Shown in pieces: positions 1 through 64,000 of a stretch of 64,000 nt of DNA. The notes under the pieces are model-generated. The model was not told the DNA's origin, ran no database searches, and saw only the letters and a list, made by a program, of their open reading frames with translations. This DNA comes from an uncultured delta proteobacterium (GTDB lineage: Bacteria; Desulfobacterota; BSN033; UBA1163): contig CAWHBU010000003.1 of the NCBI GenBank assembly GCA_963827685.1, forward strand, positions 320,001-384,000, in the 5' to 3' direction. The position numbers and the translations under genes are program-made. The stretch's first letter is position 1. Each line of letters begins with the position of its first letter.

Positions 1-1282
1 TGTAAGAGTCAATCGCCTCCTCGAATCGTCCCGTATGAAAATAAGCTGCCCCTAAGTTTAAGTGCCCTTCTGCATAATCAAATTTGATGCGAATGGCCTC
101 CTTGTAGGAATCGATGGCTTCTCTGTATTTCTTCAGGGCAGAATAATTATTACCAAGATTATAATGAGCCAGAGCGAAGCCAGGTTTGAGGCGAATGGCC
201 TCTTTACACGACTGGATAGCCTCCTGATAACGGCCAAGTCTTTGATACGACCATCCCAAATTATTATGAGATTCGGCGAGATCGGACTTAAGCTGGATGG
301 CTTGTTTGCAGGATTCAATCGCCATGTCATAGCGACCAACCATCCCATACGCGGCGCACAGATTATTATGAAAGTCGGCATCCTTGGGGTTGATGCGAAT
401 GGCTTGTCGATAAGATCCGATGGCCTCTTTGTATTGTCCCAGTCTGGCCAAACAATATCCGATCTGGAAATAGGCCTGAGCATGCTCCGGGTTTCTCTTG
501 ACCGTCTCAACAAAATAGGGGAAAGCTTTCTCATAGTCCTCCGCCCAGAGGAGACGAAGCCCGATGGCGTAAAGTCCTTCTGCTGAGGCAAGCCAATCTT
601 TTATTCTCCCTTCTTCCCGCTCCGAAAGGGTTTCTCCTTGACGGATGGCCAACCTAACTATTCTCTCCCCAGGAATGGCAAAATTGAGGTTCTGACCTGC
701 CACGACAAAAAAGGTGGCAACCCCGATCACTTCCCCTCTCATGTTGATCACGGGACTGCCACTTGACCCTGGGGATATGGGAGCGGTTACCTGAATGATG
801 TTCCCAAATCCAGGGGTTTCCCTCACGGCAGAGACGATGCCATCTGAAACTGTTTTATCCAGTCCGAGAGGCGTTCCAATGACTACGATCTTTTCCCCTG
901 CTTCGGGCAAGGTGGTGATGATTGACAAAGGGCGCGCAGTTTCTTTGGGAATATTGACTGAGACCTGGATAAGATCTCCTACTTTGTCTTCGGCTACTAC
1001 CTTTTCAACCGGGTACTCCTTCCCATCATTTGTTCTGATGACCGCGCGGTTTGCCTCCTGAAGGACATGAGAGTTCGTGATCACATCTCCTTCCTTATTA
1101 ATAAAAAAGCCACTTCCTTGACCAAGAATTTTCCCTTCCTGGTCATAAGTCACAATAACAACGATCGAGGGTGCCACTTTTTTTATTAGAACAGGCAGGT
1201 TCTCCTGGCCCGGTGCCGAAGAAACAGTTAGAATGAAAAAGAGAAAAAACACTTTGAAGATTAAATGGCGAGATCTTCTCAT
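1..1282 (-). CDS. Secreted trypsin-like serine protease with C-terminal TPR repeats (3' end runs off the window)
   Basis: Absent from the ORF track. Manual translation from ATG 1282 gives a signal peptide (MRRSRHLIFKVFFLFFILTVSSA), GSGFFI..VITNSHV, APISPGSSGSPVIN (catalytic His/Ser motifs), then TPR units such as AESHNNLGWSYQRLGRYQEAI and ALAHYNLGNNY. Confidence 0.9.
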   Translation of the reverse strand, partial: MRRSRHLIFKVFFLFFILTVSSAPGQENLPVLIKKVAPSIVVIVTYDQEGKILGQGSGFFINKEGDVITNSHVLQEANRAVIRTNDGKEYPVEKVVAEDKVGDLIQVSVNIPKETARPLSIITTLPEAGEKIVVIGTPLGLDKTVSDGIVSAVRETPGFGNIIQVTAPISPGSSGSPVINMRGEVIGVATFFVVAGQNLNFAIPGERIVRLAIRQGETLSEREEGRIKDWLASAEGLYAIGLRLLWAEDYEKAFPYFVETVKRNPEHAQAYFQIGYCLARLGQYKEAIGSYRQAIRINPKDADFHNNLCAAYGMVGRYDMAIESCKQAIQLKSDLAESHNNLGWSYQRLGRYQEAIQSCKEAIRLKPGFALAHYNLGNNYSALKKYREAIDSYKEAIRIKFDYAEGHLNLGAAYFHTGRFEEAIDSY

Positions 1283-1451
1283 GTCTATCTTAACGAAGCG
1301 CTCTTAACATGAATAATATGCTTTTATTAAAATTGAAAAATATCTACAACGTGGGACAATATCTCCCGACTGACGTCGGGACACATTCACCCTCCCGGTT
1401 GAAGCCTGGGGTCTCCTGTTGCCGGGGTAAATACCGTCGCACCACCTCTTC

Positions 1452-1665
1452 ACCTTAACGTCGCATAGAACCGTTCCAAAAGGCGGCTGGGTGTGTTGGA
1501 AAACCTTTACAGCGGGCACCTCTTAGCGTTGTTCTACTGCTTTTCCAAGTGTATTGCAGAAGTCACCTTAGTGGATATTGTATGTTGCCCATAAAACATT
1601 TCAAAAACCCGCTTGGTAAAGGTTGGGAAGTACACCCAACCGCCTTTTCAATGCAACATTAAGGT
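1452..1665. other. ~214 bp non-coding element with long imperfect terminal inverted repeats (structured ncRNA or MITE)
   Basis: Left arm ccttaacgtcgcatagaa..aaaaggcggctgggtgtgttggaaaacctttacagcggg matches the reverse complement of right arm cccgcttggtaaaggttgggaagtacacccaaccgccttttcaatgcaacattaagg. The interior can also form a hairpin. Confidence 0.6.
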
Positions 1666-2760
1666 TTATTTGAGGATTTTTTTGATGGCTTTGATGAATC
1701 TGCGGTTATCCTCCATCCTTCCAACGGTCACCCTGGCAAAAGTGGGATAGCCCCATATCCCACCAGGACGAATGATGACTCCTTCCCTCAGAAGTGCCTG
1801 AAAGATCTCTTCCGAATCTTTTTCAAAATCGAGGAAAATGAAGTTGGCCTGGCTGGGGACGTAGGGAAATCCCATCTTATCCAGTTCTTTGTAGAGATAC
1901 CTCTTCCCTTCGTAAACCAATTGAATTGACCTGATGGCATGATCTTCATCTTTTAGTGCAGCCACTGCAGCCACTTGTGCCAGCCGATGGACAGGAAAAG
2001 GATCCCTCACCTGATAAAGGCAATCCACTAAGTCTTCCTTTCCCAAGGCATAACCAATCCTCAACCCGGCCAGCCCATAGACTTTGGAAAAGGTTCGAAG
2101 GACGATGATCTGTTTCCTTTCTTTGATACAGTCCAAACCATTTGGGTAAAAGGCATCTTCCACAAAATCTCCGTAAGCCTCATCCAACACAACGACAACA
2201 TGCTTTGGAAGGTGGGCAAAAAAATAGTTGAACGCCCCTACGGGAACAGTCGTACCGGTCGGGTTATTTGGATTGCAAATAAAGACTAATTTTGTCTTTC
2301 GGTTGACCTTCTTTAGCATCGCATCCAGATCATGCGTAAAGTCTCTCAACTTCACCTTGATTGGTTTTCCGCCCATAATCTGGGTCACATTGGTGTAGAC
2401 CGGGAAAGTGGGATCCGCCATCACCACTTCATCCCCTTCGTCCACAAAGGCATTCGCGATCATGAGAATTAAATTGTCCGCACCATTAGAGATCACAACC
2501 CTTCTTTCAGGAATTGAAAACTTTTGGGCCAGTGTTTGTCTCAAAACTGTACAAGGGCCTTCCGGGTAAAGATAGATTTTTGATAGTTCCTTCCGGATGG
2601 CTGCCAATGCCTTTGGAGAGGGACCAAGCAGATTCTCATTCGAGGCAAGTTTCGTCCACCTTTTTGCCCCGAACTCCTTTTGAACCTCCTCAATCGACTT
2701 CCCAGGGCTATAGGACATTATATTCAGGATCCCTTTTCTTGCCAGCTTTTCGATTTTCAT
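1666..2760 (-). CDS. hisC: Histidinol-phosphate aminotransferase
   Basis: KLASNEN, CNPNNPTG, DEAY and RTFSKVYGLAGLRIGY (PLP lysine). Confidence 0.92.
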   Translation of the reverse strand: MKIEKLARKGILNIMSYSPGKSIEEVQKEFGAKRWTKLASNENLLGPSPKALAAIRKELSKIYLYPEGPCTVLRQTLAQKFSIPERRVVISNGADNLILMIANAFVDEGDEVVMADPTFPVYTNVTQIMGGKPIKVKLRDFTHDLDAMLKKVNRKTKLVFICNPNNPTGTTVPVGAFNYFFAHLPKHVVVVLDEAYGDFVEDAFYPNGLDCIKERKQIIVLRTFSKVYGLAGLRIGYALGKEDLVDCLYQVRDPFPVHRLAQVAAVAALKDEDHAIRSIQLVYEGKRYLYKELDKMGFPYVPSQANFIFLDFEKDSEEIFQALLREGVIIRPGGIWGYPTFARVTVGRMEDNRRFIKAIKKILK

Positions 2761-2860
2761 CTTCGTCTTCCTTTCCTAAGTTATAAACAAAATCTTTAAA
2801 ACAAACTTCGAATACTTGTCAACGAAATATTAAGGCCGAAAAATAGACATTGAAAAAGGA

Positions 2861-3118
2861 TTCTTCCGGCTTTGGTGTGGGTGGCACCCCCCTCTTGTAA
2901 CCCACCTCAATTCCCCCCTTAAATTAAGGGTACCCCCCTTCATCCCCCCTTAACCTAAGGGGGGAATAGAGGGGGGTTACAACGGCGACGGAAGTTGAGG
3001 CGCAATCAGACTGATGCGGAGAAGACCCCCTGGGCACACCTGCAAAACAGGTAACCCCACCCAGCCTGCCCCTCAGATAAGAGAAGACAACCCAAAAAAA
3101 ACCGGAGGAGCTATTTTT
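2861..3118 (+). other. Candidate structured non-coding element containing a REP-like hairpin (about 2895-2982)
   Basis: Nested stems ttcttccgg/ccggaggag, tgaggcgca/tgcccctca, ctggg/cccag and acctg-caaaa-caggt. G.U pairs favour the + strand. Family not recognised. Confidence 0.35.
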
Positions 3119-3210
3119 GGGTAAAACCTTGCGTTAACGAAGAAAATTAAATGAGGGATTAAAGGGAAGCAGAAAAGGCAAAAACGCCACCGAACGGGTC
3201 AAGATAGAAA

Positions 3211-6200
3211 TTATTCCTCCCTGGATGCCATGGTCTCGGCAACCACATTCAAAATCTGGTTAAAATCGAAGGGCTTGGAAATAAAAAAGTCAATACCATA
3301 CTCCTCCACTTCGTCTTGATTCTTCTCAACCCGCCATCCCGTAATCATTCCTACGGGCGTGTGAGGGCTTGTCTCTTTAATCATCCTACATACCTCCCAA
3401 CCCGACATCCCGGGCAATCCCAAATCAGTCAGAACGATATCAAATTTCCCCTCTTTAAAGATCTGAACACCCTTTTCTCCATTCTCTGCCACGGTTACCT
3501 GATGGTTGGCTTGAGCGAGAGTCCGAGAAAGGACACTTCGGACAAACTCATCGTCATCGATCACCAGGATGACAGCTTGCTTTGCCTTCTTGATAGGTTG
3601 CGGAGAAACTACTCCTGCTTTTTCCTCCCTTCCAATGGGCAAAATGATTGTAAAGGTCGTTCCCTGTCCAAGTCTGCTTTCAATTTCAATCTCTCCTCCA
3701 AACCTTTTGATGATCCCGTAAGACATGCTTAATCCCAACCCTGTGTTAGTGAATGGTTTCGTTGTAAAAAAGGGCTCAAAAATCTTCCTTTTCTCCTCTT
3801 CTCCTATCCCAATCCCTGTATCTGAAATCTGGATAAAGACACCCCTTCTTTTCTTAAACGAACGAATTTCAATCTTCCCCCCTTCGGGCATTGCCTCAAT
3901 CGCATTGAAAATCATATTGGTGATGACTTCCCTCAACTCAGACGCATTCCCTGAAGCGGGAGGAATCTCCTCAAGATTTGAGACCATTTCAATACGGATT
4001 CCTCTGCTTTGGGGCTCGTCTTTCCATTTCGGTTTGGTCATCTCCATTGAATCTTTAATGATTGAGTTGACGTCGACCTTAAAAAGTTCCTGACCAACCC
4101 GTTTCCTCGTAAAGTCCTGAAGCCTTCGAACCGTCTGGCCGCTATCCTTGGCCACTTTTTCGATGATCTCCAAAGTCCCCTTTAACTCCTCGTCATGAGT
4201 GGTATAAAGTAGAAGTTGAGTATTTCCGAGGATAGCGGCTAAGGCGTTGTTGAAATCATGGGCAACCCCACTGGCCATCTCTCCTACCGCCCGGAGCTTC
4301 TCAGCCTGGAACAACTGTTCTTCCATCTTTTTCTTCTCGGTGATGTCCCGCAAAATCCCTCTAAATCCTATCGCTTTACCTGATGCATCTTTTTGTAACG
4401 ATACAGATGCCTCAACGTGTCTTTTGGTCCCATCTTTCCTGGTAATCTCCCAATCAAATACTTTTCCGGGTTCCCCTGTTCTGTAGACTCTATTAAAAGT
4501 CTGAAACAGTCTCGTTGCGCTCTCTTGATCTGTCAACTGCCGGTCATTCATGCCCATCAATTCCTGTTTGGGGTACCCATATATTCGACACAATGAATCG
4601 TTGAAAAAGGTTAGGTTACCGGCAAGGTCCACTTCGTAATAACCGTCTTCGATACTCTCAATAATGGTTCGATATTTCTCCTCACTCTGCCGCAGTGCCT
4701 CCTCCGCCCGCTTGCGCTCGGTGATATCCCGAGAAATACCTCGGAATCCGATCGGTTTGCCTTCTGAATTCCTTATAAGAGATACCGATGTTTCGTAATT
4801 CAATTTCGTCCCGTCTTTTCTGGTAGCTTCCATACCTAATGCGGTAACCGGTTTACCTGTTCTGTAGACCCCGTTATAGAGTTCATGCAGTTTTCTGGCA
4901 TCTTCTTCTTCTTCTGTATATCGCCGGTAGTTCATTCCGATCAATTCCTCTCTGGTATATCCGAGATGTCTGCAGAGCACATCATTAAAGAAGGTAAGAT
5001 TACCAGAAAGGTCATCCTCAAAATAGGCCTCCTGGACGTTCTCAAGAATGGTTCGATATTTCTCCTCGCTCTGGCGCAGCGCCTCTTCGGCTTTCTTGCG
5101 GTCGGTGATGTCTAACATTGTCCCTATGACCGCAGGTCTTCCCTGATACATAATACGGGAACCGAAAACTTCAACGTTTCTTATTTCCTGGTTCTTCGTA
5201 ACAATTCTAAATTCATAATGGATGGACTCTTCTTCACCTTTGATCCTTTTGCCGATGTTTCCCTCCACGATTGATAAATCTTCGGGTAAAGTCGTTTGTT
5301 TTGGTCCCATTTTTTCGACCATTTCCTCAATCTTGTAACCGTGTATATCCCCAACCCGTGAATTGACATATTTGAATACACCATCCTGTATTAGGTAGAC
5401 ACCAACGATTGAATTCTCGACCAAACTTCTGAACTTATTCTCAGATTCACGCAGGGCGTCTTCCATCCGTTTGCGCTCCGTAATGTCGCGCGTGATCCCC
5501 CGGAACCCAACCGGCACTCCTTTGGCATTCCTGATTAAATAAACGGAACTTTCGACAACAGCTTTCTTACAATCACTTCTTGTAATTTCCCATTCGAATA
5601 CTTTTCCTGGCTGGCCGGTTTTGTACACCTGATTAAATATTTCATATACTTTTTTGGAAGTTGCCTCATCCATATATTGTCTATTGCTCATCCCCAGCAT
5701 TTCCTCTTTGGAAAGTGCGTGCATCTTACGCAACGCCTCATTGAAGAAGGTAAATCTCCCTTTGAGGTCAACTTCATAGTAGCCTTCTTCCATGGTCTCC
5801 AGAAGAGTTCTATATTGTTCTTCCCGTTCGCGCAGGGCCTCTTCCACTCTCTTGCGCTCGGTGAGATCATTGTAAATGGCCAGGATTCGGTTGGAGACAA
5901 AGGTCCCCATCTGCTCCACGTAGCGGGTTGTGCCATCTTTACACGTAATGGTTATTTCTATAGGCCTGATCTCTTTGCCTTGCTTCTGTGTCTCGGTGAG
6001 CATGGCGACAAGGGAAGGGACCGTCTCACGGTAGGCTGGGTCTGGATAGGCCAGACGGCGCCACTCAGCGATGGTTGGAATGTCGTCAACGATGTAGCCG
6101 AAGAGTTGACGGAACTTTCGGTTGGTATATTTGATGTTCCCTTCCATATCTGCCCAGGAAATGCCTATTGGTGAGGCATCCACCAGGGCCTGGAGTCTAT

Positions 6201-7340
6201 TCTCGTTTTCGCGCAGTGCCTCCTCCGCCTTCCTGCGATCCGTGATGTCTTTCAGGAAGACGATGATGTTTACGTCTCCTTTCGAATCTTTGATAGCGCT
6301 AGCGCTGATCTCCGCATTCCTGACCCCTCCATCTTTATGAAGAATATTTAATTCAAAATGAGGCGGTAATTTGATCCCTCTCGCTCGCTTTTCCTCCCGA
6401 TCCGCCAGCAAGGTCCTGCTCTCTTCATCCAGAAGATTTCGAAAATCCGTTCCGACTAACTCCTCCCTGCGATAACCCTGGATCCCTGCAAACCTCTCAT
6501 TGACATATTTAAAAAGATAATCTCTTCCAATCACGCCGACGCCATCGATGGCGCTCTCAACCACGGTTCTGTATTTTTCTTCGGATTCTCTCATTTCATT
6601 GAGCAGAAGCGAATTCTCAAGAGCCAGACCAATCTGACTCCCAATGCTCTCCAATGAATCGACCTCACTTTGGCTAATTTTGCGGGGAGATCGAGTCGAA
6701 AAGATAATCGCACCGATGGCTTTCCCTTTAGCCAGAAGAGGAATGCCCACCACTGTCTGAACCCCTTCTTCTCTCAGAATAGGAGCGAACCGGGGGGATG
6801 GATATTCACGGATGGAGACAATGACTGGCTGTCTTGAGCGGATGGCTTTTCCAGAAACCCCTTCGCTAAATTTTAGAACTTTCACCTCCTTAAGCATTGC
6901 AGGGGAGTGTCCGATTTGAGATTTCATCTCAAGAATATCTCCCGATTCGTTCAATAGAAAGACCGCTCCCATTTCGTACCCTGTCAAACTTGCCACCTTC
7001 TCTAAGATAATAGGAAGGATGACATCCAAACCTCCTAAGTTCTGATTGATCAGATCCCCTATCTCATAAAGGGTTTCGAGTTCCCTGGTTCTCTGAACCA
7101 GCTCCTCCCCCCCTCCTTAGACAACCGTCTGATTGGAAGGATCAACTTCCTTGTTAAGAAAAAGCTGAAGAGGATTCCTAAAATCAGGACAACCCCCTCC
7201 ACTGCAATAAAGGATCTCTTTAGGTCCTCATGGTAGATCTGAAAGATGCTCAAACATGCGATGACCAGTGGGGTGACGGTAAAGAGAGTTAAGAGAACCG
7301 TCCATTTCAAAGTGAGACTTTTCCTTATCCTCTTTAACAT
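3211..7340 (-). CDS. Hybrid sensor histidine kinase (2 TM - GAF - 6 PAS - HisKA - HATPase - REC), frameshifted at a G7 tract (7107-7113)
   Basis: ORF 3211-7029 has GAF, repeated PAS/PAC units (DITERKRAEEALR), GVAHDFNNAL, N/G boxes and a receiver domain (LVIDDD..VLTDLGLP..SKP). That frame stays open back to the G tract (EELVQRTRELETLYEIG). The upstream frame from ATG 7340 encodes two TM helices. Confidence 0.85.
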
Positions 7341-7522
7341 CAATTTACTTCTCCCTTTAAGAATCGATTTAATTCTGATTGGAGAATCCTCCACCCCTTC
7401 CCAGCCTTAATTGCCTTGATCCTACCGAGACGAATATACTTCAAGAAGGTTGGTTTGGAGATCTTCAGATAATCAATGGCCTCATCAGTTGTTAAAACCA
7501 CATCTCTTTCCATTAAAGACAT
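7340..7522 (-). CDS. Small excisionase/MerR-like helix-turn-helix DNA-binding protein
   Basis: VLTTDEAIDYLKISKPTFLKYIRLGRIKAIKAGKGWRILQSELNRFL. GGAGG RBS precedes ATG 7522. The stop overlaps the kinase start (TGATG). Confidence 0.88.
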   Translation of the reverse strand: MSLMERDVVLTTDEAIDYLKISKPTFLKYIRLGRIKAIKAGKGWRILQSELNRFLKGEVN

Positions 7523-7853
7523 TGAATTACCTCCATTTGTTTTGATTTTCATGTATTTAAAGCAAAATATATGCCGAGGAGAAAGTGTAAGGATGTCGGT
7601 TCGATAACTATTTGATTTCTAAGCATAGCCTCAATCTTTTTGAGAGGGATCAAATATTTAAAACGACCCCTTAGAATCGACAAATTGTCAAAGTCAGAAA
7701 AATTGTTGTAATACTCTCGAAAAGAGTCTTCCCGATAAACCACAAGGAGAGGTATGGGGATTTATTTGAACCAAATTCTGTTCGGAGGCTTTGATAGTAA
7801 ATAAGATGTTAAATTAAGGAAGATTTTATGGAAGAAAAAAATATGAGCGGCCG

Positions 7854-8354
7854 TTACATTTTAAATTTTCCGAAGTCTTCTGGCTTCATATTCTCGATGA
7901 TCGTTTTAAGTTCATCCCCCTCCTCTAAAAGATTGGAGGCAAGAATCCCCATCTGTTTTGTCGCCTCAATGACTGTTTCTGCAACAAAGATGGGAGCCTT
8001 CACCCTTACCGCTAAAGCGATCGCATCGCTGGGACGGCTATCCACAATCATTTCTTCCCCTTCCACGTTCAGGTAAAGATTGGCATAAAAGGTATTTTCT
8101 TTTAAGTCATGGATAACCACCCGATTGACAGTCACTTGAAATGTATCTAAAATCTGTTTCATGAGGTCGTGTGTCATGGGACGAAGTGTCATCACTCCTT
8201 CGAGGCCTCTCGAAATGGCTTCCGCCTCGAAGACGCCGATCCATATCGGCAGAGCCTTCTGTCCAGAAAGATCTACTAAAACGACAACGGGGTTTGAGGC
8301 CTTGGGATCCACCACGATACCCATCACTTTAACTTCCATCAATCCTTTTTCCAT
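7854..8354 (-). CDS. Bifunctional nuclease family protein (DUF151)
   Basis: LPIWIG..EAEAI, RPMTHDL and DSRPSDAIALAVR motifs. Confidence 0.92.
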   Translation of the reverse strand: MEKGLMEVKVMGIVVDPKASNPVVVLVDLSGQKALPIWIGVFEAEAISRGLEGVMTLRPMTHDLMKQILDTFQVTVNRVVIHDLKENTFYANLYLNVEGEEMIVDSRPSDAIALAVRVKAPIFVAETVIEATKQMGILASNLLEEGDELKTIIENMKPEDFGKFKM

Positions 8355-8684
8355 ATCAGTCCTTTTAGAAATTTGAAGTTTAACGGACCCTCTGGCCTAA
8401 ACGCACTTCACAAACTCCGCCTGACGGGTTCTGAAATTCAATCCTATTTTAACCTGTGAGATAGGGATGTCAACCCCACCTCCTGAGATTTCTGAGAAAG
8501 CCCAGGAACCTCTGATGACATATCTACCTGCAGGGTGGCAGGGATGACGAAACGATTACACAGACAAGCATGCGTTACGGCACGCAGGCATGGTTTCCTG
8601 CGCAGGCGGATGGAAGAAGTCTGAATCGGATGTAGATAGAATTTAAATCAAACCCTTTTCCTGCCTATCGTTCCTGTTCTCTAC

Positions 8685-9821
8685 TTAATTAATATCCTTC
8701 CCCACGGCCTCTGGCGAAATCTTTTCCCGACGTACGATCCGACGCCGGTCCCTCGGGAAAGTGAGTGTGGCGGTCGTCCCTCTCCTTAAACGACTCTCCA
8801 CTCGAATGCTTCCTTCTTGTTCCTCCACCACTCTCTTGGCAAAGGTCAATCCTAATCCCACCCGATCAGGTCGTGTGGAAAAAAAAGGCTCGAAAATTCG
8901 GCCAAGGTTCCTTTTGGGAATCCCCACTCCTCTATCTGAGATCGAAACCCCAATGTTTCCTCCATCTCCGAAAAGGGACACCTTTAGGGTCCTGCCTCTC
9001 TTCCCTACTGGTCCCCGAGCCACTGCGTCAAAACTATTTTCCAAAACATAAGAGAGAGCCTTAGCAAATAAACCCCTGTCAATGAAGAAATTCCCTTCCC
9101 CTTCTAAAGCCCCTGTCTCCAGACTGATGGAGACCCCCTTTTCCGTTGCCTCTTTTGAAAATGTCCCCAGGACGGCCTCCACAACCTCTTGAATCTTTTC
9201 CTTTTGAAAAGTAGGTTTCGGGATCAGGACATACTCCTCCACCCGCCGAATCATGGCTTCAAGCTTCTTCGTCTCATGAAAAATTTGATGAAGGTAGGAC
9301 TTGCCTTTTGCCGAAGGGGTGAATGCCTTGAGAAGCCGTTGTGTGTATCCTCCAATGGCAACAATCGGATTCCGAATTTGATGGGCGATTCCCTCCAACA
9401 TCATCCCAAGACTCGCCCAACGTTCCATCTCCACTTTTTCTTTCTCCAATGTCTTCAATCGTTGAATCTCTTGGAAGGAAAAAGAAATAAAAACCTCTCC
9501 CTCTTCCTTAAAAGTGGTGGTATAGAGATGAACGAAAACCTTCGTCCCGTTCTTCTGCCTCAAAAGGGCCTCCCCTTCGAAACCACTTTTGTAAAGCGTG
9601 AAGTAGATGATATTGGGCAGGAAATAGGTCAGATCCTCTTCCAAAAAAAGGAGCCTAATTCGTTCCCCCTCCATCTCTTGTCTCGAATAACCGAAGAGGG
9701 GTTCGGCATAGCGGTTGGTGTAAAGGATTTTTGAGTGAGCATCGGTGAGGATAAAAGCCACCTGGACCAAATCGAGTAAATGATGCCTGCTTTTCAGAAT
9801 CTCGACCATCGCTGCCTCCAT
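8685..9821 (-). CDS. Cytoplasmic PAS-domain sensor histidine kinase
   Basis: N-terminal PAS, H-box AHQIRNP, DRGVGI, IFEPFFST and GLGL. Confidence 0.9.
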   Translation of the reverse strand: MEAAMVEILKSRHHLLDLVQVAFILTDAHSKILYTNRYAEPLFGYSRQEMEGERIRLLFLEEDLTYFLPNIIYFTLYKSGFEGEALLRQKNGTKVFVHLYTTTFKEEGEVFISFSFQEIQRLKTLEKEKVEMERWASLGMMLEGIAHQIRNPIVAIGGYTQRLLKAFTPSAKGKSYLHQIFHETKKLEAMIRRVEEYVLIPKPTFQKEKIQEVVEAVLGTFSKEATEKGVSISLETGALEGEGNFFIDRGLFAKALSYVLENSFDAVARGPVGKRGRTLKVSLFGDGGNIGVSISDRGVGIPKRNLGRIFEPFFSTRPDRVGLGLTFAKRVVEEQEGSIRVESRLRRGTTATLTFPRDRRRIVRREKISPEAVGKDIN

Positions 9822-9919
9822 ACCAAATATAAGGAAGAAACCATACCTAGGACGAAGGTTAGAGGGTGGAGGCTGAATTCCCTGCCTGCGATAGGCAGGG
9901 CAGACAGGTCCTGCCTCAA

Positions 9920-11514
9920 CAGTCTGTTGAAAAACTAAGCATTTATCAGCAACCCTGAAGAAAATATTGAGTTCGAAACCTGAAAAGAGTCATCAAACCA
10001 AATAATTTAGAAAATGTCTTTGAAAGAAACGATTCCCCAAGCTGTTGGGCCACCTGGGCTTGCTTTGTGTATCCTCCTTTGGATAACAGCTTTACCATCC
10101 TTTTTATATTCTGCGCTGTCGCCGTCATTAATACCTGTTCTCTGATAAACTTCCGCCTCCGGAATTTAGCCCTCCTCAGTCCCATCCACTCCTTTGCTTC
10201 TCCAAATAGCTCCTCAATCCTCTTCCTCATCCTCTGCGATATCCGATAAGCCCTTGTTTGATTGATTTGCCTCGCTTGATTGATAAACTCCTCATAAATG
10301 TGATAACTGAGTGATCTGGACCTGTCCCTCGTACACTCCGCCTTCCTCGAACACACTTTGCAATCCTTCGCCCTCGCCCTATAGACATGCTGCTTACTGG
10401 GTTTATGAATTCCCCAATATTTCAACTCCTTCCCCGACGGACAGAGAAACCGGTTTTCACCCGGATCAAAGCTAAATTGTTCTATCGAGTAGATCCCTCG
10501 ATCGTTTTGACTCCGAGAATCCATGATTGGAATGTGAGGCTGTACCTTCTCTTTGACCAGTGCATTGATAAATTCTCCCGTGGAGTACCCCTTATCTGCT
10601 CCTAAGCTCTCCGGCTTTATCCCAAAAGCAAATGGAATCCTTCGTATCTGCTTCAACGCCTTTTCGCAGTCAGTTTTCCGATCTGGTTTTCCCACATCCG
10701 CCCCTACGATGATCCGGCTCCGGTTGTCCATGATATAGGTCACTCCATGATAAAGTTGGGTGTTTGCTTTCAACGATTTCCTTGCCAGACGGGCATCCGG
10801 ATCGGTCTTGGACCGATGAGTCCCATTGCTTATTTTCTGACCCCGATGGGGATAGTCGTCCCCAGGCTCCCAAGGCTCTTCTGTTACAGGGTTTTCTCTC
10901 TCTAATTTCTCTATGTATTCTCCTGTCCCCATGGTCACCACTATTGGTTCTAGACTCTTTAAGGCCGCATTGGCTTGTACATAGGTGCTGTCCACCGTCA
11001 GATGCTTTCCTGTTAACAACCCCTGAGAGACACATTGATTCACAATCTCGTCAAAGATTCTCTGAAATAGATCGCTCTCTGAAAACCGCTCATGCCGATT
11101 CTTGGAGAAGGTCGAATGATCTGGCACCTTGTCTTCAAGGTTCAAGCCCACAAACCACCTGTACCCAATGTGCATCTGTACTTCTTCGCATAGGCGACGC
11201 TCTGATGTGATTCCATACAGATACCCAATTAAAAGCATCCTGAGTAATACCTCCGGATCAATCGATGGACGCCCTGTATGACTGTATAGATGCTTCACTT
11301 TGTCCCGAATGAATTTTAGATCGATATGTCTGTCGATCAATCTTAGAAGATGGTTCTCTGGAACGATATCTTCCATCCGGACATAGTAGAACATGCGCTC
11401 ACTTCGTGGGTTTTCTCCTAACAATGGCTCCTCCTTTATTCAAAAGTTGCCATATTCTACCATTGTGATATATTAAAGCAAAGAATTTATTGAATAGAGT
11501 TTTTCAACAGACTG
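9920..11514 (-). mobile_element. IS1182-family insertion sequence
   Basis: Perfect 17-bp IRs cagtctgttgaaaaact (9920-9936) and agtttttcaacagactg (11498-11514). 4-bp target duplication TCAA at 9916-9919 and 11515-11518. Confidence 0.92.
9946..11424 (-). CDS. IS1182-family DDE transposase
   Basis: GRPSIDP, YLYGITSERRL, PDHSTFSKNR, VDST, ADKGY, CP...C..C...C zinc region and RKRIEELFGEAK. Confidence 0.93.
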   Translation of the reverse strand: MLGENPRSERMFYYVRMEDIVPENHLLRLIDRHIDLKFIRDKVKHLYSHTGRPSIDPEVLLRMLLIGYLYGITSERRLCEEVQMHIGYRWFVGLNLEDKVPDHSTFSKNRHERFSESDLFQRIFDEIVNQCVSQGLLTGKHLTVDSTYVQANAALKSLEPIVVTMGTGEYIEKLERENPVTEEPWEPGDDYPHRGQKISNGTHRSKTDPDARLARKSLKANTQLYHGVTYIMDNRSRIIVGADVGKPDRKTDCEKALKQIRRIPFAFGIKPESLGADKGYSTGEFINALVKEKVQPHIPIMDSRSQNDRGIYSIEQFSFDPGENRFLCPSGKELKYWGIHKPSKQHVYRARAKDCKVCSRKAECTRDRSRSLSYHIYEEFINQARQINQTRAYRISQRMRKRIEELFGEAKEWMGLRRAKFRRRKFIREQVLMTATAQNIKRMVKLLSKGGYTKQAQVAQQLGESFLSKTFSKLFGLMTLFRFRTQYFLQGC

Positions 11515-11650
11515 TCAAGCCTTAACCCCCAAACCTCAAGCTTTAAAAGTGATCTCATTTTATTTCATTGTATTTAAAAGTCAAGCTCTGAATCGATTCG
11601 CCCAAGACATAGGAGACATGAGACGGTCTGAGAATGATCATCGTTTCCCT

Positions 11651-11679
11651 TGACAAATCTACCCAATCTCGTTAGAAAA
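11651..11679 (+). promoter_or_regulatory. Putative sigma70 promoter for the DUF47 gene
   Basis: TTGACA-N17-TAGAAA. Confidence 0.45.
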
Positions 11680-11736
11680 TGAGCAATCCCTAAATCAGAG
11701 GAGCCGGGGATAAAGTTGGATTAAAGGGAGAAAAGG

Positions 11737-12351
11737 TTGGGCTTAAAGGACCGGATCTTTCCAAAAGAGAGTAACTTTCGTAAGATGCTTTCTGACCAGG
11801 CCTCTAAAACACTTGAAGGAATTGAAGCATTAGGAAACTTTGTCAGAAACCAGAGTCCGGAAAATGCAAATCGGGTGAAGGAAATTGAGAGGGAGGCCGA
11901 TGAACTTCGAAGGATCCTCGTTGAAGAACTTCATCGGACCTTTGTCACCCCAATGGATCGGGAGGATATCTATGCCCTCTCAAGGGCGATTGATGATATC
12001 ATGGACTATGCCAATTCCACTGTGGATGAAATGAAGATTTACGAGGTGTCTTCCGAGGAGCATCTCCGGGAGATGGTGGACATTCTAGGAAAAGCATCCC
12101 GTGAAATTAACGATGCCGTTAAAATCTTAGAAACTTATCCCAACATTGCCATGCAACACGCCGTTAAAGCCAAGTCTTATGAGAATGCCATGGAGAAGGC
12201 CTATCATTCAGCCCTCGCCGATCTGTTCAAAAAGACGGATACTGTCTATATGCTGAAGATGAGGGAGATCTATCGACACCTCAGTAATGCTGCCGACCGA
12301 AGTGACGAAGCGGCCAACATCATCTGTAGCGTCGTGATGAAGGCAACCTAA
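11737..12351 (+). CDS. DUF47 / PhoU-like phosphate transport regulator
   Basis: EREADELRR..ELHRTFVTPMDREDIYALSRAIDDIMD and EIYRHLSNAADR. Confidence 0.9.
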   Translation: MGLKDRIFPKESNFRKMLSDQASKTLEGIEALGNFVRNQSPENANRVKEIEREADELRRILVEELHRTFVTPMDREDIYALSRAIDDIMDYANSTVDEMKIYEVSSEEHLREMVDILGKASREINDAVKILETYPNIAMQHAVKAKSYENAMEKAYHSALADLFKKTDTVYMLKMREIYRHLSNAADRSDEAANIICSVVMKAT

Positions 12352-12558
12352 GCAATGAATTCGAATAGCCAAATTCCAATTACCAAGTAAATCCCATTTA
12401 CCCTATGTCCCCTTAACCAAAACCCATCTTATCCGTCCGTGTTTAGGATTTTGGCCGTTGAAATTTTGGTTATGATTCGATCATCGGTGCTTGGCTATTG
12501 ATTACTCATCGATTTATTGAGCGTGTCTGTTATAATATAATAGGGTTAGGGGCCGTAA

Positions 12559-14079
12559 ATGGATATCAAAACAGAAGTATTGATCGTCGGAGGTGGGGCG
12601 ACCGGTGTCGGCATCCTGAGGGATCTGTCGTTGAGAGGAATCCCTTGCCTTTTGATTGAAAAGGGGGATTTTGCCTCCGGTGCCTCGGGTCGAAATCATG
12701 GACTCTTCCACAGTGGTGGAAGATATGCTGTCTCGGATCCTGAGGCGGCACGCGAATGCATTGCTGAGAATAAGATTCTTAGAGAGATTGCTCCTCACTG
12801 TGTTGAAGAAACAGATGGCCTTTTTATCTCCCTTCCTGAGGATGGTCTCGATTTCAGAGATAAATTTCTTCGAGCCAGTCAAGACGTAGGAATTCATACC
12901 ACCCTTCTCGCTCGGGATGAAGCCCTTGAATTAGAACCTAAACTCCATCCCAATCTTCTCAGTGCTGTGGAGGTGCCGGATGGAGCGATCGATCCGTTTG
13001 CCTTGGTTTTAGAAAATGCCAAAGATGCAGAGGGACATGGAGCAAAAATCCTTCTTCATACAGAGATGAGTTCGCTGATTTTTGACGGAGATAAAGTAAA
13101 AGGGGCGAAGATAAAAGATCTCCTCCAGGGCGAGGAATACTCCATTGAGGCTTCCACCATCGTCAATGCCACAGGAGCCTGGACAAATCAATTCCTCAAA
13201 CTCGCCGGCCTTCGCATCAACATGGCCCTCTCTAAGGGATCTATGCTGATCACCAACCAGAGGCTTAATCATCGTGTCATCAATCGCTGCAGACCTCCTG
13301 CAGATGGCGATATCGTCGTCCCAAACCATACGGTATCCATCCTCGGAACCACATCCATTCGTTTGGAAGAGGTCGAAAATTTTGAAGTCACTCCCCGAGA
13401 GGTCTCCCTCCTCATTCAGGAGACATCAAAGATGATCCCGGCCATCCGAGAGACCCGGTTCATTCGGGTCTATGCAGGCATCAGACCTTTATTTCAATTC
13501 GAGCAGAGTGGGAATGATCGAGCGGTCAGCCGCGGATTTGCACTGATCGATCATGGGAAAAGAGACGGCATAAAGAATTTGATCACCATCACCGGGGGTA
13601 AATTGGTGACTTATCGGCTGATGGCAGAGAAAACTTCTGACCTCATCTGCCAAAAGATGGGATGCGACGTCTCCTGTTCTACCCATTTAAAACCGCTTCC
13701 CGGCGCAAGCCAACCCACTCATCTCATAGAAAGGTTGAAACAATTCTCAACAGATAGAGGAGAGACCCTTTGCGACTGCGAGCTGGTTCAAAGGAAAGAA
13801 GTCGAAGAGTTTTTGAAGGAAGGAAAATTAAAGGACTTTCAAGACATCCTTCGCCGGACACGTCTCGCCAAAGGGACATGTCAAGGGGGTTTTTGTGTCT
13901 ATCGCCTTTTTGGAGTCCTACACGACTTAGGATTGATACAAGGAGATTCCAATAAATTATTAGGAGAATTTCTTGAGGAGCGATGGAAAGGGATCCGCCC
14001 AATTCTCTGGGGGGCAGCCATGAAAGAAGAAGAATTGATTGAATCGATCTATAAAGGAATTTTTAATCTTAACCTCTGA
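12559..14079 (+). CDS. glpA: Anaerobic glycerol-3-phosphate dehydrogenase subunit A
   Basis: GGGATG FAD motif, GASGRNHGLFHSGGRYAV, GGKLVTYRLMAE and C-terminal CDCE..GTCQGGFC [2Fe-2S] region. Confidence 0.93.
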   Translation: MDIKTEVLIVGGGATGVGILRDLSLRGIPCLLIEKGDFASGASGRNHGLFHSGGRYAVSDPEAARECIAENKILREIAPHCVEETDGLFISLPEDGLDFRDKFLRASQDVGIHTTLLARDEALELEPKLHPNLLSAVEVPDGAIDPFALVLENAKDAEGHGAKILLHTEMSSLIFDGDKVKGAKIKDLLQGEEYSIEASTIVNATGAWTNQFLKLAGLRINMALSKGSMLITNQRLNHRVINRCRPPADGDIVVPNHTVSILGTTSIRLEEVENFEVTPREVSLLIQETSKMIPAIRETRFIRVYAGIRPLFQFEQSGNDRAVSRGFALIDHGKRDGIKNLITITGGKLVTYRLMAEKTSDLICQKMGCDVSCSTHLKPLPGASQPTHLIERLKQFSTDRGETLCDCELVQRKEVEEFLKEGKLKDFQDILRRTRLAKGTCQGGFCVYRLFGVLHDLGLIQGDSNKLLGEFLEERWKGIRPILWGAAMKEEELIESIYKGIFNLNL

Positions 14080-14150
14080 TCCCCAATTTAGGAATTCAGG
14101 GATTAAGGAATTTAGGGATTCGCAATTCCTCAATTCCTGAATTCCCAATC
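14080..14150. repeat. Degenerate 8-9-mer palindromic intergenic repeat
   Basis: ggaattcagggattaaggaatttagggatt followed by complementary aattcctcaattcctgaattccc. Confidence 0.7.
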
Positions 14151-14157
14151 AAGAAAG

Positions 14158-15381
14158 ATGTCTTACGATTTCATTGTCATTGGAATGGGACTTTCAGGGC
14201 TGATGGCCGCCAAAACGGCTGCTGAAGCCGGGCAAAAGGTCCTCATCGTCGGAAAGGGGATGGGCTCTCTCTATCTCTTTTCCAATACGATCGATCTCTT
14301 GGGAAGCCTCCCTAAAGGAAAGAGAGTAGGAGAAGGCCTTTCCCAATGGGTAAAAGATCATCCCAAACATCCCTATTCTAAAATGGGCCCAGAAAAAATT
14401 GAGGAAGCCCTTTCTTCCTTTCTATCTCTCTTTCCAGTTCCTTATTCTTTTCAAACCATTGGAAATCGAAATTGCCTTATCCCAACGGGTGCAGGAACAC
14501 TTCGACCCACATATTTCATCCCAGTAACCATGGTCGCAGGAACCTCACTCAATGAAGGAAATGGGCTGATCGTCGGGTTCAAAGGCTTTAAGGATTTCTA
14601 TGCTCACTATGTGGCCGATCAACTTAAGTGTCGAGGCGCTACCCTCACCCTTCCTGATGTCCGGGATCAGGAAATGACAGCTACTACCCTGGCAAGGTTA
14701 ATGGAAAAAGAATCTTTTAGAGAAAACATTGGCAGGGAGATTAAGAAGCAACTCCATCATGAAACCCAGGTTGGTTTTCCTGCCCTCTTAGGATTGCACA
14801 ATCCCACCCAGGTCAAGGAAGACTTAGAGGGCATCATGGGTGCTAACGTCTTCGAAATCCCTATCCTGCCTCCATCGATTCCGGGGATAAGAATCTTCAA
14901 CCGCTTTAAAGAATGGCTGATCCGGAAGGGAGTCACTTTTCTCCCGGGCTATTCCATTTCTAAGGCGATTATTAAGGGGAAAAGGTGTGAAGGGGTGGAA
15001 ATGATTCATCCTCCTGTGATCACTTCCTATTCTGCTGATCGTTATATCCTGGCCACAGGCCGCTTTGTGGGAGGGGGGCTGGTGGCCAGCGACGAGAGAA
15101 TTTCCGAACCGATCTTCAGTCTCCCTGTTGCCCAACCAAAATCACGCGAGGACTGGTTCGGAAAATATTTTTTTAACCCTCTTCCCCATCCAGTGCATGA
15201 AGCGGGCATTTTGGTCGATTCGTCATTTCGGCCGACAGACGAAAACGGGAATCCAATATTAGAAAATGTATGGGCGGCGGGTTCGATCTTAGCCCATCAT
15301 CATTGCATCGGCGAAAAATCAAGAGAAGGGATTGAGATAGCTACCGGATATATGGCAGCCCAATGTGCTTTGAAACGTTGA
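14158..15381 (+). CDS. glpB: Anaerobic glycerol-3-phosphate dehydrogenase subunit B
   Basis: GMGLSG, PTGAGTLRPT, EIPILPPSIPGIR, LATGRFVGGGL, GIEIATGY. Follows glpA. Confidence 0.92.
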   Translation: MSYDFIVIGMGLSGLMAAKTAAEAGQKVLIVGKGMGSLYLFSNTIDLLGSLPKGKRVGEGLSQWVKDHPKHPYSKMGPEKIEEALSSFLSLFPVPYSFQTIGNRNCLIPTGAGTLRPTYFIPVTMVAGTSLNEGNGLIVGFKGFKDFYAHYVADQLKCRGATLTLPDVRDQEMTATTLARLMEKESFRENIGREIKKQLHHETQVGFPALLGLHNPTQVKEDLEGIMGANVFEIPILPPSIPGIRIFNRFKEWLIRKGVTFLPGYSISKAIIKGKRCEGVEMIHPPVITSYSADRYILATGRFVGGGLVASDERISEPIFSLPVAQPKSREDWFGKYFFNPLPHPVHEAGILVDSSFRPTDENGNPILENVWAAGSILAHHHCIGEKSREGIEIATGYMAAQCALKR

Positions 15382-15514
15382 GAAGAAAAAGAACCGTCGG
15401 TGATTGCATACATGCTAAATGCAGTGATCGTTATCAAATCTCAATTACCAAGCACCAAAAACCAAATAATGACCAAAATTCTGGAAACATAATGATAAAC
15501 ATGAGTTTTGGTTA

Positions 15515-16567
15515 GCTGCATTCAACAGTGAAGTGCAACACATGAGCCCAAAACTTCATTGGGCGTTCGATAATTGAGGCATTTTCGTGGCCTCGTATTA
15601 AGTAAAGTTTCGACGCGTTTGACTTGTTCTTTGGGAACCAGATTAAAATCCGCCTTCTTGGGGAAGAAGCGTCGGATCAGCCCGATGGCATTTTCGATAG
15701 AAGTCTTTTCCCAACTATGGAAGGGTTCACAGAAGTAGGATTGGGTTCCCAACACCTTGTTAGTATACTCATGCTCCACGTTTTCGCAACCATTATCATA
15801 GGTGATAGAGCGGAGAAGGGGTTGGGGGTAACGGCTGAGTCTGCGAGTGAGGGCACATCGCAAGTTCTGTGAGGTCTTGGCAGCCAATTTGGCCAAGTGC
15901 AGGTGTCTACTGGTTCTCTCAAGGGCTACCGCTAAAGCGGCCTTACTTGTTCGGGAGATTAACGTATCAGCTTCCCAATGGCCGGGTTGGATCCGGGTTT
16001 GGACCTCCAGGGGACGCTCTTTGATGGAGATCCGTCGTGGAATATGGAGTGTCTTATGCCGGTGCGAATGGGTACGGAGTCTACGGCGCTTGTGAGCCCG
16101 AGTCAGATAGGGCACCAGGTTCTGCTTCGTAGGGATCGATTTATCATAGATGAATTGATAAATGGCCTCATGGCTGATACGAAGGTCTGGATATTCTAAA
16201 GAAAGTCTTCCTGAAATCAGTTCGGGAGACCATTTGAGCTTGAGCTTTTTCATGATATACCTACGGATCAAAGGATTGCGTATTCGCTGTCGTTGGACGG
16301 ATTCATGTTTTCGTTTAACGGCTCTTTCATGGGCCCTATTGGCCAAGTAAACGTTGTAGATGGGCGATCGGTTACGCTTGAGTTCTCGTGAAATGGAACC
16401 TTTGTTTCGCCCGATACTCTCGGCTATCTCCGAGATGCTTTTACCTCGTGCGTGAAGATATGCAATTTTGTCTCTCTCTTCACTGGAGAGATGTTGATAG
16501 TTTAGCTTTTCCATACACTTAGGATACTACGTCACCCTAAGTGTTGCACTTCATTATTGAACTGGCG
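15515..16567 (-). mobile_element. IS30-family insertion sequence between glpB and glpC
   Basis: 26-bp imperfect IRs gctgcattcaacagtgaagtgcaaca and tgttgcacttcattattgaactggcg. 3-bp duplication TTA at 15512-15514 and 16568-16570. Confidence 0.9.
15522..16514 (-). CDS. IS30-family transposase
   Basis: HTH SISRELKRN, WSPELI, GHWEADT, SITYDNGCE, LNTRPRKCLNYRTPNE. The stop lies inside the IR. Confidence 0.95.
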   Translation of the reverse strand: MEKLNYQHLSSEERDKIAYLHARGKSISEIAESIGRNKGSISRELKRNRSPIYNVYLANRAHERAVKRKHESVQRQRIRNPLIRRYIMKKLKLKWSPELISGRLSLEYPDLRISHEAIYQFIYDKSIPTKQNLVPYLTRAHKRRRLRTHSHRHKTLHIPRRISIKERPLEVQTRIQPGHWEADTLISRTSKAALAVALERTSRHLHLAKLAAKTSQNLRCALTRRLSRYPQPLLRSITYDNGCENVEHEYTNKVLGTQSYFCEPFHSWEKTSIENAIGLIRRFFPKKADFNLVPKEQVKRVETLLNTRPRKCLNYRTPNEVLGSCVALHC

Positions 16568-16646
16568 TTATTGGAAATTGGTATTTGGAATTTATTTGGA
16601 ATTTGTAATTTGAAATTGCAGCAAAGGCTTGATTGAGTACCTTCTT

Positions 16647-17858
16647 ATGAAAGAGTCGAAAAAAGTGCATTGGCCTCAGAATAACGCTGATGTTTGCATT
16701 CGCTGTGCTACCTGTATGGCGGTCTGCCCTGTCTCACGGGTGACCCCACAATTTCCAGGGCCCAAACAAGCGGGTCCTGGTGCTGAACGATTTCGGGTGC
16801 CTGCTGAACCTTCTGTGGATCAATGGATTGACCTTTGCATTGGATGCCATCTCTGCGACATGGTCTGTTCCTCTGGCGTAAATATCTCAGAACTGAATCT
16901 CATCGCCAAGGCAAAATATTTAGATGAGAAGGGAAGACCCCTTCGGGATTGGCTTCTCACCCATTCCTATCTCTACGGTTGGCTTGGATCCCTTCTATCC
17001 TCCCTCGTCAATGTTTTTTTCAGAAATCCTTTTATCAAAGGGATGACGGAGGCTATTCTAAGGATAGACAGAAGAAGAGATCTCCCCAGCTATGAATCTC
17101 TCACTTTCAGGCAATGGTTTAAAGAACACCATTCAAAAGGCAGTAAAAAAGTTGCCTATTTTTATGGCTGCTATACCAATACTAATGAGGTCGATGTCGG
17201 AAAAGCAGCGGTTCAAGTCCTCGAGGCCAATGGGTTTGAAGTCATCCTTCCTCCTCAGCGGTGCTGTGGCATTCCCATGCTCGGCAATGGAGATTTTAGA
17301 GGGGCAAAAAAAATGGGCCTTTATAATGTCCCTTCCTTGCTTAAGACGATTGGCTCAGGTTCTGACATCATCTTTTCTTCATCCAGTTGCGGCCATATGA
17401 TCAAACACGAATATAGCCACCTGCTCTCCATCCCCGATGCGGATGAGGTGGCCAAACATATTTTTGACATCTTTGAGTTTCTGAGGAATTTAAGAGAATC
17501 GAATGGTTTTAATGCCCATTTCAACGAACAGCCCTTGAAAGTAGCCTATTTTGCTCCATGCCATTTAAGAGTCTTGGGTATTGGTCTCCCTGCCCTTGAA
17601 ATTCTCCGACTCATTCCGGGTCTTAAAATTGACAATGTCGAGGCGGATTGCTGCGGAATGGGTGGGACCTTTGGTTTCAAAAAAGAGAAATATGAGATCT
17701 CTCAGGAGATCGGAAGGGATTTAGCGGAAGCGATTGATCGTTTAAACCCTGAAATCGTCCTTTCTGACTGTGAAGGCTGTCGCATGCAAATCCGCCATCT
17801 CACCGGGCTGAAGGTTCTCCATCCTGTCCAGATATTAAGAGACGCATTGACGCGGTGA
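16647..17858 (+). CDS. glpC: Anaerobic glycerol-3-phosphate dehydrogenase subunit C
   Basis: Two CxxCxxCxxxC ferredoxin motifs, FPGPKQAGP and two CCG domains. Start taken at ATG 16647. Confidence 0.92.
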   Translation: MKESKKVHWPQNNADVCIRCATCMAVCPVSRVTPQFPGPKQAGPGAERFRVPAEPSVDQWIDLCIGCHLCDMVCSSGVNISELNLIAKAKYLDEKGRPLRDWLLTHSYLYGWLGSLLSSLVNVFFRNPFIKGMTEAILRIDRRRDLPSYESLTFRQWFKEHHSKGSKKVAYFYGCYTNTNEVDVGKAAVQVLEANGFEVILPPQRCCGIPMLGNGDFRGAKKMGLYNVPSLLKTIGSGSDIIFSSSSCGHMIKHEYSHLLSIPDADEVAKHIFDIFEFLRNLRESNGFNAHFNEQPLKVAYFAPCHLRVLGIGLPALEILRLIPGLKIDNVEADCCGMGGTFGFKKEKYEISQEIGRDLAEAIDRLNPEIVLSDCEGCRMQIRHLTGLKVLHPVQILRDALTR

Positions 17859-17902
17859 TACGGAGAGAGTGACGCGGAGAGAAGAATCACCGTGTCGCCC
17901 CA

Positions 17903-18691
17903 TCACCCTATCAATAAGTTTCCGACGTCGGCGATGCTTTGAAAGACAAAGTCAGGCTGAGTGGAAGTGTGTTTGGATTCCTTGAGAGTCTTTTCGTCAG
18001 TGACACCTGTCAAAACGATGCCAGTAGCAATTCCAAAATCTTTCCCCATTTTGATATCGGTCTCCAGGCGGTCTCCAATCAGGATACAATCTTCAGGCAT
18101 CAATCCCATCACGTCCAAGGCCGCTTGAATCATGATGGGAGAGGGTTTGCCCACGATGACCTCAACCTTCTTTTCAGTTACTGCCTCAATGGCTGCAATC
18201 ATCCCGGCGCAGTCTGGGATTTCTCCTCCTTCTACCGGGCAGGTCCGGTCGGGGTTGGTGGCAACAAAATGGGCTCCCAGTTTGATGGCCTGGAAGGCAA
18301 TATTAAGTTTTTGGTAATCAAATGTCCGATCAAACGCCACGACCACATATTCGATCTCTTTGGGCTCATCGGTGATTTGAAAGCCGGCTCTTTTCAGCTC
18401 TTCAATAAAAGGCGTCTCCCCTACTACAAAGAGTCTGACCTGAGGAGCAATCTTCTTGAGATAATTGGTCATTACAAAGGTGGAATTGATCACTTCATCA
18501 GGTTGAGCAGGGATGCCGAGCCGGGTCAGTTTGGAGGCATAATCCTCCCGGGTTTGGATAGGTTTATTGGAAAGGAAAACAACTTTCCTCTTATGTTCTC
18601 GGAGCAGCCGGATCACACCCTCTGCCCCACGGATGAGCTGATTGCTTCGATAGATCGTCCCATCCAGATCGAAGATAAATCCTTTAAACAT
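17903..18691 (-). CDS. HAD-IIA (NagD-like) phosphatase
   Basis: Real start likely MFKGFIFDLDGT. Also LSN, NPD, GKPS and GDRLETDI. The upstream part of the track ORF overlaps PiT and is spurious. Confidence 0.9.
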   Translation of the reverse strand: MFKGFIFDLDGTIYRSNQLIRGAEGVIRLLREHKRKVVFLSNKPIQTREDYASKLTRLGIPAQPDEVINSTFVMTNYLKKIAPQVRLFVVGETPFIEELKRAGFQITDEPKEIEYVVVAFDRTFDYQKLNIAFQAIKLGAHFVATNPDRTCPVEGGEIPDCAGMIAAIEAVTEKKVEVIVGKPSPIMIQAALDVMGLMPEDCILIGDRLETDIKMGKDFGIATGIVLTGVTDEKTLKESKHTSTQPDFVFQSIADVGNLLIG

Positions 18692-18708
18692 CCTCCACAC
18701 CTTTTCTC

Positions 18709-19728
18709 CTATCCTCTTTGGACGTAAAAGAGAATCTTTTGAATTAAATGGAAACTTAATCCGGCCATCACGGCCGAGGCTGGAATAGTAATAAACCAAG
18801 CCAGGATAATATTCCTCACTACTCCCCATCGTACGGCTGAGATCCTCTGGCCAGCTCCAACACCCATGATGCTGGAAGAGACGACATGTGTCGTGGATAC
18901 TGGACCTCCCACCAACGCAGCCCCTAAAATGACTGTTGCTGAGGAAGTTTGAGCGCAGAATGCATGAACAGACCTCAGACGATAAATTTTTGAACCCACG
19001 GTCTTCATGATTCGCCATCCTCCGGTTGCTGTTCCAAGAGCTGTTGCCGCACCACAACTTGCAATAGCCCAAAAGGGAGCATGAAAGCTGGTAGAAAACC
19101 CAAGGATGACAAGAGACAATGCGATCAGACCAATCGATTTTTGTACATCATTGGAACCATGGCTGAGGGCAAGGGCAATCGAAGAAGGAATTTGCATCCG
19201 GTTGAAGAAGTAATTTACCTTAGGAGTAGCATTTCGAAAGATACGAAGAGTCATCTTTAGAAAAAGCATACCGAAAACTAACCCCAGCAAAGGTGAAATC
19301 ACAAGGGAAGCGAGGACATAAAGGAGTCCCCCCCACAGAATTTTATCTGGCCCGTAAGCGATCAGCACAGCCCCTACCATTCCTCCAACCAATGCATGTG
19401 AAGAACTTGAAGGGAAACCGAAGAACCAGGTAATCAGGTTCCACAGGATGGCTCCAACGAGAGCGGCAATCAGGAAGGCTGCAGAAATATGGATAGACAT
19501 TGGATCGTGGGCAGGAAGGTTTATAATACCTTCCCCTATGGTCTTAGCCACAGCGCTTCCTAAAAAAAGGGGGGCAATAAACTCACAGGCAGCCGCTATG
19601 AGAAGAGCTTTTCTTGAAGAAATAGCCCTGGTCATAATAATCGTTGATACAACATTCGCAGCGTCATGAAAACCATTGGAGTAGGCAAAGAAAAGAGCAA
19701 GCAAAATGACGATGGCGGCCAACCACAT
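18709..19728 (-). CDS. Inorganic phosphate transporter, PiT family
   Basis: NGFHDAAN, PSSSSHALVGG, HGSNDVQK and PVSTTH. ATG 19728 directly follows the permease stop. Confidence 0.92.
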   Translation of the reverse strand: MWLAAIVILLALFFAYSNGFHDAANVVSTIIMTRAISSRKALLIAAACEFIAPLFLGSAVAKTIGEGIINLPAHDPMSIHISAAFLIAALVGAILWNLITWFFGFPSSSSHALVGGMVGAVLIAYGPDKILWGGLLYVLASLVISPLLGLVFGMLFLKMTLRIFRNATPKVNYFFNRMQIPSSIALALSHGSNDVQKSIGLIALSLVILGFSTSFHAPFWAIASCGAATALGTATGGWRIMKTVGSKIYRLRSVHAFCAQTSSATVILGAALVGGPVSTTHVVSSSIMGVGAGQRISAVRWGVVRNIILAWFITIPASAVMAGLSFHLIQKILFYVQRG

Positions 19729-19729
19729 T

Positions 19730-21487
19730 TTATCCGAATACTCCTCCCATTTTGGTCCCGGCAATTTTGCTGATGGCAAAAAGGCAGACCGCTCCGAGAA
19801 TGATCAAAATGAAGCCCAAAGCCGCTGCTTCGTTCACAGAGCCCCCAATGTAAAAGTTGAAAATCCCCACGGTCATCATCTCATGTCCTGGGACAACTAA
19901 AAGAAGTGTGGCTGAGGCCTCCTGGAGGGCAAGGATAAAGGAATAAAGAGACCCCACCAAAACCCCCTTCCAGATCAGCGGAAGAGTGACATCTTTAAAA
20001 GTCTTCGTTTTTGTAGCCCCCACGCTCTCAGCAGCCTCCTCAAAAGACCTGTGGACGATCAGGAGAGAAGCAAAAGTTCCCCGCACTGTATAGGGAAGCC
20101 GTCTCACCCCAAGTACAATGGGAATCACAATCCATATTCCGAGCAAGGCTGTGCTCATGAATGGCAGTGGATCTCTGAAGGCCCGAAGGTAGGCAATACC
20201 AATTCCAGTTCCTGGAAGCGCCAAGATCAGCGTGGTGAGAGAGTCCAAGAGATCTCTCCCCGGGACTTTGGTCCGAGCCATCACCCACGCCACAGGGACC
20301 CCAACCATAATGCAAATCAGCACTGATATTCCTGAATAAAGCAGGCTGTTAATGATAAATTTGGGGGTCTCAATGGCGACCCGTTCAAAATATTGCAGGG
20401 TGTATTTTACCGGAATGGGTGTGAGGGCCCAGCCCTTTCCGAAGGAGTCAAGAGCAATACCTAAATAAGGAATGAAGGCGAAGATTAAAACCACTATCAG
20501 GAAAGCAACCACCCCTGCCCTTCCCCAGGGTGATAATCTCCTTCTTTCAATCTTTGAATAAGATAGTGAGCTATAATCCTTGATGGCCACATACTGTTTA
20601 GCGATGATTAAGAAGAGGATGGCCAGTATGACCATGATGGCCGAGATGACAATTCCCATCTTGAAGAGCCTTCGGTCCACAAACTGGACAATATTGAGAT
20701 ACGCCTGGGAGGCAAGGAGATTATCAACACCCACTACCAATGGAGTGGCGAAGTCGGCAAAAGTCCAGATAAAGACCAGAAGCGCGCCCGAGACATAACC
20801 CGGAGTGGTAAGTGGAAAGGTAATGTCCCAGAACTTCCGCAAGCCACGCGACCCCACGCTCTCTGCTGCTTCATCGAGAGAGGGAGAGATCTTCCCGAGA
20901 GCATCAACGATGCTCATGGTCATAAGTGGAAAGAGGTGAAGAGTTTCAACCAGTAAAACTCCGTGGATTCCATACATAAAATTAATGGGTTTGGATAAAC
21001 CCAAATAATCCATTAAGATCACGTTCACTGTCCCAGCCCGGCCCATGATGAATACAAACCCCATGACCCCGACAAGGGGAGGCATGATCATTGGGATGAT
21101 GGTGAGGTAAGAAAAAAGATTTCTTCCGGGAAACTCATAGCGTAGAAGGAGGAACGCAATCGTGATGCCAATGATCGAAGTAGTGATCACGGTCGCTACC
21201 CCGAGGAGGAGGGAATTCACCAAGGTTTTCAGGTAAAAGGAGTCGGTGAAAAAGTCGTAGAAGTTCATCAGGGTGAAGACACCTTGATCGGTTGTGAAGG
21301 CATCGTAGAAAAGGCGGATGAGGGGATAGATCAGAAAAAGAGCAAAGAAGGCCCAGATTGCAGCGTAACCTAGTAATCCACCAATTCTCACCTGTGGCCA
21401 AACACGAGACTGACTTAGGGCAGTGATTGATTCGCTTTGTGGACTCAAAGTAAGGTTCTTCTTTCCCAAACTAACTTGGTACTTCAA
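19730..21487 (-). CDS. ABC transporter permease (FbpB/AfuB type, two repeats)
   Basis: Two EAA motifs (DEAAESVG, EEAAESVGA) and many TM segments. Start uncertain. Confidence 0.88.
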   Translation of the reverse strand: MKYQVSLGKKNLTLSPQSESITALSQSRVWPQVRIGGLLGYAAIWAFFALFLIYPLIRLFYDAFTTDQGVFTLMNFYDFFTDSFYLKTLVNSLLLGVATVITTSIIGITIAFLLLRYEFPGRNLFSYLTIIPMIMPPLVGVMGFVFIMGRAGTVNVILMDYLGLSKPINFMYGIHGVLLVETLHLFPLMTMSIVDALGKISPSLDEAAESVGSRGLRKFWDITFPLTTPGYVSGALLVFIWTFADFATPLVVGVDNLLASQAYLNIVQFVDRRLFKMGIVISAIMVILAILFLIIAKQYVAIKDYSSLSYSKIERRRLSPWGRAGVVAFLIVVLIFAFIPYLGIALDSFGKGWALTPIPVKYTLQYFERVAIETPKFIINSLLYSGISVLICIMVGVPVAWVMARTKVPGRDLLDSLTTLILALPGTGIGIAYLRAFRDPLPFMSTALLGIWIVIPIVLGVRRLPYTVRGTFASLLIVHRSFEEAAESVGATKTKTFKDVTLPLIWKGVLVGSLYSFILALQEASATLLLVVPGHEMMTVGIFNFYIGGSVNEAAALGFILIILGAVCLFAISKIAGTKMGGVFG

Positions 21488-21534
21488 AACATATTTTTAC
21501 GACTGATCAAAAAATCACAGATGAGTATTCTACA

Positions 21535-22617
21535 TCAGCCTACTGGAACCCCTAAAGTGGTTTTTATTGGAAAACTGACATATACCTTCTCCCCTATGGA
21601 AAAAGGTTGGTAACCCCAAGGGTTCTGAATGTCCACTTTGAAGATGATTTCCCGATTGATTTCCACATCATAGCGGATCGTATTCCCGATATAAGAGGCA
21701 AAACTAACAGTTCCGGTAATACAATTAAATTCTTTTTGAGTATTTTCTGACTGGTTAATCGAGGTGGTCTCTGGTCGAATACTGATCATGCAATGATCTC
21801 CGAGTTTGAACCCTTGATTGACAAGGCAAATCAGAGGACCAACCTTAGTTTGCACTTTCATCCATTTCTCGGCTGCATTGATTTCCTGAATATCACCGGG
21901 GATCAGGTTGTTAATCCCGATAAAGTCGGCAACGAAGGGATTCTCGGGCCTTTCATATAGATCCCTGGGAGAACCAATCTGCAATAACTTGCCCAGATTG
22001 ATGACTGCGATACGGTCCGAAAGGGTCAGAGCCTCTTCCTGGTCATGGGTGACATAAATGGTGGTGATGGCAAGCTCCTTCTGAAGCTTGCGGATCTCGG
22101 CGCGCACCTGAACGCGAATCTTTGCATCCAGGTTACTTAAAGGTTCATCCAAAAGAAGCACACTGGGGTTCAAGACAAGCGCCCTTGCCAGAGCCACACG
22201 TTGCTGTTGCCCTCCTGATAATTGCCCGGGATACCGGTTTCCAAGTCCTATCAGATTAACCAGCTTCAGAACGTGGGAAACCTTGTTGTTAATCTCTTTT
22301 CTGGAAAACTTCTTGAGCTTGAGGCCGTAGGCGATATTGCCGCTAATCGTCATGTGGGGCCATAGGGCATAGTTCTGGAAAACCATCCCGATGTTCCGCT
22401 CATAGGGCGGGATAGAGGTTACGGCCTTTCCGTCAAAATAGATCTCCCCGTTATCAGGCTTGTGAAATCCTCCGATGAGTCGAAGAATGGTCGTCTTTCC
22501 ACAACCCGAAGGACCAAGAAGAGTGAAAATTTCCCCGTCATGTATTTCCAGTGAAATATGGCTCACCGCCTCCAGTGTCCCAAACCTTTTGATGATATCT
22601 TTTAATTGAATCTCCAT
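21535..22617 (-). CDS. ABC transporter ATP-binding protein (FbpC/PotA type)
   Basis: GPSGCGKT, LSGGQQQR, LLLDEP, VTHDQEEA and a C-terminal TOBE-like region. Confidence 0.93.
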   Translation of the reverse strand: MEIQLKDIIKRFGTLEAVSHISLEIHDGEIFTLLGPSGCGKTTILRLIGGFHKPDNGEIYFDGKAVTSIPPYERNIGMVFQNYALWPHMTISGNIAYGLKLKKFSRKEINNKVSHVLKLVNLIGLGNRYPGQLSGGQQQRVALARALVLNPSVLLLDEPLSNLDAKIRVQVRAEIRKLQKELAITTIYVTHDQEEALTLSDRIAVINLGKLLQIGSPRDLYERPENPFVADFIGINNLIPGDIQEINAAEKWMKVQTKVGPLICLVNQGFKLGDHCMISIRPETTSINQSENTQKEFNCITGTVSFASYIGNTIRYDVEINREIIFKVDIQNPWGYQPFSIGEKVYVSFPIKTTLGVPVG

Positions 22618-22730
22618 ATGTTTGATGAGCTTCCTATCTTCAACTTAAAGAATAGATCTTTACATGGGAAAACTCCTCGAAGGTTGCGCCCCCAAGGAGT
22701 TTCCATATGATAAAGGCGAGATTATAAGTC

Positions 22731-23858
22731 TCACTTCTCCTTGATAATCTCCTTATGTTTCTCAGCAATCTCCTTCCGGAAATAAGAATTTACTTCCTCA
22801 ATCCTCTTTTTTGGTCCGGCGATCTTGTCGTCGTAGACATTTCCGACTGGAATATCAAAGAAAGACCTCATCCCACCTGTAAATTGAACTGCCTTTTCAG
22901 CAGGGGAGCCTGGAGCGCCTGAAACTTTGTACTTGGGTGTGATGGCATAGAGACCCCTTTCCATAAATATTTTCTGCCCTTCCTCGGTTAAAAGAAACTC
23001 GATAAAGGCATGGGCTGCTTTCGGATGGGGAGCGCCTTTGAGCACAGCCATCGGTTCGGGGGTCACATAAGCATTCTTGGGGTAGACAAACATGACATCA
23101 TACCCCCCTAAAACCTCGGCAAAAGCCATGTAGCTCGGCACGGCAAACCCGACGGCGAACTCCCCTTTAGATACCACGTTGGGAACGTCACGGGAACGGG
23201 CTGTAAAAATGCCGGTGTTGGCAGCCAATTTTCTCAACCACTCCCATCCTTTCTCCCATCCATACATCGAAAGAATAACCTCATAAGTAGCATGGCTACT
23301 GCTCGAACGGTCTGGGGTACACTGAGCAATCTGCCCCTTTAGCTTTGGGTTGAGCAGGTCATCCCAGTCTTTGATTGTAACTCCCAAACGTTGCAGCAAT
23401 TTCGGCTGGTAGATTAGGCCATAAGGCTCCAAGGTAGTTCCAACCCAGAATTTCTTTGGGTCTTTTAGGGGCAGGCCTATGGGTTTCCCTATGGTTGCTG
23501 GAATCTCATCCCACATCTTTTTGGGAATCTTTACTTGATCCAAGAGGCCTTCCGCTGCTAAGTTGTCGAAAAGTGTTCCTTCGCCACCCCAGAAGACATC
23601 TGCCCGGGGTCTGCCTCTCCACTCCAAAATCTGCCCATAAGCCACTGGAGTTCCTTGAGGCATGGCACTGGTTTTCATATCGACGTTCCATTTTATCTTG
23701 ACATATTCAGCGAACGCCTTTAATGCCGGGTCATGAACATCTTTGGAAACAGGAGTAATGAGGTAAAACTCATTTTCAATCGCCTGCCCAAATGATATCC
23801 CTCCAAAGCATAAGAAACCCATCAATAAAACCGTCAATACAATGATGATCCGTTTCAT
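22731..23858 (-). CDS. ABC transporter periplasmic substrate-binding protein (AfuA/FbpA-like)
   Basis: Signal peptide, PRADVFWGG, WDDLLNP, PDRSSS and AHAFIEFLLT. Confidence 0.85.
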   Translation of the reverse strand: MKRIIIVLTVLLMGFLCFGGISFGQAIENEFYLITPVSKDVHDPALKAFAEYVKIKWNVDMKTSAMPQGTPVAYGQILEWRGRPRADVFWGGEGTLFDNLAAEGLLDQVKIPKKMWDEIPATIGKPIGLPLKDPKKFWVGTTLEPYGLIYQPKLLQRLGVTIKDWDDLLNPKLKGQIAQCTPDRSSSSHATYEVILSMYGWEKGWEWLRKLAANTGIFTARSRDVPNVVSKGEFAVGFAVPSYMAFAEVLGGYDVMFVYPKNAYVTPEPMAVLKGAPHPKAAHAFIEFLLTEEGQKIFMERGLYAITPKYKVSGAPGSPAEKAVQFTGGMRSFFDIPVGNVYDDKIAGPKKRIEEVNSYFRKEIAEKHKEIIKEK

Positions 23859-23904
23859 CCCGATTCCTCCTTTTCATCTATAAAATGTCACAAATTTTTC
23901 TGAG

Positions 23905-23933
23905 ATAATATATAGGGTAAGAAAAGTTGTCAA
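23905..23933 (-). promoter_or_regulatory. Sigma70 promoter of the ABC-PiT-HAD operon
   Basis: Minus strand TTGACA-N17-TATTAT. Confidence 0.7.
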
Positions 23934-24016
23934 GGCGAAATGGCCCCGATGCGTAATCATTCTTTCGCCACTTCATTGTCTCATTTCATCCGACCGAAGT
24001 TGCTGTCGAAACGGCC

Positions 24017-25437
24017 TCAATAATGAAACTCGGCAATCACAATGTGCCCAGAATCAAGAGGGTAAGTGAGCACTGTTATGGTTTCCTTATTCAACGTGAC
24101 CCGGATGGATCGTGGAGGACCTGGCTCAAGGCGACGTCTCGCCTCCGATGTCCCCGGCACCCCTTCGTTGACCCCATCTGGCACTTTGCCAGCTATGAGA
24201 AATGTGTCGCGGCCATGCCCGAGATAGCCCCTGGGCCGCGTGAGCATAACGACGCTGCCAGTCCCCCTTTCGCGCTCGTCGAGAGGGCGTAACCGCAGGT
24301 GGATGTAGACACTCGAACGCGGAAAAGGCGTTCGGTAGATGTGAGTGATAGGGTAGCCGCTAACTGAGATGACGAACTCGTAATAAGCCTCCGGTTTGGC
24401 CGTAAAGGATCCCCAGGCCCCGTCTGTGGAAGTCGTTCGCCGATGGACAGCTTCTCCCAGGCGTTGACCGGACGAAGGATCAACCTCATAGATCTCGACG
24501 GTGGCGCCTTGAAGTGGAAGGTTTGTGGGCGCCCCGTTAGCCCATCCACTGACGACGCCATTCAGGATAGGGCGGGCTTCGGGGATAATGTCGAGGGTCG
24601 CAGGTTCACGGCCAGTGATAAATTGGTACATGGCCTTGAAAGCGAGAGGATGGAAGGCCACCTCCGATGGTCAAGACCAGGAAGTACCACATTCTTCGCC
24701 CCTCGGAGCTCTGGTGAATCGAAGGATACGTTTGTCGGCTGACCTGGCATGCTGATGAATCGTCCCTCGGCTTGAGCATACTTGTCATTTGTATCACTTC
24801 GAATCGTCATAAATTTGACGGCCGGGTCTACCTCATCGCCTGCATTAAGGCCGGACAAAAACGGGCCCATCCCGTTAAACTCATCATTTAGATTGACGGG
24901 AGTCGCCCGGGTCCCGTGATTGGGCGTACCGCAGAGAATGGCGCAGGAAACATTCGCCGCCCCCCCGGCATTCTTGATGTAGTTGCGGATGGCATAGCCA
25001 CCGCGAGAGCTTCCAACAAGAATTAATTGTTTATGACCGGTCTTGGAAAGGATCTCGTTGATCTTTGCTCTGATCTCTCTCAACTGATCGGCGGTGCCGC
25101 TCCGGTTCTCCTGAGGCTTTGTATCGTCACTGCGCGCCCTCGGATGAATGAAATCGATCGCGAAGAGAGGAGAGGATGCATACCCGTTTGATTCGAATCG
25201 CCAGATAGTCGTGTGCCAGAGAGCGGCAGAGTCTCCGCTTCCATGGACAAAGAGGATGGGTCGTGAAGTGTCAGCAGCGACGGCGGGGCTCAGCCACAGA
25301 AGCAGCAGGACCAGTGAGGTAATGGCTACCCGGCGGGGCAAGTTCAATATTGACTTCCTTCTCGACAGAATTCCCACTCCTCTTGCAGGTTTCTTTTTCC
25401 CTTTTTTATTTCCTTCTAATCCATAGAATTTTCTCAT
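24017..25437 (-). pseudogene. Secreted alpha/beta hydrolase (lipase-like) split by a 1-nt frameshift near 24665
   Basis: FVHGSG, GSSRGG nucleophile elbow and GTPNHG. Minus strand reads GAC CAT CGG AGG TGG, and one extra G gives LDHREVAFH, joining the two ORFs. True start uncertain. Confidence 0.75.
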
Positions 25438-25721
25438 ATCAAGCCTCTTTGCCTCATTATGTATTAAAGTTTACCCGTTGTTGCGGAAAGATAGGGAGAG
25501 GTCTTTAGACTGCCTTCTCGATCACAAATATAAGAAAATGTTGAATTTGTAAAGAACAAATATCGTTAAATCTTTGATGAGAAACTTTCACAGAGTCACC
25601 GCGTTCAATTCCCAAGAGATCTCTCAAGCTGAGCTGATCTCAAATCCCATCGTCAATCCATTTCCGACCCTTCATTTCTTGACTTTTCTCAGCAAATCAA
25701 TTAAAAATAGATTAAATTTAG

Positions 25722-25820
25722 TCTTCGAGCCAATTTCCTAATTCCCTGTCTTCCGGGACATGGAAATCGGCCGTTAGGGCATAGCTGGAAACGACTATAC
25801 CTCCCGTGTTTGGAAAGGAG
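25722..25820 (+). promoter_or_regulatory. Moco/Tuco RNA motif (molybdenum/tungsten cofactor riboswitch candidate)
   Basis: cttcgagcc..cctaa..ttagggc..gaaa..cctcccgtgtttggaaaggag matches the recalled motif consensus. It lies upstream of moaA and is preceded by TTGACT-N17-TAAAAA at 25679. Confidence 0.85.
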
Positions 25821-25838
25821 ATGGGCAATGGAATTCAG

Positions 25839-25879
25839 ATGGCCAATATCTCAAGCACGGATATTGGCCATTTTAATTT
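25839..25879 (+). terminator. Intrinsic terminator-like hairpin in the moaA leader
   Basis: Perfect 12-bp stem atggccaatatc/gatattggccat followed by tttaattt. Confidence 0.65.
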
Positions 25880-25982
25880 AAGTTATGAGTTCAGAGTCTT
25901 CTGTTCGGAGCCAAAAGCCAAACCAAACCACAAAACGAAATACTCCAAACTCCCAACTAATGACTCCGAACTGAAAAAAATT

Positions 25983-26966
25983 ATGCTCCTCGACCCTTTC
26001 AGACGAAAAATAAACTACCTCCGAATCTCAATAACGGACCGGTGCAACTTACGATGCAGGTACTGTATGCCGGAGGAAGGAATTCCCCTCATCCCTCATG
26101 AAGAGATTCTGACGTACGAAGAGATTTTGAGAATAACCCGTGTCTTTGCCACGGAAGGAATCTCCAAGGTTAGGTTGACTGGTGGAGAACCGTTGGTCAG
26201 AAAAGGGATGGTGGATTTCGTTTCCCATTTGTCCCATATTGAAGAGATTAAAGATTTAAGCCTCACTACGAATGGAATCCTATTAAAAGAGTTTGCGCAA
26301 GATCTTAAGAAGGCCGGTTTAAAAAGGATCAATATCAGTCTGGACTCCCTGAGAAAAGAGAAATTCCGCCAAATTACTCGAAAGGACGATTTTGAGAAGG
26401 TATGGGCAGGAATAGAAGAGGCATTGAAAGTTGGGCTCTCCCCTATCAAAATTAATATGGTTGCCATCCAGGGGTTAAATGATGACGAGATCGAATCCTT
26501 TGCGCAATTAACCCTCCGGCTACCTCTCATCATTCGATATATTGAGTATATGCCCTCCGGCAACGGGGAGGAATGGAAAGAAAGCGATATCTTAACTATT
26601 CCTCAGATCAAGGGCCGTCTTGAAAATGTTGGTAAACTGATCCCAATTCCTTCAGACCAATGGGATGGCCCGGCGAAAAGATTTCGAATTGAAGGGGCTC
26701 TTGGAGAAATAGGATTGATCGGGCCAGTGAGCAGTCATTTCTGTGATGATTGCAATCGCCTTCGGCTGACCCCCGATGGTAAAATCCGGACTTGCCTCTT
26801 TTCTGATGAGGAGATCGACGTGAAGGAACTTCTGAGGAACGGGGGGTCTGATCAGGATTTAAAGGGACGGCTTCTTGCCGCCCTCAGAAAAAAGCCAGAG
26901 AGACATCCTATCAACACACACCAGTTTAAAAAATGCCAGAGGAATATGTCAGCAATCGGAGGGTGA
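25983..26966 (+). CDS. moaA: GTP 3',8-cyclase
   Basis: YLRISITDRCNLRCRYCM, FCDDCNRLRLT..C and C-terminal IGG. Start at MLLDPF. Confidence 0.96.
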   Translation: MLLDPFRRKINYLRISITDRCNLRCRYCMPEEGIPLIPHEEILTYEEILRITRVFATEGISKVRLTGGEPLVRKGMVDFVSHLSHIEEIKDLSLTTNGILLKEFAQDLKKAGLKRINISLDSLRKEKFRQITRKDDFEKVWAGIEEALKVGLSPIKINMVAIQGLNDDEIESFAQLTLRLPLIIRYIEYMPSGNGEEWKESDILTIPQIKGRLENVGKLIPIPSDQWDGPAKRFRIEGALGEIGLIGPVSSHFCDDCNRLRLTPDGKIRTCLFSDEEIDVKELLRNGGSDQDLKGRLLAALRKKPERHPINTHQFKKCQRNMSAIGG

Positions 26967-26971
26967 AAGAT

Positions 26972-27015
26972 AATTAAGAGTTAAGAGTTATGAATTATGA
27001 GTTAAGAATTATGAA
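26972..27015. repeat. Heptamer tandem repeat (taagagt/tatgaat)
   Basis: taagagttaagagttatgaattatgagttaagaattatgaa. Confidence 0.7.
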
Positions 27016-27097
27016 ATAAATAAATTCACTACGCCCTATGCGCTCTGCCTGCTTGCCGCAGGCAGGCGCTATGCATTATTTCGTGAGGGAGGAACAA

Positions 27098-27619
27098 ATG
27101 CAAAGACTTACCCACTTTGATAAGAAGGGGCGGGCCAGGATGGTCGACGTGAGTAAAAAGAAAGAAACGTTGAGGGAGGCTGTGGTTCGAGGATCTATCC
27201 TCATGAATCCAAAGACTTTCAAAAACATACGATCTGGCAAGATTGCAAAAGGAGATGTTTTGGCGGTTGCCAAGGTGGCCGGAATCATGGCAGCAAAAAA
27301 GACTTCTCAAATCATTCCGATGTGCCACCCTCTCAATCTCTCTCATGTAGAGATTAATTTCTATCCTTTTGAAAAAGAGAGTAGAATCGATATTGAAGCA
27401 AAGGTTAAGATTAAAGGTCAGACGGGTGTAGAGATGGAAGGATTCGTGGCTGTAGCCACCGCCGGCCTCACCATTTACGACATGTGCAAGGCCATTGATC
27501 GGGGAATGGTTCTCTCCAATATCCATCTTGTTAAAAAGACAGGTGGCAAGAGTGGAACCTATACCTCTAAAAATCTCCCCTCCCCTGGCGGGAGGGTGAT
27601 GAAGGGGAGGGGGACCTAA
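27098..27619 (+). CDS. moaC: Cyclic pyranopterin monophosphate synthase
   Basis: LTHFD..ARMVDV, IPMCHPL, TGVEME, YDMCKAID and KTGGKSG. Confidence 0.96.
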   Translation: MQRLTHFDKKGRARMVDVSKKKETLREAVVRGSILMNPKTFKNIRSGKIAKGDVLAVAKVAGIMAAKKTSQIIPMCHPLNLSHVEINFYPFEKESRIDIEAKVKIKGQTGVEMEGFVAVATAGLTIYDMCKAIDRGMVLSNIHLVKKTGGKSGTYTSKNLPSPGGRVMKGRGT

Positions 27620-27685
27620 CTTTTTCACCCTCACCCCTACCCTCTCCCCTGCCTACCGGCAGGCAGGCGTCAAGGGAGAGGGGGA
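27575..27685. repeat. Cluster of REP-like C/G-rich palindromes
   Basis: cccctcccctggcgggaggg..ggggagggg and ccctcacccctaccctctcccc..gggagagggg, with a nested cctgcctaccggcaggcagg. Related copies near 2895, 31993, 46633 and 53670-53760. Confidence 0.8.
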
Positions 27686-27691
27686 AATGGA

Positions 27692-28147
27692 ATGGGAGAA
27701 ATGAAACAAGTTCAAAAAGGGAAGGTATTGGCCGTCAATGTTAGCGTAGATAAAGGGACGAAGAAGACCAATATTCAATCGTGTACTTTATTGAAGGATT
27801 TCGGTTTAAAAGGGGATGCCCATGCAGGTCCCTGGCACCGCCAGGTCAGTCTATTGGCGAATGAATCGATTAAGAAAATGAGGGCGAAGGGTCTAAATGT
27901 TGGTTATGGTGATTTTGCAGAAAATATTACCACGGAAGGCCTCGATCTTGTTCATCTTCCAATTGGAACGGAAATACTCATTGGAAATTCTATCATTCTA
28001 CGCGTGACTCAAATTGGGAAAGAGTGTCATGATCGATGTGCCATCTACTACCAGGCAGGAGATTGTGTGATGCCCAAAGAAGGAATCTTTGCCGAGGTGG
28101 TAAACGAAGGAGAAGTAAAAGCAGGAGATGAAATAACAATTGGATAA
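27692..28147 (+). CDS. MOSC-domain protein (Moco cluster)
   Basis: GDAHAGPWHRQVSLL, GDFAENITT and TQIGKECH..CAIY..GDCVMPKEG. Confidence 0.92.
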   Translation: MGEMKQVQKGKVLAVNVSVDKGTKKTNIQSCTLLKDFGLKGDAHAGPWHRQVSLLANESIKKMRAKGLNVGYGDFAENITTEGLDLVHLPIGTEILIGNSIILRVTQIGKECHDRCAIYYQAGDCVMPKEGIFAEVVNEGEVKAGDEITIG

Positions 28148-28195
28148 ATCCGAAACGCGAAATCTAAGCTGTGGTTGGGATGGTTTGGATTGGTT

Positions 28196-28251
28196 GTCAT
28201 GCTGAATTCATTTCAGCATCTCATGAGATCCTGAACCAAGTTCAGCACGAC
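28196..28251. repeat. GTCAT..GAC-type palindromic element nested in another palindromic repeat
   Basis: gtcatgctgaattcatttcagcatctc-at-gagatcctgaaccaagttcagcacgac, flanked by aaatccgaa/ttcggattt arms. Confidence 0.7.
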
Positions 28252-28320
28252 ATCTCTGATACGCTTTTTGGTGATTTCGGATTTCGATATTGGAATTTCG
28301 TATTTATGTGTGAGGCAAAG

Positions 28321-28812
28321 ATGTTCAAAGTAGCCATATTAACCATCAGTGATCGTGGTTCGAGAGGGGAGCGTGAAGACACGAGCGGTCCCCTCATTAA
28401 GGAAATGATAAGGGACTTACCTGCCGAGGTTGTCCATTATGAAATCATTCCGGATGAAAAAAAGAAGATCATCAAGGCTCTGAAAAAGAATGCAGACGAG
28501 TTGAAGGCTGATCTCATCCTTACAACAGGAGGAACAGGTTTAAGCCCCAGGGACGTGACGCCTGATGCAACACGGGAGGTTATTGAGAAAGAAGTCCCTG
28601 GTTTTTCTGAAGCCATGAGGGCTGAAAGTTTAAGAAAGACGCCCCACGCGATGATCTCAAGAGCCATCACCGGAATTCGAGGTTCGAGCCTGATTGTGAA
28701 TCTACCCGGAAGCCCTAAAAGCGTGAAAGAAAACCTCAGCGTGATTTTACCCGCCTTACCCCACGCCTTATCCAAATTGAAGGGTGATCCTTCAGAATGT
28801 GGCCAGGAATGA
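28321..28812 (+). CDS. mog: Molybdopterin adenylyltransferase (MogA/MoaB family)
   Basis: LTISD..REDTSG, TTGGTGLSPRDVTP and NLPGSP. Start at MFKVAILT. Confidence 0.9.
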   Translation: MFKVAILTISDRGSRGEREDTSGPLIKEMIRDLPAEVVHYEIIPDEKKKIIKALKKNADELKADLILTTGGTGLSPRDVTPDATREVIEKEVPGFSEAMRAESLRKTPHAMISRAITGIRGSSLIVNLPGSPKSVKENLSVILPALPHALSKLKGDPSECGQE

Positions 28813-28827
28813 AGCGCTATCCTTTAT

Positions 28828-29670
28828 TCAAGCACTATTGCGCCTGATTGGATGAGGGCCGTAAGATATCAATCCAGAAGGGCGCTTGCGGTATGCTTCT
28901 AATTCTTCTTCTGTCAGTTCCTCTGGATTTACCAATCTATAATGCTTTTCAGCAGAAACTCGAATACCTTCTTTGGTTCTTTCACATTCAAACAAAGCAA
29001 TGAGATCCTCTGCCATAAATTGAGCAGCAATTGATCGGCAAATGAGACCTGGAAATTTTGTTTCACAAACAGCGAGATCTTGCTCTACTTGCACAATCCC
29101 TATCCTGTCTGTCCCGCCTTTCGCCTGGACTGGTATAACATAGTGTACCCCTCTTTTATCGATACCAATGTAGATTTCATCTATCTCAACTTGTCCTATA
29201 TCGGGCACAGTTGTCCGCAAATGGTTCTGCAAAGAATAACAAGTGAGACCAGTAAAAATATCAATTAGCCGGTTATAACGAAGCTTAGCCAAGAGTGCCT
29301 GTTCATCATTTAGCTTATATTTCCCGATCACTCCAGGCGTGGCATCAGGAATTTTCGTTTCTGCCAGAATCTTTGACGGGACAATAGCAGACTCGGTTGC
29401 AAGTACAAACTTATAGCGCGCTCTTCCTGCAGGACGGATAATCCACTGAAACCCCTTTGGAGCTTTTTCCACAATGCTGTCCGGCAGCGTGGTTCGGTAT
29501 CGAAACGAATAGAGAACGTCTCCTAAGTTTTTGGGCAAGTTTATTCGCAATTTCTTAGCTACCGTTATTATGTCCGACCTCTGAAACAGGACTTCTTTTG
29601 CACCTTTCCAAAAATATTTGGAGAAAATGGCTTCTATAATCTACGAATATCGGTTTTTTGTTTCGGCCAT
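28828..29670 (-). pseudogene. Putative type II restriction endonuclease with an in-frame TAG at codon 10
   Basis: ATG 29670 gives MAETKNRYS*IIEAIFSK.., in frame with the 240-aa ORF. PD-(D/E)xK-like segment EIDEIY..PVQAKGG. It starts 4 nt after the methyltransferase stop. Confidence 0.72.
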
Positions 29671-29674
29671 CGTT

Positions 29675-31054
29675 TCACCTCTTCCTTCCCGGCCAACGCA
29701 ACACAACAACTTCTTCCCTTAGCTGTCCCCTCGTTGCTGTAGCATACCTAGTGCGAAAAAGGTCGATTCGCATTAACTCATACCCAAGTGCTTGTGCCAT
29801 ATCAGCCAATAGCTGTCCCGTGTGAATCATAATCCTCAGATATGACGCCTGGTCTCCAACCACATAAGCCAATTTAGCGCCTGGACGGAGCGCAGAACGA
29901 AGATCAGCCAGGTGACGTGCCATTCCGCCAAAATACAGTCTTGTCACCTTTCCATAAAGTCTCTCAAATCCAGAGTTCTTCCCAAGCTCTGTTCTTCGTT
30001 TCTCTATGGACGCTGCTATCCGCTGAATTTCCGGATGTCCCACTACCCATTTGTCATCCTGATCGTCCTTGTAAACACCACGTGTATTTGATCGTATAAA
30101 GGTTCTCTTCATCTCTCTCAGTTCCAGCTTACTCTTGATAAATCCAAGAACAACAGACTCAAGCCTTGTCGTCCTTGAATAATCCTTTTCATTTGGATAT
30201 GGTGGAGACGTTATCACCGCATCCACTGAATTCGGCTCAATAATCTCACTTACATTCCGGGCATCTCCCAGATAAACTCTGGAACTTGGAAAAGACTTGT
30301 TACTGACGAGTCTCAAATCGTTAGCAATTCTTTCTATTTCGGACAACCAAGAGGCAACGACTGGAACATCGGTTTTAGGTTTTCCTACTCCCACTTCCGG
30401 CCCGAAGTGAAGGTTGCTGATCCTGAATACCAATGCGTTAGCTAATGCAAGTAAGGCATGCCGGTAATATGGTTCACTCTGGTCTTTTCTTAGACAATCA
30501 AGCAGAATGAGAGTCTTATGTAAAGGAAGAGGACTAATCGAGTTACTCAGAAGGAGTTTTGTCGCTTCAGGATCAAGGGTCCGAAGGGTAACTTCTTTCA
30601 GACGACCCTTAAGGAGCCTGCTGTCGTCTATTCCCTGCGCCTTCAACAATCCTAAAGTGGAATCCGCAATATTGCGTGCTTCCTTCTTCAATAAATCTGG
30701 GTCAATCTCCCAATCTACTTTAACGGAGCTGGCAAAATAGGCAAAAAGGTTTGCTTCTATCCCGATGGCCCGTATGCCATGTCGTTTAGCTTCAACAATG
30801 GTAGTCCCTGTACCACAAAAAGGGTCTAAGATAACGTGTCTTCCGTTTAAACCAAAATCTTCTATGTAATTGCTTACCAAGTGTGGGGGAAAAGAGAGAA
30901 CAAATCTGTACCAATCATGGAAAGCTCGATCTCCTGGGGCTAATTTATTGACGGAGCGTCCATTAATTTCGCGCTCTGCGGTCTTTTCGAGGGATTCACC
31001 GCTGAAAGCGGAGATCGGTAAATGCAGTTGCGTTTGAGTTGACTTCATGGGCAC
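29675..31054 (-). CDS. Site-specific amino DNA methyltransferase (probably N4-cytosine, alpha motif order)
   Basis: SAM-binding LDPFCGTGTT precedes catalytic ITSPPY. Confidence 0.9.
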   Translation of the reverse strand: MPMKSTQTQLHLPISAFSGESLEKTAEREINGRSVNKLAPGDRAFHDWYRFVLSFPPHLVSNYIEDFGLNGRHVILDPFCGTGTTIVEAKRHGIRAIGIEANLFAYFASSVKVDWEIDPDLLKKEARNIADSTLGLLKAQGIDDSRLLKGRLKEVTLRTLDPEATKLLLSNSISPLPLHKTLILLDCLRKDQSEPYYRHALLALANALVFRISNLHFGPEVGVGKPKTDVPVVASWLSEIERIANDLRLVSNKSFPSSRVYLGDARNVSEIIEPNSVDAVITSPPYPNEKDYSRTTRLESVVLGFIKSKLELREMKRTFIRSNTRGVYKDDQDDKWVVGHPEIQRIAASIEKRRTELGKNSGFERLYGKVTRLYFGGMARHLADLRSALRPGAKLAYVVGDQASYLRIMIHTGQLLADMAQALGYELMRIDLFRTRYATATRGQLREEVVVLRWPGRKR

Positions 31055-31070
31055 CTAACTATTTTTTGTC

Positions 31071-31099
31071 ATTATATGGAATGGCATCCAAAAGGTCAA
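31071..31099 (-). promoter_or_regulatory. Sigma70 promoter of the R-M operon
   Basis: Minus strand TTGACC-N17-TATAAT, back to back with TTGACT at 31107 on the + strand. Confidence 0.65.
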
Positions 31100-31170
31100 T
31101 ACTTGTTGACTTTAAGCAGGGGCTTCGGGTATTTTGATAGTAAAGAATCTCTGCAACGGAGGATCATACA

Positions 31171-31917
31171 ATGAATCCATTTTCTGAGGAATCGTGGAAG
31201 CAGTTTCGAGAAATTTTGGGATTACAAGAATCGCCTTTGGGAATCTATTACACAAACGACAAACCCGAAGGGGTCACCCCAAAAGAGGGAATATCCGGAT
31301 GCATGATGGGGCTCCTTCAGAGTGCGAGAAAGAAGGGGAAGATTGTCTATTTTGACAGAGGGCATTTTGGATGTCCGGGAGGAGCTTACTATATGGGATT
31401 TTTTGAATCCCCAAGGCCCAATATCGAATATTTTCTCTCCTGCGGGATTCCGGGTGAGATGGAGGGAGAACGATATATCAAGACACCAGAACGGGCCAGA
31501 GAATATTTCGCCAGGATGATACCGAGACGAGCACCAGCAACCTATTGTGTCTTCAAGCCCGTTGAGCAATTTCAGAGTGGCATAGAGCCAGAGGTGGTTG
31601 TTTTCTTCGCTCCGCCGGATATCCTTTCAGGGCTCTTCACCTTGACGAACTATGCCCTGGAACGCACGGATGCTGTTTACGCACCATTTGGTTCCGGGTG
31701 TGGAACGATTCTCACCTATCCTTTGAAAGAAGCTGGAAAGGAACAGCCCCGTGCCATCCTCGGGATGTTTGATGTTTCTGCAAGGCCTATGATTGAAAAG
31801 GATTTCCTTACCCTTGCCATGCCCTACTCCGTATTATTAAAGCTTTTAGAAAATGTTTCCGGTAGTTTCCTCCAGACGGAGAGCTGGAAGAAGGTTCTTC
31901 ACAGGATTCAAAAATAA
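31171..31917 (+). CDS. DUF169-family protein
   Basis: GC..GCPGG..GF, ERYIKTPE, PEVVVFFA, PFGSGC and GMFDVSARP. Confidence 0.8.
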   Translation: MNPFSEESWKQFREILGLQESPLGIYYTNDKPEGVTPKEGISGCMMGLLQSARKKGKIVYFDRGHFGCPGGAYYMGFFESPRPNIEYFLSCGIPGEMEGERYIKTPERAREYFARMIPRRAPATYCVFKPVEQFQSGIEPEVVVFFAPPDILSGLFTLTNYALERTDAVYAPFGSGCGTILTYPLKEAGKEQPRAILGMFDVSARPMIEKDFLTLAMPYSVLLKLLENVSGSFLQTESWKKVLHRIQK

Positions 31918-32034
31918 GTAAAATCCCAATAGCCAAATTACAAATCCCAAATAAATTCCAATTACCTAATGACCAAATATCTTGAGAGAAACTTCCCCTC
32001 TCCTGGAGGGAGGGGACGGAGGGGAGGGGGACAA

Positions 32035-32451
32035 ATGATCCATTCAGAAACGATTTCTTTAAGTACAAAAGGTTTTAGCGATATCCTGGACATTACCCAT
32101 CATGTAGATGCCGTGACAGACCGCTCAAGAACTGAAAATGGATTGGTCACCGTATTCTGTCCTGGGTCGACAGGTGCTGTCACAACGATAGAATATGAAT
32201 CGGGCGTACTGAGGGATTTACAAAGGGCGATAGAGAAGATCGCCCCATCCGATATCCCTTACGAACATGATAGACGATGGGGCGATGGCAATGGCTTTTC
32301 TCATGTGAGGGCAGCTCTGATGAAACCCTCCCTCAGCATCCCAATGGTCAAGGGAAGATTGGCCTTGGGAACGTGGCAACAAATCGTTTTCATCGATTTT
32401 GATAATCGAAGGAGGGAGAGAAATATTCTTGTTCAGGTGATAGGTGAATAA
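32035..32451 (+). CDS. yjbQ: YjbQ / UPF0047 family protein
   Basis: GSTGAVTTIEYE, NGFSHVRA and LGTWQQIVFIDFD. Confidence 0.92.
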   Translation: MIHSETISLSTKGFSDILDITHHVDAVTDRSRTENGLVTVFCPGSTGAVTTIEYESGVLRDLQRAIEKIAPSDIPYEHDRRWGDGNGFSHVRAALMKPSLSIPMVKGRLALGTWQQIVFIDFDNRRRERNILVQVIGE

Positions 32452-32571
32452 TGTCGGATTATGAAGCAAGTTCTGAAAGGATCCTTAATTCCATACGAAT
32501 TAGGTCAAGAGGTGCTACGATAACGCTTTTTCAGCACACCTTTTCGCTCTCTGGATTTTTTCTGTCGCTAT

Positions 32572-33507
32572 TCAGGTTGACTCCCCTTCCTTTACTTGGT
32601 CAACACACTTTTGGAGGGCCTTGACGAGCTGAGATCGCATCTCTTCGTTTGAATGACTGGGTTTAAAACCGAGATCTCTTTCTGCCTTTTCCCAGCTTAA
32701 ATCCCAGGCCTCGTTTAAAAAGGCAGGTCCCTGCCATTCATTGGATGGTATCAGCTGGATGGAGGAACTTGATTCTGTAAGACGCACAATCATTGCCCCG
32801 ATCTCTTCCCACGTTAATAAAAGACTGCCTACATTGTAGATCTGGCCAGAGGGCCCAGGTTTTGTGATGGCTGACATCATGGCACTTCCCAAATCGGCCA
32901 TGGTAACGAAAGTTCCCCCTGCACCATGAACCATTTCCAGAGGCTGGTGTTTTAACGACTTCTTTATCAAATCCCGTAAATGGCGCCCGCCAATATTGTC
33001 ACCGAAAGCCCACCAGAAACGGAAGATTGTCGCAGAAAGGCCTCGCTCTCTGCTGTAAAACTTGCAGAGCTCTTCTGCCGTGAACTTGCCTAACGCATAA
33101 AGAGGTTTACGTGCCTCTCCGAGAAGGCAGGGATGGGTCTCAGTGACCGGGTGCAGGGCAGCTCGGCCATAAACGGTTGCTGTGCTCGTGTAAACAAGGT
33201 GACGCACTCCTGCTGATGAAGCAGCTTCCAAGAGATGAAGATGACCCTCGATGTCCTCTTCAAAAATTGTATTCGGTTCATCAGCAAAACTCCAGGCCAA
33301 ATTTACGATCGCGTCAATCCCTCGGACCATTTCGCTGACGAGTGCCCCATCCGTTAAATTCCCCTGAAAATAGGGAACGGCAAGTTCCTCCATCTCTCTG
33401 GTTTTGGTGGCTTTGTCCAACACCACGACTTCATGACCACGATTGGAAAAATCTTTTATCAGATGTTTCCCAACTTCGCCTGCACCACCGACAATCAGAA
33501 CCTTCAT
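32572..33507 (-). CDS. NAD-dependent epimerase/dehydratase (extended SDR)
   Basis: GGAGEVG, STATVYG and YALGK (YxxxK). Confidence 0.88.
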   Translation of the reverse strand: MKVLIVGGAGEVGKHLIKDFSNRGHEVVVLDKATKTREMEELAVPYFQGNLTDGALVSEMVRGIDAIVNLAWSFADEPNTIFEEDIEGHLHLLEAASSAGVRHLVYTSTATVYGRAALHPVTETHPCLLGEARKPLYALGKFTAEELCKFYSRERGLSATIFRFWWAFGDNIGGRHLRDLIKKSLKHQPLEMVHGAGGTFVTMADLGSAMMSAITKPGPSGQIYNVGSLLLTWEEIGAMIVRLTESSSSIQLIPSNEWQGPAFLNEAWDLSWEKAERDLGFKPSHSNEEMRSQLVKALQKCVDQVKEGEST

Positions 33508-33527
33508 CTTCTTCCCCTCTTGATCAC

Positions 33528-33575
33528 AAAAAGAGGGGATGGGGAGCGGAATATTCTCCGCCCCTTTCCCCTCTT
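33528..33575 (-). terminator. Intrinsic terminator downstream of oxlT
   Basis: Minus strand aagaggggaaaggggcggagaatattccgctccccatcccctcttttt. Confidence 0.65.
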
Positions 33576-33680
33576 CAACTTACATAATCATTTTCTCTCA
33601 TTCTGAACAGAAGGTAGTTCTACCCTCGTATACGCTCCTGCCGAATATCGATGTCCTCTGCACCAGGAAATTTTTCCGCT

Positions 33681-35006
33681 TCAAGCTCCCTTTGGAACTT
33701 CCTTTGCAATTCTGCTTCTGATCACAGGCCTTAAGACGAAGAAGGCAAGGAGCGCAGCCATGGCGTCGAATAGGGCCGTGATGTAATAAGGAACAACGAA
33801 CGACCCAGCGAAGAACGCTGCCATCAGAGCGGCGCCATATCCTGCCAGAATGGAAGACACTCCTTTAGCGGTGTATAACATGCCGTAGTTGGCGGTGGCA
33901 TTTTTGGGTCCGAATACGTCACCGGTGATGGCAGAGAACAGTGCGTATATTTCGCCCCATGAAAGGAAGACGAAGGGCAAGACGAGGACGAACAATATCG
34001 GGCTACCATGGATTTGAGTCATCAGAAAGATGAGGAACGCCTCTACCGCAAAGGCAAGGGTCATCGTATATTCCCTGCCCAGTTTGTCAGAGATTGAACC
34101 CCACATAATCCTGGAGAAGGCGTTCGTGACCCCGGCCAGCGTAGCCGTAAAGGGAACGATTGCAAAACCCCACACTTTCGTATCGAATACATTGAGAGAC
34201 TTGGCAATCTGGGATAAATTTCCTGTGGTCATCAGGCCTCCCGTGGCGACAAAAAGGAACATGATGTACAAGAGATAAAACTCAGGCCTCGTCAGCGTTT
34301 GAGACCAGGTATAGTTCACCTTTGATTGAGCAACGGCCTTGGTCACCAGTTTTGAGCGCTGTTCCCATCCAGGAGGCGCCCATCCCGCAGGAGGATGACG
34401 CAGTATCAAGGCCATGATGAAAGCGATGATGCCCTGGGCGACCCCCCATACAGCCATTGCGCCGGCCCACCCCATACTGCTTATCGTCCCCGCAATGGGT
34501 ATGATGGTTAATGCTGCTCCGCCGCCAAATCCTGCGGCAGTTAGGCCGGCTGCCAATCCCCTTCTATCAGGGAACCATTTAACAGCATTCGCTACCGTTG
34601 AAATATAGATGATTCCTGCCCCGGTCCCGGCAATGAGGCCGTAATAGATGTAAAGTTCAAAAACAGACTTAGCGACTGTTCCTCCGAGTAGCCATCCAGC
34701 AAGAATGGCAATGGAGCCTAACATCATGAGCTTGCGGATACCGAACCTATCGACGAAGTATCCTGCTACCGGCACAGGCCATGTTTCAAACAGAATGAAC
34801 ATTGAAAATATGGCCGCTATTTTAGCGTAGGGCACCCCTGTGAATTGTTGCTTCATCCCTGGCGTAAAGAGGGTGAACGAATATTGATAATTCGATATGA
34901 CGATCATCGCGATGACACCAGCGAATAGTTGGACCCACCGATTACCAGCGAGTGAACCGTAGGTTTGTTTGGCAATGTCGACTTGAGTTGTGGTTGTGTC
35001 AGGCAT
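33681..35006 (-). CDS. oxlT: Oxalate/formate antiporter family MFS transporter
   Basis: NRWVQL, SNYQYSFTLF, KWFPDRRGLAAGLTAAGFGGG, WGEIYALF and NYGMLYTAKG. Adjacent to the OOR genes. Confidence 0.9.
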   Translation of the reverse strand: MPDTTTTQVDIAKQTYGSLAGNRWVQLFAGVIAMIVISNYQYSFTLFTPGMKQQFTGVPYAKIAAIFSMFILFETWPVPVAGYFVDRFGIRKLMMLGSIAILAGWLLGGTVAKSVFELYIYYGLIAGTGAGIIYISTVANAVKWFPDRRGLAAGLTAAGFGGGAALTIIPIAGTISSMGWAGAMAVWGVAQGIIAFIMALILRHPPAGWAPPGWEQRSKLVTKAVAQSKVNYTWSQTLTRPEFYLLYIMFLFVATGGLMTTGNLSQIAKSLNVFDTKVWGFAIVPFTATLAGVTNAFSRIMWGSISDKLGREYTMTLAFAVEAFLIFLMTQIHGSPILFVLVLPFVFLSWGEIYALFSAITGDVFGPKNATANYGMLYTAKGVSSILAGYGAALMAAFFAGSFVVPYYITALFDAMAALLAFFVLRPVIRSRIAKEVPKGA

Positions 35007-35053
35007 AGTCCTCCTCCTTTCTCAAAATGCCTAGGTTAGGGCTAAACGAACTC

Positions 35054-35089
35054 GGTTCAGAGTATTCCGCCAGCGGAATACTCTGAACC
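35054..35089. terminator. Perfect 16-17 bp hairpin between oorB and oxlT
   Basis: ggttcagagtattccgc-ca-gcggaatactctgaacc. No U tract, so it may be an mRNA stabiliser or partial attenuator. Confidence 0.55.
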
Positions 35090-35103
35090 CGAATGGCAGA
35101 AAA

Positions 35104-37328
<2,225 letters not shown>

Positions 37329-37344
37329 GATTTTTCCTCCTTCA

Positions 37345-37674
37345 TTAGAAAGGTTTTTCAAGACGAACAACCCCGTCCTCAAAGTCAAGCTCTGGAACAG
37401 CACTAAGGGCATCCGCCGGACATTCGTGGATGCAGATCTGACAGCCTTTGCAAAACTTCCAGTTCCATTCCATCTTGTCTTCTTTTTCATTGTAGGACCA
37501 GCAGGAATCTGGACAGGCAATGTAACAAGTAAAACAACGGGTGCACTTCTCATGGTCAATCACCGGACGAACGATCCGCCAGTTTGAAGTGATAAAGAGT
37601 TCCTGCTGCCTCACTGGAGCAGGTGTGATCGCTCCGAAGGGAACTTCTCTATCTTTTGGGACTTTTATCGCCAT
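37345..37674 (-). CDS. 2x[4Fe-4S] delta subunit of oxalate oxidoreductase (stand-alone)
   Basis: WRIVRPVIDHEKCTRCFTCYIACPD..CKGCQICIHECP..VPELDF, with its own AAAGGAG RBS. Confidence 0.88.
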   Translation of the reverse strand: MAIKVPKDREVPFGAITPAPVRQQELFITSNWRIVRPVIDHEKCTRCFTCYIACPDSCWSYNEKEDKMEWNWKFCKGCQICIHECPADALSAVPELDFEDGVVRLEKPF

Positions 37675-37751
37675 AATCTTCTCCTTTCTCTATGCTTTCT
37701 TTAAATTCTTCTTTTCTTCCACATTCTGCATTCCTCATTCCGCATTCGGCA

Positions 37752-38390
37752 TCAGCCTCCCCAGAAGTACTCTGAACGGGGTTTACGAAATTTTTGCATT
37801 TTCACTTCATTAAAACCGCGTTCCATCGCCGCGACGTTGGTAATGATTTTTGCAATATTCTCTTTTTTCGCCATCCCCGTCACCTTGGCCATTGCCCCGA
37901 GCAGGGGTGCGGCAATGCCGGCTCCAATTCCTGCCGTGTCCACCCCTCCTTCTGAACCGGAGAAGTCAACCGTCTTTATCCCGGAGATTCCATCTGCATC
38001 CACTGTGGCAATAGCGCCTAATATATCCGCATTGGGGATAAATTTAAGCATATAATCGATCGGCCGGCTCGTATTAATAATCAAGAGGCCGCCTTCAGGC
38101 ATCCCTTTGAGCACATTGATCCCCTTAACAATGGTGGGTTCAACGATCACCACCACATCAGGGTGAGCGTTCGTATAGAGATATTTCATCTCGATCTCTT
38201 CATCACTGATTCGCGCGTATTTCCGGGTTGTAACGAGCACACGGTCGGGCAGGTCTTCATAATTGTCAAAGGCCTGGACAAATCTGCCCTCCATCTTTGC
38301 TGCCTGAGCAAAGGCATTGGCCACATCGCGGGCCTCCTTATCCATGACCACTCCTCGTGTCCAAACTGTGATTTCAGTTACTTTAGCCAT
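37752..38390 (-). CDS. Gamma subunit of oxalate oxidoreductase (stand-alone)
   Basis: ITVWTRGVVMDKEARD, NYEDLPDR and GIGAGIAAP match the N-terminal part of the recalled Moorella OorD. Confidence 0.86.
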   Translation of the reverse strand: MAKVTEITVWTRGVVMDKEARDVANAFAQAAKMEGRFVQAFDNYEDLPDRVLVTTRKYARISDEEIEMKYLYTNAHPDVVVIVEPTIVKGINVLKGMPEGGLLIINTSRPIDYMLKFIPNADILGAIATVDADGISGIKTVDFSGSEGGVDTAGIGAGIAAPLLGAMAKVTGMAKKENIAKIITNVAAMERGFNEVKMQKFRKPRSEYFWGG

Positions 38391-38455
38391 AAATAGATAC
38401 CTCCTTAAAGCAATGTTGGGCAATCAAACTGATCCATGAAATTAAACAATCGATA

Positions 38456-39193
38456 TCAGGAATGAGATTTCTCCGCCTGAAACCTATGAGCTTCCACACC
38501 TCCTTTCTTTTTCTTGAACAATACATCCTCCACCTTCTTTAGATGCCGGCGCATCGCCTGCCGAGCGCCTGTACCATTGCCATTCTTAATAGCCAACAGG
38601 ATCTCGCGATGACCCTGAAGGGATTTTTGTTTTCTCTCCTCGGTTTGAAGGTAATTTTCACGAGTCTTGCTAAGGAGGTCCAGAAGGGCAAGAAGAAGAC
38701 GCTCCAAAATCCTGTTTCGCGACATCCGGGCCAAACAGTGATGAAAATCGGAATCCGTTCGAATCGGGTTCATACCCTGGGCGACTTCTTTTTTTTGTTC
38801 CTCAAGGATCTCCTCGAGCTCAACGATTTCCTCAGGGGTTGCATTTTCTGATGCAAGTTGGGCCACTTCGGGTTCGATCATTTTGCGCAGAGAAAAGATG
38901 TCGATCAGATCATCCTTCTCATGAAAGAGGGAAGTGGCTAAAGGTTGTACCAGGGCTTCTTCATTAGAAGCGATCACGTAAGTTCCATCTCCCTGTCGTC
39001 TCTGAACAAGGTTCATTGCTTCAAGATAAAAAGTGGCCTCCCTTACAGAGGCGCGGGATACTTTGAAGGTATCGGCTAATTCTCTTTCAGTCGGAAGCTG
39101 GTCACCTTGCTTGAATTTCCCTCTTTGGATAAGATGATGGATTTGTCCTACGATATCCTCGTAGACTCGCTTTTTTTTAACCGCCTTCAACAT
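38456..39193 (-). CDS. GntR/FadR-family transcriptional regulator
   Basis: GDQLPTERELA..VSRASVREA..GDGTYV and FCD domain (DSDFH..N..H..MRRHL). Confidence 0.94.
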   Translation of the reverse strand: MLKAVKKKRVYEDIVGQIHHLIQRGKFKQGDQLPTERELADTFKVSRASVREATFYLEAMNLVQRRQGDGTYVIASNEEALVQPLATSLFHEKDDLIDIFSLRKMIEPEVAQLASENATPEEIVELEEILEEQKKEVAQGMNPIRTDSDFHHCLARMSRNRILERLLLALLDLLSKTRENYLQTEERKQKSLQGHREILLAIKNGNGTGARQAMRRHLKKVEDVLFKKKKGGVEAHRFQAEKSHS

Positions 39194-41322
39194 GGGGACA
39201 CCCCCTCCTTTTCCTGAACTTCTTTGAGTGCCTCTTCAAGATGAGAAGCAGTGACTAAAAGCTTTTTTGATTTGCTCTTCCCCGAGTCGTGGATCAATTC
39301 TCCGATGGCAAGCATGGTTGCCCTCCTCGCAATGAAGGCGATATGAGAACCCGTCATTCCATCTGTGCGTTTGGCCAACTCTGCCAGGTTTACATTGTCG
39401 GCCAAAGGCCTCTCTCTGGTGTGAACCCGAAAGATCTCTAACCGCTCTTCCTCGTCGGGGAAGGGAAAGTTAAGAATATAGTCAAGCCGTCCGGCCCGCG
39501 TTAAGGCGGGGTCGAGCAGATCTTCACGATTCGTCGCTCCGAGCACAAGGACCTGAGAAAGATCACTCAGGTTATCCAGCTCATTAAAAAACTGACTGGC
39601 CATGCGTTCGACCGCCCCGCCTTCATTTCCATAGCCACGGGTGGTCACCAGGGCATCGATTTCATCAAAAAACAGGATGCAGGGGGCCGACTGTTTCGCT
39701 TTTTTAAAGATCTGATGCAGGGCTTTTTCTGATTCTCCAAGCCACTTTGAGAAAAGGATGGGACCGCTGATGGAAATGAAATTCAGGCCCGTTTCTCCCG
39801 CCAAAGCCTTTGCCATAAGCGTCTTCCCAGTGCCCGAAGGTCCGGAGAAAAGAACCCCTCTCGGAGGGAGTACTTTACCTTCGTCAAAAAGCTCCGGAAA
39901 TTTGTGGGGCCAATCTACAATGGAGATGAGGGTTTCTTTAATCCTCTTCAATCCGCCGATATGGTGCCACTGGACCTTAGACCTCTCCGTATAAAATTCA
40001 CGCGTTGCTGTGGGTTCAATCTCACGGAGGGCCGCCAAAAAGTCCTCCATCGTGATCTCCAGATGATCCGGGTTGACGAGCATGGCATCGAGATGATTGT
40101 CGCTCTCGAGAGAAAGATATCTCCTTAAAGCCACCATTCCCGCCTCTTTGCATAAAGCCTCTAAATCCGCTCCGACAAAGGCATGGGTAATCTGGGCAAG
40201 GCGTTCCAAATCGACATCAGAGGCCAGGGGCATACGGCGGCTGTGAATCCTAAGGATGGCGTGGCGGCCTTCGGCGTTCGGAACGGAGAGGGCCATCTCA
40301 CGGTCAAAGCGACCTGGTCGTCTGAGAGCAGGGTCGATCATCTCCGGGATGTTGGTGGCCCCAATGACAATCACCTGTCCACGGGAGACCATCCCATCCA
40401 TCAAGGCCAGGAGCTGGGCAACCACTCTTTTCTCGACATCTCCTAGGACCTCTGCGCGTTTTGGGGCGATAGCATCGATTTCGTCGATAAAGATGATGCT
40501 GGGGGCATTGCGGGTTGCATCTTCAAAGATCTCCCTTAGGCGGGCTTCACTTTCACCATAAAATTTATGGATGATTTCCGGTCCGTTCACCCGAATGAAA
40601 TGGAGTTTTGTCTCGCTGGCGATGGCGCGGGCAATGAGGGTTTTCCCTGTCCCAGGAGGACCATAGAGGAGTACCCCCTTGGGTGCTTCGACTCCCAGTT
40701 TTTCAAAAACCTCCACATAGCGCAAGGGGAGCTCGACCATCTCGCGAATAAGCTTTAATTCTTTTTCAAGCCCACCGACGTCCTCGTAAGAAACATGAGA
40801 AGGTGCCTCGATGGAAATATCTGGTCTTTTTATCAGGAATTTGGTCTTCAGGTTAATCAAAACTCCCCCTGATGGAGAAGTCGCTTCGACAAGAAAAAAA
40901 CGGTCCTTCCCTGTTAAAAAGGGGACATTGATTTTATCCCCAATCAGTATAGGTAACCCCTGGAGGATTTTGGGAAACTGCTCCAGCTCGCTTCCTTCTG
41001 GGACGACGTTTGTTAAATCGAGAGGGGTAATGAGGACCGTTGTGGCGATTTTATAGGGGATTTTTTTTATTCTTACAATTTCCCCCAAGTTTACCTCGGC
41101 ATTGCTGCGAGTGATCCCGTCGATCTGAATTATTTTTTTTCCATAATACTCTGGGAAGGTTCCGGTGATCCTGGCGACTGTTTTTTTCTCTCCACTCATC
41201 TCGATCAGATCGCCGAGGACACCTCCTAACGCCTTAATATCCTCTGGATCGAGGCGCGCCAATCCCTTTCCGACATCTTCAGCCAAGGTTTCAGCCACCT
41301 TTAATTCAATAAAACCGCCCAC
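39187..41322 (-). CDS. CDC48/p97/VAT-family double-ring AAA+ ATPase
   Basis: N domain (EDVGKGLARLDP..DGITRSNA). D1: GPPGTGKT, KFYGESE, DEID, RRPGRFD. D2: GPSGTGKT, KWLGESE, DEID, RAGRLD. Probable GTG start at 41322. Confidence 0.93.
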   Translation of the reverse strand: MGGFIELKVAETLAEDVGKGLARLDPEDIKALGGVLGDLIEMSGEKKTVARITGTFPEYYGKKIIQIDGITRSNAEVNLGEIVRIKKIPYKIATTVLITPLDLTNVVPEGSELEQFPKILQGLPILIGDKINVPFLTGKDRFFLVEATSPSGGVLINLKTKFLIKRPDISIEAPSHVSYEDVGGLEKELKLIREMVELPLRYVEVFEKLGVEAPKGVLLYGPPGTGKTLIARAIASETKLHFIRVNGPEIIHKFYGESEARLREIFEDATRNAPSIIFIDEIDAIAPKRAEVLGDVEKRVVAQLLALMDGMVSRGQVIVIGATNIPEMIDPALRRPGRFDREMALSVPNAEGRHAILRIHSRRMPLASDVDLERLAQITHAFVGADLEALCKEAGMVALRRYLSLESDNHLDAMLVNPDHLEITMEDFLAALREIEPTATREFYTERSKVQWHHIGGLKRIKETLISIVDWPHKFPELFDEGKVLPPRGVLFSGPSGTGKTLMAKALAGETGLNFISISGPILFSKWLGESEKALHQIFKKAKQSAPCILFFDEIDALVTTRGYGNEGGAVERMASQFFNELDNLSDLSQVLVLGATNREDLLDPALTRAGRLDYILNFPFPDEEERLEIFRVHTRERPLADNVNLAELAKRTDGMTGSHIAFIARRATMLAIGELIHDSGKSKSKKLLVTASHLEEALKEVQEKEGVSPC

Positions 41323-41347
41323 AGAAAATGCTTCTCCCTCGATGAGC

Positions 41348-41405
41348 AAATTGGTATAAAGATCAGACCAATTTCATATTAGAATATTTCTGCCCATTCT
41401 GTCAA
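41348..41405 (-). promoter_or_regulatory. Sigma70 promoter with FadR-type palindromic operator for the cdc48-gntR-oor operon
   Basis: TTGACA(41405-41400)-N18-TAATAT(41381-41376), followed directly by AAATTGGT-ctgatctttat-ACCAATTT. Confidence 0.7.
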
Positions 41406-41547
41406 GACATTTTGCGTTATGCCAGATTATCGTGTGCTTAAGAGGCGAAGGGGTAAAAATGAAAGACGGCGTCGGGGCGAGCGGGATACGACCGGAATTC
41501 GCATTTCTTGACTAAGATTTTCTGCGGCGAAGAAACGGGGATGTTTT

Positions 41548-42777
41548 TCATTCATAGCGAAGAGCTTCGATGGGGTTGAGCAGAGAGGCTTTCCGTGCCG
41601 GATAGAATCCAAAAAATACGCCTACCGACCCAGAAAAGAGAAAAGCCAAAAGGACAGCTTCGACTGAAAAGAGGGTCGGCCATTGGGTAAAACTGGATAA
41701 GATGAGGGTCCCTGCCACTCCAATCCCAATTCCCACTGTTCCCCCAATCAGACTGAGAACCAAAGATTCAATGAGGAATTGAAGGAGGATATCCCGTCCC
41801 TTTGCACCGACGGCGATTCGAATGCCAATCTCTCTTGTTCTCTCCGTGACGGAGACAAGCATAATGTTCATAATCCCGATACCCCCGACAATCAAAGAGA
41901 TGGAAGCAATGGCACCCAGGAGAAGGGACATAACATTCGCTGATTGCTCAGCGGTCGACATAATCTCTGTGAGATTCCGCACCGTAAAGTCATTATCCTG
42001 CTTCGGTTGAATATGATGCCTCTGTCGAAGAAGATCATTAATTTGATTCTCCACATCCTTCATCACCTCCGGTTGCGTCGCTTGCACCATGATCACTCTC
42101 ACCATCCCCGGGAATTGCATTCCAAAGAGTTTTTTTTGGGCCGCGGTCAAGGGGACGATGATCGTATCGTCCTGATCCTGCCCCTGAGTCGATTGTCCCT
42201 TCGGAGCAAGTACTCCGATCACGGTGAAAGGAACCATCTTAATACGAATGACTTGGCCAGTCGGATCGATCCCTCCAAAGAGATTATCTACCACGGTCTG
42301 TCCAAGAAGACAGACCTTTGTCGCTCCGTCTATATCCTGTTGTGTAAATGGGCGACCCGAAGAAAGGGACCAGTCTCTGATTTCGAGGGCCTCGGGGGTT
42401 GTTCCGTTAACAATGGTCGACCAGTTCTGGTTCCCGAAGACTACCTGTGCTCCCCCGCCGAGGTAGGGCGCTACATACTTGACCGCTGGAATCTCGTTTA
42501 GGATTGCTTTGGCATCATCCACTCTTAATGTTGGAACTGTTCCTGATCCGAACCGAAGTCCGCCGCTTGTTGAGCTCCCTGAGAGGACGATTAGGAGGTT
42601 CGATCCCATACTGGCAATCTGCTCGGCGATTCGCTTCTTTGCCCCTGAGCCCACAGCAATCATAGCAATCACCGCACCCACACCGATAATGATCCCCAAC
42701 ATGGTCAGGGCCGAGCGCATCTTATTGACCGTGAGCGCCCTTAGGGCAATCCGAAGGCTTGCGAGAAGACGTGTCAT
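41548..42777 (-). CDS. MacB/FtsX-like ABC permease
   Basis: RSALTMLGIIIGVGAV and GGIGIMNIMLVSVTERTREIGIR. Confidence 0.93.
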   Translation of the reverse strand: MTRLLASLRIALRALTVNKMRSALTMLGIIIGVGAVIAMIAVGSGAKKRIAEQIASMGSNLLIVLSGSSTSGGLRFGSGTVPTLRVDDAKAILNEIPAVKYVAPYLGGGAQVVFGNQNWSTIVNGTTPEALEIRDWSLSSGRPFTQQDIDGATKVCLLGQTVVDNLFGGIDPTGQVIRIKMVPFTVIGVLAPKGQSTQGQDQDDTIIVPLTAAQKKLFGMQFPGMVRVIMVQATQPEVMKDVENQINDLLRQRHHIQPKQDNDFTVRNLTEIMSTAEQSANVMSLLLGAIASISLIVGGIGIMNIMLVSVTERTREIGIRIAVGAKGRDILLQFLIESLVLSLIGGTVGIGIGVAGTLILSSFTQWPTLFSVEAVLLAFLFSGSVGVFFGFYPARKASLLNPIEALRYE

Positions 42778-43499
42778 TTCCCTCCCATCCTCCCTCCTGC
42801 AATGGTAGGCGCCGAATTCTTGCGATCATCAACGATTTTTCCGTCCCTGAAGAGAATATCCCTTTTGGCAAAGGAGGCAATATCCGGCTCGTGAGTGATC
42901 ATGATGATGGTAATTCCCATCTCTCGATTGAGGCGCTGAAAGATACCCATGATCTCTTCACTTGTCTTGGAATCAAGATTGCCCGTGGGTTCATCCGCTA
43001 AGAGGATGGAAGGCTGGTTGACTAAGGCCCGGGCGATGGCTACCCGTTGCTGTTCACCTCCAGAAAGTTGGCTGGGATGATGATGCTCCCTTCCCTTTAA
43101 GCCCACCTCAGAAAGAGCTTTTTGTGCCATCTCCTTCCTTTTGGAAGTTTGAGTTCCTGCGTAGGTCAGAGGCAGCTCGACATTCTCTAAGGCCGAAGTC
43201 CTAGACAAAAGGTTAAACCCCTGAAAGACGAAGCCGATCTTTCGATTCCGAATCTCCGCCAACTCATCCCTCGAAAGGTGTTCTCCATTAATGCCTTCCA
43301 AAAGATATTGCCCGCTCGTCGGTCGATCCAGGAAACCTATAATATTCATGAAGGTTGACTTCCCAGAGCCTGAAGCTCCCATGATGGCCACAAATTCACC
43401 TCGTTCAACCAACAGAGAAACACTCCGAAGGGCTTGAACTTCCACCTCGCCCAAGCTATAAACCTTCACCAAATCTTGAACCTGAATTAATGAACCCAT
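42774..43499 (-). CDS. MacB/LolD-like ABC ATPase
   Basis: [17 protein letters not shown] and ADEPTGNLD. Confidence 0.94.
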
Positions 43500-43502
43500 A
43501 TT

Positions 43503-43680
43503 TTAAATCCAAATTTCAAAATCCCTGCCTTCGCCGAAGCGGCTTCGCGCAGGCAGGCAAATGTCAAATCAATGTCAAAGTTCAAATTCTGGAATTTTTT
43601 GCATTTTGATTTTGGATTTGATTTGACATTGATTCACCTTTGGTTCATCACTTCGTGCGAGCTTTGACATTTGACATTTT
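43503..43680. repeat. Degenerate palindromic repeat (caaatgtcaaa/tttgacatttg) with nested cctgcc..gcaggcagg element
   Basis: Read directly from the sequence between macA and the ATPase gene. Confidence 0.7.
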
Positions 43681-43691
43681 CTCCACGGTTC

Positions 43692-45200
43692 TTATCTCCC
43701 TATTCCGCGCATGAGAGGTGGAGCGCCGGCTTGGCTCTGAGTTTTCTTGCCCGAAGTCTCTTCAACAATCACTTCTCCACCTTCTTTGAGATCTCCAGAC
43801 ATCACCTCACTGAAAGTACCGTCGGTAATTCCAAGGATGATAGAGACTGGCGTTGATTTTCCTTCTGAAGATAGGACCCACACCCTTCCTGGTTTTCCCT
43901 GCTCCGCCTGAGAAGACTCAGATAGCTCCTTCAGCTTCTGTTTCTGTTCGTCTGTGAGAATCCCTCCGATTTTCTGTCGGATGAGACCTTGGATCCGGCC
44001 CCTCGCCTCCTCTGGCTTCATCTTTTGGCTAACCTCCTGAAATTCCTGCCTCGATGACCTCAGAACCATTTCAAGTTTCGACTGCTGATCCGGTGTCAGG
44101 TTTAATTCTTTTGTCAATCGCTCGATCAAGAGACGGCCCATCGATGCAGAGCTTTCGCTCCTTTTTTGAGGAATTCCCCCCTGCTTTGCAGATTCCGGTT
44201 GAAACCTGAGAGCAGCGTTGGGTATTTTCAAAACCCCTTCTCTATGGGCAATCATAACGGAGAGGTTGGCGGTCATACCCGGCATCAGCTTTAAGTCTTT
44301 ATTGTCCACCTGGATCACAACATCATAAGTTACCACATTCTGTACGATAATGGGAGCAATGCGAACCTCAGAAACTTTTCCACGAAAAATTCTTCCAGGA
44401 TAAGCATCAACGGTAAAGGTCGCATCCTGCCCCACTGTAATACGTCCAACGTCTGCTTCACTCACATTCGTATCAACCTGCATCTTGGTCAGGTCTTTGG
44501 CGATGGTAAAAATAGTTGGGGCCTGGAGGCTGGCTGCCACGGTTTGGCCAACATCGACATTCCTCGAAACGACAGTCCCATTGACCGGAGAACGAATAGT
44601 GGCATATCTCAGGTTGGTCTCCGCCAGTTCCAAAGCGGCCTTCGCCTGCCCCACCTGAGCCTTTGAAGATTCCACTTGGGCTTTGGCCACCTCTTTCTGA
44701 GCTACAGCGGTATCATAATTTACCTGGGCCGTATCGAGGGTAGCTTGAGCAATGACCTGCCTTTCCAAAAGCGGCTTGTTTCGATCGAGATTTCTCTTTG
44801 CATCCAGGACAGCCACTTCAGCCTTCACAAGATTGGCCTGAGCATTCTCAAGATTGGCCTGGGCGGTCAGCACATTGGCCTTTGCCTGATCGACCTGAGC
44901 CTGAAAAATCGCAGGGTCTATCTGGGCGATCACCTGTCCCTCTCTTACCCGGGAATTAAAATCAGCATAAAGAGCTTTGATCGTCCCTGAAACCTGGCTC
45001 CCCACTAAAACATTGATGACCGGATTGATCGTCCCGGTAGCTGTCACGATCAAGTCGACCTCTCCCCTCTCGACCTTTACCAAACGAAATTTTTGGTTCG
45101 ATCCATTCTGGCCGGTCAACTGATAGATTGAAAATCCTCCTACAAAAATGATAAGGACGATCCCAATCGCTATCAAATATTTCTTCGTTCGGTTTCCCAT
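43692..45200 (-). CDS. MacA-like periplasmic adaptor (membrane fusion protein)
   Basis: N-terminal TM, VGSQVSGTI, IRSPVNG..VGQTVAASLQAP and LMPGMTA. Confidence 0.92.
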   Translation of the reverse strand: MGNRTKKYLIAIGIVLIIFVGGFSIYQLTGQNGSNQKFRLVKVERGEVDLIVTATGTINPVINVLVGSQVSGTIKALYADFNSRVREGQVIAQIDPAIFQAQVDQAKANVLTAQANLENAQANLVKAEVAVLDAKRNLDRNKPLLERQVIAQATLDTAQVNYDTAVAQKEVAKAQVESSKAQVGQAKAALELAETNLRYATIRSPVNGTVVSRNVDVGQTVAASLQAPTIFTIAKDLTKMQVDTNVSEADVGRITVGQDATFTVDAYPGRIFRGKVSEVRIAPIIVQNVVTYDVVIQVDNKDLKLMPGMTANLSVMIAHREGVLKIPNAALRFQPESAKQGGIPQKRSESSASMGRLLIERLTKELNLTPDQQSKLEMVLRSSRQEFQEVSQKMKPEEARGRIQGLIRQKIGGILTDEQKQKLKELSESSQAEQGKPGRVWVLSSEGKSTPVSIILGITDGTFSEVMSGDLKEGGEVIVEETSGKKTQSQAGAPPLMRGIGR

Positions 45201-45201
45201 C

Positions 45202-46521
45202 TCACTTTTCCTTCCCTTTCTTCCTGAACAAGAGACGAACCGGAACCCCTTCGAAGCTGAAGGTTTTCCTCATCTGATTAAGCAAATGACGTTCATAAGA
45301 AAAATGAATTCCATCTGGAAAATTGGTATAAATCACAAAAGTCGGTGGAGCCGTGGAGACTTGAGTGATATAGTTCATTTTCACACTTCGACCTTTATAA
45401 AGCGGAGGAGGAAATTTTTCAACCCAATTACCAAAGTATTTGTTTAATTGAGAGGTAGGGATTCGCTTTTTAGTCTGCTCTGACACATGGTCTACCACAT
45501 CCAGCACCTTCCTAACCCTCTGGCCTGTCAAGGCGGAAATAAAAAGGATGGGAGCGTAAGAGAGATACTTGAGGTCTTCTCGCACTTTTTCCTCATACTG
45601 AACCATGGTTTGAGAATCCTTTTCAACAAGGTCCCATTTATTCACGACAAGAATGCATCCCCTTCCCTTTTCATGGATGAACCCACCGATACGGGCATCC
45701 TGATCGGTCACTCCTTCCTCGGAATCTAACAACAAAAGAGCGACATCCGATCGATCAATGGTTCGAAGGGCTTCCACAATACTATACTTTTCAAGCCGCA
45801 GGCTGATCCGGCTCTTCCTCCGGATACCCGCTGTATCAATCAAGACGTATCTCCTCCCGTCTCTCTCAAAAAAGGTATCAATCGCATCGCGGGTTGTCCC
45901 AGGGGCCTCATCCACAAGCACCCTCTTATATCCTAATAAGCGGTTAATCAATGAGGATTTCCCGACATTTGGCCGTCCTACCACAGCCACCTTGGTTACA
46001 TCTTGATCCCATTTTTTCTCGATCACACTCGGAAGGGCCTTTATCACATCATCCATCAATCCCTTCACGCCATATCCATGTTCTGCCGAAATTGAATAAA
46101 TCGTTTCCACACCCAACCCATAGAATTCAAGGACCTTCTCCTCATGCTTTGGCCCGTCAATCTTATTGACGATATAGAACACAGTTTTATTCAATCTTCT
46201 AAGAATATTGGCAATTTCTTTATCCGAAGGAGCAAGACCTTCCTTCCCGTCCATCATGAAAAGAATCACGTCGGCCTCATCCATGGCCAACTGGCATTGC
46301 TCACGCATCTGGATAAAGAGACGATCTTTTGAAACAGGCTCGAACCCGCCGGTATCGATCAACGTGAAAGCACTTTCCTCCCACTCCACATCGGCATAAT
46401 TCCGATCCCGTGTCACGCCGGGCTCTTCCCAGACAATGGCTTTCTTCCCCCCAGCGACCCGGTTAAAGAGGGTAGATTTCCCAACATTTGGTCTTCCGAC
46501 AATAGCGATGATAGGCTTCAT
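45202..46521 (-). CDS. der: Ribosome biogenesis GTPase Der
   Basis: Two G domains (GRPNVGKST, GRPNVGKSS; DTGG, DTAG; NKID, NKWD) and KH-like C-terminus. Confidence 0.97.
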   Translation of the reverse strand: MKPIIAIVGRPNVGKSTLFNRVAGGKKAIVWEEPGVTRDRNYADVEWEESAFTLIDTGGFEPVSKDRLFIQMREQCQLAMDEADVILFMMDGKEGLAPSDKEIANILRRLNKTVFYIVNKIDGPKHEEKVLEFYGLGVETIYSISAEHGYGVKGLMDDVIKALPSVIEKKWDQDVTKVAVVGRPNVGKSSLINRLLGYKRVLVDEAPGTTRDAIDTFFERDGRRYVLIDTAGIRRKSRISLRLEKYSIVEALRTIDRSDVALLLLDSEEGVTDQDARIGGFIHEKGRGCILVVNKWDLVEKDSQTMVQYEEKVREDLKYLSYAPILFISALTGQRVRKVLDVVDHVSEQTKKRIPTSQLNKYFGNWVEKFPPPLYKGRSVKMNYITQVSTAPPTFVIYTNFPDGIHFSYERHLLNQMRKTFSFEGVPVRLLFRKKGKEK

Positions 46522-46726
46522 AGCAAATTGTTTATAAAGCATTATTATAAAATCTGCATAAAGTCTATACAATTTTCTTTATTCTTAAAGGCCTTCTCAT
46601 TTGAATACGAATGTGGTAAATTAATTTCAGAACCCCCACCCTTATCCCCCCCTGAGGGGGAGGGATGGGTGGGGGATATAGAGATTTACTGCGTTTGTAT
46701 TAAAACAAACTTTGGCGGGTAACAAA

Positions 46727-47209
46727 ATGGTCAAATTGATCAAAAAACCTATTATTTACTTATCCTTTTCATTATTCTTACTATTTCACGCTACGGGAGT
46801 AGCTCTATCCCAACCCAACGCTATGGAAGAAAAAGGTCCAGAGATCAGGTTGGGAGAGATAACCTTTTCACTCAGGGAATTTCAATCCACCCCATCCCGA
46901 CTTAGAATGCTGGAGATGCATATTGAGGTTCTCAACCGCAGTCGCACGTTTACTGCGCCACCTAATTCCATTACGGTGGTAGTCACCCAAAAAGAAGCGA
47001 AATTCCCGGAGGGAACCCCTGTAACCGAATTTGCTTCAAGCCCGCAGGAGGTAACCCTTGACCTTCCTCTCCCCCCTTCCACAGGTCGTGTATTGATTTT
47101 TGGTTTCTCCCTTCCGGAGACAAAACTTCAATCAATCACCTTTGAGATTCAAGTGAATCCCCCGGATGGAGAAAAGAAGATAGTAAAGTGGGAAAGTAGT
47201 GGAAATTAA
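46727..47209 (+). CDS. Hypothetical exported protein
   Basis: Signal-peptide-like N-terminus and beta-rich sequence. It fills the gap between der and ridA. Confidence 0.65.
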
Positions 47210-47586
47210 ATGAGAGCGATCGTCTCTATCTCAATATCGGCATCCCTGGGGAGTTTTGCTACCCCGACTGTTGACCTTGCAGGGGGAGAAGATGGGAAAT
47301 AGGTGGCATATACCTCATTCACCTGATTGAAATTGCCGATATCTTTTAAAAAAATAGTCATCTTGACCACGTTTTCCATCCCTAACTTTTGGGATTCCAA
47401 TACCCCTCTTATATTTTCTAAAACCTGCTGAGTCTGTTGTCGGATGTCTCCTTTTACCAACTCCCCTGTTTTTGGATCGAGGGGTATTTGTCCGGACAGA
47501 AAGAGAAAATTCCCCGCTTGAATAGCCTGGGAATAGGGACCAATTGCCTTGGGCGCCTTTTCTGTTTGGATCATCTTCTTCTTCAT
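47206..47586 (-). CDS. ridA: RidA-family reactive intermediate deaminase
   Basis: [23 protein letters not shown] and IEIE. Confidence 0.93.
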
Positions 47587-47590
47587 GTCT

Positions 47591-48256
47591 TTATTCCTCC
47601 AACAATTCACAAACCTCTGAGGCCTCTCTCAAAATATAATCCGCTCCAGCCTTCTCAAACTCTTCCTTCTTTGTCCTTCCGGTCAATACCCCAATCGTCT
47701 TCATGCCCACCCTTTTACCTGCCTGAACGTCAATGATATGATCTCCAACCACCACTGAATCTCTCACGGAGGTTTTTAACGATTCCATTACCTGAGTCAG
47801 ATGCTCCGGATGGGGTTTAACATTCTTTACCGAATTTCTCGAAACGAAAACATCACAAAAATCGTCGATGTCAGGAAAGATCTTTCGAACCGCATCCTCA
47901 CAGTTCCGTGTAATGATCCCAACCTTAACTCCTTTCTCCCTTAAACTTCTCAAGGTTACCTTCGCCCCCGGAATGAGCTTGCCCTCCTGTGCCGCTTTCA
48001 TTTCTAACGCATGAAGAATATGATGGGACTCCTGATAAAACGTTTCTGCTTCGGAAGAATTCTTCTCATATAAGATCTCATAGATCTCATCTATGATTTC
48101 AAGCAGATACTTCTCTTGAATCGTCTCTTCTCCAATACCATAACGCCTCACCAAATCGAATACCCGTTCTCTCATGAGAGAAAAATCGATATTAAGAAAA
48201 GCCAGGGTCCCATCGAAATCGAAGACGATGGCTTTGATGGAATGAAGTGTAGGCAT
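47591..48256 (-). CDS. HAD-IA hydrolase (phosphoglycolate phosphatase-like)
   Basis: FDFDGTL, TRN, KPHP and VGDHIID. Confidence 0.88.
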
Positions 48257-48581
48257 AGGATTAAAAATAAAGTAACATTTTAGCTCTTTGGAAAAAGCGT
48301 TCCCCTCACTGTCCCTAAGTACCAAATTCTAATCAACAAATCCTAAATTTCAAATAGTATCCAATATTCGGACTCCAATCACCACGGGAGCTTAAGTTTT
48401 TTTTGAATTTCGGTCATTGGAATTTTGGACATTATTTGGTTATGGGTGCTTGCCCTACACCATATTAGGTAGAGGGCTTGGGATTGGTGCTTCATAACTC
48501 ATCAGAATTTTTCAAAAAGCTAAATAGATACAAAATAAATACACTACCGAAAATATATCTGTCAACGACAATAATCAAATT

Positions 48582-50122
48582 TGTGTTAGCAAAGTAGAAA
48601 TGTCCCCATTAACTGCTTAAGTTAAAATGTCCCCATGGAACAGGAGAAGATACTCATGGGGCAGAGGGAGTTAAAGAGGTGGCATCTGATGGAGATCGTA
48701 AAGGTAGGGAAGATCACCTTGAGGGAGGCTGGAGAGAGGATAGGTGTGTCCTACCGTCAGGCGAAGCGGATTGGGCAAGCGATCCGGGAGAGAGGGATCA
48801 AAGCCTTGGTGCATGGTAACAGGGGACGACCTTCGAACCACCGGCTCAAGGAGTCCTTACGAGAAAGGGTATTAAAGCTGTCGGAAGAGGTTTACTGGGA
48901 CTTTAACGATACCCATTTTACGGAGAAACTTCGGGAGTGCGAAGGGATCGATTTGAATCGAGAGACGGTGAGGAAGTTACGGCGGGAGGCGGGGATGGCA
49001 CCCAAGCGCAGGCGTCGGGGACCTAAGCATCGAAAGCGACGGGAGCGAATGGCTCAAGAAGGATGGATGGTCCTCTGGGATGGGAGTCCCCACCCCTGGT
49101 TTGGCCGAGACCTTCCACCTTGCTGTCTGATGGCTGCCATCGATGATGCGACCGGGAAACTGCTGGCCGCCCGTTTCTTTCCCTTTGAAGGTTCCGCAGG
49201 CTATTTCTGGCTTCTTAAAGAGATGATTAAAAAATATGGAATCCCAATGATGATCTATCAGGATCGCCACGGGTCGTTGCATCGGAATGACCCTCACTGG
49301 AGCTTGGAAGAGCAACTCGCTGGCCGACAGGAACCGACTCAAGTCGGATTAGCTCTCGAAGCCTTGGGGATTGAGCCGATCTCGGCTCTTTCTCCTCAGG
49401 CCAAAGGAAGGATAGAAAAACTCTTTGCCACCCTGCAGGATCGTCTGGGAGCAGAACTCCGTTTAAAAGAAATTGTAACGATGGAAGAGGCCAATCGCTT
49501 TTTACAATCAACCTTTTTAAAAGACTTTAACCGTCGCTTTGCCGTCAGACCCAGAGAATCCCAAAAAGCCTGGAGAGAAGTCCCAAACCATCTGGACCTG
49601 GATCGAATCATCAGCTTTCGCTATACGGCTACGGTCGGCAACGATAATACGGCTCGGCTGGGAGGATTGGTTCTCGATATTCCCCCTGGCCCTCAAAGAA
49701 GATCCTATGCGAAGCTCAAGGTGGAAGCTCGGCAGCTTCTCAACGGATCTTGGAGAATCTACGCTCAAGATCAGTTGATTGCGAAACATCCTCCTACTTC
49801 CCTCCGGGAACCGGTGAGAGCTCTTCCCCGAAAGAAACACCATGCAAAAGGAGTTAAAGATTACCACTGGGTCTATCTCGCTTCAGCACCCTCCAGGGAA
49901 GGTGACCCTTACCCCCTGCTCATCGAACATCGTTGATTGTAGCGCAACCTGGCGATTCACATTTCGCTTGTTGCCCATTAATAGGGATCTCTTATGAGAG
50001 CTCACTTAAAAAAAAGAAACTCAAATTGAAGTTCATCCACTCACTCAAGGGTCAAGATCAAAACCCTTGGAGGGGACATTTTCACGTTGCAGTTAAGGGG
50101 ACATATTGACTTCGCTTAAACA
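48582..50122 (+). mobile_element. IS1202-family (ISNCY) insertion sequence with 16-bp target duplication
   Basis: Ends TGT..ACA. Each end carries two aaatgtcccc-like/ggggacat sub-repeats. Direct repeat cgacaataatcaaatt at 48566-48581 and 50123-50138. Confidence 0.9.
48635..49936 (+). CDS. IS1202/ISNCY-family DDE transposase
   Basis: HGNRGRP, DGSPHPWF, IDDATG, YQDRHG and SPQAKGRIEKLFATLQDRL. Confidence 0.93.
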   Translation: MEQEKILMGQRELKRWHLMEIVKVGKITLREAGERIGVSYRQAKRIGQAIRERGIKALVHGNRGRPSNHRLKESLRERVLKLSEEVYWDFNDTHFTEKLRECEGIDLNRETVRKLRREAGMAPKRRRRGPKHRKRRERMAQEGWMVLWDGSPHPWFGRDLPPCCLMAAIDDATGKLLAARFFPFEGSAGYFWLLKEMIKKYGIPMMIYQDRHGSLHRNDPHWSLEEQLAGRQEPTQVGLALEALGIEPISALSPQAKGRIEKLFATLQDRLGAELRLKEIVTMEEANRFLQSTFLKDFNRRFAVRPRESQKAWREVPNHLDLDRIISFRYTATVGNDNTARLGGLVLDIPPGPQRRSYAKLKVEARQLLNGSWRIYAQDQLIAKHPPTSLREPVRALPRKKHHAKGVKDYHWVYLASAPSREGDPYPLLIEHR

Positions 50123-50191
50123 CGACAATAATCAAATTATCTTGATACATAGCAGAAGATTTGATATGAACCTATAAGGAGGAGAAAGAAA

Positions 50192-51913
50192 ATGATAACA
50201 TCGCTAAAAGATAGAATCCGGATCGCTTCGGGTCATGGAACAGCTGACCTTCTAATCAAAAACGGAAGGGTCGTGGATGTCTTCTCAGGTCAGATTGAAA
50301 AAAAAGATGTGGCCATTTTCGGAGGCGTGATCATAGGTTTCGGAGATTATCAAGCCAAAGAGATCGTCGATGTGAAGGGCGATTTCCTCTGTCCTGGTTT
50401 GATCGATGGTCATGTCCACATTGAATCGAGCATGGTAACTATCCCTGAATTCGCTCGAGCTGTTCTTCCTAACGGAACCACCTCTGTTGTCGCCGATCCG
50501 CACGAAATTGCCAATGTCCTTGGTCGAAAGGGCATTCGCTTTATGGCTGAATCGGCGAGAGATGTTCCTCTAAATGTTTTCATTATGCTCCCTTCCTGCG
50601 TTCCAGCCACTCATATGGAAACCTCTGGAGCTATCCTTAAGGCAACCGATTTGAAACCTCTGTTTAAAGAACCCTGGGCCATTGGATTGGCAGAGATGAT
50701 GAATTTCCCAGGCGTCATCTTCAGGGATCCAGAAGTTCTCAAAAAAATTGAAATGGCAAAGGGAAAGCGAATGGATGGCCACGCCCCCATGCTTTCGGGA
50801 AAGGGGCTTTATGCTTATCTCACTGCAGGAATCAGATCTGACCATGAATGTACCACTCTTAAAGAGGCCAAGGAGAAATTGAACAATGGCATGTGGATTA
50901 TGATCAGAGAAGGGACGACCGCAAGAAATCTCAGAAGTCTCCTTCCTCTTATCAATCTCAAGAATTCAAGGCGATTTCTTCTTGTCACCGACAACCGTCA
51001 CCCCAAAGAACTCCTTAAAGAGGGCCATATCGATTCCATGGTCAGGCAGGCAATCCGATGGGGAACAGACCCCATCTTAGCTATACAAATGGCAACGCTC
51101 AATACTGCGGAATATTTCAGGCTTGATGACCTCGGAGCCATTGCTCCAGGTTATCGAGCCGACATCGTCAGTTTCGATCATCTCGGGCGGTTTCGAATTC
51201 ATAAGGTCTTTAAAGATGGGATATTAGTTGCTGAGAATGGTAAAATGCTCTTCCCTCCCATCCGAAAAGTGAAGGGTCCTAAAATGAGGGGATCTGTCCG
51301 AATCAAGCCTCTTGAGAAAGATGTCTTTTTACTTCGAAGTGACCAGCCTTTCGCTAAAATCATCCAACTGATACCAGACCAAATTGTCACGAAAAAAGTA
51401 ATGAAGAAGATCCTCTTGAAAGAGGGGGTGGCCCATCCCAATATCAAAGAGGATATCCTTAAGATTGCAGTGGTTGAACGGCATAAAGCCACAGGGAATA
51501 TCGGGATTGGTTTTGTCCAGGGGTTTGGCTTAAAGAAGGGAGCCATCGGTTCGTCCGTAGCTCACGATTCACATAACCTCGTCATTGTGGGAGCCAATGA
51601 TCAGGATATGTTGAAAACAGTGGAAATCATTCAAGCCATGGGAGGCGGATTGACAGTAGTTTTGAACGGAAAAGTAATAGCTTCCCTCCCCTTGCCCATC
51701 GCGGGTCTGATGTCAGAAGCCCCGGTGCCCAAAGTCCACCTTCAGTTAGAAGCCCTTCATCGCGCTGCCAAAAATCTTGGGTGTCAAATTCCAGACCCAT
51801 TTATGACGCTTTCTTTTCTATCACTGCCAGTGATTCCAGAATTAAAAATCACCGATAAAGGTCTGGTTGATGTAAACCAGTTCAAACTTGTTCCGCTGTT
51901 TGGAGAAGACTAA
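50192..51913 (+). CDS. ade: Adenine deaminase
   Basis: DGHVHIESS, DPHEIANV, DGHAP, DHEC and SSVAHDSHN. Confidence 0.93.
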   Translation: MITSLKDRIRIASGHGTADLLIKNGRVVDVFSGQIEKKDVAIFGGVIIGFGDYQAKEIVDVKGDFLCPGLIDGHVHIESSMVTIPEFARAVLPNGTTSVVADPHEIANVLGRKGIRFMAESARDVPLNVFIMLPSCVPATHMETSGAILKATDLKPLFKEPWAIGLAEMMNFPGVIFRDPEVLKKIEMAKGKRMDGHAPMLSGKGLYAYLTAGIRSDHECTTLKEAKEKLNNGMWIMIREGTTARNLRSLLPLINLKNSRRFLLVTDNRHPKELLKEGHIDSMVRQAIRWGTDPILAIQMATLNTAEYFRLDDLGAIAPGYRADIVSFDHLGRFRIHKVFKDGILVAENGKMLFPPIRKVKGPKMRGSVRIKPLEKDVFLLRSDQPFAKIIQLIPDQIVTKKVMKKILLKEGVAHPNIKEDILKIAVVERHKATGNIGIGFVQGFGLKKGAIGSSVAHDSHNLVIVGANDQDMLKTVEIIQAMGGGLTVVLNGKVIASLPLPIAGLMSEAPVPKVHLQLEALHRAAKNLGCQIPDPFMTLSFLSLPVIPELKITDKGLVDVNQFKLVPLFGED

Positions 51914-51924
51914 TGCAAATCAGA

Positions 51925-52020
51925 AGGCAGAAAGCAGCAAGCAGTATGCAGAAACAACAGAATGATTTTATTGGTTTTTCACCTGCCGACTGCCTACTGC
52001 CTTCTGCTTACTGTCTTCTA
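51925..52020. repeat. Heptamer palindromic repeat (gcagaaa../ctgccta..)
   Basis: gcagaaagcagcaagcagtatgcaga and complementary ctgccgactgcctactgccttctgcttactg. Confidence 0.7.
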
Positions 52021-52025
52021 AAAGG

Positions 52026-53351
52026 ATGTTTAATATGAATTGGGACAACCTATTAGAGGAAGCGACCCATCATCTTCAGGAATATATCCGTATTCAAACA
52101 GTCAATCCGCCCGGGAATGAAATAGAAGGAGCGAGGTTTTTTAAAAGAATTTTCGATGCGGAGACTATTCCATGTCAGATTTTCGAGCCGTTACCAGGCA
52201 GAGGAAGTATCCTCGCCACATTAAAAGGGAATGGAAAGAAGAAACCCATCCTTCTTCTCAATCATATGGATGTGGTTCCTGTTGAAAAAGAACGTTGGAC
52301 GGTAGATCCTTTTGATGGAACCATTCAAGATGGATATCTCTATGGTCGCGGAGCTCTTGATGATAAATCCATGGGGATCGTAGAGATGATGGCCCTGTTA
52401 ATCCTGAAACGTGAAAGGGTTTCTCTGAAAAGAAATATCCTCTTTTTGGCTACGGCTGATGAGGAAACCGGAGGACAATGGGGAATCCAGTGGGCCATGG
52501 AAAATATCCCCTCCTTGAAAGAAACAGAATATGCCCTCAACGAAGGAGGATATATCATTCTTAACAAGACCGGTGCTCCGGATCGATATGAAATTTCCAA
52601 TGGCCAGAAGATCGTCCTCCAGCTCCAATTAAAGGCCAAAGGGACTTCAGGTCATGCTTCCATGCCTCATTCTGACAACCCCAACGTGAAACTGATCCAC
52701 GCTTTGGAGGCAGTGACAAAATGGGAAACCCCCTATACTATCCTTCCCATGGTTAAAGAATTTTTTTCTAAGATGACTCCGAAACAGCCTCCTGACGAAA
52801 GAAAATATTTTGAGGATATTGAGAAAGGCCTCAGAGACCCTTCTTTTTCAGCCAGGTTGACAAAAAATCTGGTCTATAATGCCATGATAAGGAATACCAT
52901 CTCTCTCACCATCCTGCAGGCCGGGAATAAGGTCAATGTCATCCCTTCAGAATCAATGGCCACTCTTGACTGCCGCCTCATCCCTGGATCTTCCAAGGAA
53001 GATTTCTTAAATGAGATCAAGAAAAGAATAGGAGGTGAAATTGAAGTGGAGGGAAAGATGGAAGGAAAACCCATCCCACCCTCACCCTTTAATACGGATC
53101 TTTTCCAGGCCATCCAAAAGTTCGCTTCTGAGAATGATCCGGATTGTCCGGTGGTTCCCTACCTTCTTCCCGGGGCGACAGACAGCCGTTCCCTGAGGGA
53201 AAGAGGAATTACGTCTTACGACTTCTGCCCTTTTCGTTTGTCAGAGGAAGAAATATTAAGAACACACGGAAATGACGAACGAATCGCTTTAGAAAATCTG
53301 AGATTTGGAATGAGGATGCTGGTTGACATTGTTAAGGAGGTGGCTGCTTAA
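52026..53351 (+). CDS. M20-family metallopeptidase/amidohydrolase
   Basis: HMDVVP, GRGALDDK, ADEE, GHAS, GATDSR and HGNDE. Confidence 0.92.
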   Translation: MFNMNWDNLLEEATHHLQEYIRIQTVNPPGNEIEGARFFKRIFDAETIPCQIFEPLPGRGSILATLKGNGKKKPILLLNHMDVVPVEKERWTVDPFDGTIQDGYLYGRGALDDKSMGIVEMMALLILKRERVSLKRNILFLATADEETGGQWGIQWAMENIPSLKETEYALNEGGYIILNKTGAPDRYEISNGQKIVLQLQLKAKGTSGHASMPHSDNPNVKLIHALEAVTKWETPYTILPMVKEFFSKMTPKQPPDERKYFEDIEKGLRDPSFSARLTKNLVYNAMIRNTISLTILQAGNKVNVIPSESMATLDCRLIPGSSKEDFLNEIKKRIGGEIEVEGKMEGKPIPPSPFNTDLFQAIQKFASENDPDCPVVPYLLPGATDSRSLRERGITSYDFCPFRLSEEEILRTHGNDERIALENLRFGMRMLVDIVKEVAA

Positions 53352-53370
53352 TCCTCGTCCAACCGCAGCA

Positions 53371-53592
53371 TCATTTCCGAAACAATGCAAACAGCAATGT
53401 CAGGATGATGCTGATAAGGATGGAGGTGACAATGGGAAAATAGAAAGTGAAGTTCTTTTTTCTGATGATGATATCTCCGGGAAGTCTACCTATCCAAGGA
53501 ATTTTCTCACCAATCAATAGAAGTAAGCCGATAAGAATAATAAAGACACCCAGAAGAATGAGCATCTTGCCTAAAGCACCGAACCCAACCAT
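53371..53592 (-). CDS. DUF2905 small membrane protein
   Basis: GRLPGDI..FYFPIVTSILISIILT. Confidence 0.9.
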   Translation of the reverse strand: MVGFGALGKMLILLGVFIILIGLLLLIGEKIPWIGRLPGDIIIRKKNFTFYFPIVTSILISIILTLLFALFRK

Positions 53593-53808
53593 TTAAAACA
53601 CCTCCAATCCAAGCCCTGATCCTGGCAATAAGTTTTCGATTTTGCACACTGGGATTACGTAGAGAATACTTCCCCTCCCCTGGCGGGAGGGGATATAGGG
53701 GGGGAATAAATCTTCTTGTTCACCCCCACCCTCACCCTCCCCCGTCAAGGGGGAGGGAAGTGCGTTGCATTTGCACCATTGGTGGGTGACGAGACCCATA
53801 TGTAAAAT

Positions 53809-54384
53809 TTATTTTGTATTTGGTGCTTGTTGTTTGGTGCTTGATGCGCTCTTGCCAGAGCGCAAAAACCTTTCTTTTTCACTATAGATACATCCGCAAT
53901 ATTGCTGACGGTATAATCCCATCGCCTTGGAGACCTCCATCCCTCTCTTCCATCCCTGTCGAAAATCTTCATAATAGAATGGAATACCAATCTCGTGAGC
54001 GATACGCTCGCCGGTTTCTTTGATGAGAGCATGATTTTGATGGGTACTTTGGAGAAGGGTGGTTGAAAATCCATCGAAAAACATCTTCTTCGCCTCTTGA
54101 GCTGTGGCTTCAAGGCGAACCTTATAACAATATTGACATCTCTCTTTCACCTGGTGGGACACATTCCTTAAAAACTCTTCGAGGAGATATTCATCCCGAT
54201 AGATCACCTTCAACCCGACCCGCTCTGAGTATTGTATCAATGTGTCCAGTCTTTTTTGATATTCCTGGTAAGGATGGATGTTTGGATTGAAAAAGTATCC
54301 AGTGACATCATCCCCCTTTTCTTTCATTCGTTCGAGGGGAGTGATGGCACAGTTGGCACAACAGATGTGGAGAAGAATTTTCAT
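53809..54384 (-). CDS. queH: Epoxyqueuosine reductase QueH (DUF208)
   Basis: LLHICCANC, NPNIHP, RCQYCY and YRQQYCGCIYS. Confidence 0.93.
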   Translation of the reverse strand: MKILLHICCANCAITPLERMKEKGDDVTGYFFNPNIHPYQEYQKRLDTLIQYSERVGLKVIYRDEYLLEEFLRNVSHQVKERCQYCYKVRLEATAQEAKKMFFDGFSTTLLQSTHQNHALIKETGERIAHEIGIPFYYEDFRQGWKRGMEVSKAMGLYRQQYCGCIYSEKERFLRSGKSASSTKQQAPNTK

Positions 54385-54489
54385 TCAAAGGATAGACGAA
54401 TTAATCGAATGGGAACGAATTTTCCAAATAAAGCCTGTTCGAGTTATTCGCTGCCATTCGTCTCATTCGTATAAAAAAGACGTATTTCA

Positions 54490-56973
54490 TTAACTTGCGG
54501 CCGATAACTTTTTTTCAGAATCTTTCCTCCGTGGAATCCCCAGATCCTTCTCCACTTGCAAAATCCTGTCGGTCGTCTTGATGACCGTGTCAGGATTGAG
54601 GGAGATGCTGTCGATGCCGCAGCGGACCAGAAACTCGGCGAATTCTGGATAGTCGCTGGGAGCTTGTCCGCAGATGCCAATCTTCCTTCCGTTCTTCTTG
54701 GCCCTTTCAATCACTAACTGAACCATTTTTTTCACAGCCGGATCCCGCTCATCGAAGATATGAGAAACTTTCTCTGAATCACGATCCAATCCCAACATCA
54801 ACTGGGTCAGATCATTCGATCCAATGGAAAACCCATCAAAAATCTCAGCGAATTCATCCGCCATGATCACATTACTGGGGACCTCACACATCACATAGAT
54901 TTCGAGGCCATTTTCCCCCTGGATCAGACCGTGCTTTCTCATCTCCGCAATCACCAATCTCCCCTCCTCCACCGTCCTGCAGAAGGGGATCATCAATTTT
55001 ACATTGATCAGACCCATTTTATCCCGAACCTTTTTCATCGCCATGCATTCGAGAGCAAACCCTTCCTGATAAGACTCGTCATAGTACCGGGAGGCTCCTC
55101 GGAAACCAATCATGGGGTTGTCTTCGACAGGCTCAAATTCGATTCCACCGATGAGATTGGCGTACTCATTGCTTTTAAAATCACTCAATCTCACTATGAC
55201 ATCTTTAGGATAAAAGGCAGCAGCAATCTTGGCCACCCCTTGAGCCAACCTATCAACGAAGAAGGCTTCCTTATCTTCATACCCGATGGTCAACTGTTCA
55301 ATCTCCTTTTTAGCATGACTATCGCTGATTGAATCAAATCGGACAAGAGCCATTGGATGGATCTTAATGTAGTTATTGATGATAAATTCTACCCTGGCCA
55401 GACCCACCCCATCGTTGGGAATAAAGGAGAGGTGGAAGGCATTGTCCGGATTTCCCACGTTCATCATGATTTTTGTTTGAGGCTTCTCCAGATGTGCCAT
55501 ATCGAAGTGCCTCACCTCATAATCGAGGATCCCTTCGAAAACCAATCCCGTCTCCCCTTGTGCACAACAAACGGTGGCACTTCGATAGTCTTTCAAAACC
55601 TCGCTTCCATCTCCTGTTCCCACCACACAGGGAACGCCCAGTTCCCGGCTGATGATGGCCGCATGACATGTCCTCCCTCCGCGGTCGGTCACAATGCCCG
55701 AGGCAATTTTCATGATGGGTTCCCAATCCGGGTCTGTCATCTGGGTAACCAATATCTCGCCCTTCTTAAACTTCTCTATCTCTCTCGCACTGGTGATGAC
55801 ATTGATGGGCCCAGCGCCAATCTTTTCACCGACACTCTTCCCCTGTACCAGCACCCTTCCTTTCTCTTTTAAAGAATAGGTCTCCAAAACGTTCATGGCT
55901 CCTTGGGATTTTACCGTCTCTGGCCTGGCTTGAAGGATAAAGAGCTGTTGGGTAATACCGTCCTTGGCCCACTCAATATCCATGGGCATGTAGACCCCTG
56001 CTTTTTTCGAATAGTGCTCTTCGATCTTTATCCCCCATTGTGCAAGCTTAATAATCTCCTCGTCATCCAAGATGAAATCCGCCCTTTCTTGTGCGGAGAC
56101 AGGAACATTCTTGGTTGATCCCTCTCCCTCGAGCGTGTAGATCATTTTGATCTCTTTCGTCCCGAGGGTTTTCTGAATGATGGGTTTATAATTTCCTTTG
56201 ATGCAGGGTTTAAATACATAAAATTCGTCGGGATTGATGACTCCCTGAACAATATTCTCTCCCAATCCATAGGAACCTGTGATGTACACCACGTCCGGAA
56301 AGCCGGATTCCGTATCAATGGTGAACATCACCCCAGAACAGGCTTTATCCGACCGCACCATCTTCTGAATTCCGATGGAGAGAGCGACCTGAAAGTGGTC
56401 AAACCCCTTGTGGGTTCTGTAAGAGATGGCACGGGTGGTAAACAGTGAGGCAAAACATCGTTTGCAGGCCTGAACAAGGGCATATTCCCCGCGAATATTA
56501 AGATAGGTCTCCTGCTGACCGGCAAAACTTGCACCCGGAAGGTCCTCGGCTGTGGCGCTGCTACGGACTGCCACATCCGTATCCTCTCCATATTCCTTGC
56601 ACAACTTCCGATAGGCTTTAACAACCTCTTCAACGATCTCCCTGGGAAACTCCAAACTATGGATAAGCCTCCGGACACGGCTTCCCCTCTCTGAAAGGTT
56701 TTCCACATCCTCGACGTCGAGACCCGTCAGTATCTCTTGAATACCTTCTTTAATCTTTGTTTTACCCTTGACATCATGCCAGTCCTGTACAATCCCTTCA
56801 TCCAAAAGGGAATGGTAGGCATTAACGGTTATAGCAAATCCATTAGGAACGGTCACCCCTTGTTTCGTCAGTTCCTTCCGCATCTCCCCCAAGGAGGCAT
56901 TCTTTCCTCCTACAACGGGAAGATCGTTAAGTCCGATTTCGTCAAACCAAAGGATATAAGGTTTTTTAGCCAT
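54490..56973 (-). CDS. ppsA: Phosphoenolpyruvate synthase
   Basis: VGGKNASLGEM, VRSSATAED, GGRTCHAAI and SIGSNDLTQ. Confidence 0.96.
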   Translation of the reverse strand: MAKKPYILWFDEIGLNDLPVVGGKNASLGEMRKELTKQGVTVPNGFAITVNAYHSLLDEGIVQDWHDVKGKTKIKEGIQEILTGLDVEDVENLSERGSRVRRLIHSLEFPREIVEEVVKAYRKLCKEYGEDTDVAVRSSATAEDLPGASFAGQQETYLNIRGEYALVQACKRCFASLFTTRAISYRTHKGFDHFQVALSIGIQKMVRSDKACSGVMFTIDTESGFPDVVYITGSYGLGENIVQGVINPDEFYVFKPCIKGNYKPIIQKTLGTKEIKMIYTLEGEGSTKNVPVSAQERADFILDDEEIIKLAQWGIKIEEHYSKKAGVYMPMDIEWAKDGITQQLFILQARPETVKSQGAMNVLETYSLKEKGRVLVQGKSVGEKIGAGPINVITSAREIEKFKKGEILVTQMTDPDWEPIMKIASGIVTDRGGRTCHAAIISRELGVPCVVGTGDGSEVLKDYRSATVCCAQGETGLVFEGILDYEVRHFDMAHLEKPQTKIMMNVGNPDNAFHLSFIPNDGVGLARVEFIINNYIKIHPMALVRFDSISDSHAKKEIEQLTIGYEDKEAFFVDRLAQGVAKIAAAFYPKDVIVRLSDFKSNEYANLIGGIEFEPVEDNPMIGFRGASRYYDESYQEGFALECMAMKKVRDKMGLINVKLMIPFCRTVEEGRLVIAEMRKHGLIQGENGLEIYVMCEVPSNVIMADEFAEIFDGFSIGSNDLTQLMLGLDRDSEKVSHIFDERDPAVKKMVQLVIERAKKNGRKIGICGQAPSDYPEFAEFLVRCGIDSISLNPDTVIKTTDRILQVEKDLGIPRRKDSEKKLSAAS

Positions 56974-57040
56974 GGTCCCCTCCCTGGGAGCCTTAATTAT
57001 TTTATGAATTGGTGTTAACCTTTCGGTATATTAGAATATA

Positions 57041-57069
57041 AATTTAGCCGAACCTAACTGCCTTGTCAA
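57041..57069 (-). promoter_or_regulatory. Putative sigma70 promoter of ppsA
   Basis: Minus strand TTGACA-N17-TAAATT. Confidence 0.55.
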
Positions 57070-57172
57070 GGGTGGTTCTCATCTCATGTGATTTGATTTG
57101 CAAATGAGGAATTGATTTTTGAATAAATTATAATTAATATAGGACGTTATCCTAGAGAAGGAAGTGAAATCC

Positions 57173-60001
57173 ATGAAAAGTCCGAGATATGTCTATCTTT
57201 TTGAAGAGGCAGATGGGACCAACAAGAAACTCCTTGGAGGGAAAGGAGCGGGCTTGGCTGAAATGACCCGTATGGGTCTTCATGTCCCGCCCGGCTTTAT
57301 CGTCACCACAGAGGCCTGCCTTCGTTACTATGAGAACAAAAAGAAACTCCCTAAAGGTTTGATGGAGGAAGTCCGGACAAACCTGAAGATCGTGGAGGAA
57401 AAAACAGGTAAGACGTTTGGAAGTGCCCAAAATCCCCTCTTCTTCTCTGTCCGTTCGGGCGCCGCGATTTCTATGCCAGGAATGATGGACACCATTCTCA
57501 ATTTGGGTTTAAACGACAAGACTCTGGAGGCTTTGATCCAGATCACTTCGGATGGAAGATTCGCCTTTGATGCCCACCGGAGATTTATTCAACTCTTCGG
57601 GAAAATTGCCTTGGGAGTGGAAGAAAAGGAATTTGACCAAATCCTTAACGAGACAAAAGAAAAAGCCGGAGCCAAGGAGGATACTGGTCTCGATGCGGAT
57701 GATCTCAAGGATGTCTGCAAACAATATCTGAAATTAGTTAAGAAGAGGACGGGAATTCCTTTTCCAGAGAATCCAATGGTCCAATTGGAACTCGCCATTG
57801 AAGCGGTCTTCAAATCGTGGATGGGCAAGAGGGCAGTGGATTATCGGAAGGAATTCAACGTTACCCCTGACATGGCAAATGGAACCGCTGTCAATGTGTG
57901 TACCATGATTTTTGGAAATATGGGTTTTGACTCTGCGACAGGGGTCGCCTTTACACGAGACCCGGGCACAGGAGAAAACATTCTTTATGGCGAATATCTC
58001 GTGAATGCTCAGGGTGAGGATGTCGTGGCCGGGATCCGGACACCCAAACCCATTCAAGAGATGAAGAAGGAAATGCCGAAAATCTATCGAGAGTTGGAGC
58101 GGGTCAGAAAAACCTTGGAAGAACATTTTCATGAAGTTCAGGACTTCGAATTTACCGTGGAGAAAGGGAATCTTTACATCCTTCAAACCCGAAACGGGAA
58201 GATGAATGCTCAGGCGATCGTTCGAACCTCCAAAGAGATGGTCTCTGAAAAACTCATTCATAAGCAAGAAGCAGTCCTGAGATTGAAACCTCAGGAGTTG
58301 GAACAACTCCTCCATAGGCGGATCGATCCAAATTTCAAGGGAAAACCGGTCTGCGCCGGCCTTGCCGCCTCCCCTGGAGCAGCCTCCGGAAAGGCAATCT
58401 TCGATGCCGATGAGGCGGAACGGGTAGGGAAGCTCGGCCACAAGGTGATCCTGGTTCGAGAAGAGACCAAGCCTGAGGATATTCACGGATTCTTTGCCTC
58501 ACAAGGAATCTTGACAACCCGTGGGGGAAAAACTTCCCATGCCGCCGTGGTGGCAAGAGGCATGGGGAAGCCTTGTGTTTCAGGATGTGAAGAACTCCAC
58601 ATCGATCCGAGAGGGAAAGAGGCGACGATAAGAAATGTTCACCTCAAGGAAGGAGATTTTATCACCATCGATGGCTCCAGGGGCGAGGTCTATCTGGGAG
58701 AGGTTCCTACTGTAGATCCTGAAATCAGCAAAGACCTGCTGACGCTCTTGAGCTGGGCGGATGAGATAAGAACCTTGGGCGTTCGGGCCAATGCCGATAC
58801 CCCTGAGGGAGCGGTTAAAGCCAGGCAGTTGGGTGCAGAAGGGATCGGCCTCTGCCGAACAGAAAGAATGTTCAATGCCGCGGATCGGCTCCCTATCGTC
58901 CGGCAGATGATCTTGGCAGGGTCGAAGGAAAAGAGAGCAGAGGCGATTGCAAAACTCCTTCCCATGCAGCGCAGCGACTTGAAGGAAATCTTCAAAGCCA
59001 TGGCAGGCCTGCCGGTGACCATCCGCCTCCTCGACCCACCGCTTCATGAGTTTCTTCCGTCCGCCGAAGAATTAGCCGAAGAATTGAGAAAGCTGAAGGA
59101 GGTTGAGACCGCCTTTTCCACTATGGAAAACATCTCCGATGCAATGAAGTTTTTGGATCCCTCTTTTCGGGAATCACTCGGACTCCTCGACCACGTGGTG
59201 ACGGATATTGTCGAGATTAGAGAGAAGAGACTCGATAAAAAGCTCATCCGGAAGGAACAGGAGACCCTCAGGAAGGTAAAAGAGATGATGGAGGTCAACC
59301 CCATGCTGGGCCATCGGGGAGTAAGATTGGGAATCACCTATCCTGAAATTTATAGGATGCAAATTCAGGCCATTCTGGAGGCAGCCGCCGAGCTGATTAA
59401 AGAGGGAGTCGATATTCAACCTGAAATCATGGTTCCGCAGGTCTGCACGGCCCAAGAATTGAAATGGGTTTATCAACTCGTCAAAAAGGTCCAAAAGGAA
59501 GTGGAGAAACAATATCGGATTCAGATCCCCTTCAAATTCGGGACCATGATCGAAGTCGTGAGGGCTTGTATGAGAGCCGGAAGATTGGCAGAGGTGGCCG
59601 ACTTCTTCTCCTTCGGGACCAATGACCTTACCCAGGCCACCTTCTCTTTCTCAAGAGAGGATGCGGAGAATAAATTCCTTCCTCTTTATAATCAACGAAA
59701 GATTCTCCAGGACAATCCCTTTGAAGTATTGGATGTAAAAGGCGTAGGAAGGTTAATGATGATTGCCATTGAGTGGGGAAGGAAGACGAAACCGGATCTG
59801 AAGATTGGAATTTGTGGTGAACACGGCGGTCATCCGGAATCAGTTGAATTCAGCCACAGCATAGGACTTTCTTATGTCAGTTGTTCCGTTCCACGACTCC
59901 CGATTGCGCGCCTCGCAGCAGCCCATGCCAAACTGAAAGAGAAGGATAGAATATTGCCAGAAAAATATGACCCGGATACGAGTTTTAACATCTTTCTCTA
60001 A
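57173..60001 (+). CDS. ppdK: Pyruvate, phosphate dikinase
   Basis: LGGKGAGL, SMPGMMDT, NAQGEDVVAG, GGKTSHAAVVARG, EVNPMLGHRG and SFGTNDLTQ. Confidence 0.96.
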   Translation: MKSPRYVYLFEEADGTNKKLLGGKGAGLAEMTRMGLHVPPGFIVTTEACLRYYENKKKLPKGLMEEVRTNLKIVEEKTGKTFGSAQNPLFFSVRSGAAISMPGMMDTILNLGLNDKTLEALIQITSDGRFAFDAHRRFIQLFGKIALGVEEKEFDQILNETKEKAGAKEDTGLDADDLKDVCKQYLKLVKKRTGIPFPENPMVQLELAIEAVFKSWMGKRAVDYRKEFNVTPDMANGTAVNVCTMIFGNMGFDSATGVAFTRDPGTGENILYGEYLVNAQGEDVVAGIRTPKPIQEMKKEMPKIYRELERVRKTLEEHFHEVQDFEFTVEKGNLYILQTRNGKMNAQAIVRTSKEMVSEKLIHKQEAVLRLKPQELEQLLHRRIDPNFKGKPVCAGLAASPGAASGKAIFDADEAERVGKLGHKVILVREETKPEDIHGFFASQGILTTRGGKTSHAAVVARGMGKPCVSGCEELHIDPRGKEATIRNVHLKEGDFITIDGSRGEVYLGEVPTVDPEISKDLLTLLSWADEIRTLGVRANADTPEGAVKARQLGAEGIGLCRTERMFNAADRLPIVRQMILAGSKEKRAEAIAKLLPMQRSDLKEIFKAMAGLPVTIRLLDPPLHEFLPSAEELAEELRKLKEVETAFSTMENISDAMKFLDPSFRESLGLLDHVVTDIVEIREKRLDKKLIRKEQETLRKVKEMMEVNPMLGHRGVRLGITYPEIYRMQIQAILEAAAELIKEGVDIQPEIMVPQVCTAQELKWVYQLVKKVQKEVEKQYRIQIPFKFGTMIEVVRACMRAGRLAEVADFFSFGTNDLTQATFSFSREDAENKFLPLYNQRKILQDNPFEVLDVKGVGRLMMIAIEWGRKTKPDLKIGICGEHGGHPESVEFSHSIGLSYVSCSVPRLPIARLAAAHAKLKEKDRILPEKYDPDTSFNIFL

Positions 60002-60065
60002 ACTGCTTAGGAATCGTTTAGACCTCAACGGGTACGGGAATCGGTCAGGTAGGAGGAAATGACCC

Positions 60066-60494
60066 ATGCCCTTCAGAACATCGATCAAGGTCTGCTTCAG
60101 TGACATAGATAATGCGGGGATTGTCTACTATCCCCGTTTCATACATTACTTCCATTTGGCGATGGAGGAATTCTTCGCTGAGGAGATAGGGATCGATTAT
60201 GCAGACGTCTTACATAGACACAACCTCTCCCTTCCAACCGTCCACCTCGAAAGCGACTTTCGACGGAGGTTGCGTTACGGCGATCGGATCAGCATGGAAG
60301 TCAGAGTGATCCACATCGGCCAAAGCTCCATTACCTGGGGGTATCGGGGTTACCGAAGGGACGAAGAAGAAATGGTCGTGGAGGGGCAAAATGTTACGGT
60401 CTGCGTCAGGACAGATACCTTTGACAAAATAAACGTCCCTGAATGGCTGAGGCAGGGTTTGGCCAGCTACATGGAGAGGTTTAATAAGAAGTGA
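60066..60494 (+). CDS. Acyl-CoA thioesterase (4HBT/YbgC family)
   Basis: FSDIDNAGIVYYPRF hotdog-fold motif. Confidence 0.9.
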   Translation: MPFRTSIKVCFSDIDNAGIVYYPRFIHYFHLAMEEFFAEEIGIDYADVLHRHNLSLPTVHLESDFRRRLRYGDRISMEVRVIHIGQSSITWGYRGYRRDEEEMVVEGQNVTVCVRTDTFDKINVPEWLRQGLASYMERFNKK

Positions 60495-60528
60495 CTCCAG
60501 GACCCACAAGGTGGAGTGTCGTGAACCC

Positions 60529-62265
60529 TCAGACCTCAAGGGGAAGGATTTTCCGATCTCTTAATCTGACATATCCCTGATGAGTAATTCTCAGGTGAGG
60601 GATGGCAGGTGTTCCGAGAGTATCGATGGTGAGCATAGGCTTTTCCCATTTGACTCCGTTCTCCCTTAGGAATTCTTCGAGTTGTCTTACCTCTTCTCGC
60701 ACCACCTCCATCGATTTTAACGATACCAATCCGCAGAGAGGAGCAGGAAATTCAGCGACAACCTCCCCTCCCACCGCATAAACGCCTCCGCCGCCAATTT
60801 CTTTGAGCCTTTCAATGACCGTCTCCATCGATCGGGTATCGCACCCCACGATAATCATATCCGTTGTATCCCAGCACATCGTAGATCCATAGGCTCCCTT
60901 TTGAAGACCAAATCCTTTGAGAAGCCCCATGAAGGCCTTTCCGTTACCCACCCGATCTATGGCAAGGATCATGATGACGTCCTCCGATTCACCAGGGATC
61001 TCAAGATCAATCATCTTCTCCTGGGTCACCAGTCTTGTTACAAGTTCCATCACCCTTACCTTCCCTCGATTCGGGAGTGGAGGGACCGTGTAGTTAGAAA
61101 CCTTAACCATATGAAACATATATTCCGGAAAAAAAACTTTCTTTGGTTCAACCATCGATTTACCGTCTCTGTAAATAATCTTTCCGTCGCACATCACAAG
61201 CTGGGGGGAATAATCATGCGGTGAAGGGATGATCACAATATCCGCCATCTTCCCGGGGGAAAGAGAGCCGATAAGGTGATTCAGGCGGAAGTGGTCCGCT
61301 ACATTAATGGTAACCATTTGAAAAGTTATGGCCGGCGAAACTCCAAGCTTCAGCGCCTTTTTCAACGCGGCGTCAAGATAGCCCTCCTCAAGGAATCCAT
61401 CAGGGTCCACGCCGTCGGTGGCAAGGATCAATCTTCTAAAATCGACCTTCTTCCTGAAAATATCCTTGACTCCATCCAATTCTTTTCTTACGGACCCTTC
61501 CCTAATCATAACCGAGTAGCCGAGTCTCAGTCTTTCCAATACCTCATCTTCGTTGATGGGCTCATGACAGGACGAGACTCCGAAACAGGTATATGCCTGA
61601 AGCTTTCTTCCTCTGGCGCCTGCGCTGTGCCCTTCGATGATCTTCCCAAGTCCGAGAGCCATGGAGACAAGTTCTCTCACTCTCTCCCCCTGTCTTCCCT
61701 CCAAAAAAATGTTACCCCAGTAAATCTCACCTACGCCCAGGCACCTTGGGTCCTTCAGCAAAGGCAGGAGTTCTTCATTCGTGGGGGCATTAATTTCTTC
61801 GGATGGAGTGAGACCGCACATCGCCGGGATGGTGTAGTAGAACCTGATCGGCTGCTTTTCTAATCCTCTTGCCACGTATTCGATGCCGTCTTTGCCTACT
61901 ATCGGCGCGAACTCCATCGTTTCGGTAACAACCGTGGTGGTCCCGCCAGGGATGACATGCCTTGTGAATTCTTCGATCCCCGACCTGTTACTAATGGTGT
62001 GCGTGTGGCCGTCGATCAACCCGGGAAGAAGAACCATGCCATCTGCGTCGATCACCAGGGTCTTCTCTCCTTTGCATGGATCATGGTCAGGACCAACATA
62101 GGCGATCATTCCATCCTTGATCCAGATGGACTGTTTCTTGATAAACTCTCTTGTGAAAACATTGAAGACTGTACCATGGGTGATGATCGTATCAGGAGGA
62201 ACATTTCCTAAAGCCACTTCACTTAGCGTTTTTCTCTTTTCGATATCATTCATGAAAGGTTTCAT
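60529..62265 (-). CDS. Adenine-deaminase-like amidohydrolase (divergent paralog)
   Basis: DGHTH, EGHSAG, SCHEP, IREGS, ATDG and an Ade C-terminal domain. Start uncertain. Confidence 0.85.
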   Translation of the reverse strand: MKPFMNDIEKRKTLSEVALGNVPPDTIITHGTVFNVFTREFIKKQSIWIKDGMIAYVGPDHDPCKGEKTLVIDADGMVLLPGLIDGHTHTISNRSGIEEFTRHVIPGGTTTVVTETMEFAPIVGKDGIEYVARGLEKQPIRFYYTIPAMCGLTPSEEINAPTNEELLPLLKDPRCLGVGEIYWGNIFLEGRQGERVRELVSMALGLGKIIEGHSAGARGRKLQAYTCFGVSSCHEPINEDEVLERLRLGYSVMIREGSVRKELDGVKDIFRKKVDFRRLILATDGVDPDGFLEEGYLDAALKKALKLGVSPAITFQMVTINVADHFRLNHLIGSLSPGKMADIVIIPSPHDYSPQLVMCDGKIIYRDGKSMVEPKKVFFPEYMFHMVKVSNYTVPPLPNRGKVRVMELVTRLVTQEKMIDLEIPGESEDVIMILAIDRVGNGKAFMGLLKGFGLQKGAYGSTMCWDTTDMIIVGCDTRSMETVIERLKEIGGGGVYAVGGEVVAEFPAPLCGLVSLKSMEVVREEVRQLEEFLRENGVKWEKPMLTIDTLGTPAIPHLRITHQGYVRLRDRKILPLEV

Positions 62266-62380
62266 AACAAACACGGAGATGTCCTGTCAAATAACCTCTG
62301 CCAAACTCATGATGTCTATGCCTCCTGTGAGATATATTGTTATGCTGCCTGCCGCATGCGACCTGCTTTTGACGGCGTGG

Positions 62381-63226
62381 CTACGTCCGACGGCTAAGAT
62401 GTGTTTCTAACCACGCTTTGACATCTCCCAACACTTGGTCATGTTCCGGTTCGTTAAACACTTCGTGGTAAAGGCCATCGTAGATCTTGATTGTTTTATC
62501 GGCGGAGCTGACCGCATCGTATAACATCTGGGCGCCCTTCGGATCGACCAGCTTGTCTGCTCCGCCTTGCACAATCAAAATCGGAAGCGTTATCTTGGTG
62601 GCCTCGGCAGTGACACGCCGGATTGCCTTGACGAGTTCCGCTGACAGCCGCGCAGTGACTTTGCCACGGCATACCAGAGGATCATTGACATAGGCTTGCA
62701 CTACCGCAGGATCTCGAGACACCCCCTCTGCCTCCAACCCAATCAGTCCGAGCTTGGGCATCAAGACTGAAATCACCTTACCCACAAAAATGACAACCGG
62801 TGAGACGGTGCCGTGTACTTTGACAGCCGGTCCGGAAAGGACTGCACCTGTCAATTCAGCCTGGTGGTCGAGTAGGTATACTGCACCAATCAGCCCGCCC
62901 ATGCTGTGCCCCACCAAGAATATCGGTTGATCGGGCTGCCAATGGCGGACCATGTCAAAGTAAGTCTTCAGCGTAACCGTATAATCTTCAAATCGCTCCA
63001 CGTACACCCGCGTGCCGCTCGATTTGCCGTGTCCGATGTGATCAAGGGCGTAGACGGCATAACCAAGCGGAACGAAGTAATTGACAACGTTCATGTACCG
63101 TCCACTGTGTTCAGCCAGCCCGTGGATAATCAGCAGGATAGCTATTGACTTGCCCTCTGGCAACCAGGATTGGTAATAGATGCTGGCATCCCGCATCCCT
63201 TTGAACGTCCCCTCTTGATGTTTCAT
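62381..63226 (-). CDS. Monoacylglycerol lipase / lysophospholipase
   Basis: HGLAEHSGRY, GHSMGG, D..V and YHEVFNEP. Confidence 0.92.
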   Translation of the reverse strand: MKHQEGTFKGMRDASIYYQSWLPEGKSIAILLIIHGLAEHSGRYMNVVNYFVPLGYAVYALDHIGHGKSSGTRVYVERFEDYTVTLKTYFDMVRHWQPDQPIFLVGHSMGGLIGAVYLLDHQAELTGAVLSGPAVKVHGTVSPVVIFVGKVISVLMPKLGLIGLEAEGVSRDPAVVQAYVNDPLVCRGKVTARLSAELVKAIRRVTAEATKITLPILIVQGGADKLVDPKGAQMLYDAVSSADKTIKIYDGLYHEVFNEPEHDQVLGDVKAWLETHLSRRT

Positions 63227-63554
63227 TTTCTGATCTCCTCCTCTTAAATGCCTTATGGAATCATGTCCGTGCTAAGCAGAGCACTAAGATTGACCATGTG
63301 GAATGTCAGCTGACCCGCTTCCCACTAATCTCGCCAAATCACAACTTCCCTTAGATGATCAATCTTTTCTGGTGTCTTATTTCTTATTGCGGGCATACTT
63401 TTTTATTTTTGTTGCTGCATTCGTTAAATGACAAGGGCAACCCCTTCTGTTTTGATGCTATATCTCCATCCCGCATATGTAGAATTTCATAACAAAACTC
63501 GAAGCTCGGCGTCAAATGCAAGGATATGCGCAAAAATGTATTACCAAATTAATC

Positions 63555-63583
63555 TTGACTTACTTCATACAATATGGTATACA
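63555..63583 (+). promoter_or_regulatory. Promoter of the toxin-antitoxin operon
   Basis: TTGACT-N17-TATACA with a TG extension. Confidence 0.55.
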
Positions 63584-63611
63584 TTCATAAAAAGTTGTAC
63601 AGGAGAGATAT

Positions 63612-63872
63612 ATGGAGACAGCTGTAACCATTAAAGGCCAGGTCGTCATTCCAGCAAAGATCAGGCATCGTTTGGGAATTAAGAAGGGCACCAAGTTCTA
63701 TGTCGAAGAGCGAAAGGGGGAGATTATCCTTCGCCCCTTGAACAAGGAGTACTTCCAGGAGATGAGTGGTATTCTCAAGGAAGGAGGACTCGTCAAGGCA
63801 CTGGAAGAAACCAGAGCAAAGGATCTTGAGCGAGAGGAGGAGAAGATTGGCCGCCGCAAAGGTTCTCGATAG
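63612..63872 (+). CDS. AbrB/MazE-fold antitoxin (VapB-like)
   Basis: VTIKGQVVIPAKIRHRLGIKKG..EIILRP. Confidence 0.9.
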   Translation: METAVTIKGQVVIPAKIRHRLGIKKGTKFYVEERKGEIILRPLNKEYFQEMSGILKEGGLVKALEETRAKDLEREEEKIGRRKGSR

Positions 63873-64000
63873 CTGGGCACTTCTATGTTACCTTGAACAA
63901 GAACCCGGATTCGAAAAGATAATTGACCTCTTCGAGAAAGCCGTCGAATCCTCTAAACCTCTTTTAATGTGCATTGTCAACTGGGGGGAAGTCTATTACC
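63847..64000 (+). CDS. vapC: PIN-domain toxin (VapC-like), truncated by the window edge
   Basis: TTG 63847 after GAGGAGG gives MAAAKVLDSWALLCYLEQEPG..CIVNWGEVYY. It overlaps the antitoxin gene. Confidence 0.85.
   Translation, partial: MAAAKVLDSWALLCYLEQEPGFEKIIDLFEKAVESSKPLLMCIVNWGEVYY

Follow-up and report, generated by a model that had tools for sequence, protein, structure and literature searches.

Proteins of the CDC48/VAT family form hexamers with ATP-driven unfoldase activity, and the motifs assigned to Cdc48 AAA modules are Walker A, Walker B, an aromatic pore loop and Arg fingers. A proteasome-activating Cdc48/PAN subset carries the C-terminal HbYX motif (hydrophobic-Tyr-X), and a 20S proteasome requires two PF00227 genes. 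Rubisco activase, CbbX, CbbQ/O and NorQ/D are AAA+ enzyme activases that are encoded beside their enzyme; these are single-ring AAA+ or MoxR proteins, and we know of none among them that is a Cdc48/p97-type N-D1-D2 unfoldase or that serves a 2-oxoacid:ferredoxin oxidoreductase. Oxalate oxidoreductase (OOR), which has been crystallized from Moorella thermoacetica (PDB 5C4I, 5EXD, and 5EXE), oxidizes oxalate to 2 CO2 independently of CoA, reducing ferredoxin. As for bacterial Cdc48 relatives, actinobacterial Cpa constitutes a cluster of its own and is an interaction partner of the bacterial 20S proteasome, and the homologs outside the Actinobacteria are described as sporadic, grouped with archaeal Cdc48 and probably acquired from archaea, with no function assigned to them (Ziemski et al. 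2018, PMC6017811).

In the 64,000-nt stretch of DNA analyzed here (the window), the first gene of an oxalate locus encodes a Cdc48 protein. Like Cpa, it is a bacterial double-ring Cdc48 relative but, unlike Cpa, it belongs to the homologs called sporadic (PMC6017811). As its pairing with OOR returns in nearly all bacterial lineages possessing the enzyme, we conclude that it is probably a helper of OOR alone that has so far not been described: a literature search that did not extend to the original OOR papers (Pierce 2010, Gibson 2015, Pierce 2017) returned no description of a link between Cdc48 and OOR.

The oxalate locus and its control region

All coordinates given are positions within the window, and all features of the oxalate locus lie on the minus strand, where a promoter and an inverted repeat are followed by cdc48, gntR, oorG-oorD-oorA-oorB and oxlT. 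The first gene spans 39187-41349 when read from a TTG and 39187-41322 when read from a GTG; the latter, located 11 nt behind GAGGGAG and giving 711 aa, is likely the true start. The ATG of gntR (38456-39193) falls inside ...CCATGTTGA, so that cdc48 and gntR overlap by 7 nt (ATGTTGA). Since oorG (37752-38390) starts at ATG 38390, preceded by AAGGAGG as its own ribosome-binding site, 65 nt separate it from the gntR stop. A spacer of 77 nt leads to oorD (37345-37674), which has its own ribosome-binding site as well, followed by oorA (36135-37328), oorB (35104-36105) and oxlT (33681-35006). The initial annotation had proposed this very series, from a promoter and operator ahead of cdc48 through the overlap and the 65-nt gap to oor gamma-delta-alpha-beta and oxlT, and each element was found in its place. 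Its remark that no obvious terminator precedes oorB agrees with a terminator scan of the region, in which the gntR-oorG gap was devoid of terminator-like sites, weak matches of 5-7 bp fell within coding sequence, and the sole strong hairpin, a perfect one of 16 bp without a T-run (35089-35054), was located downstream of oorB, between this gene and oxlT.

The sigma-70-like promoter in front of cdc48 (TTGACA-18-TAATAT, 41405-41376) conforms to the consensus at 10 of 12 positions and was the best of 11 promoter-like matches in the region (7.9 ± 2.2 in shuffles); its TTGACA -35 hexamer was found again upstream of cdc48 in the relatives compared. Directly behind it, after the -10 hexamer and ahead of the start codon, follows a 27-nt inverted repeat (AAATTGGT-N11-ACCAATTT, 41374-41348), a putative operator for a GntR/FCD regulator. 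The 21-nt core of this repeat, TTGGTCTGATCTTTATACCAA, recurs unchanged in 6 other loci (Cdc48 77-85% identical) and is present as a single copy in the genome of the window, allowing up to 3 mismatches. The product of gntR is a FadR-subfamily regulator, since matches to PF00392 (70.9 bits) and PF07729 (107.9 bits) indicate an N-terminal GntR winged helix and a C-terminal FCD domain; no NCBIfam equivalog was reached, the best model being that of the NanR subfamily (148.5 bits compared to a cut-off of 260). This regulator may bind at the inverted repeat as a repressor. With one strong promoter and a conserved operator before cdc48, and no promoter-like match in the 65-nt gap in the promoter scan, co-induction of cdc48 with the oor genes is plausible, and the genes of the operon are predicted to be co-transcribed. 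In close relatives, the gap contains a conserved intact palindrome (GGTCAG-N5-12-CTGATCAA), of which the window holds a remnant (GGATCAG..., 38415-38435), and which may represent a second control point.

The encoded enzyme belongs to the same family as the Moorella OOR. Its alpha subunit, OorA, reached 580.2 bits against NF045791 (cut-off 500) and 514.8 bits against chain A of PDB 5c4i, and the TPP-binding beta subunit, OorB, contains the Pfam domain TPP_enzyme_C and scored 566.5 bits against NF045792, slightly below the cut-off of 590. Three residues of OorA, Arg31, Arg109 and Asp112 (window protein numbering), which we take to be active-site and switch-loop residues of the Moorella enzyme, are invariant in 28/28 sequences and occur at identical numbers in 5C4I chain A. 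In contrast to the Moorella enzyme, the delta subunit is, judged by its profile matches, naturally split in two: OorG, the domain-III subunit that corresponds to the first two thirds of the delta subunit in Moorella, covers positions 11-209 of the OOR delta model NF045790 (244.8 bits, cut-off 230), and the 2x[4Fe-4S] ferredoxin-like OorD, in which eight Cys are invariant across an alignment of 28 sequences, covers positions 227-316 (109.5 bits). The MFS transporter OxlT exceeded the cut-off of the oxalate/formate antiporter model TIGR04259 (370.9 bits compared to 335).

Architecture of the Cdc48 protein

Profile searches of the protein and of the whole genome placed Cdc48 above the cut-off of TIGR01243 (821.6-821.9 bits, cut-off 802.65), and its N domain-D1-D2 double-ring architecture is that of the CDC48/VAT family. 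Pfam assigned CDC48_N, CDC48_2 and two stretches each of AAA and AAA_lid_3: the double-psi barrel PF02359 covers residues 15-97 (71.5 bits, cut-off 35.1), PF02933 covers residues 119-173 (22.6 bits, cut-off 22.4), and the two stretches matched by PF00004 correspond to two AAA modules. A cofactor-handling domain was absent from the Pfam results. The intact motifs that the initial annotation had recognized in both rings are all legible in the sequence, with Walker A as GPPGTGKT and GPSGTGKT, Walker B as FIDEID and FFDEID, the pore loops as KFYGESE and KWLGESE, and the Arg fingers as RRPGRFD and TRAGRLD. Among the OOR-linked Cdc48s described below, Walker A and the pore loops of both rings as well as Walker B and the Arg finger of D1 are kept in at least 90%, and in D2 the glutamate of Walker B and a few positions of the Arg finger are kept in 60-90%; by this conservation, these proteins would be working motors.

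The best PDB match is VAT from Thermoplasma acidophilum (5g4g, 824.5 bits, residues 15-645). VAT and archaeal Cdc48 share with the window protein the N domain (double-psi barrel and beta-clam) and the two AAA rings, each with an aromatic pore loop. However, the window protein is bacterial, lacks an HbYX-type C-terminus and comes from a genome without a 20S proteasome pair, and its gene goes with a single metabolic enzyme instead of being a general unfoldase gene. The absence of HbYX, already pointed out by the initial annotation, extends beyond the GVSPC terminus of this protein, as neither HbYX nor any other conserved C-terminal tail was found in 67 Cdc48s of the OOR clade (penultimate Tyr in 0/67); moreover, a profile search of the genome found a single PF00227 gene and, thus, no 20S alpha+beta pair. 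Membership in the proteasome-activating Cdc48/PAN subset was rejected on these three grounds, and membership among Rubisco activase/CbbX-type proteins on account of the two AAA rings and the Cdc48 N domain. What the window Cdc48 would have in common with the AAA+ activases is the proposed logic of an ATP-driven remodeler that is co-encoded with one enzyme and frees dead-end states, a likeness of functional analogy and not of membership.

Linkage of cdc48 to the oor genes

In a multi-phylum neighborhood survey of oorA homologs, a check that the initial annotation had suggested, 68 of the 80 OOR loci had a co-oriented cdc48 directly upstream of the oor genes; the loci are species representatives that are not independent and include many close kin (26 Acidobacteriota). 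The pairing is, therefore, not a matter of local chance. The other 12 loci comprise 4 clear absences, 6 that are too short to judge and 2 in which cdc48 occupies another position within the locus. By record title, the linkage occurs in Thermodesulfobacteriota, Nitrospirota, Acidobacteriota, NC10, Deferrimicrobiaceae, Anaeromyxobacter, Pseudomonadota, Bacillota and Atribacterota; the adjacency spans at least 9 phylum-level labels and two gene orders, and the taxonomic spread of the oxalate module is patchy. Among 401 Thermodesulfobacteriota, all 10 genomes with OorA above the cut-off have cdc48 adjoining oor, as do 27/29 loci of the Bacillota-type phylum to which the genome of locus L111 belongs. 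The latter include genome G505, whose OorA is identical to chain A of PDB 5C4I, the crystallized Moorella enzyme, at 391 of 394 positions, and in which a gntR-like gene is followed by cdc48 (51% identical to that of the window), the oor genes and oxlT; the window differs in having the order cdc48-gntR instead of gntR-cdc48.

Across the surveyed loci, gntR lies 3' of cdc48 in one arrangement and 5' in the other, and cdc48 stays beside oorG in both. Furthermore, L107 and L210-L212 have cdc48-oor with no GntR match within about 5 kb, and L129 and L141 have gntR-oor without cdc48. Given the varying position of gntR and the cdc48-oor loci without a GntR match, the link of cdc48 is to OOR and not to the regulator. 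No protease gene is conserved in the surveyed OOR loci, and no Cdc48 was found near the other OFOR loci of the window's own genome. Four OOR-bearing genomes (those of L098, L099, L129, and L141) gave no Cdc48 match at E <= 1e-80, so that OOR can apparently do without Cdc48, unless these four MAGs are incomplete; the termini of their OOR subunits do not visibly differ from those of other OORs. In the genome of L103, Cdc48 is encoded on a separate contig, with no OOR genes within that contig's 5.5 kb downstream.

The 65 OOR-adjacent Cdc48s group with the 2 from other positions in OOR loci in a single clade (FastTree SH-like support 100 with 105 rows; IQ-TREE SH-aLRT 99 with 59 rows). All 38 other full-length Cdc48s from the phylum sample branch outside it, in trees whose non-OOR Cdc48s come from a single phylum and that include no archaeal outgroup. 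In the samples examined, this clade was seen only in OOR loci. Taken together with the adjacency in 68/80 loci, the single clade bears out the core claim of the initial annotation, namely that Cdc48 is specifically tied to OOR. The adjacency also withstands the refutation which that annotation had named, an absence of cdc48 near oor genes in other genomes. Moreover, the OOR-linked gene is the sole Cdc48-family match in 4 of 5 genomes tested (those of L107, L111, L121, and L130), the fifth, the NC10 genome of L112, having a second one. Across 40 loci, Cdc48 and each of the OOR subunits (OorA, OorB, OorG, and OorD) are correlated in pairwise identity with r = 0.90-0.95 (r = 0.956-0.970 among the OOR subunits), a co-divergence that could also stem from joint horizontal transfer without physical interaction.

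A paralog in the same genome (G000:C3:674404-676503) is 50% identical to the window Cdc48, has the same architecture and is likewise encoded in the cluster of one client system, in this case gas vesicles. It differs, however, in belonging to a separate clade and in its neighbors, which are GvpF/L, GvpG, a GvpN-like AAA_5 protein, Hsp20 and an ArsA-like ATPase rather than OOR. As 22/38 non-OOR Cdc48 loci are also found in gas-vesicle clusters, bacterial Cdc48 clades tend each to belong with a single client system.

Possible roles of the OOR-linked Cdc48

The explanation we favor, though with slightly less than even confidence, is that the seven genes form an oxalate-inducible operon of a Thermodesulfobacteriota bacterium in which Cdc48 is a protease-independent VAT-type unfoldase with OOR as its dedicated client, acting as a conditional repair or reactivation factor. 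The local GntR/FCD repressor would sit on the inverted repeat covering the cdc48 transcription start until an inducer, presumably oxalate or an acid related to it, releases it; the cell would then produce Cdc48 and further repressor jointly with the four-subunit oxalate:ferredoxin oxidoreductase and the oxalate/formate antiporter. The N domain of the Cdc48 hexamer would then recognize an OOR subunit, on which the aromatic pore loops of D1 and D2 would pull using ATP. Most likely, this would serve to remodel inactive OOR, or to take it apart so that it can re-form. Candidate causes of inactivity are a dead-end TPP adduct, damage to an Fe-S cluster and mis-assembly of a subunit. Both the choice of OOR as client and the kind of remodeling, be it that of a maturase or of a reactivase, the two options named by the initial annotation, we infer from sequence comparison. 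Extended to the whole Cdc48/VAT-type clade, with OOR as the dedicated client and Cdc48 as a protease-free, ATP-driven reactivase that pulls dead-end or damaged OOR apart, the proposal is possible but more tentative.

Alternatively, Cdc48 may be needed only once, as an obligatory maturase that holds or unfolds a subunit during heterotetramer-dimer assembly or the loading of TPP and three [4Fe-4S] clusters. The linkage, clade and co-divergence data fit such a biogenesis chaperone as well, and Cdc48 would be made ahead of its client, since cdc48 opens the operon. However, the four OOR genomes without a Cdc48 match disfavor an obligatory maturase and better fit a conditional helper, the other OFORs of the window's genome use the same cofactors without a Cdc48 neighbor, and the protein has no cofactor-handling domain; we consider this role unlikely. 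It is rather improbable, too, that Cdc48 extracts and unfolds damaged OOR for a housekeeping protease (FtsH, Lon, ClpP, or HslV) in the manner of archaeal Cdc48/20S. Such disposal is the textbook activity of the family, VAT is the closest solved relative and the pore loops are intact, but the 67 sequences have no conserved C-terminal tail, HbYX or other, the genome has no 20S alpha+beta pair and no protease gene recurs in the OOR loci.

A general stress unfoldase that merely travels with the oxalate module by horizontal transfer would agree with the patchy spread of the module and with the sporadic occurrence and probable archaeal origin that have been ascribed to non-actinobacterial Cdc48s (Ziemski et al. 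2018, PMC6017811). Nevertheless, the persistence of the adjacency through two gene orders and at least 9 phylum-level labels, the confinement of the clade to OOR loci in the samples examined and the sole Cdc48-family match in 4/5 genomes make this very doubtful. The least probable role is a regulatory one, in which Cdc48 would act on the GntR repressor or another signaling protein, for instance by stripping it from DNA, with an indirect link to OOR: cdc48 and gntR are translationally coupled in the window (ATGTTGA) and neighbors in most OOR loci, but their relative position varies and either gene accompanies oor without the other (cdc48 in L107 and L210-L212, with no GntR match within about 5 kb; gntR in L129 and L141).

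Given the tie of its clade to OOR, an orphan Cdc48 becomes part of a directly testable pair, in which a monophyletic Cdc48 group is matched with one well-characterized enzyme that has a solved structure and a model organism with the same arrangement. If the reactivase reading of the whole clade is true, the sporadic non-actinobacterial Cdc48s would thereby receive their first defined function, a p97-type motor would for the first time be known to service an enzyme with TPP and Fe-S clusters, and, together with the gas-vesicle clade, this would imply that bacteria deploy Cdc48 paralogs as client-specific machines. A Cdc48 that services OOR would also widen the repertoire of AAA+ enzyme activases to p97-type motors, be relevant to heterologous use of OOR (oxalate removal, CO2/electro-enzymatic work) and offer a simple bacterial system for client choice by the Cdc48 N domain without ubiquitin-like tags.

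Furthermore, it should be noted that OOR is reportedly subject to suicide inactivation by pyruvate, as the title of one paper has it, which we counted in favor of repair or reactivation.

Gene content and junctions of the operon

Searches with Pfam and NCBIfam models named seven genes on the minus strand, the same set and placement as in the initial annotation. The first, cdc48 (39187-41349), encodes a CDC48-family ATPase (TIGR01243, 821.6 bits, cut-off 802.65), in which Pfam recognizes CDC48_N, CDC48_2 and two stretches each of AAA and lid. It is followed by gntR (38456-39193), encoding a regulator with GntR and FCD domains, and by four genes for oxalate oxidoreductase (OOR). Of these, oorG (37752-38390) covers the first part of the OOR delta model (NF045790, 244.8 bits, model positions 11-209) and oorD (37345-37674) the second part (model positions 227-316), while oorA (36135-37328) encodes the alpha subunit (580.2 bits, cut-off 500) and oorB (35104-36105) the beta subunit (566.5 bits, just below the cut-off of 590). 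The last gene, oxlT (33681-35006), encodes an oxalate/formate antiporter (370.9 bits, cut-off 335). Since oorD has its own ribosome-binding site, 77 nt past oorG, the delta subunit is naturally split rather than interrupted by a frameshift.

The junctions were likewise found as first described. The genes cdc48 and gntR overlap by 7 nt, with the stop codon of the former and the start codon of the latter both inside CCATGTTGA, and 65 nt separate the gntR stop from oorG, whose ATG (38390) is preceded by AAGGAGG. The scan of the window revealed neither a promoter-like match nor anything terminator-like in this gap. Also as proposed, no obvious terminator stands ahead of oorB: a strong hairpin is found in this region only past oorB (16 bp, 35089-35054), in the interval before oxlT. 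This hairpin is perfect, with a 4-nt loop and without a T-run, and it may be an attenuator or an mRNA-stabilizing element that sets the enzyme-to-transporter ratio. Judged by these gene borders, cdc48, gntR and the oor genes are likely co-transcribed.

Association of Cdc48 with OOR across genomes

The link between Cdc48 and OOR is real, broad and specific. The initial annotation had set beforehand, as a test of this link, whether cdc48 occurs near oor genes in other genomes, and the adjacency was found in three genome samples; the numbers below are counts over species representatives that are related to one another, not independent trials. For the first sample, an OorA alignment was scanned against one genome per species (185,579 species), which gave 232 relatives; the best 80 of these 232 were kept with flanks of up to 10 kb, and genes were located by tblastn with the proteins of the window. 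Among these best 80, Cdc48 is encoded directly upstream of the first OOR gene and on the same strand in 68; the sequence available upstream is 3.2 kb or more in 63 of them and shorter, because of contig ends, in 5 (in L070, L082, L117 and L145, the contig end cuts cdc48 itself). Two further loci carry Cdc48 elsewhere, 6 kb downstream in L097 and beside a second, divergent OOR-like operon in L142. Cdc48 is absent despite enough flank in four loci (L098, Myxococcales; L103, Betaproteobacteria; L129 and L141, Acidobacteriota), and six loci are too short to judge. The positive loci are labeled Thermodesulfobacteriota, Nitrospirota, Acidobacteriota, NC10/Methylomirabilia, Deferrimicrobiaceae, Anaeromyxobacter, Pseudomonadota, Bacillota and Atribacterota, and they show two gene orders, cdc48-gntR-oor as in the window and gntR-cdc48-oor.

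The second sample comprised 401 genomes of the window's own phylum. OorA scored above the cut-off in 10 of them, and Cdc48 was adjacent in all 10: in 8, it lies on the same contig, 1-2 kb upstream, while in G405 a contig break between oorG and oorD splits the operon and in G305 (the genome of L070) the contig ends inside cdc48. The reverse search yielded 60 Cdc48-family matches (E <= 1e-120) in 50 genomes, and 49 of the 60 matches are not beside OOR; thus, the Cdc48 family is wider than its link to OOR. The third sample, 401 genomes of the Bacillota-type phylum that holds the genome of L111, contained 30 with OorA above the cut-off. One of these is L111 itself, and cdc48 lies directly upstream of oorG in 27 of the other 29 loci; the two remaining are L213, in which a gntR-like gene upstream of oorG is followed by the contig end, and L215, which is cut inside oorA. 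Among the 27 is G505, whose OorA is identical at 391 of 394 positions to PDB 5C4I chain A, the crystallized enzyme of Moorella thermoacetica. Therefore, the organism in which OOR was characterized, or a very near relative, shares the layout gntR-like gene, cdc48, oor, oxlT.

Several loci deviate in detail. In the Acidobacteriota loci L120-L146, extra coding sequence separates oorG from oorD (about 1.6 kb) and oorB from oxlT (about 2.3 kb), with cdc48 still directly before oorG. A second, divergent operon for a 2-oxoacid:ferredoxin oxidoreductase (OFOR) adjoins the OOR genes in L142 (654-6988) and L097 (13152-19295); its OorA-like protein is 39% identical in L142 and 28% in L097, and in both loci Cdc48 is encoded beside this second operon rather than directly before oorG. 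Furthermore, stops or frameshifts in cdc48, gntR, oorA or oorB occur in L055/L096 (G002), L054/L071 (G019), L056 (G027) and L057 (second copy in G008). In G002 and G027, stops affect cdc48 and gntR, and in G002 oorA and oorB are split as well. A reading as pseudogenes was rejected, as the interruptions affect several genes within a single operon and two of the records bear titles of a series of long-read metagenome-assembled genomes (MAGs); G002 is a long-read MAG. Assembly error is the more likely cause and gene decay the less likely one.

A FastTree phylogeny was calculated from 105 full-length Cdc48s, namely 65 OOR-adjacent ones, those of L097 and L142, and 38 others, mostly from the sample of the window's phylum. 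All 65 OOR-adjacent proteins together with those of L097 and L142 fall into one clade (SH-like support 100, branch length 0.22), and the genomic context requires 3 changes on this tree versus 32 when shuffled. A 'quick' IQ-TREE run (LG+G4, 59 rows, ten Bacillota-type sequences added) placed the 35 Cdc48s from OOR loci together, set apart by a branch with SH-aLRT 99, L097 and L142 having been assigned to the OOR group before the run as residents of OOR loci. Both trees were made with fast methods and without an archaeal outgroup, and their non-OOR rows come from one phylum. Across 40 loci, the pairwise identity of Cdc48 correlates with that of the OOR subunits at r = 0.90-0.95, compared to r = 0.956-0.970 among the OOR subunits themselves. 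Of five genomes tested, four had the OOR-linked gene as their sole Cdc48-family match.

The window's own genome encodes a second Cdc48 outside the window (G000:C3:674404-676503; L058:9989-12121), which is 50% identical. Its neighbors are two GvpF/L genes, one of them fused to a J domain, and a gene for a GvpN-like AAA_5 protein, as well as genes for two Hsp20s, an ArsA-like ATPase and a response regulator. Clustering of neighbors showed that this gas-vesicle context, including GvpG, is shared by clades A and C, which make up 22 of the 38 non-OOR loci, while the remaining non-OOR clades, including clade D, showed no consistent neighbors among the 38 loci. Bacterial Cdc48 clades thus tend to lie among the genes of a single client system, which renders a dedicated role of the OOR clade more credible. 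Ziemski et al. (2018, PMC6017811) grouped 'sporadically occurring' non-actinobacterial Cdc48 homologs with archaeal ones, put them down to horizontal transfer and gave them no function. Searchable full text, apart from supplements and the papers defining OOR, yielded no paper on the link between Cdc48 and OOR, which, as far as the literature is searchable, is not in print.

Possible role of Cdc48 beside OOR

The nearest solved structure to the Cdc48 of the window is Thermoplasma VAT (5g4g, 824.5 bits), followed by eukaryotic p97/Cdc48 (about 570 bits). Both the motor motifs and the GVSPC end that had been read from the window are present in its translation. At least 90% of the OOR clade retain GPPGTGKT, KfYGESE, the aspartate and glutamate of the D1 Walker B motif, RRPGRFDRE, GPSGTGKT and SKWlGESE; the share is 60-90% for the Walker B glutamate of D2 and for parts of its Arg-finger motif. 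The clade varies at the C-terminus, with a penultimate tyrosine, as in the proteasome-docking HbYX motif, in 0 of 67; in the near kin of the window, the final cysteine is a product of the ATGTTGA overlap. A 20S proteasome requires alpha and beta subunits, and the window's own genome has one PF00227 gene. Because the motifs are kept, the penultimate tyrosine is missing and the PF00227 gene is single, we read this Cdc48 as a probable threading-competent, protease-independent unfoldase.

What the data show, at the level of genes and predicted proteins, is a conserved, exclusive and co-inherited pairing of an apparently intact unfoldase with one enzyme. For its purpose, a dedicated maturase or reactivase of OOR had been proposed; of these, we favor conditional repair or reactivation over an obligatory maturase. 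This ranking follows from four OOR-containing genomes (those of L098, L099, L129 and L141; MAGs that are possibly incomplete) lacking a Cdc48 match at E <= 1e-80, from OOR subunit ends that are alike in Cdc48-less and Cdc48-linked relatives, from the other OFORs of the window's own genome, which use the same cofactors without a Cdc48 neighbor, and from suicide inactivation of OOR by pyruvate, as stated in the title of a reference. The comparison of ends, covering 5 Cdc48-less and 12 Cdc48-linked loci, a few ends of which ran through stops, revealed no consistent N- or C-terminal difference in OorG, OorD, OorA or OorB that could serve as a client 'handle'. That Cdc48 acts on the GntR regulator instead of OOR is unlikely, since gntR is found in different positions while cdc48 remains beside oorG, and L107 and L210-L212 have no GntR match within about 5 kb.

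A complex prediction of OorA, OorG and OorD with the N domain of Cdc48 (residues 1-176, counted from the GTG codon; alignments of 25-28 rows), run without OorB and without controls, scored 0.00, which speaks neither for nor against contact. A stand-alone substitute for the N domain was also considered and discarded: none of 10 ORFs upstream of oorG in Cdc48-less loci contains CDC48_N, and 7 of them match no Pfam family. Nothing usable on heterologous expression or inactivation of OOR was found in the searchable literature.

Putative regulatory elements and surroundings of the operon

The promoter and putative operator described ahead of cdc48 were both recovered, as TTGACA-18-TAATAT at 41405-41376, the top of 11 promoter-like matches, and, directly past it, an inverted repeat AAATTGGT-N11-ACCAATTT at 41374-41348. 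The annotated TTG start of cdc48 (41349) lies inside this repeat and has no ribosome-binding site; more likely, judging from the sequence, translation begins at GTG 41322, 11 nt behind GAGGGAG, giving a protein of 711 aa. The 21-nt core of the repeat, TTGGTCTGATCTTTATACCAA, is identical ahead of cdc48 in six other loci (L048-L051, L068 and L069), whose Cdc48s are only 77-85% identical. Its inner GGTCTGA(T/C)C is present in 12 of the 66 cdc48 upstream regions examined, and the -35 element TTGACA is retained in the relatives compared. As the site spans the point where transcription begins and is better conserved than the coding sequence, the repeat looks like a local repressor operator, presumably bound by the FCD-type GntR. 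A wider regulon was ruled out, as the core occurs just once in the 5.2-Mb genome when up to 3 mismatches are allowed.

The gap between gntR and oorG of close relatives (L068, L069, L076, L077, L084-L087, L092 and L095) contains a palindrome, GGTCAG-N5-12-CTGATCAA, about 33 nt ahead of oorG, which takes the symmetric form CATCAG-TCTGA-CTGATG in L084-L086. In 14 of 78 loci, CTGATCAA with up to 1 mismatch is found no more than 120 nt from oorG. In the copy of the window (38415-38435), the 3' arm is degraded or lost. The palindrome may be another operator or may form a hairpin in the RNA.

The G+C content across the oor genes (34001-38000) is 0.505-0.512, compared to 0.44-0.48 in most of the window; this mild rise could reflect gene content or an earlier transfer of the module. 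The operon is immediately preceded by a MacB-type ABC exporter pair at 41548-43499 (permease, 41548-42777; ATPase, 42774-43499). It also borders the operon in several relatives (L049, L050 and L051) and is found on the opposite side or inverted in L047, L048, L053 and L055, and thus the position of the oxalate module between its flanks is not fixed.
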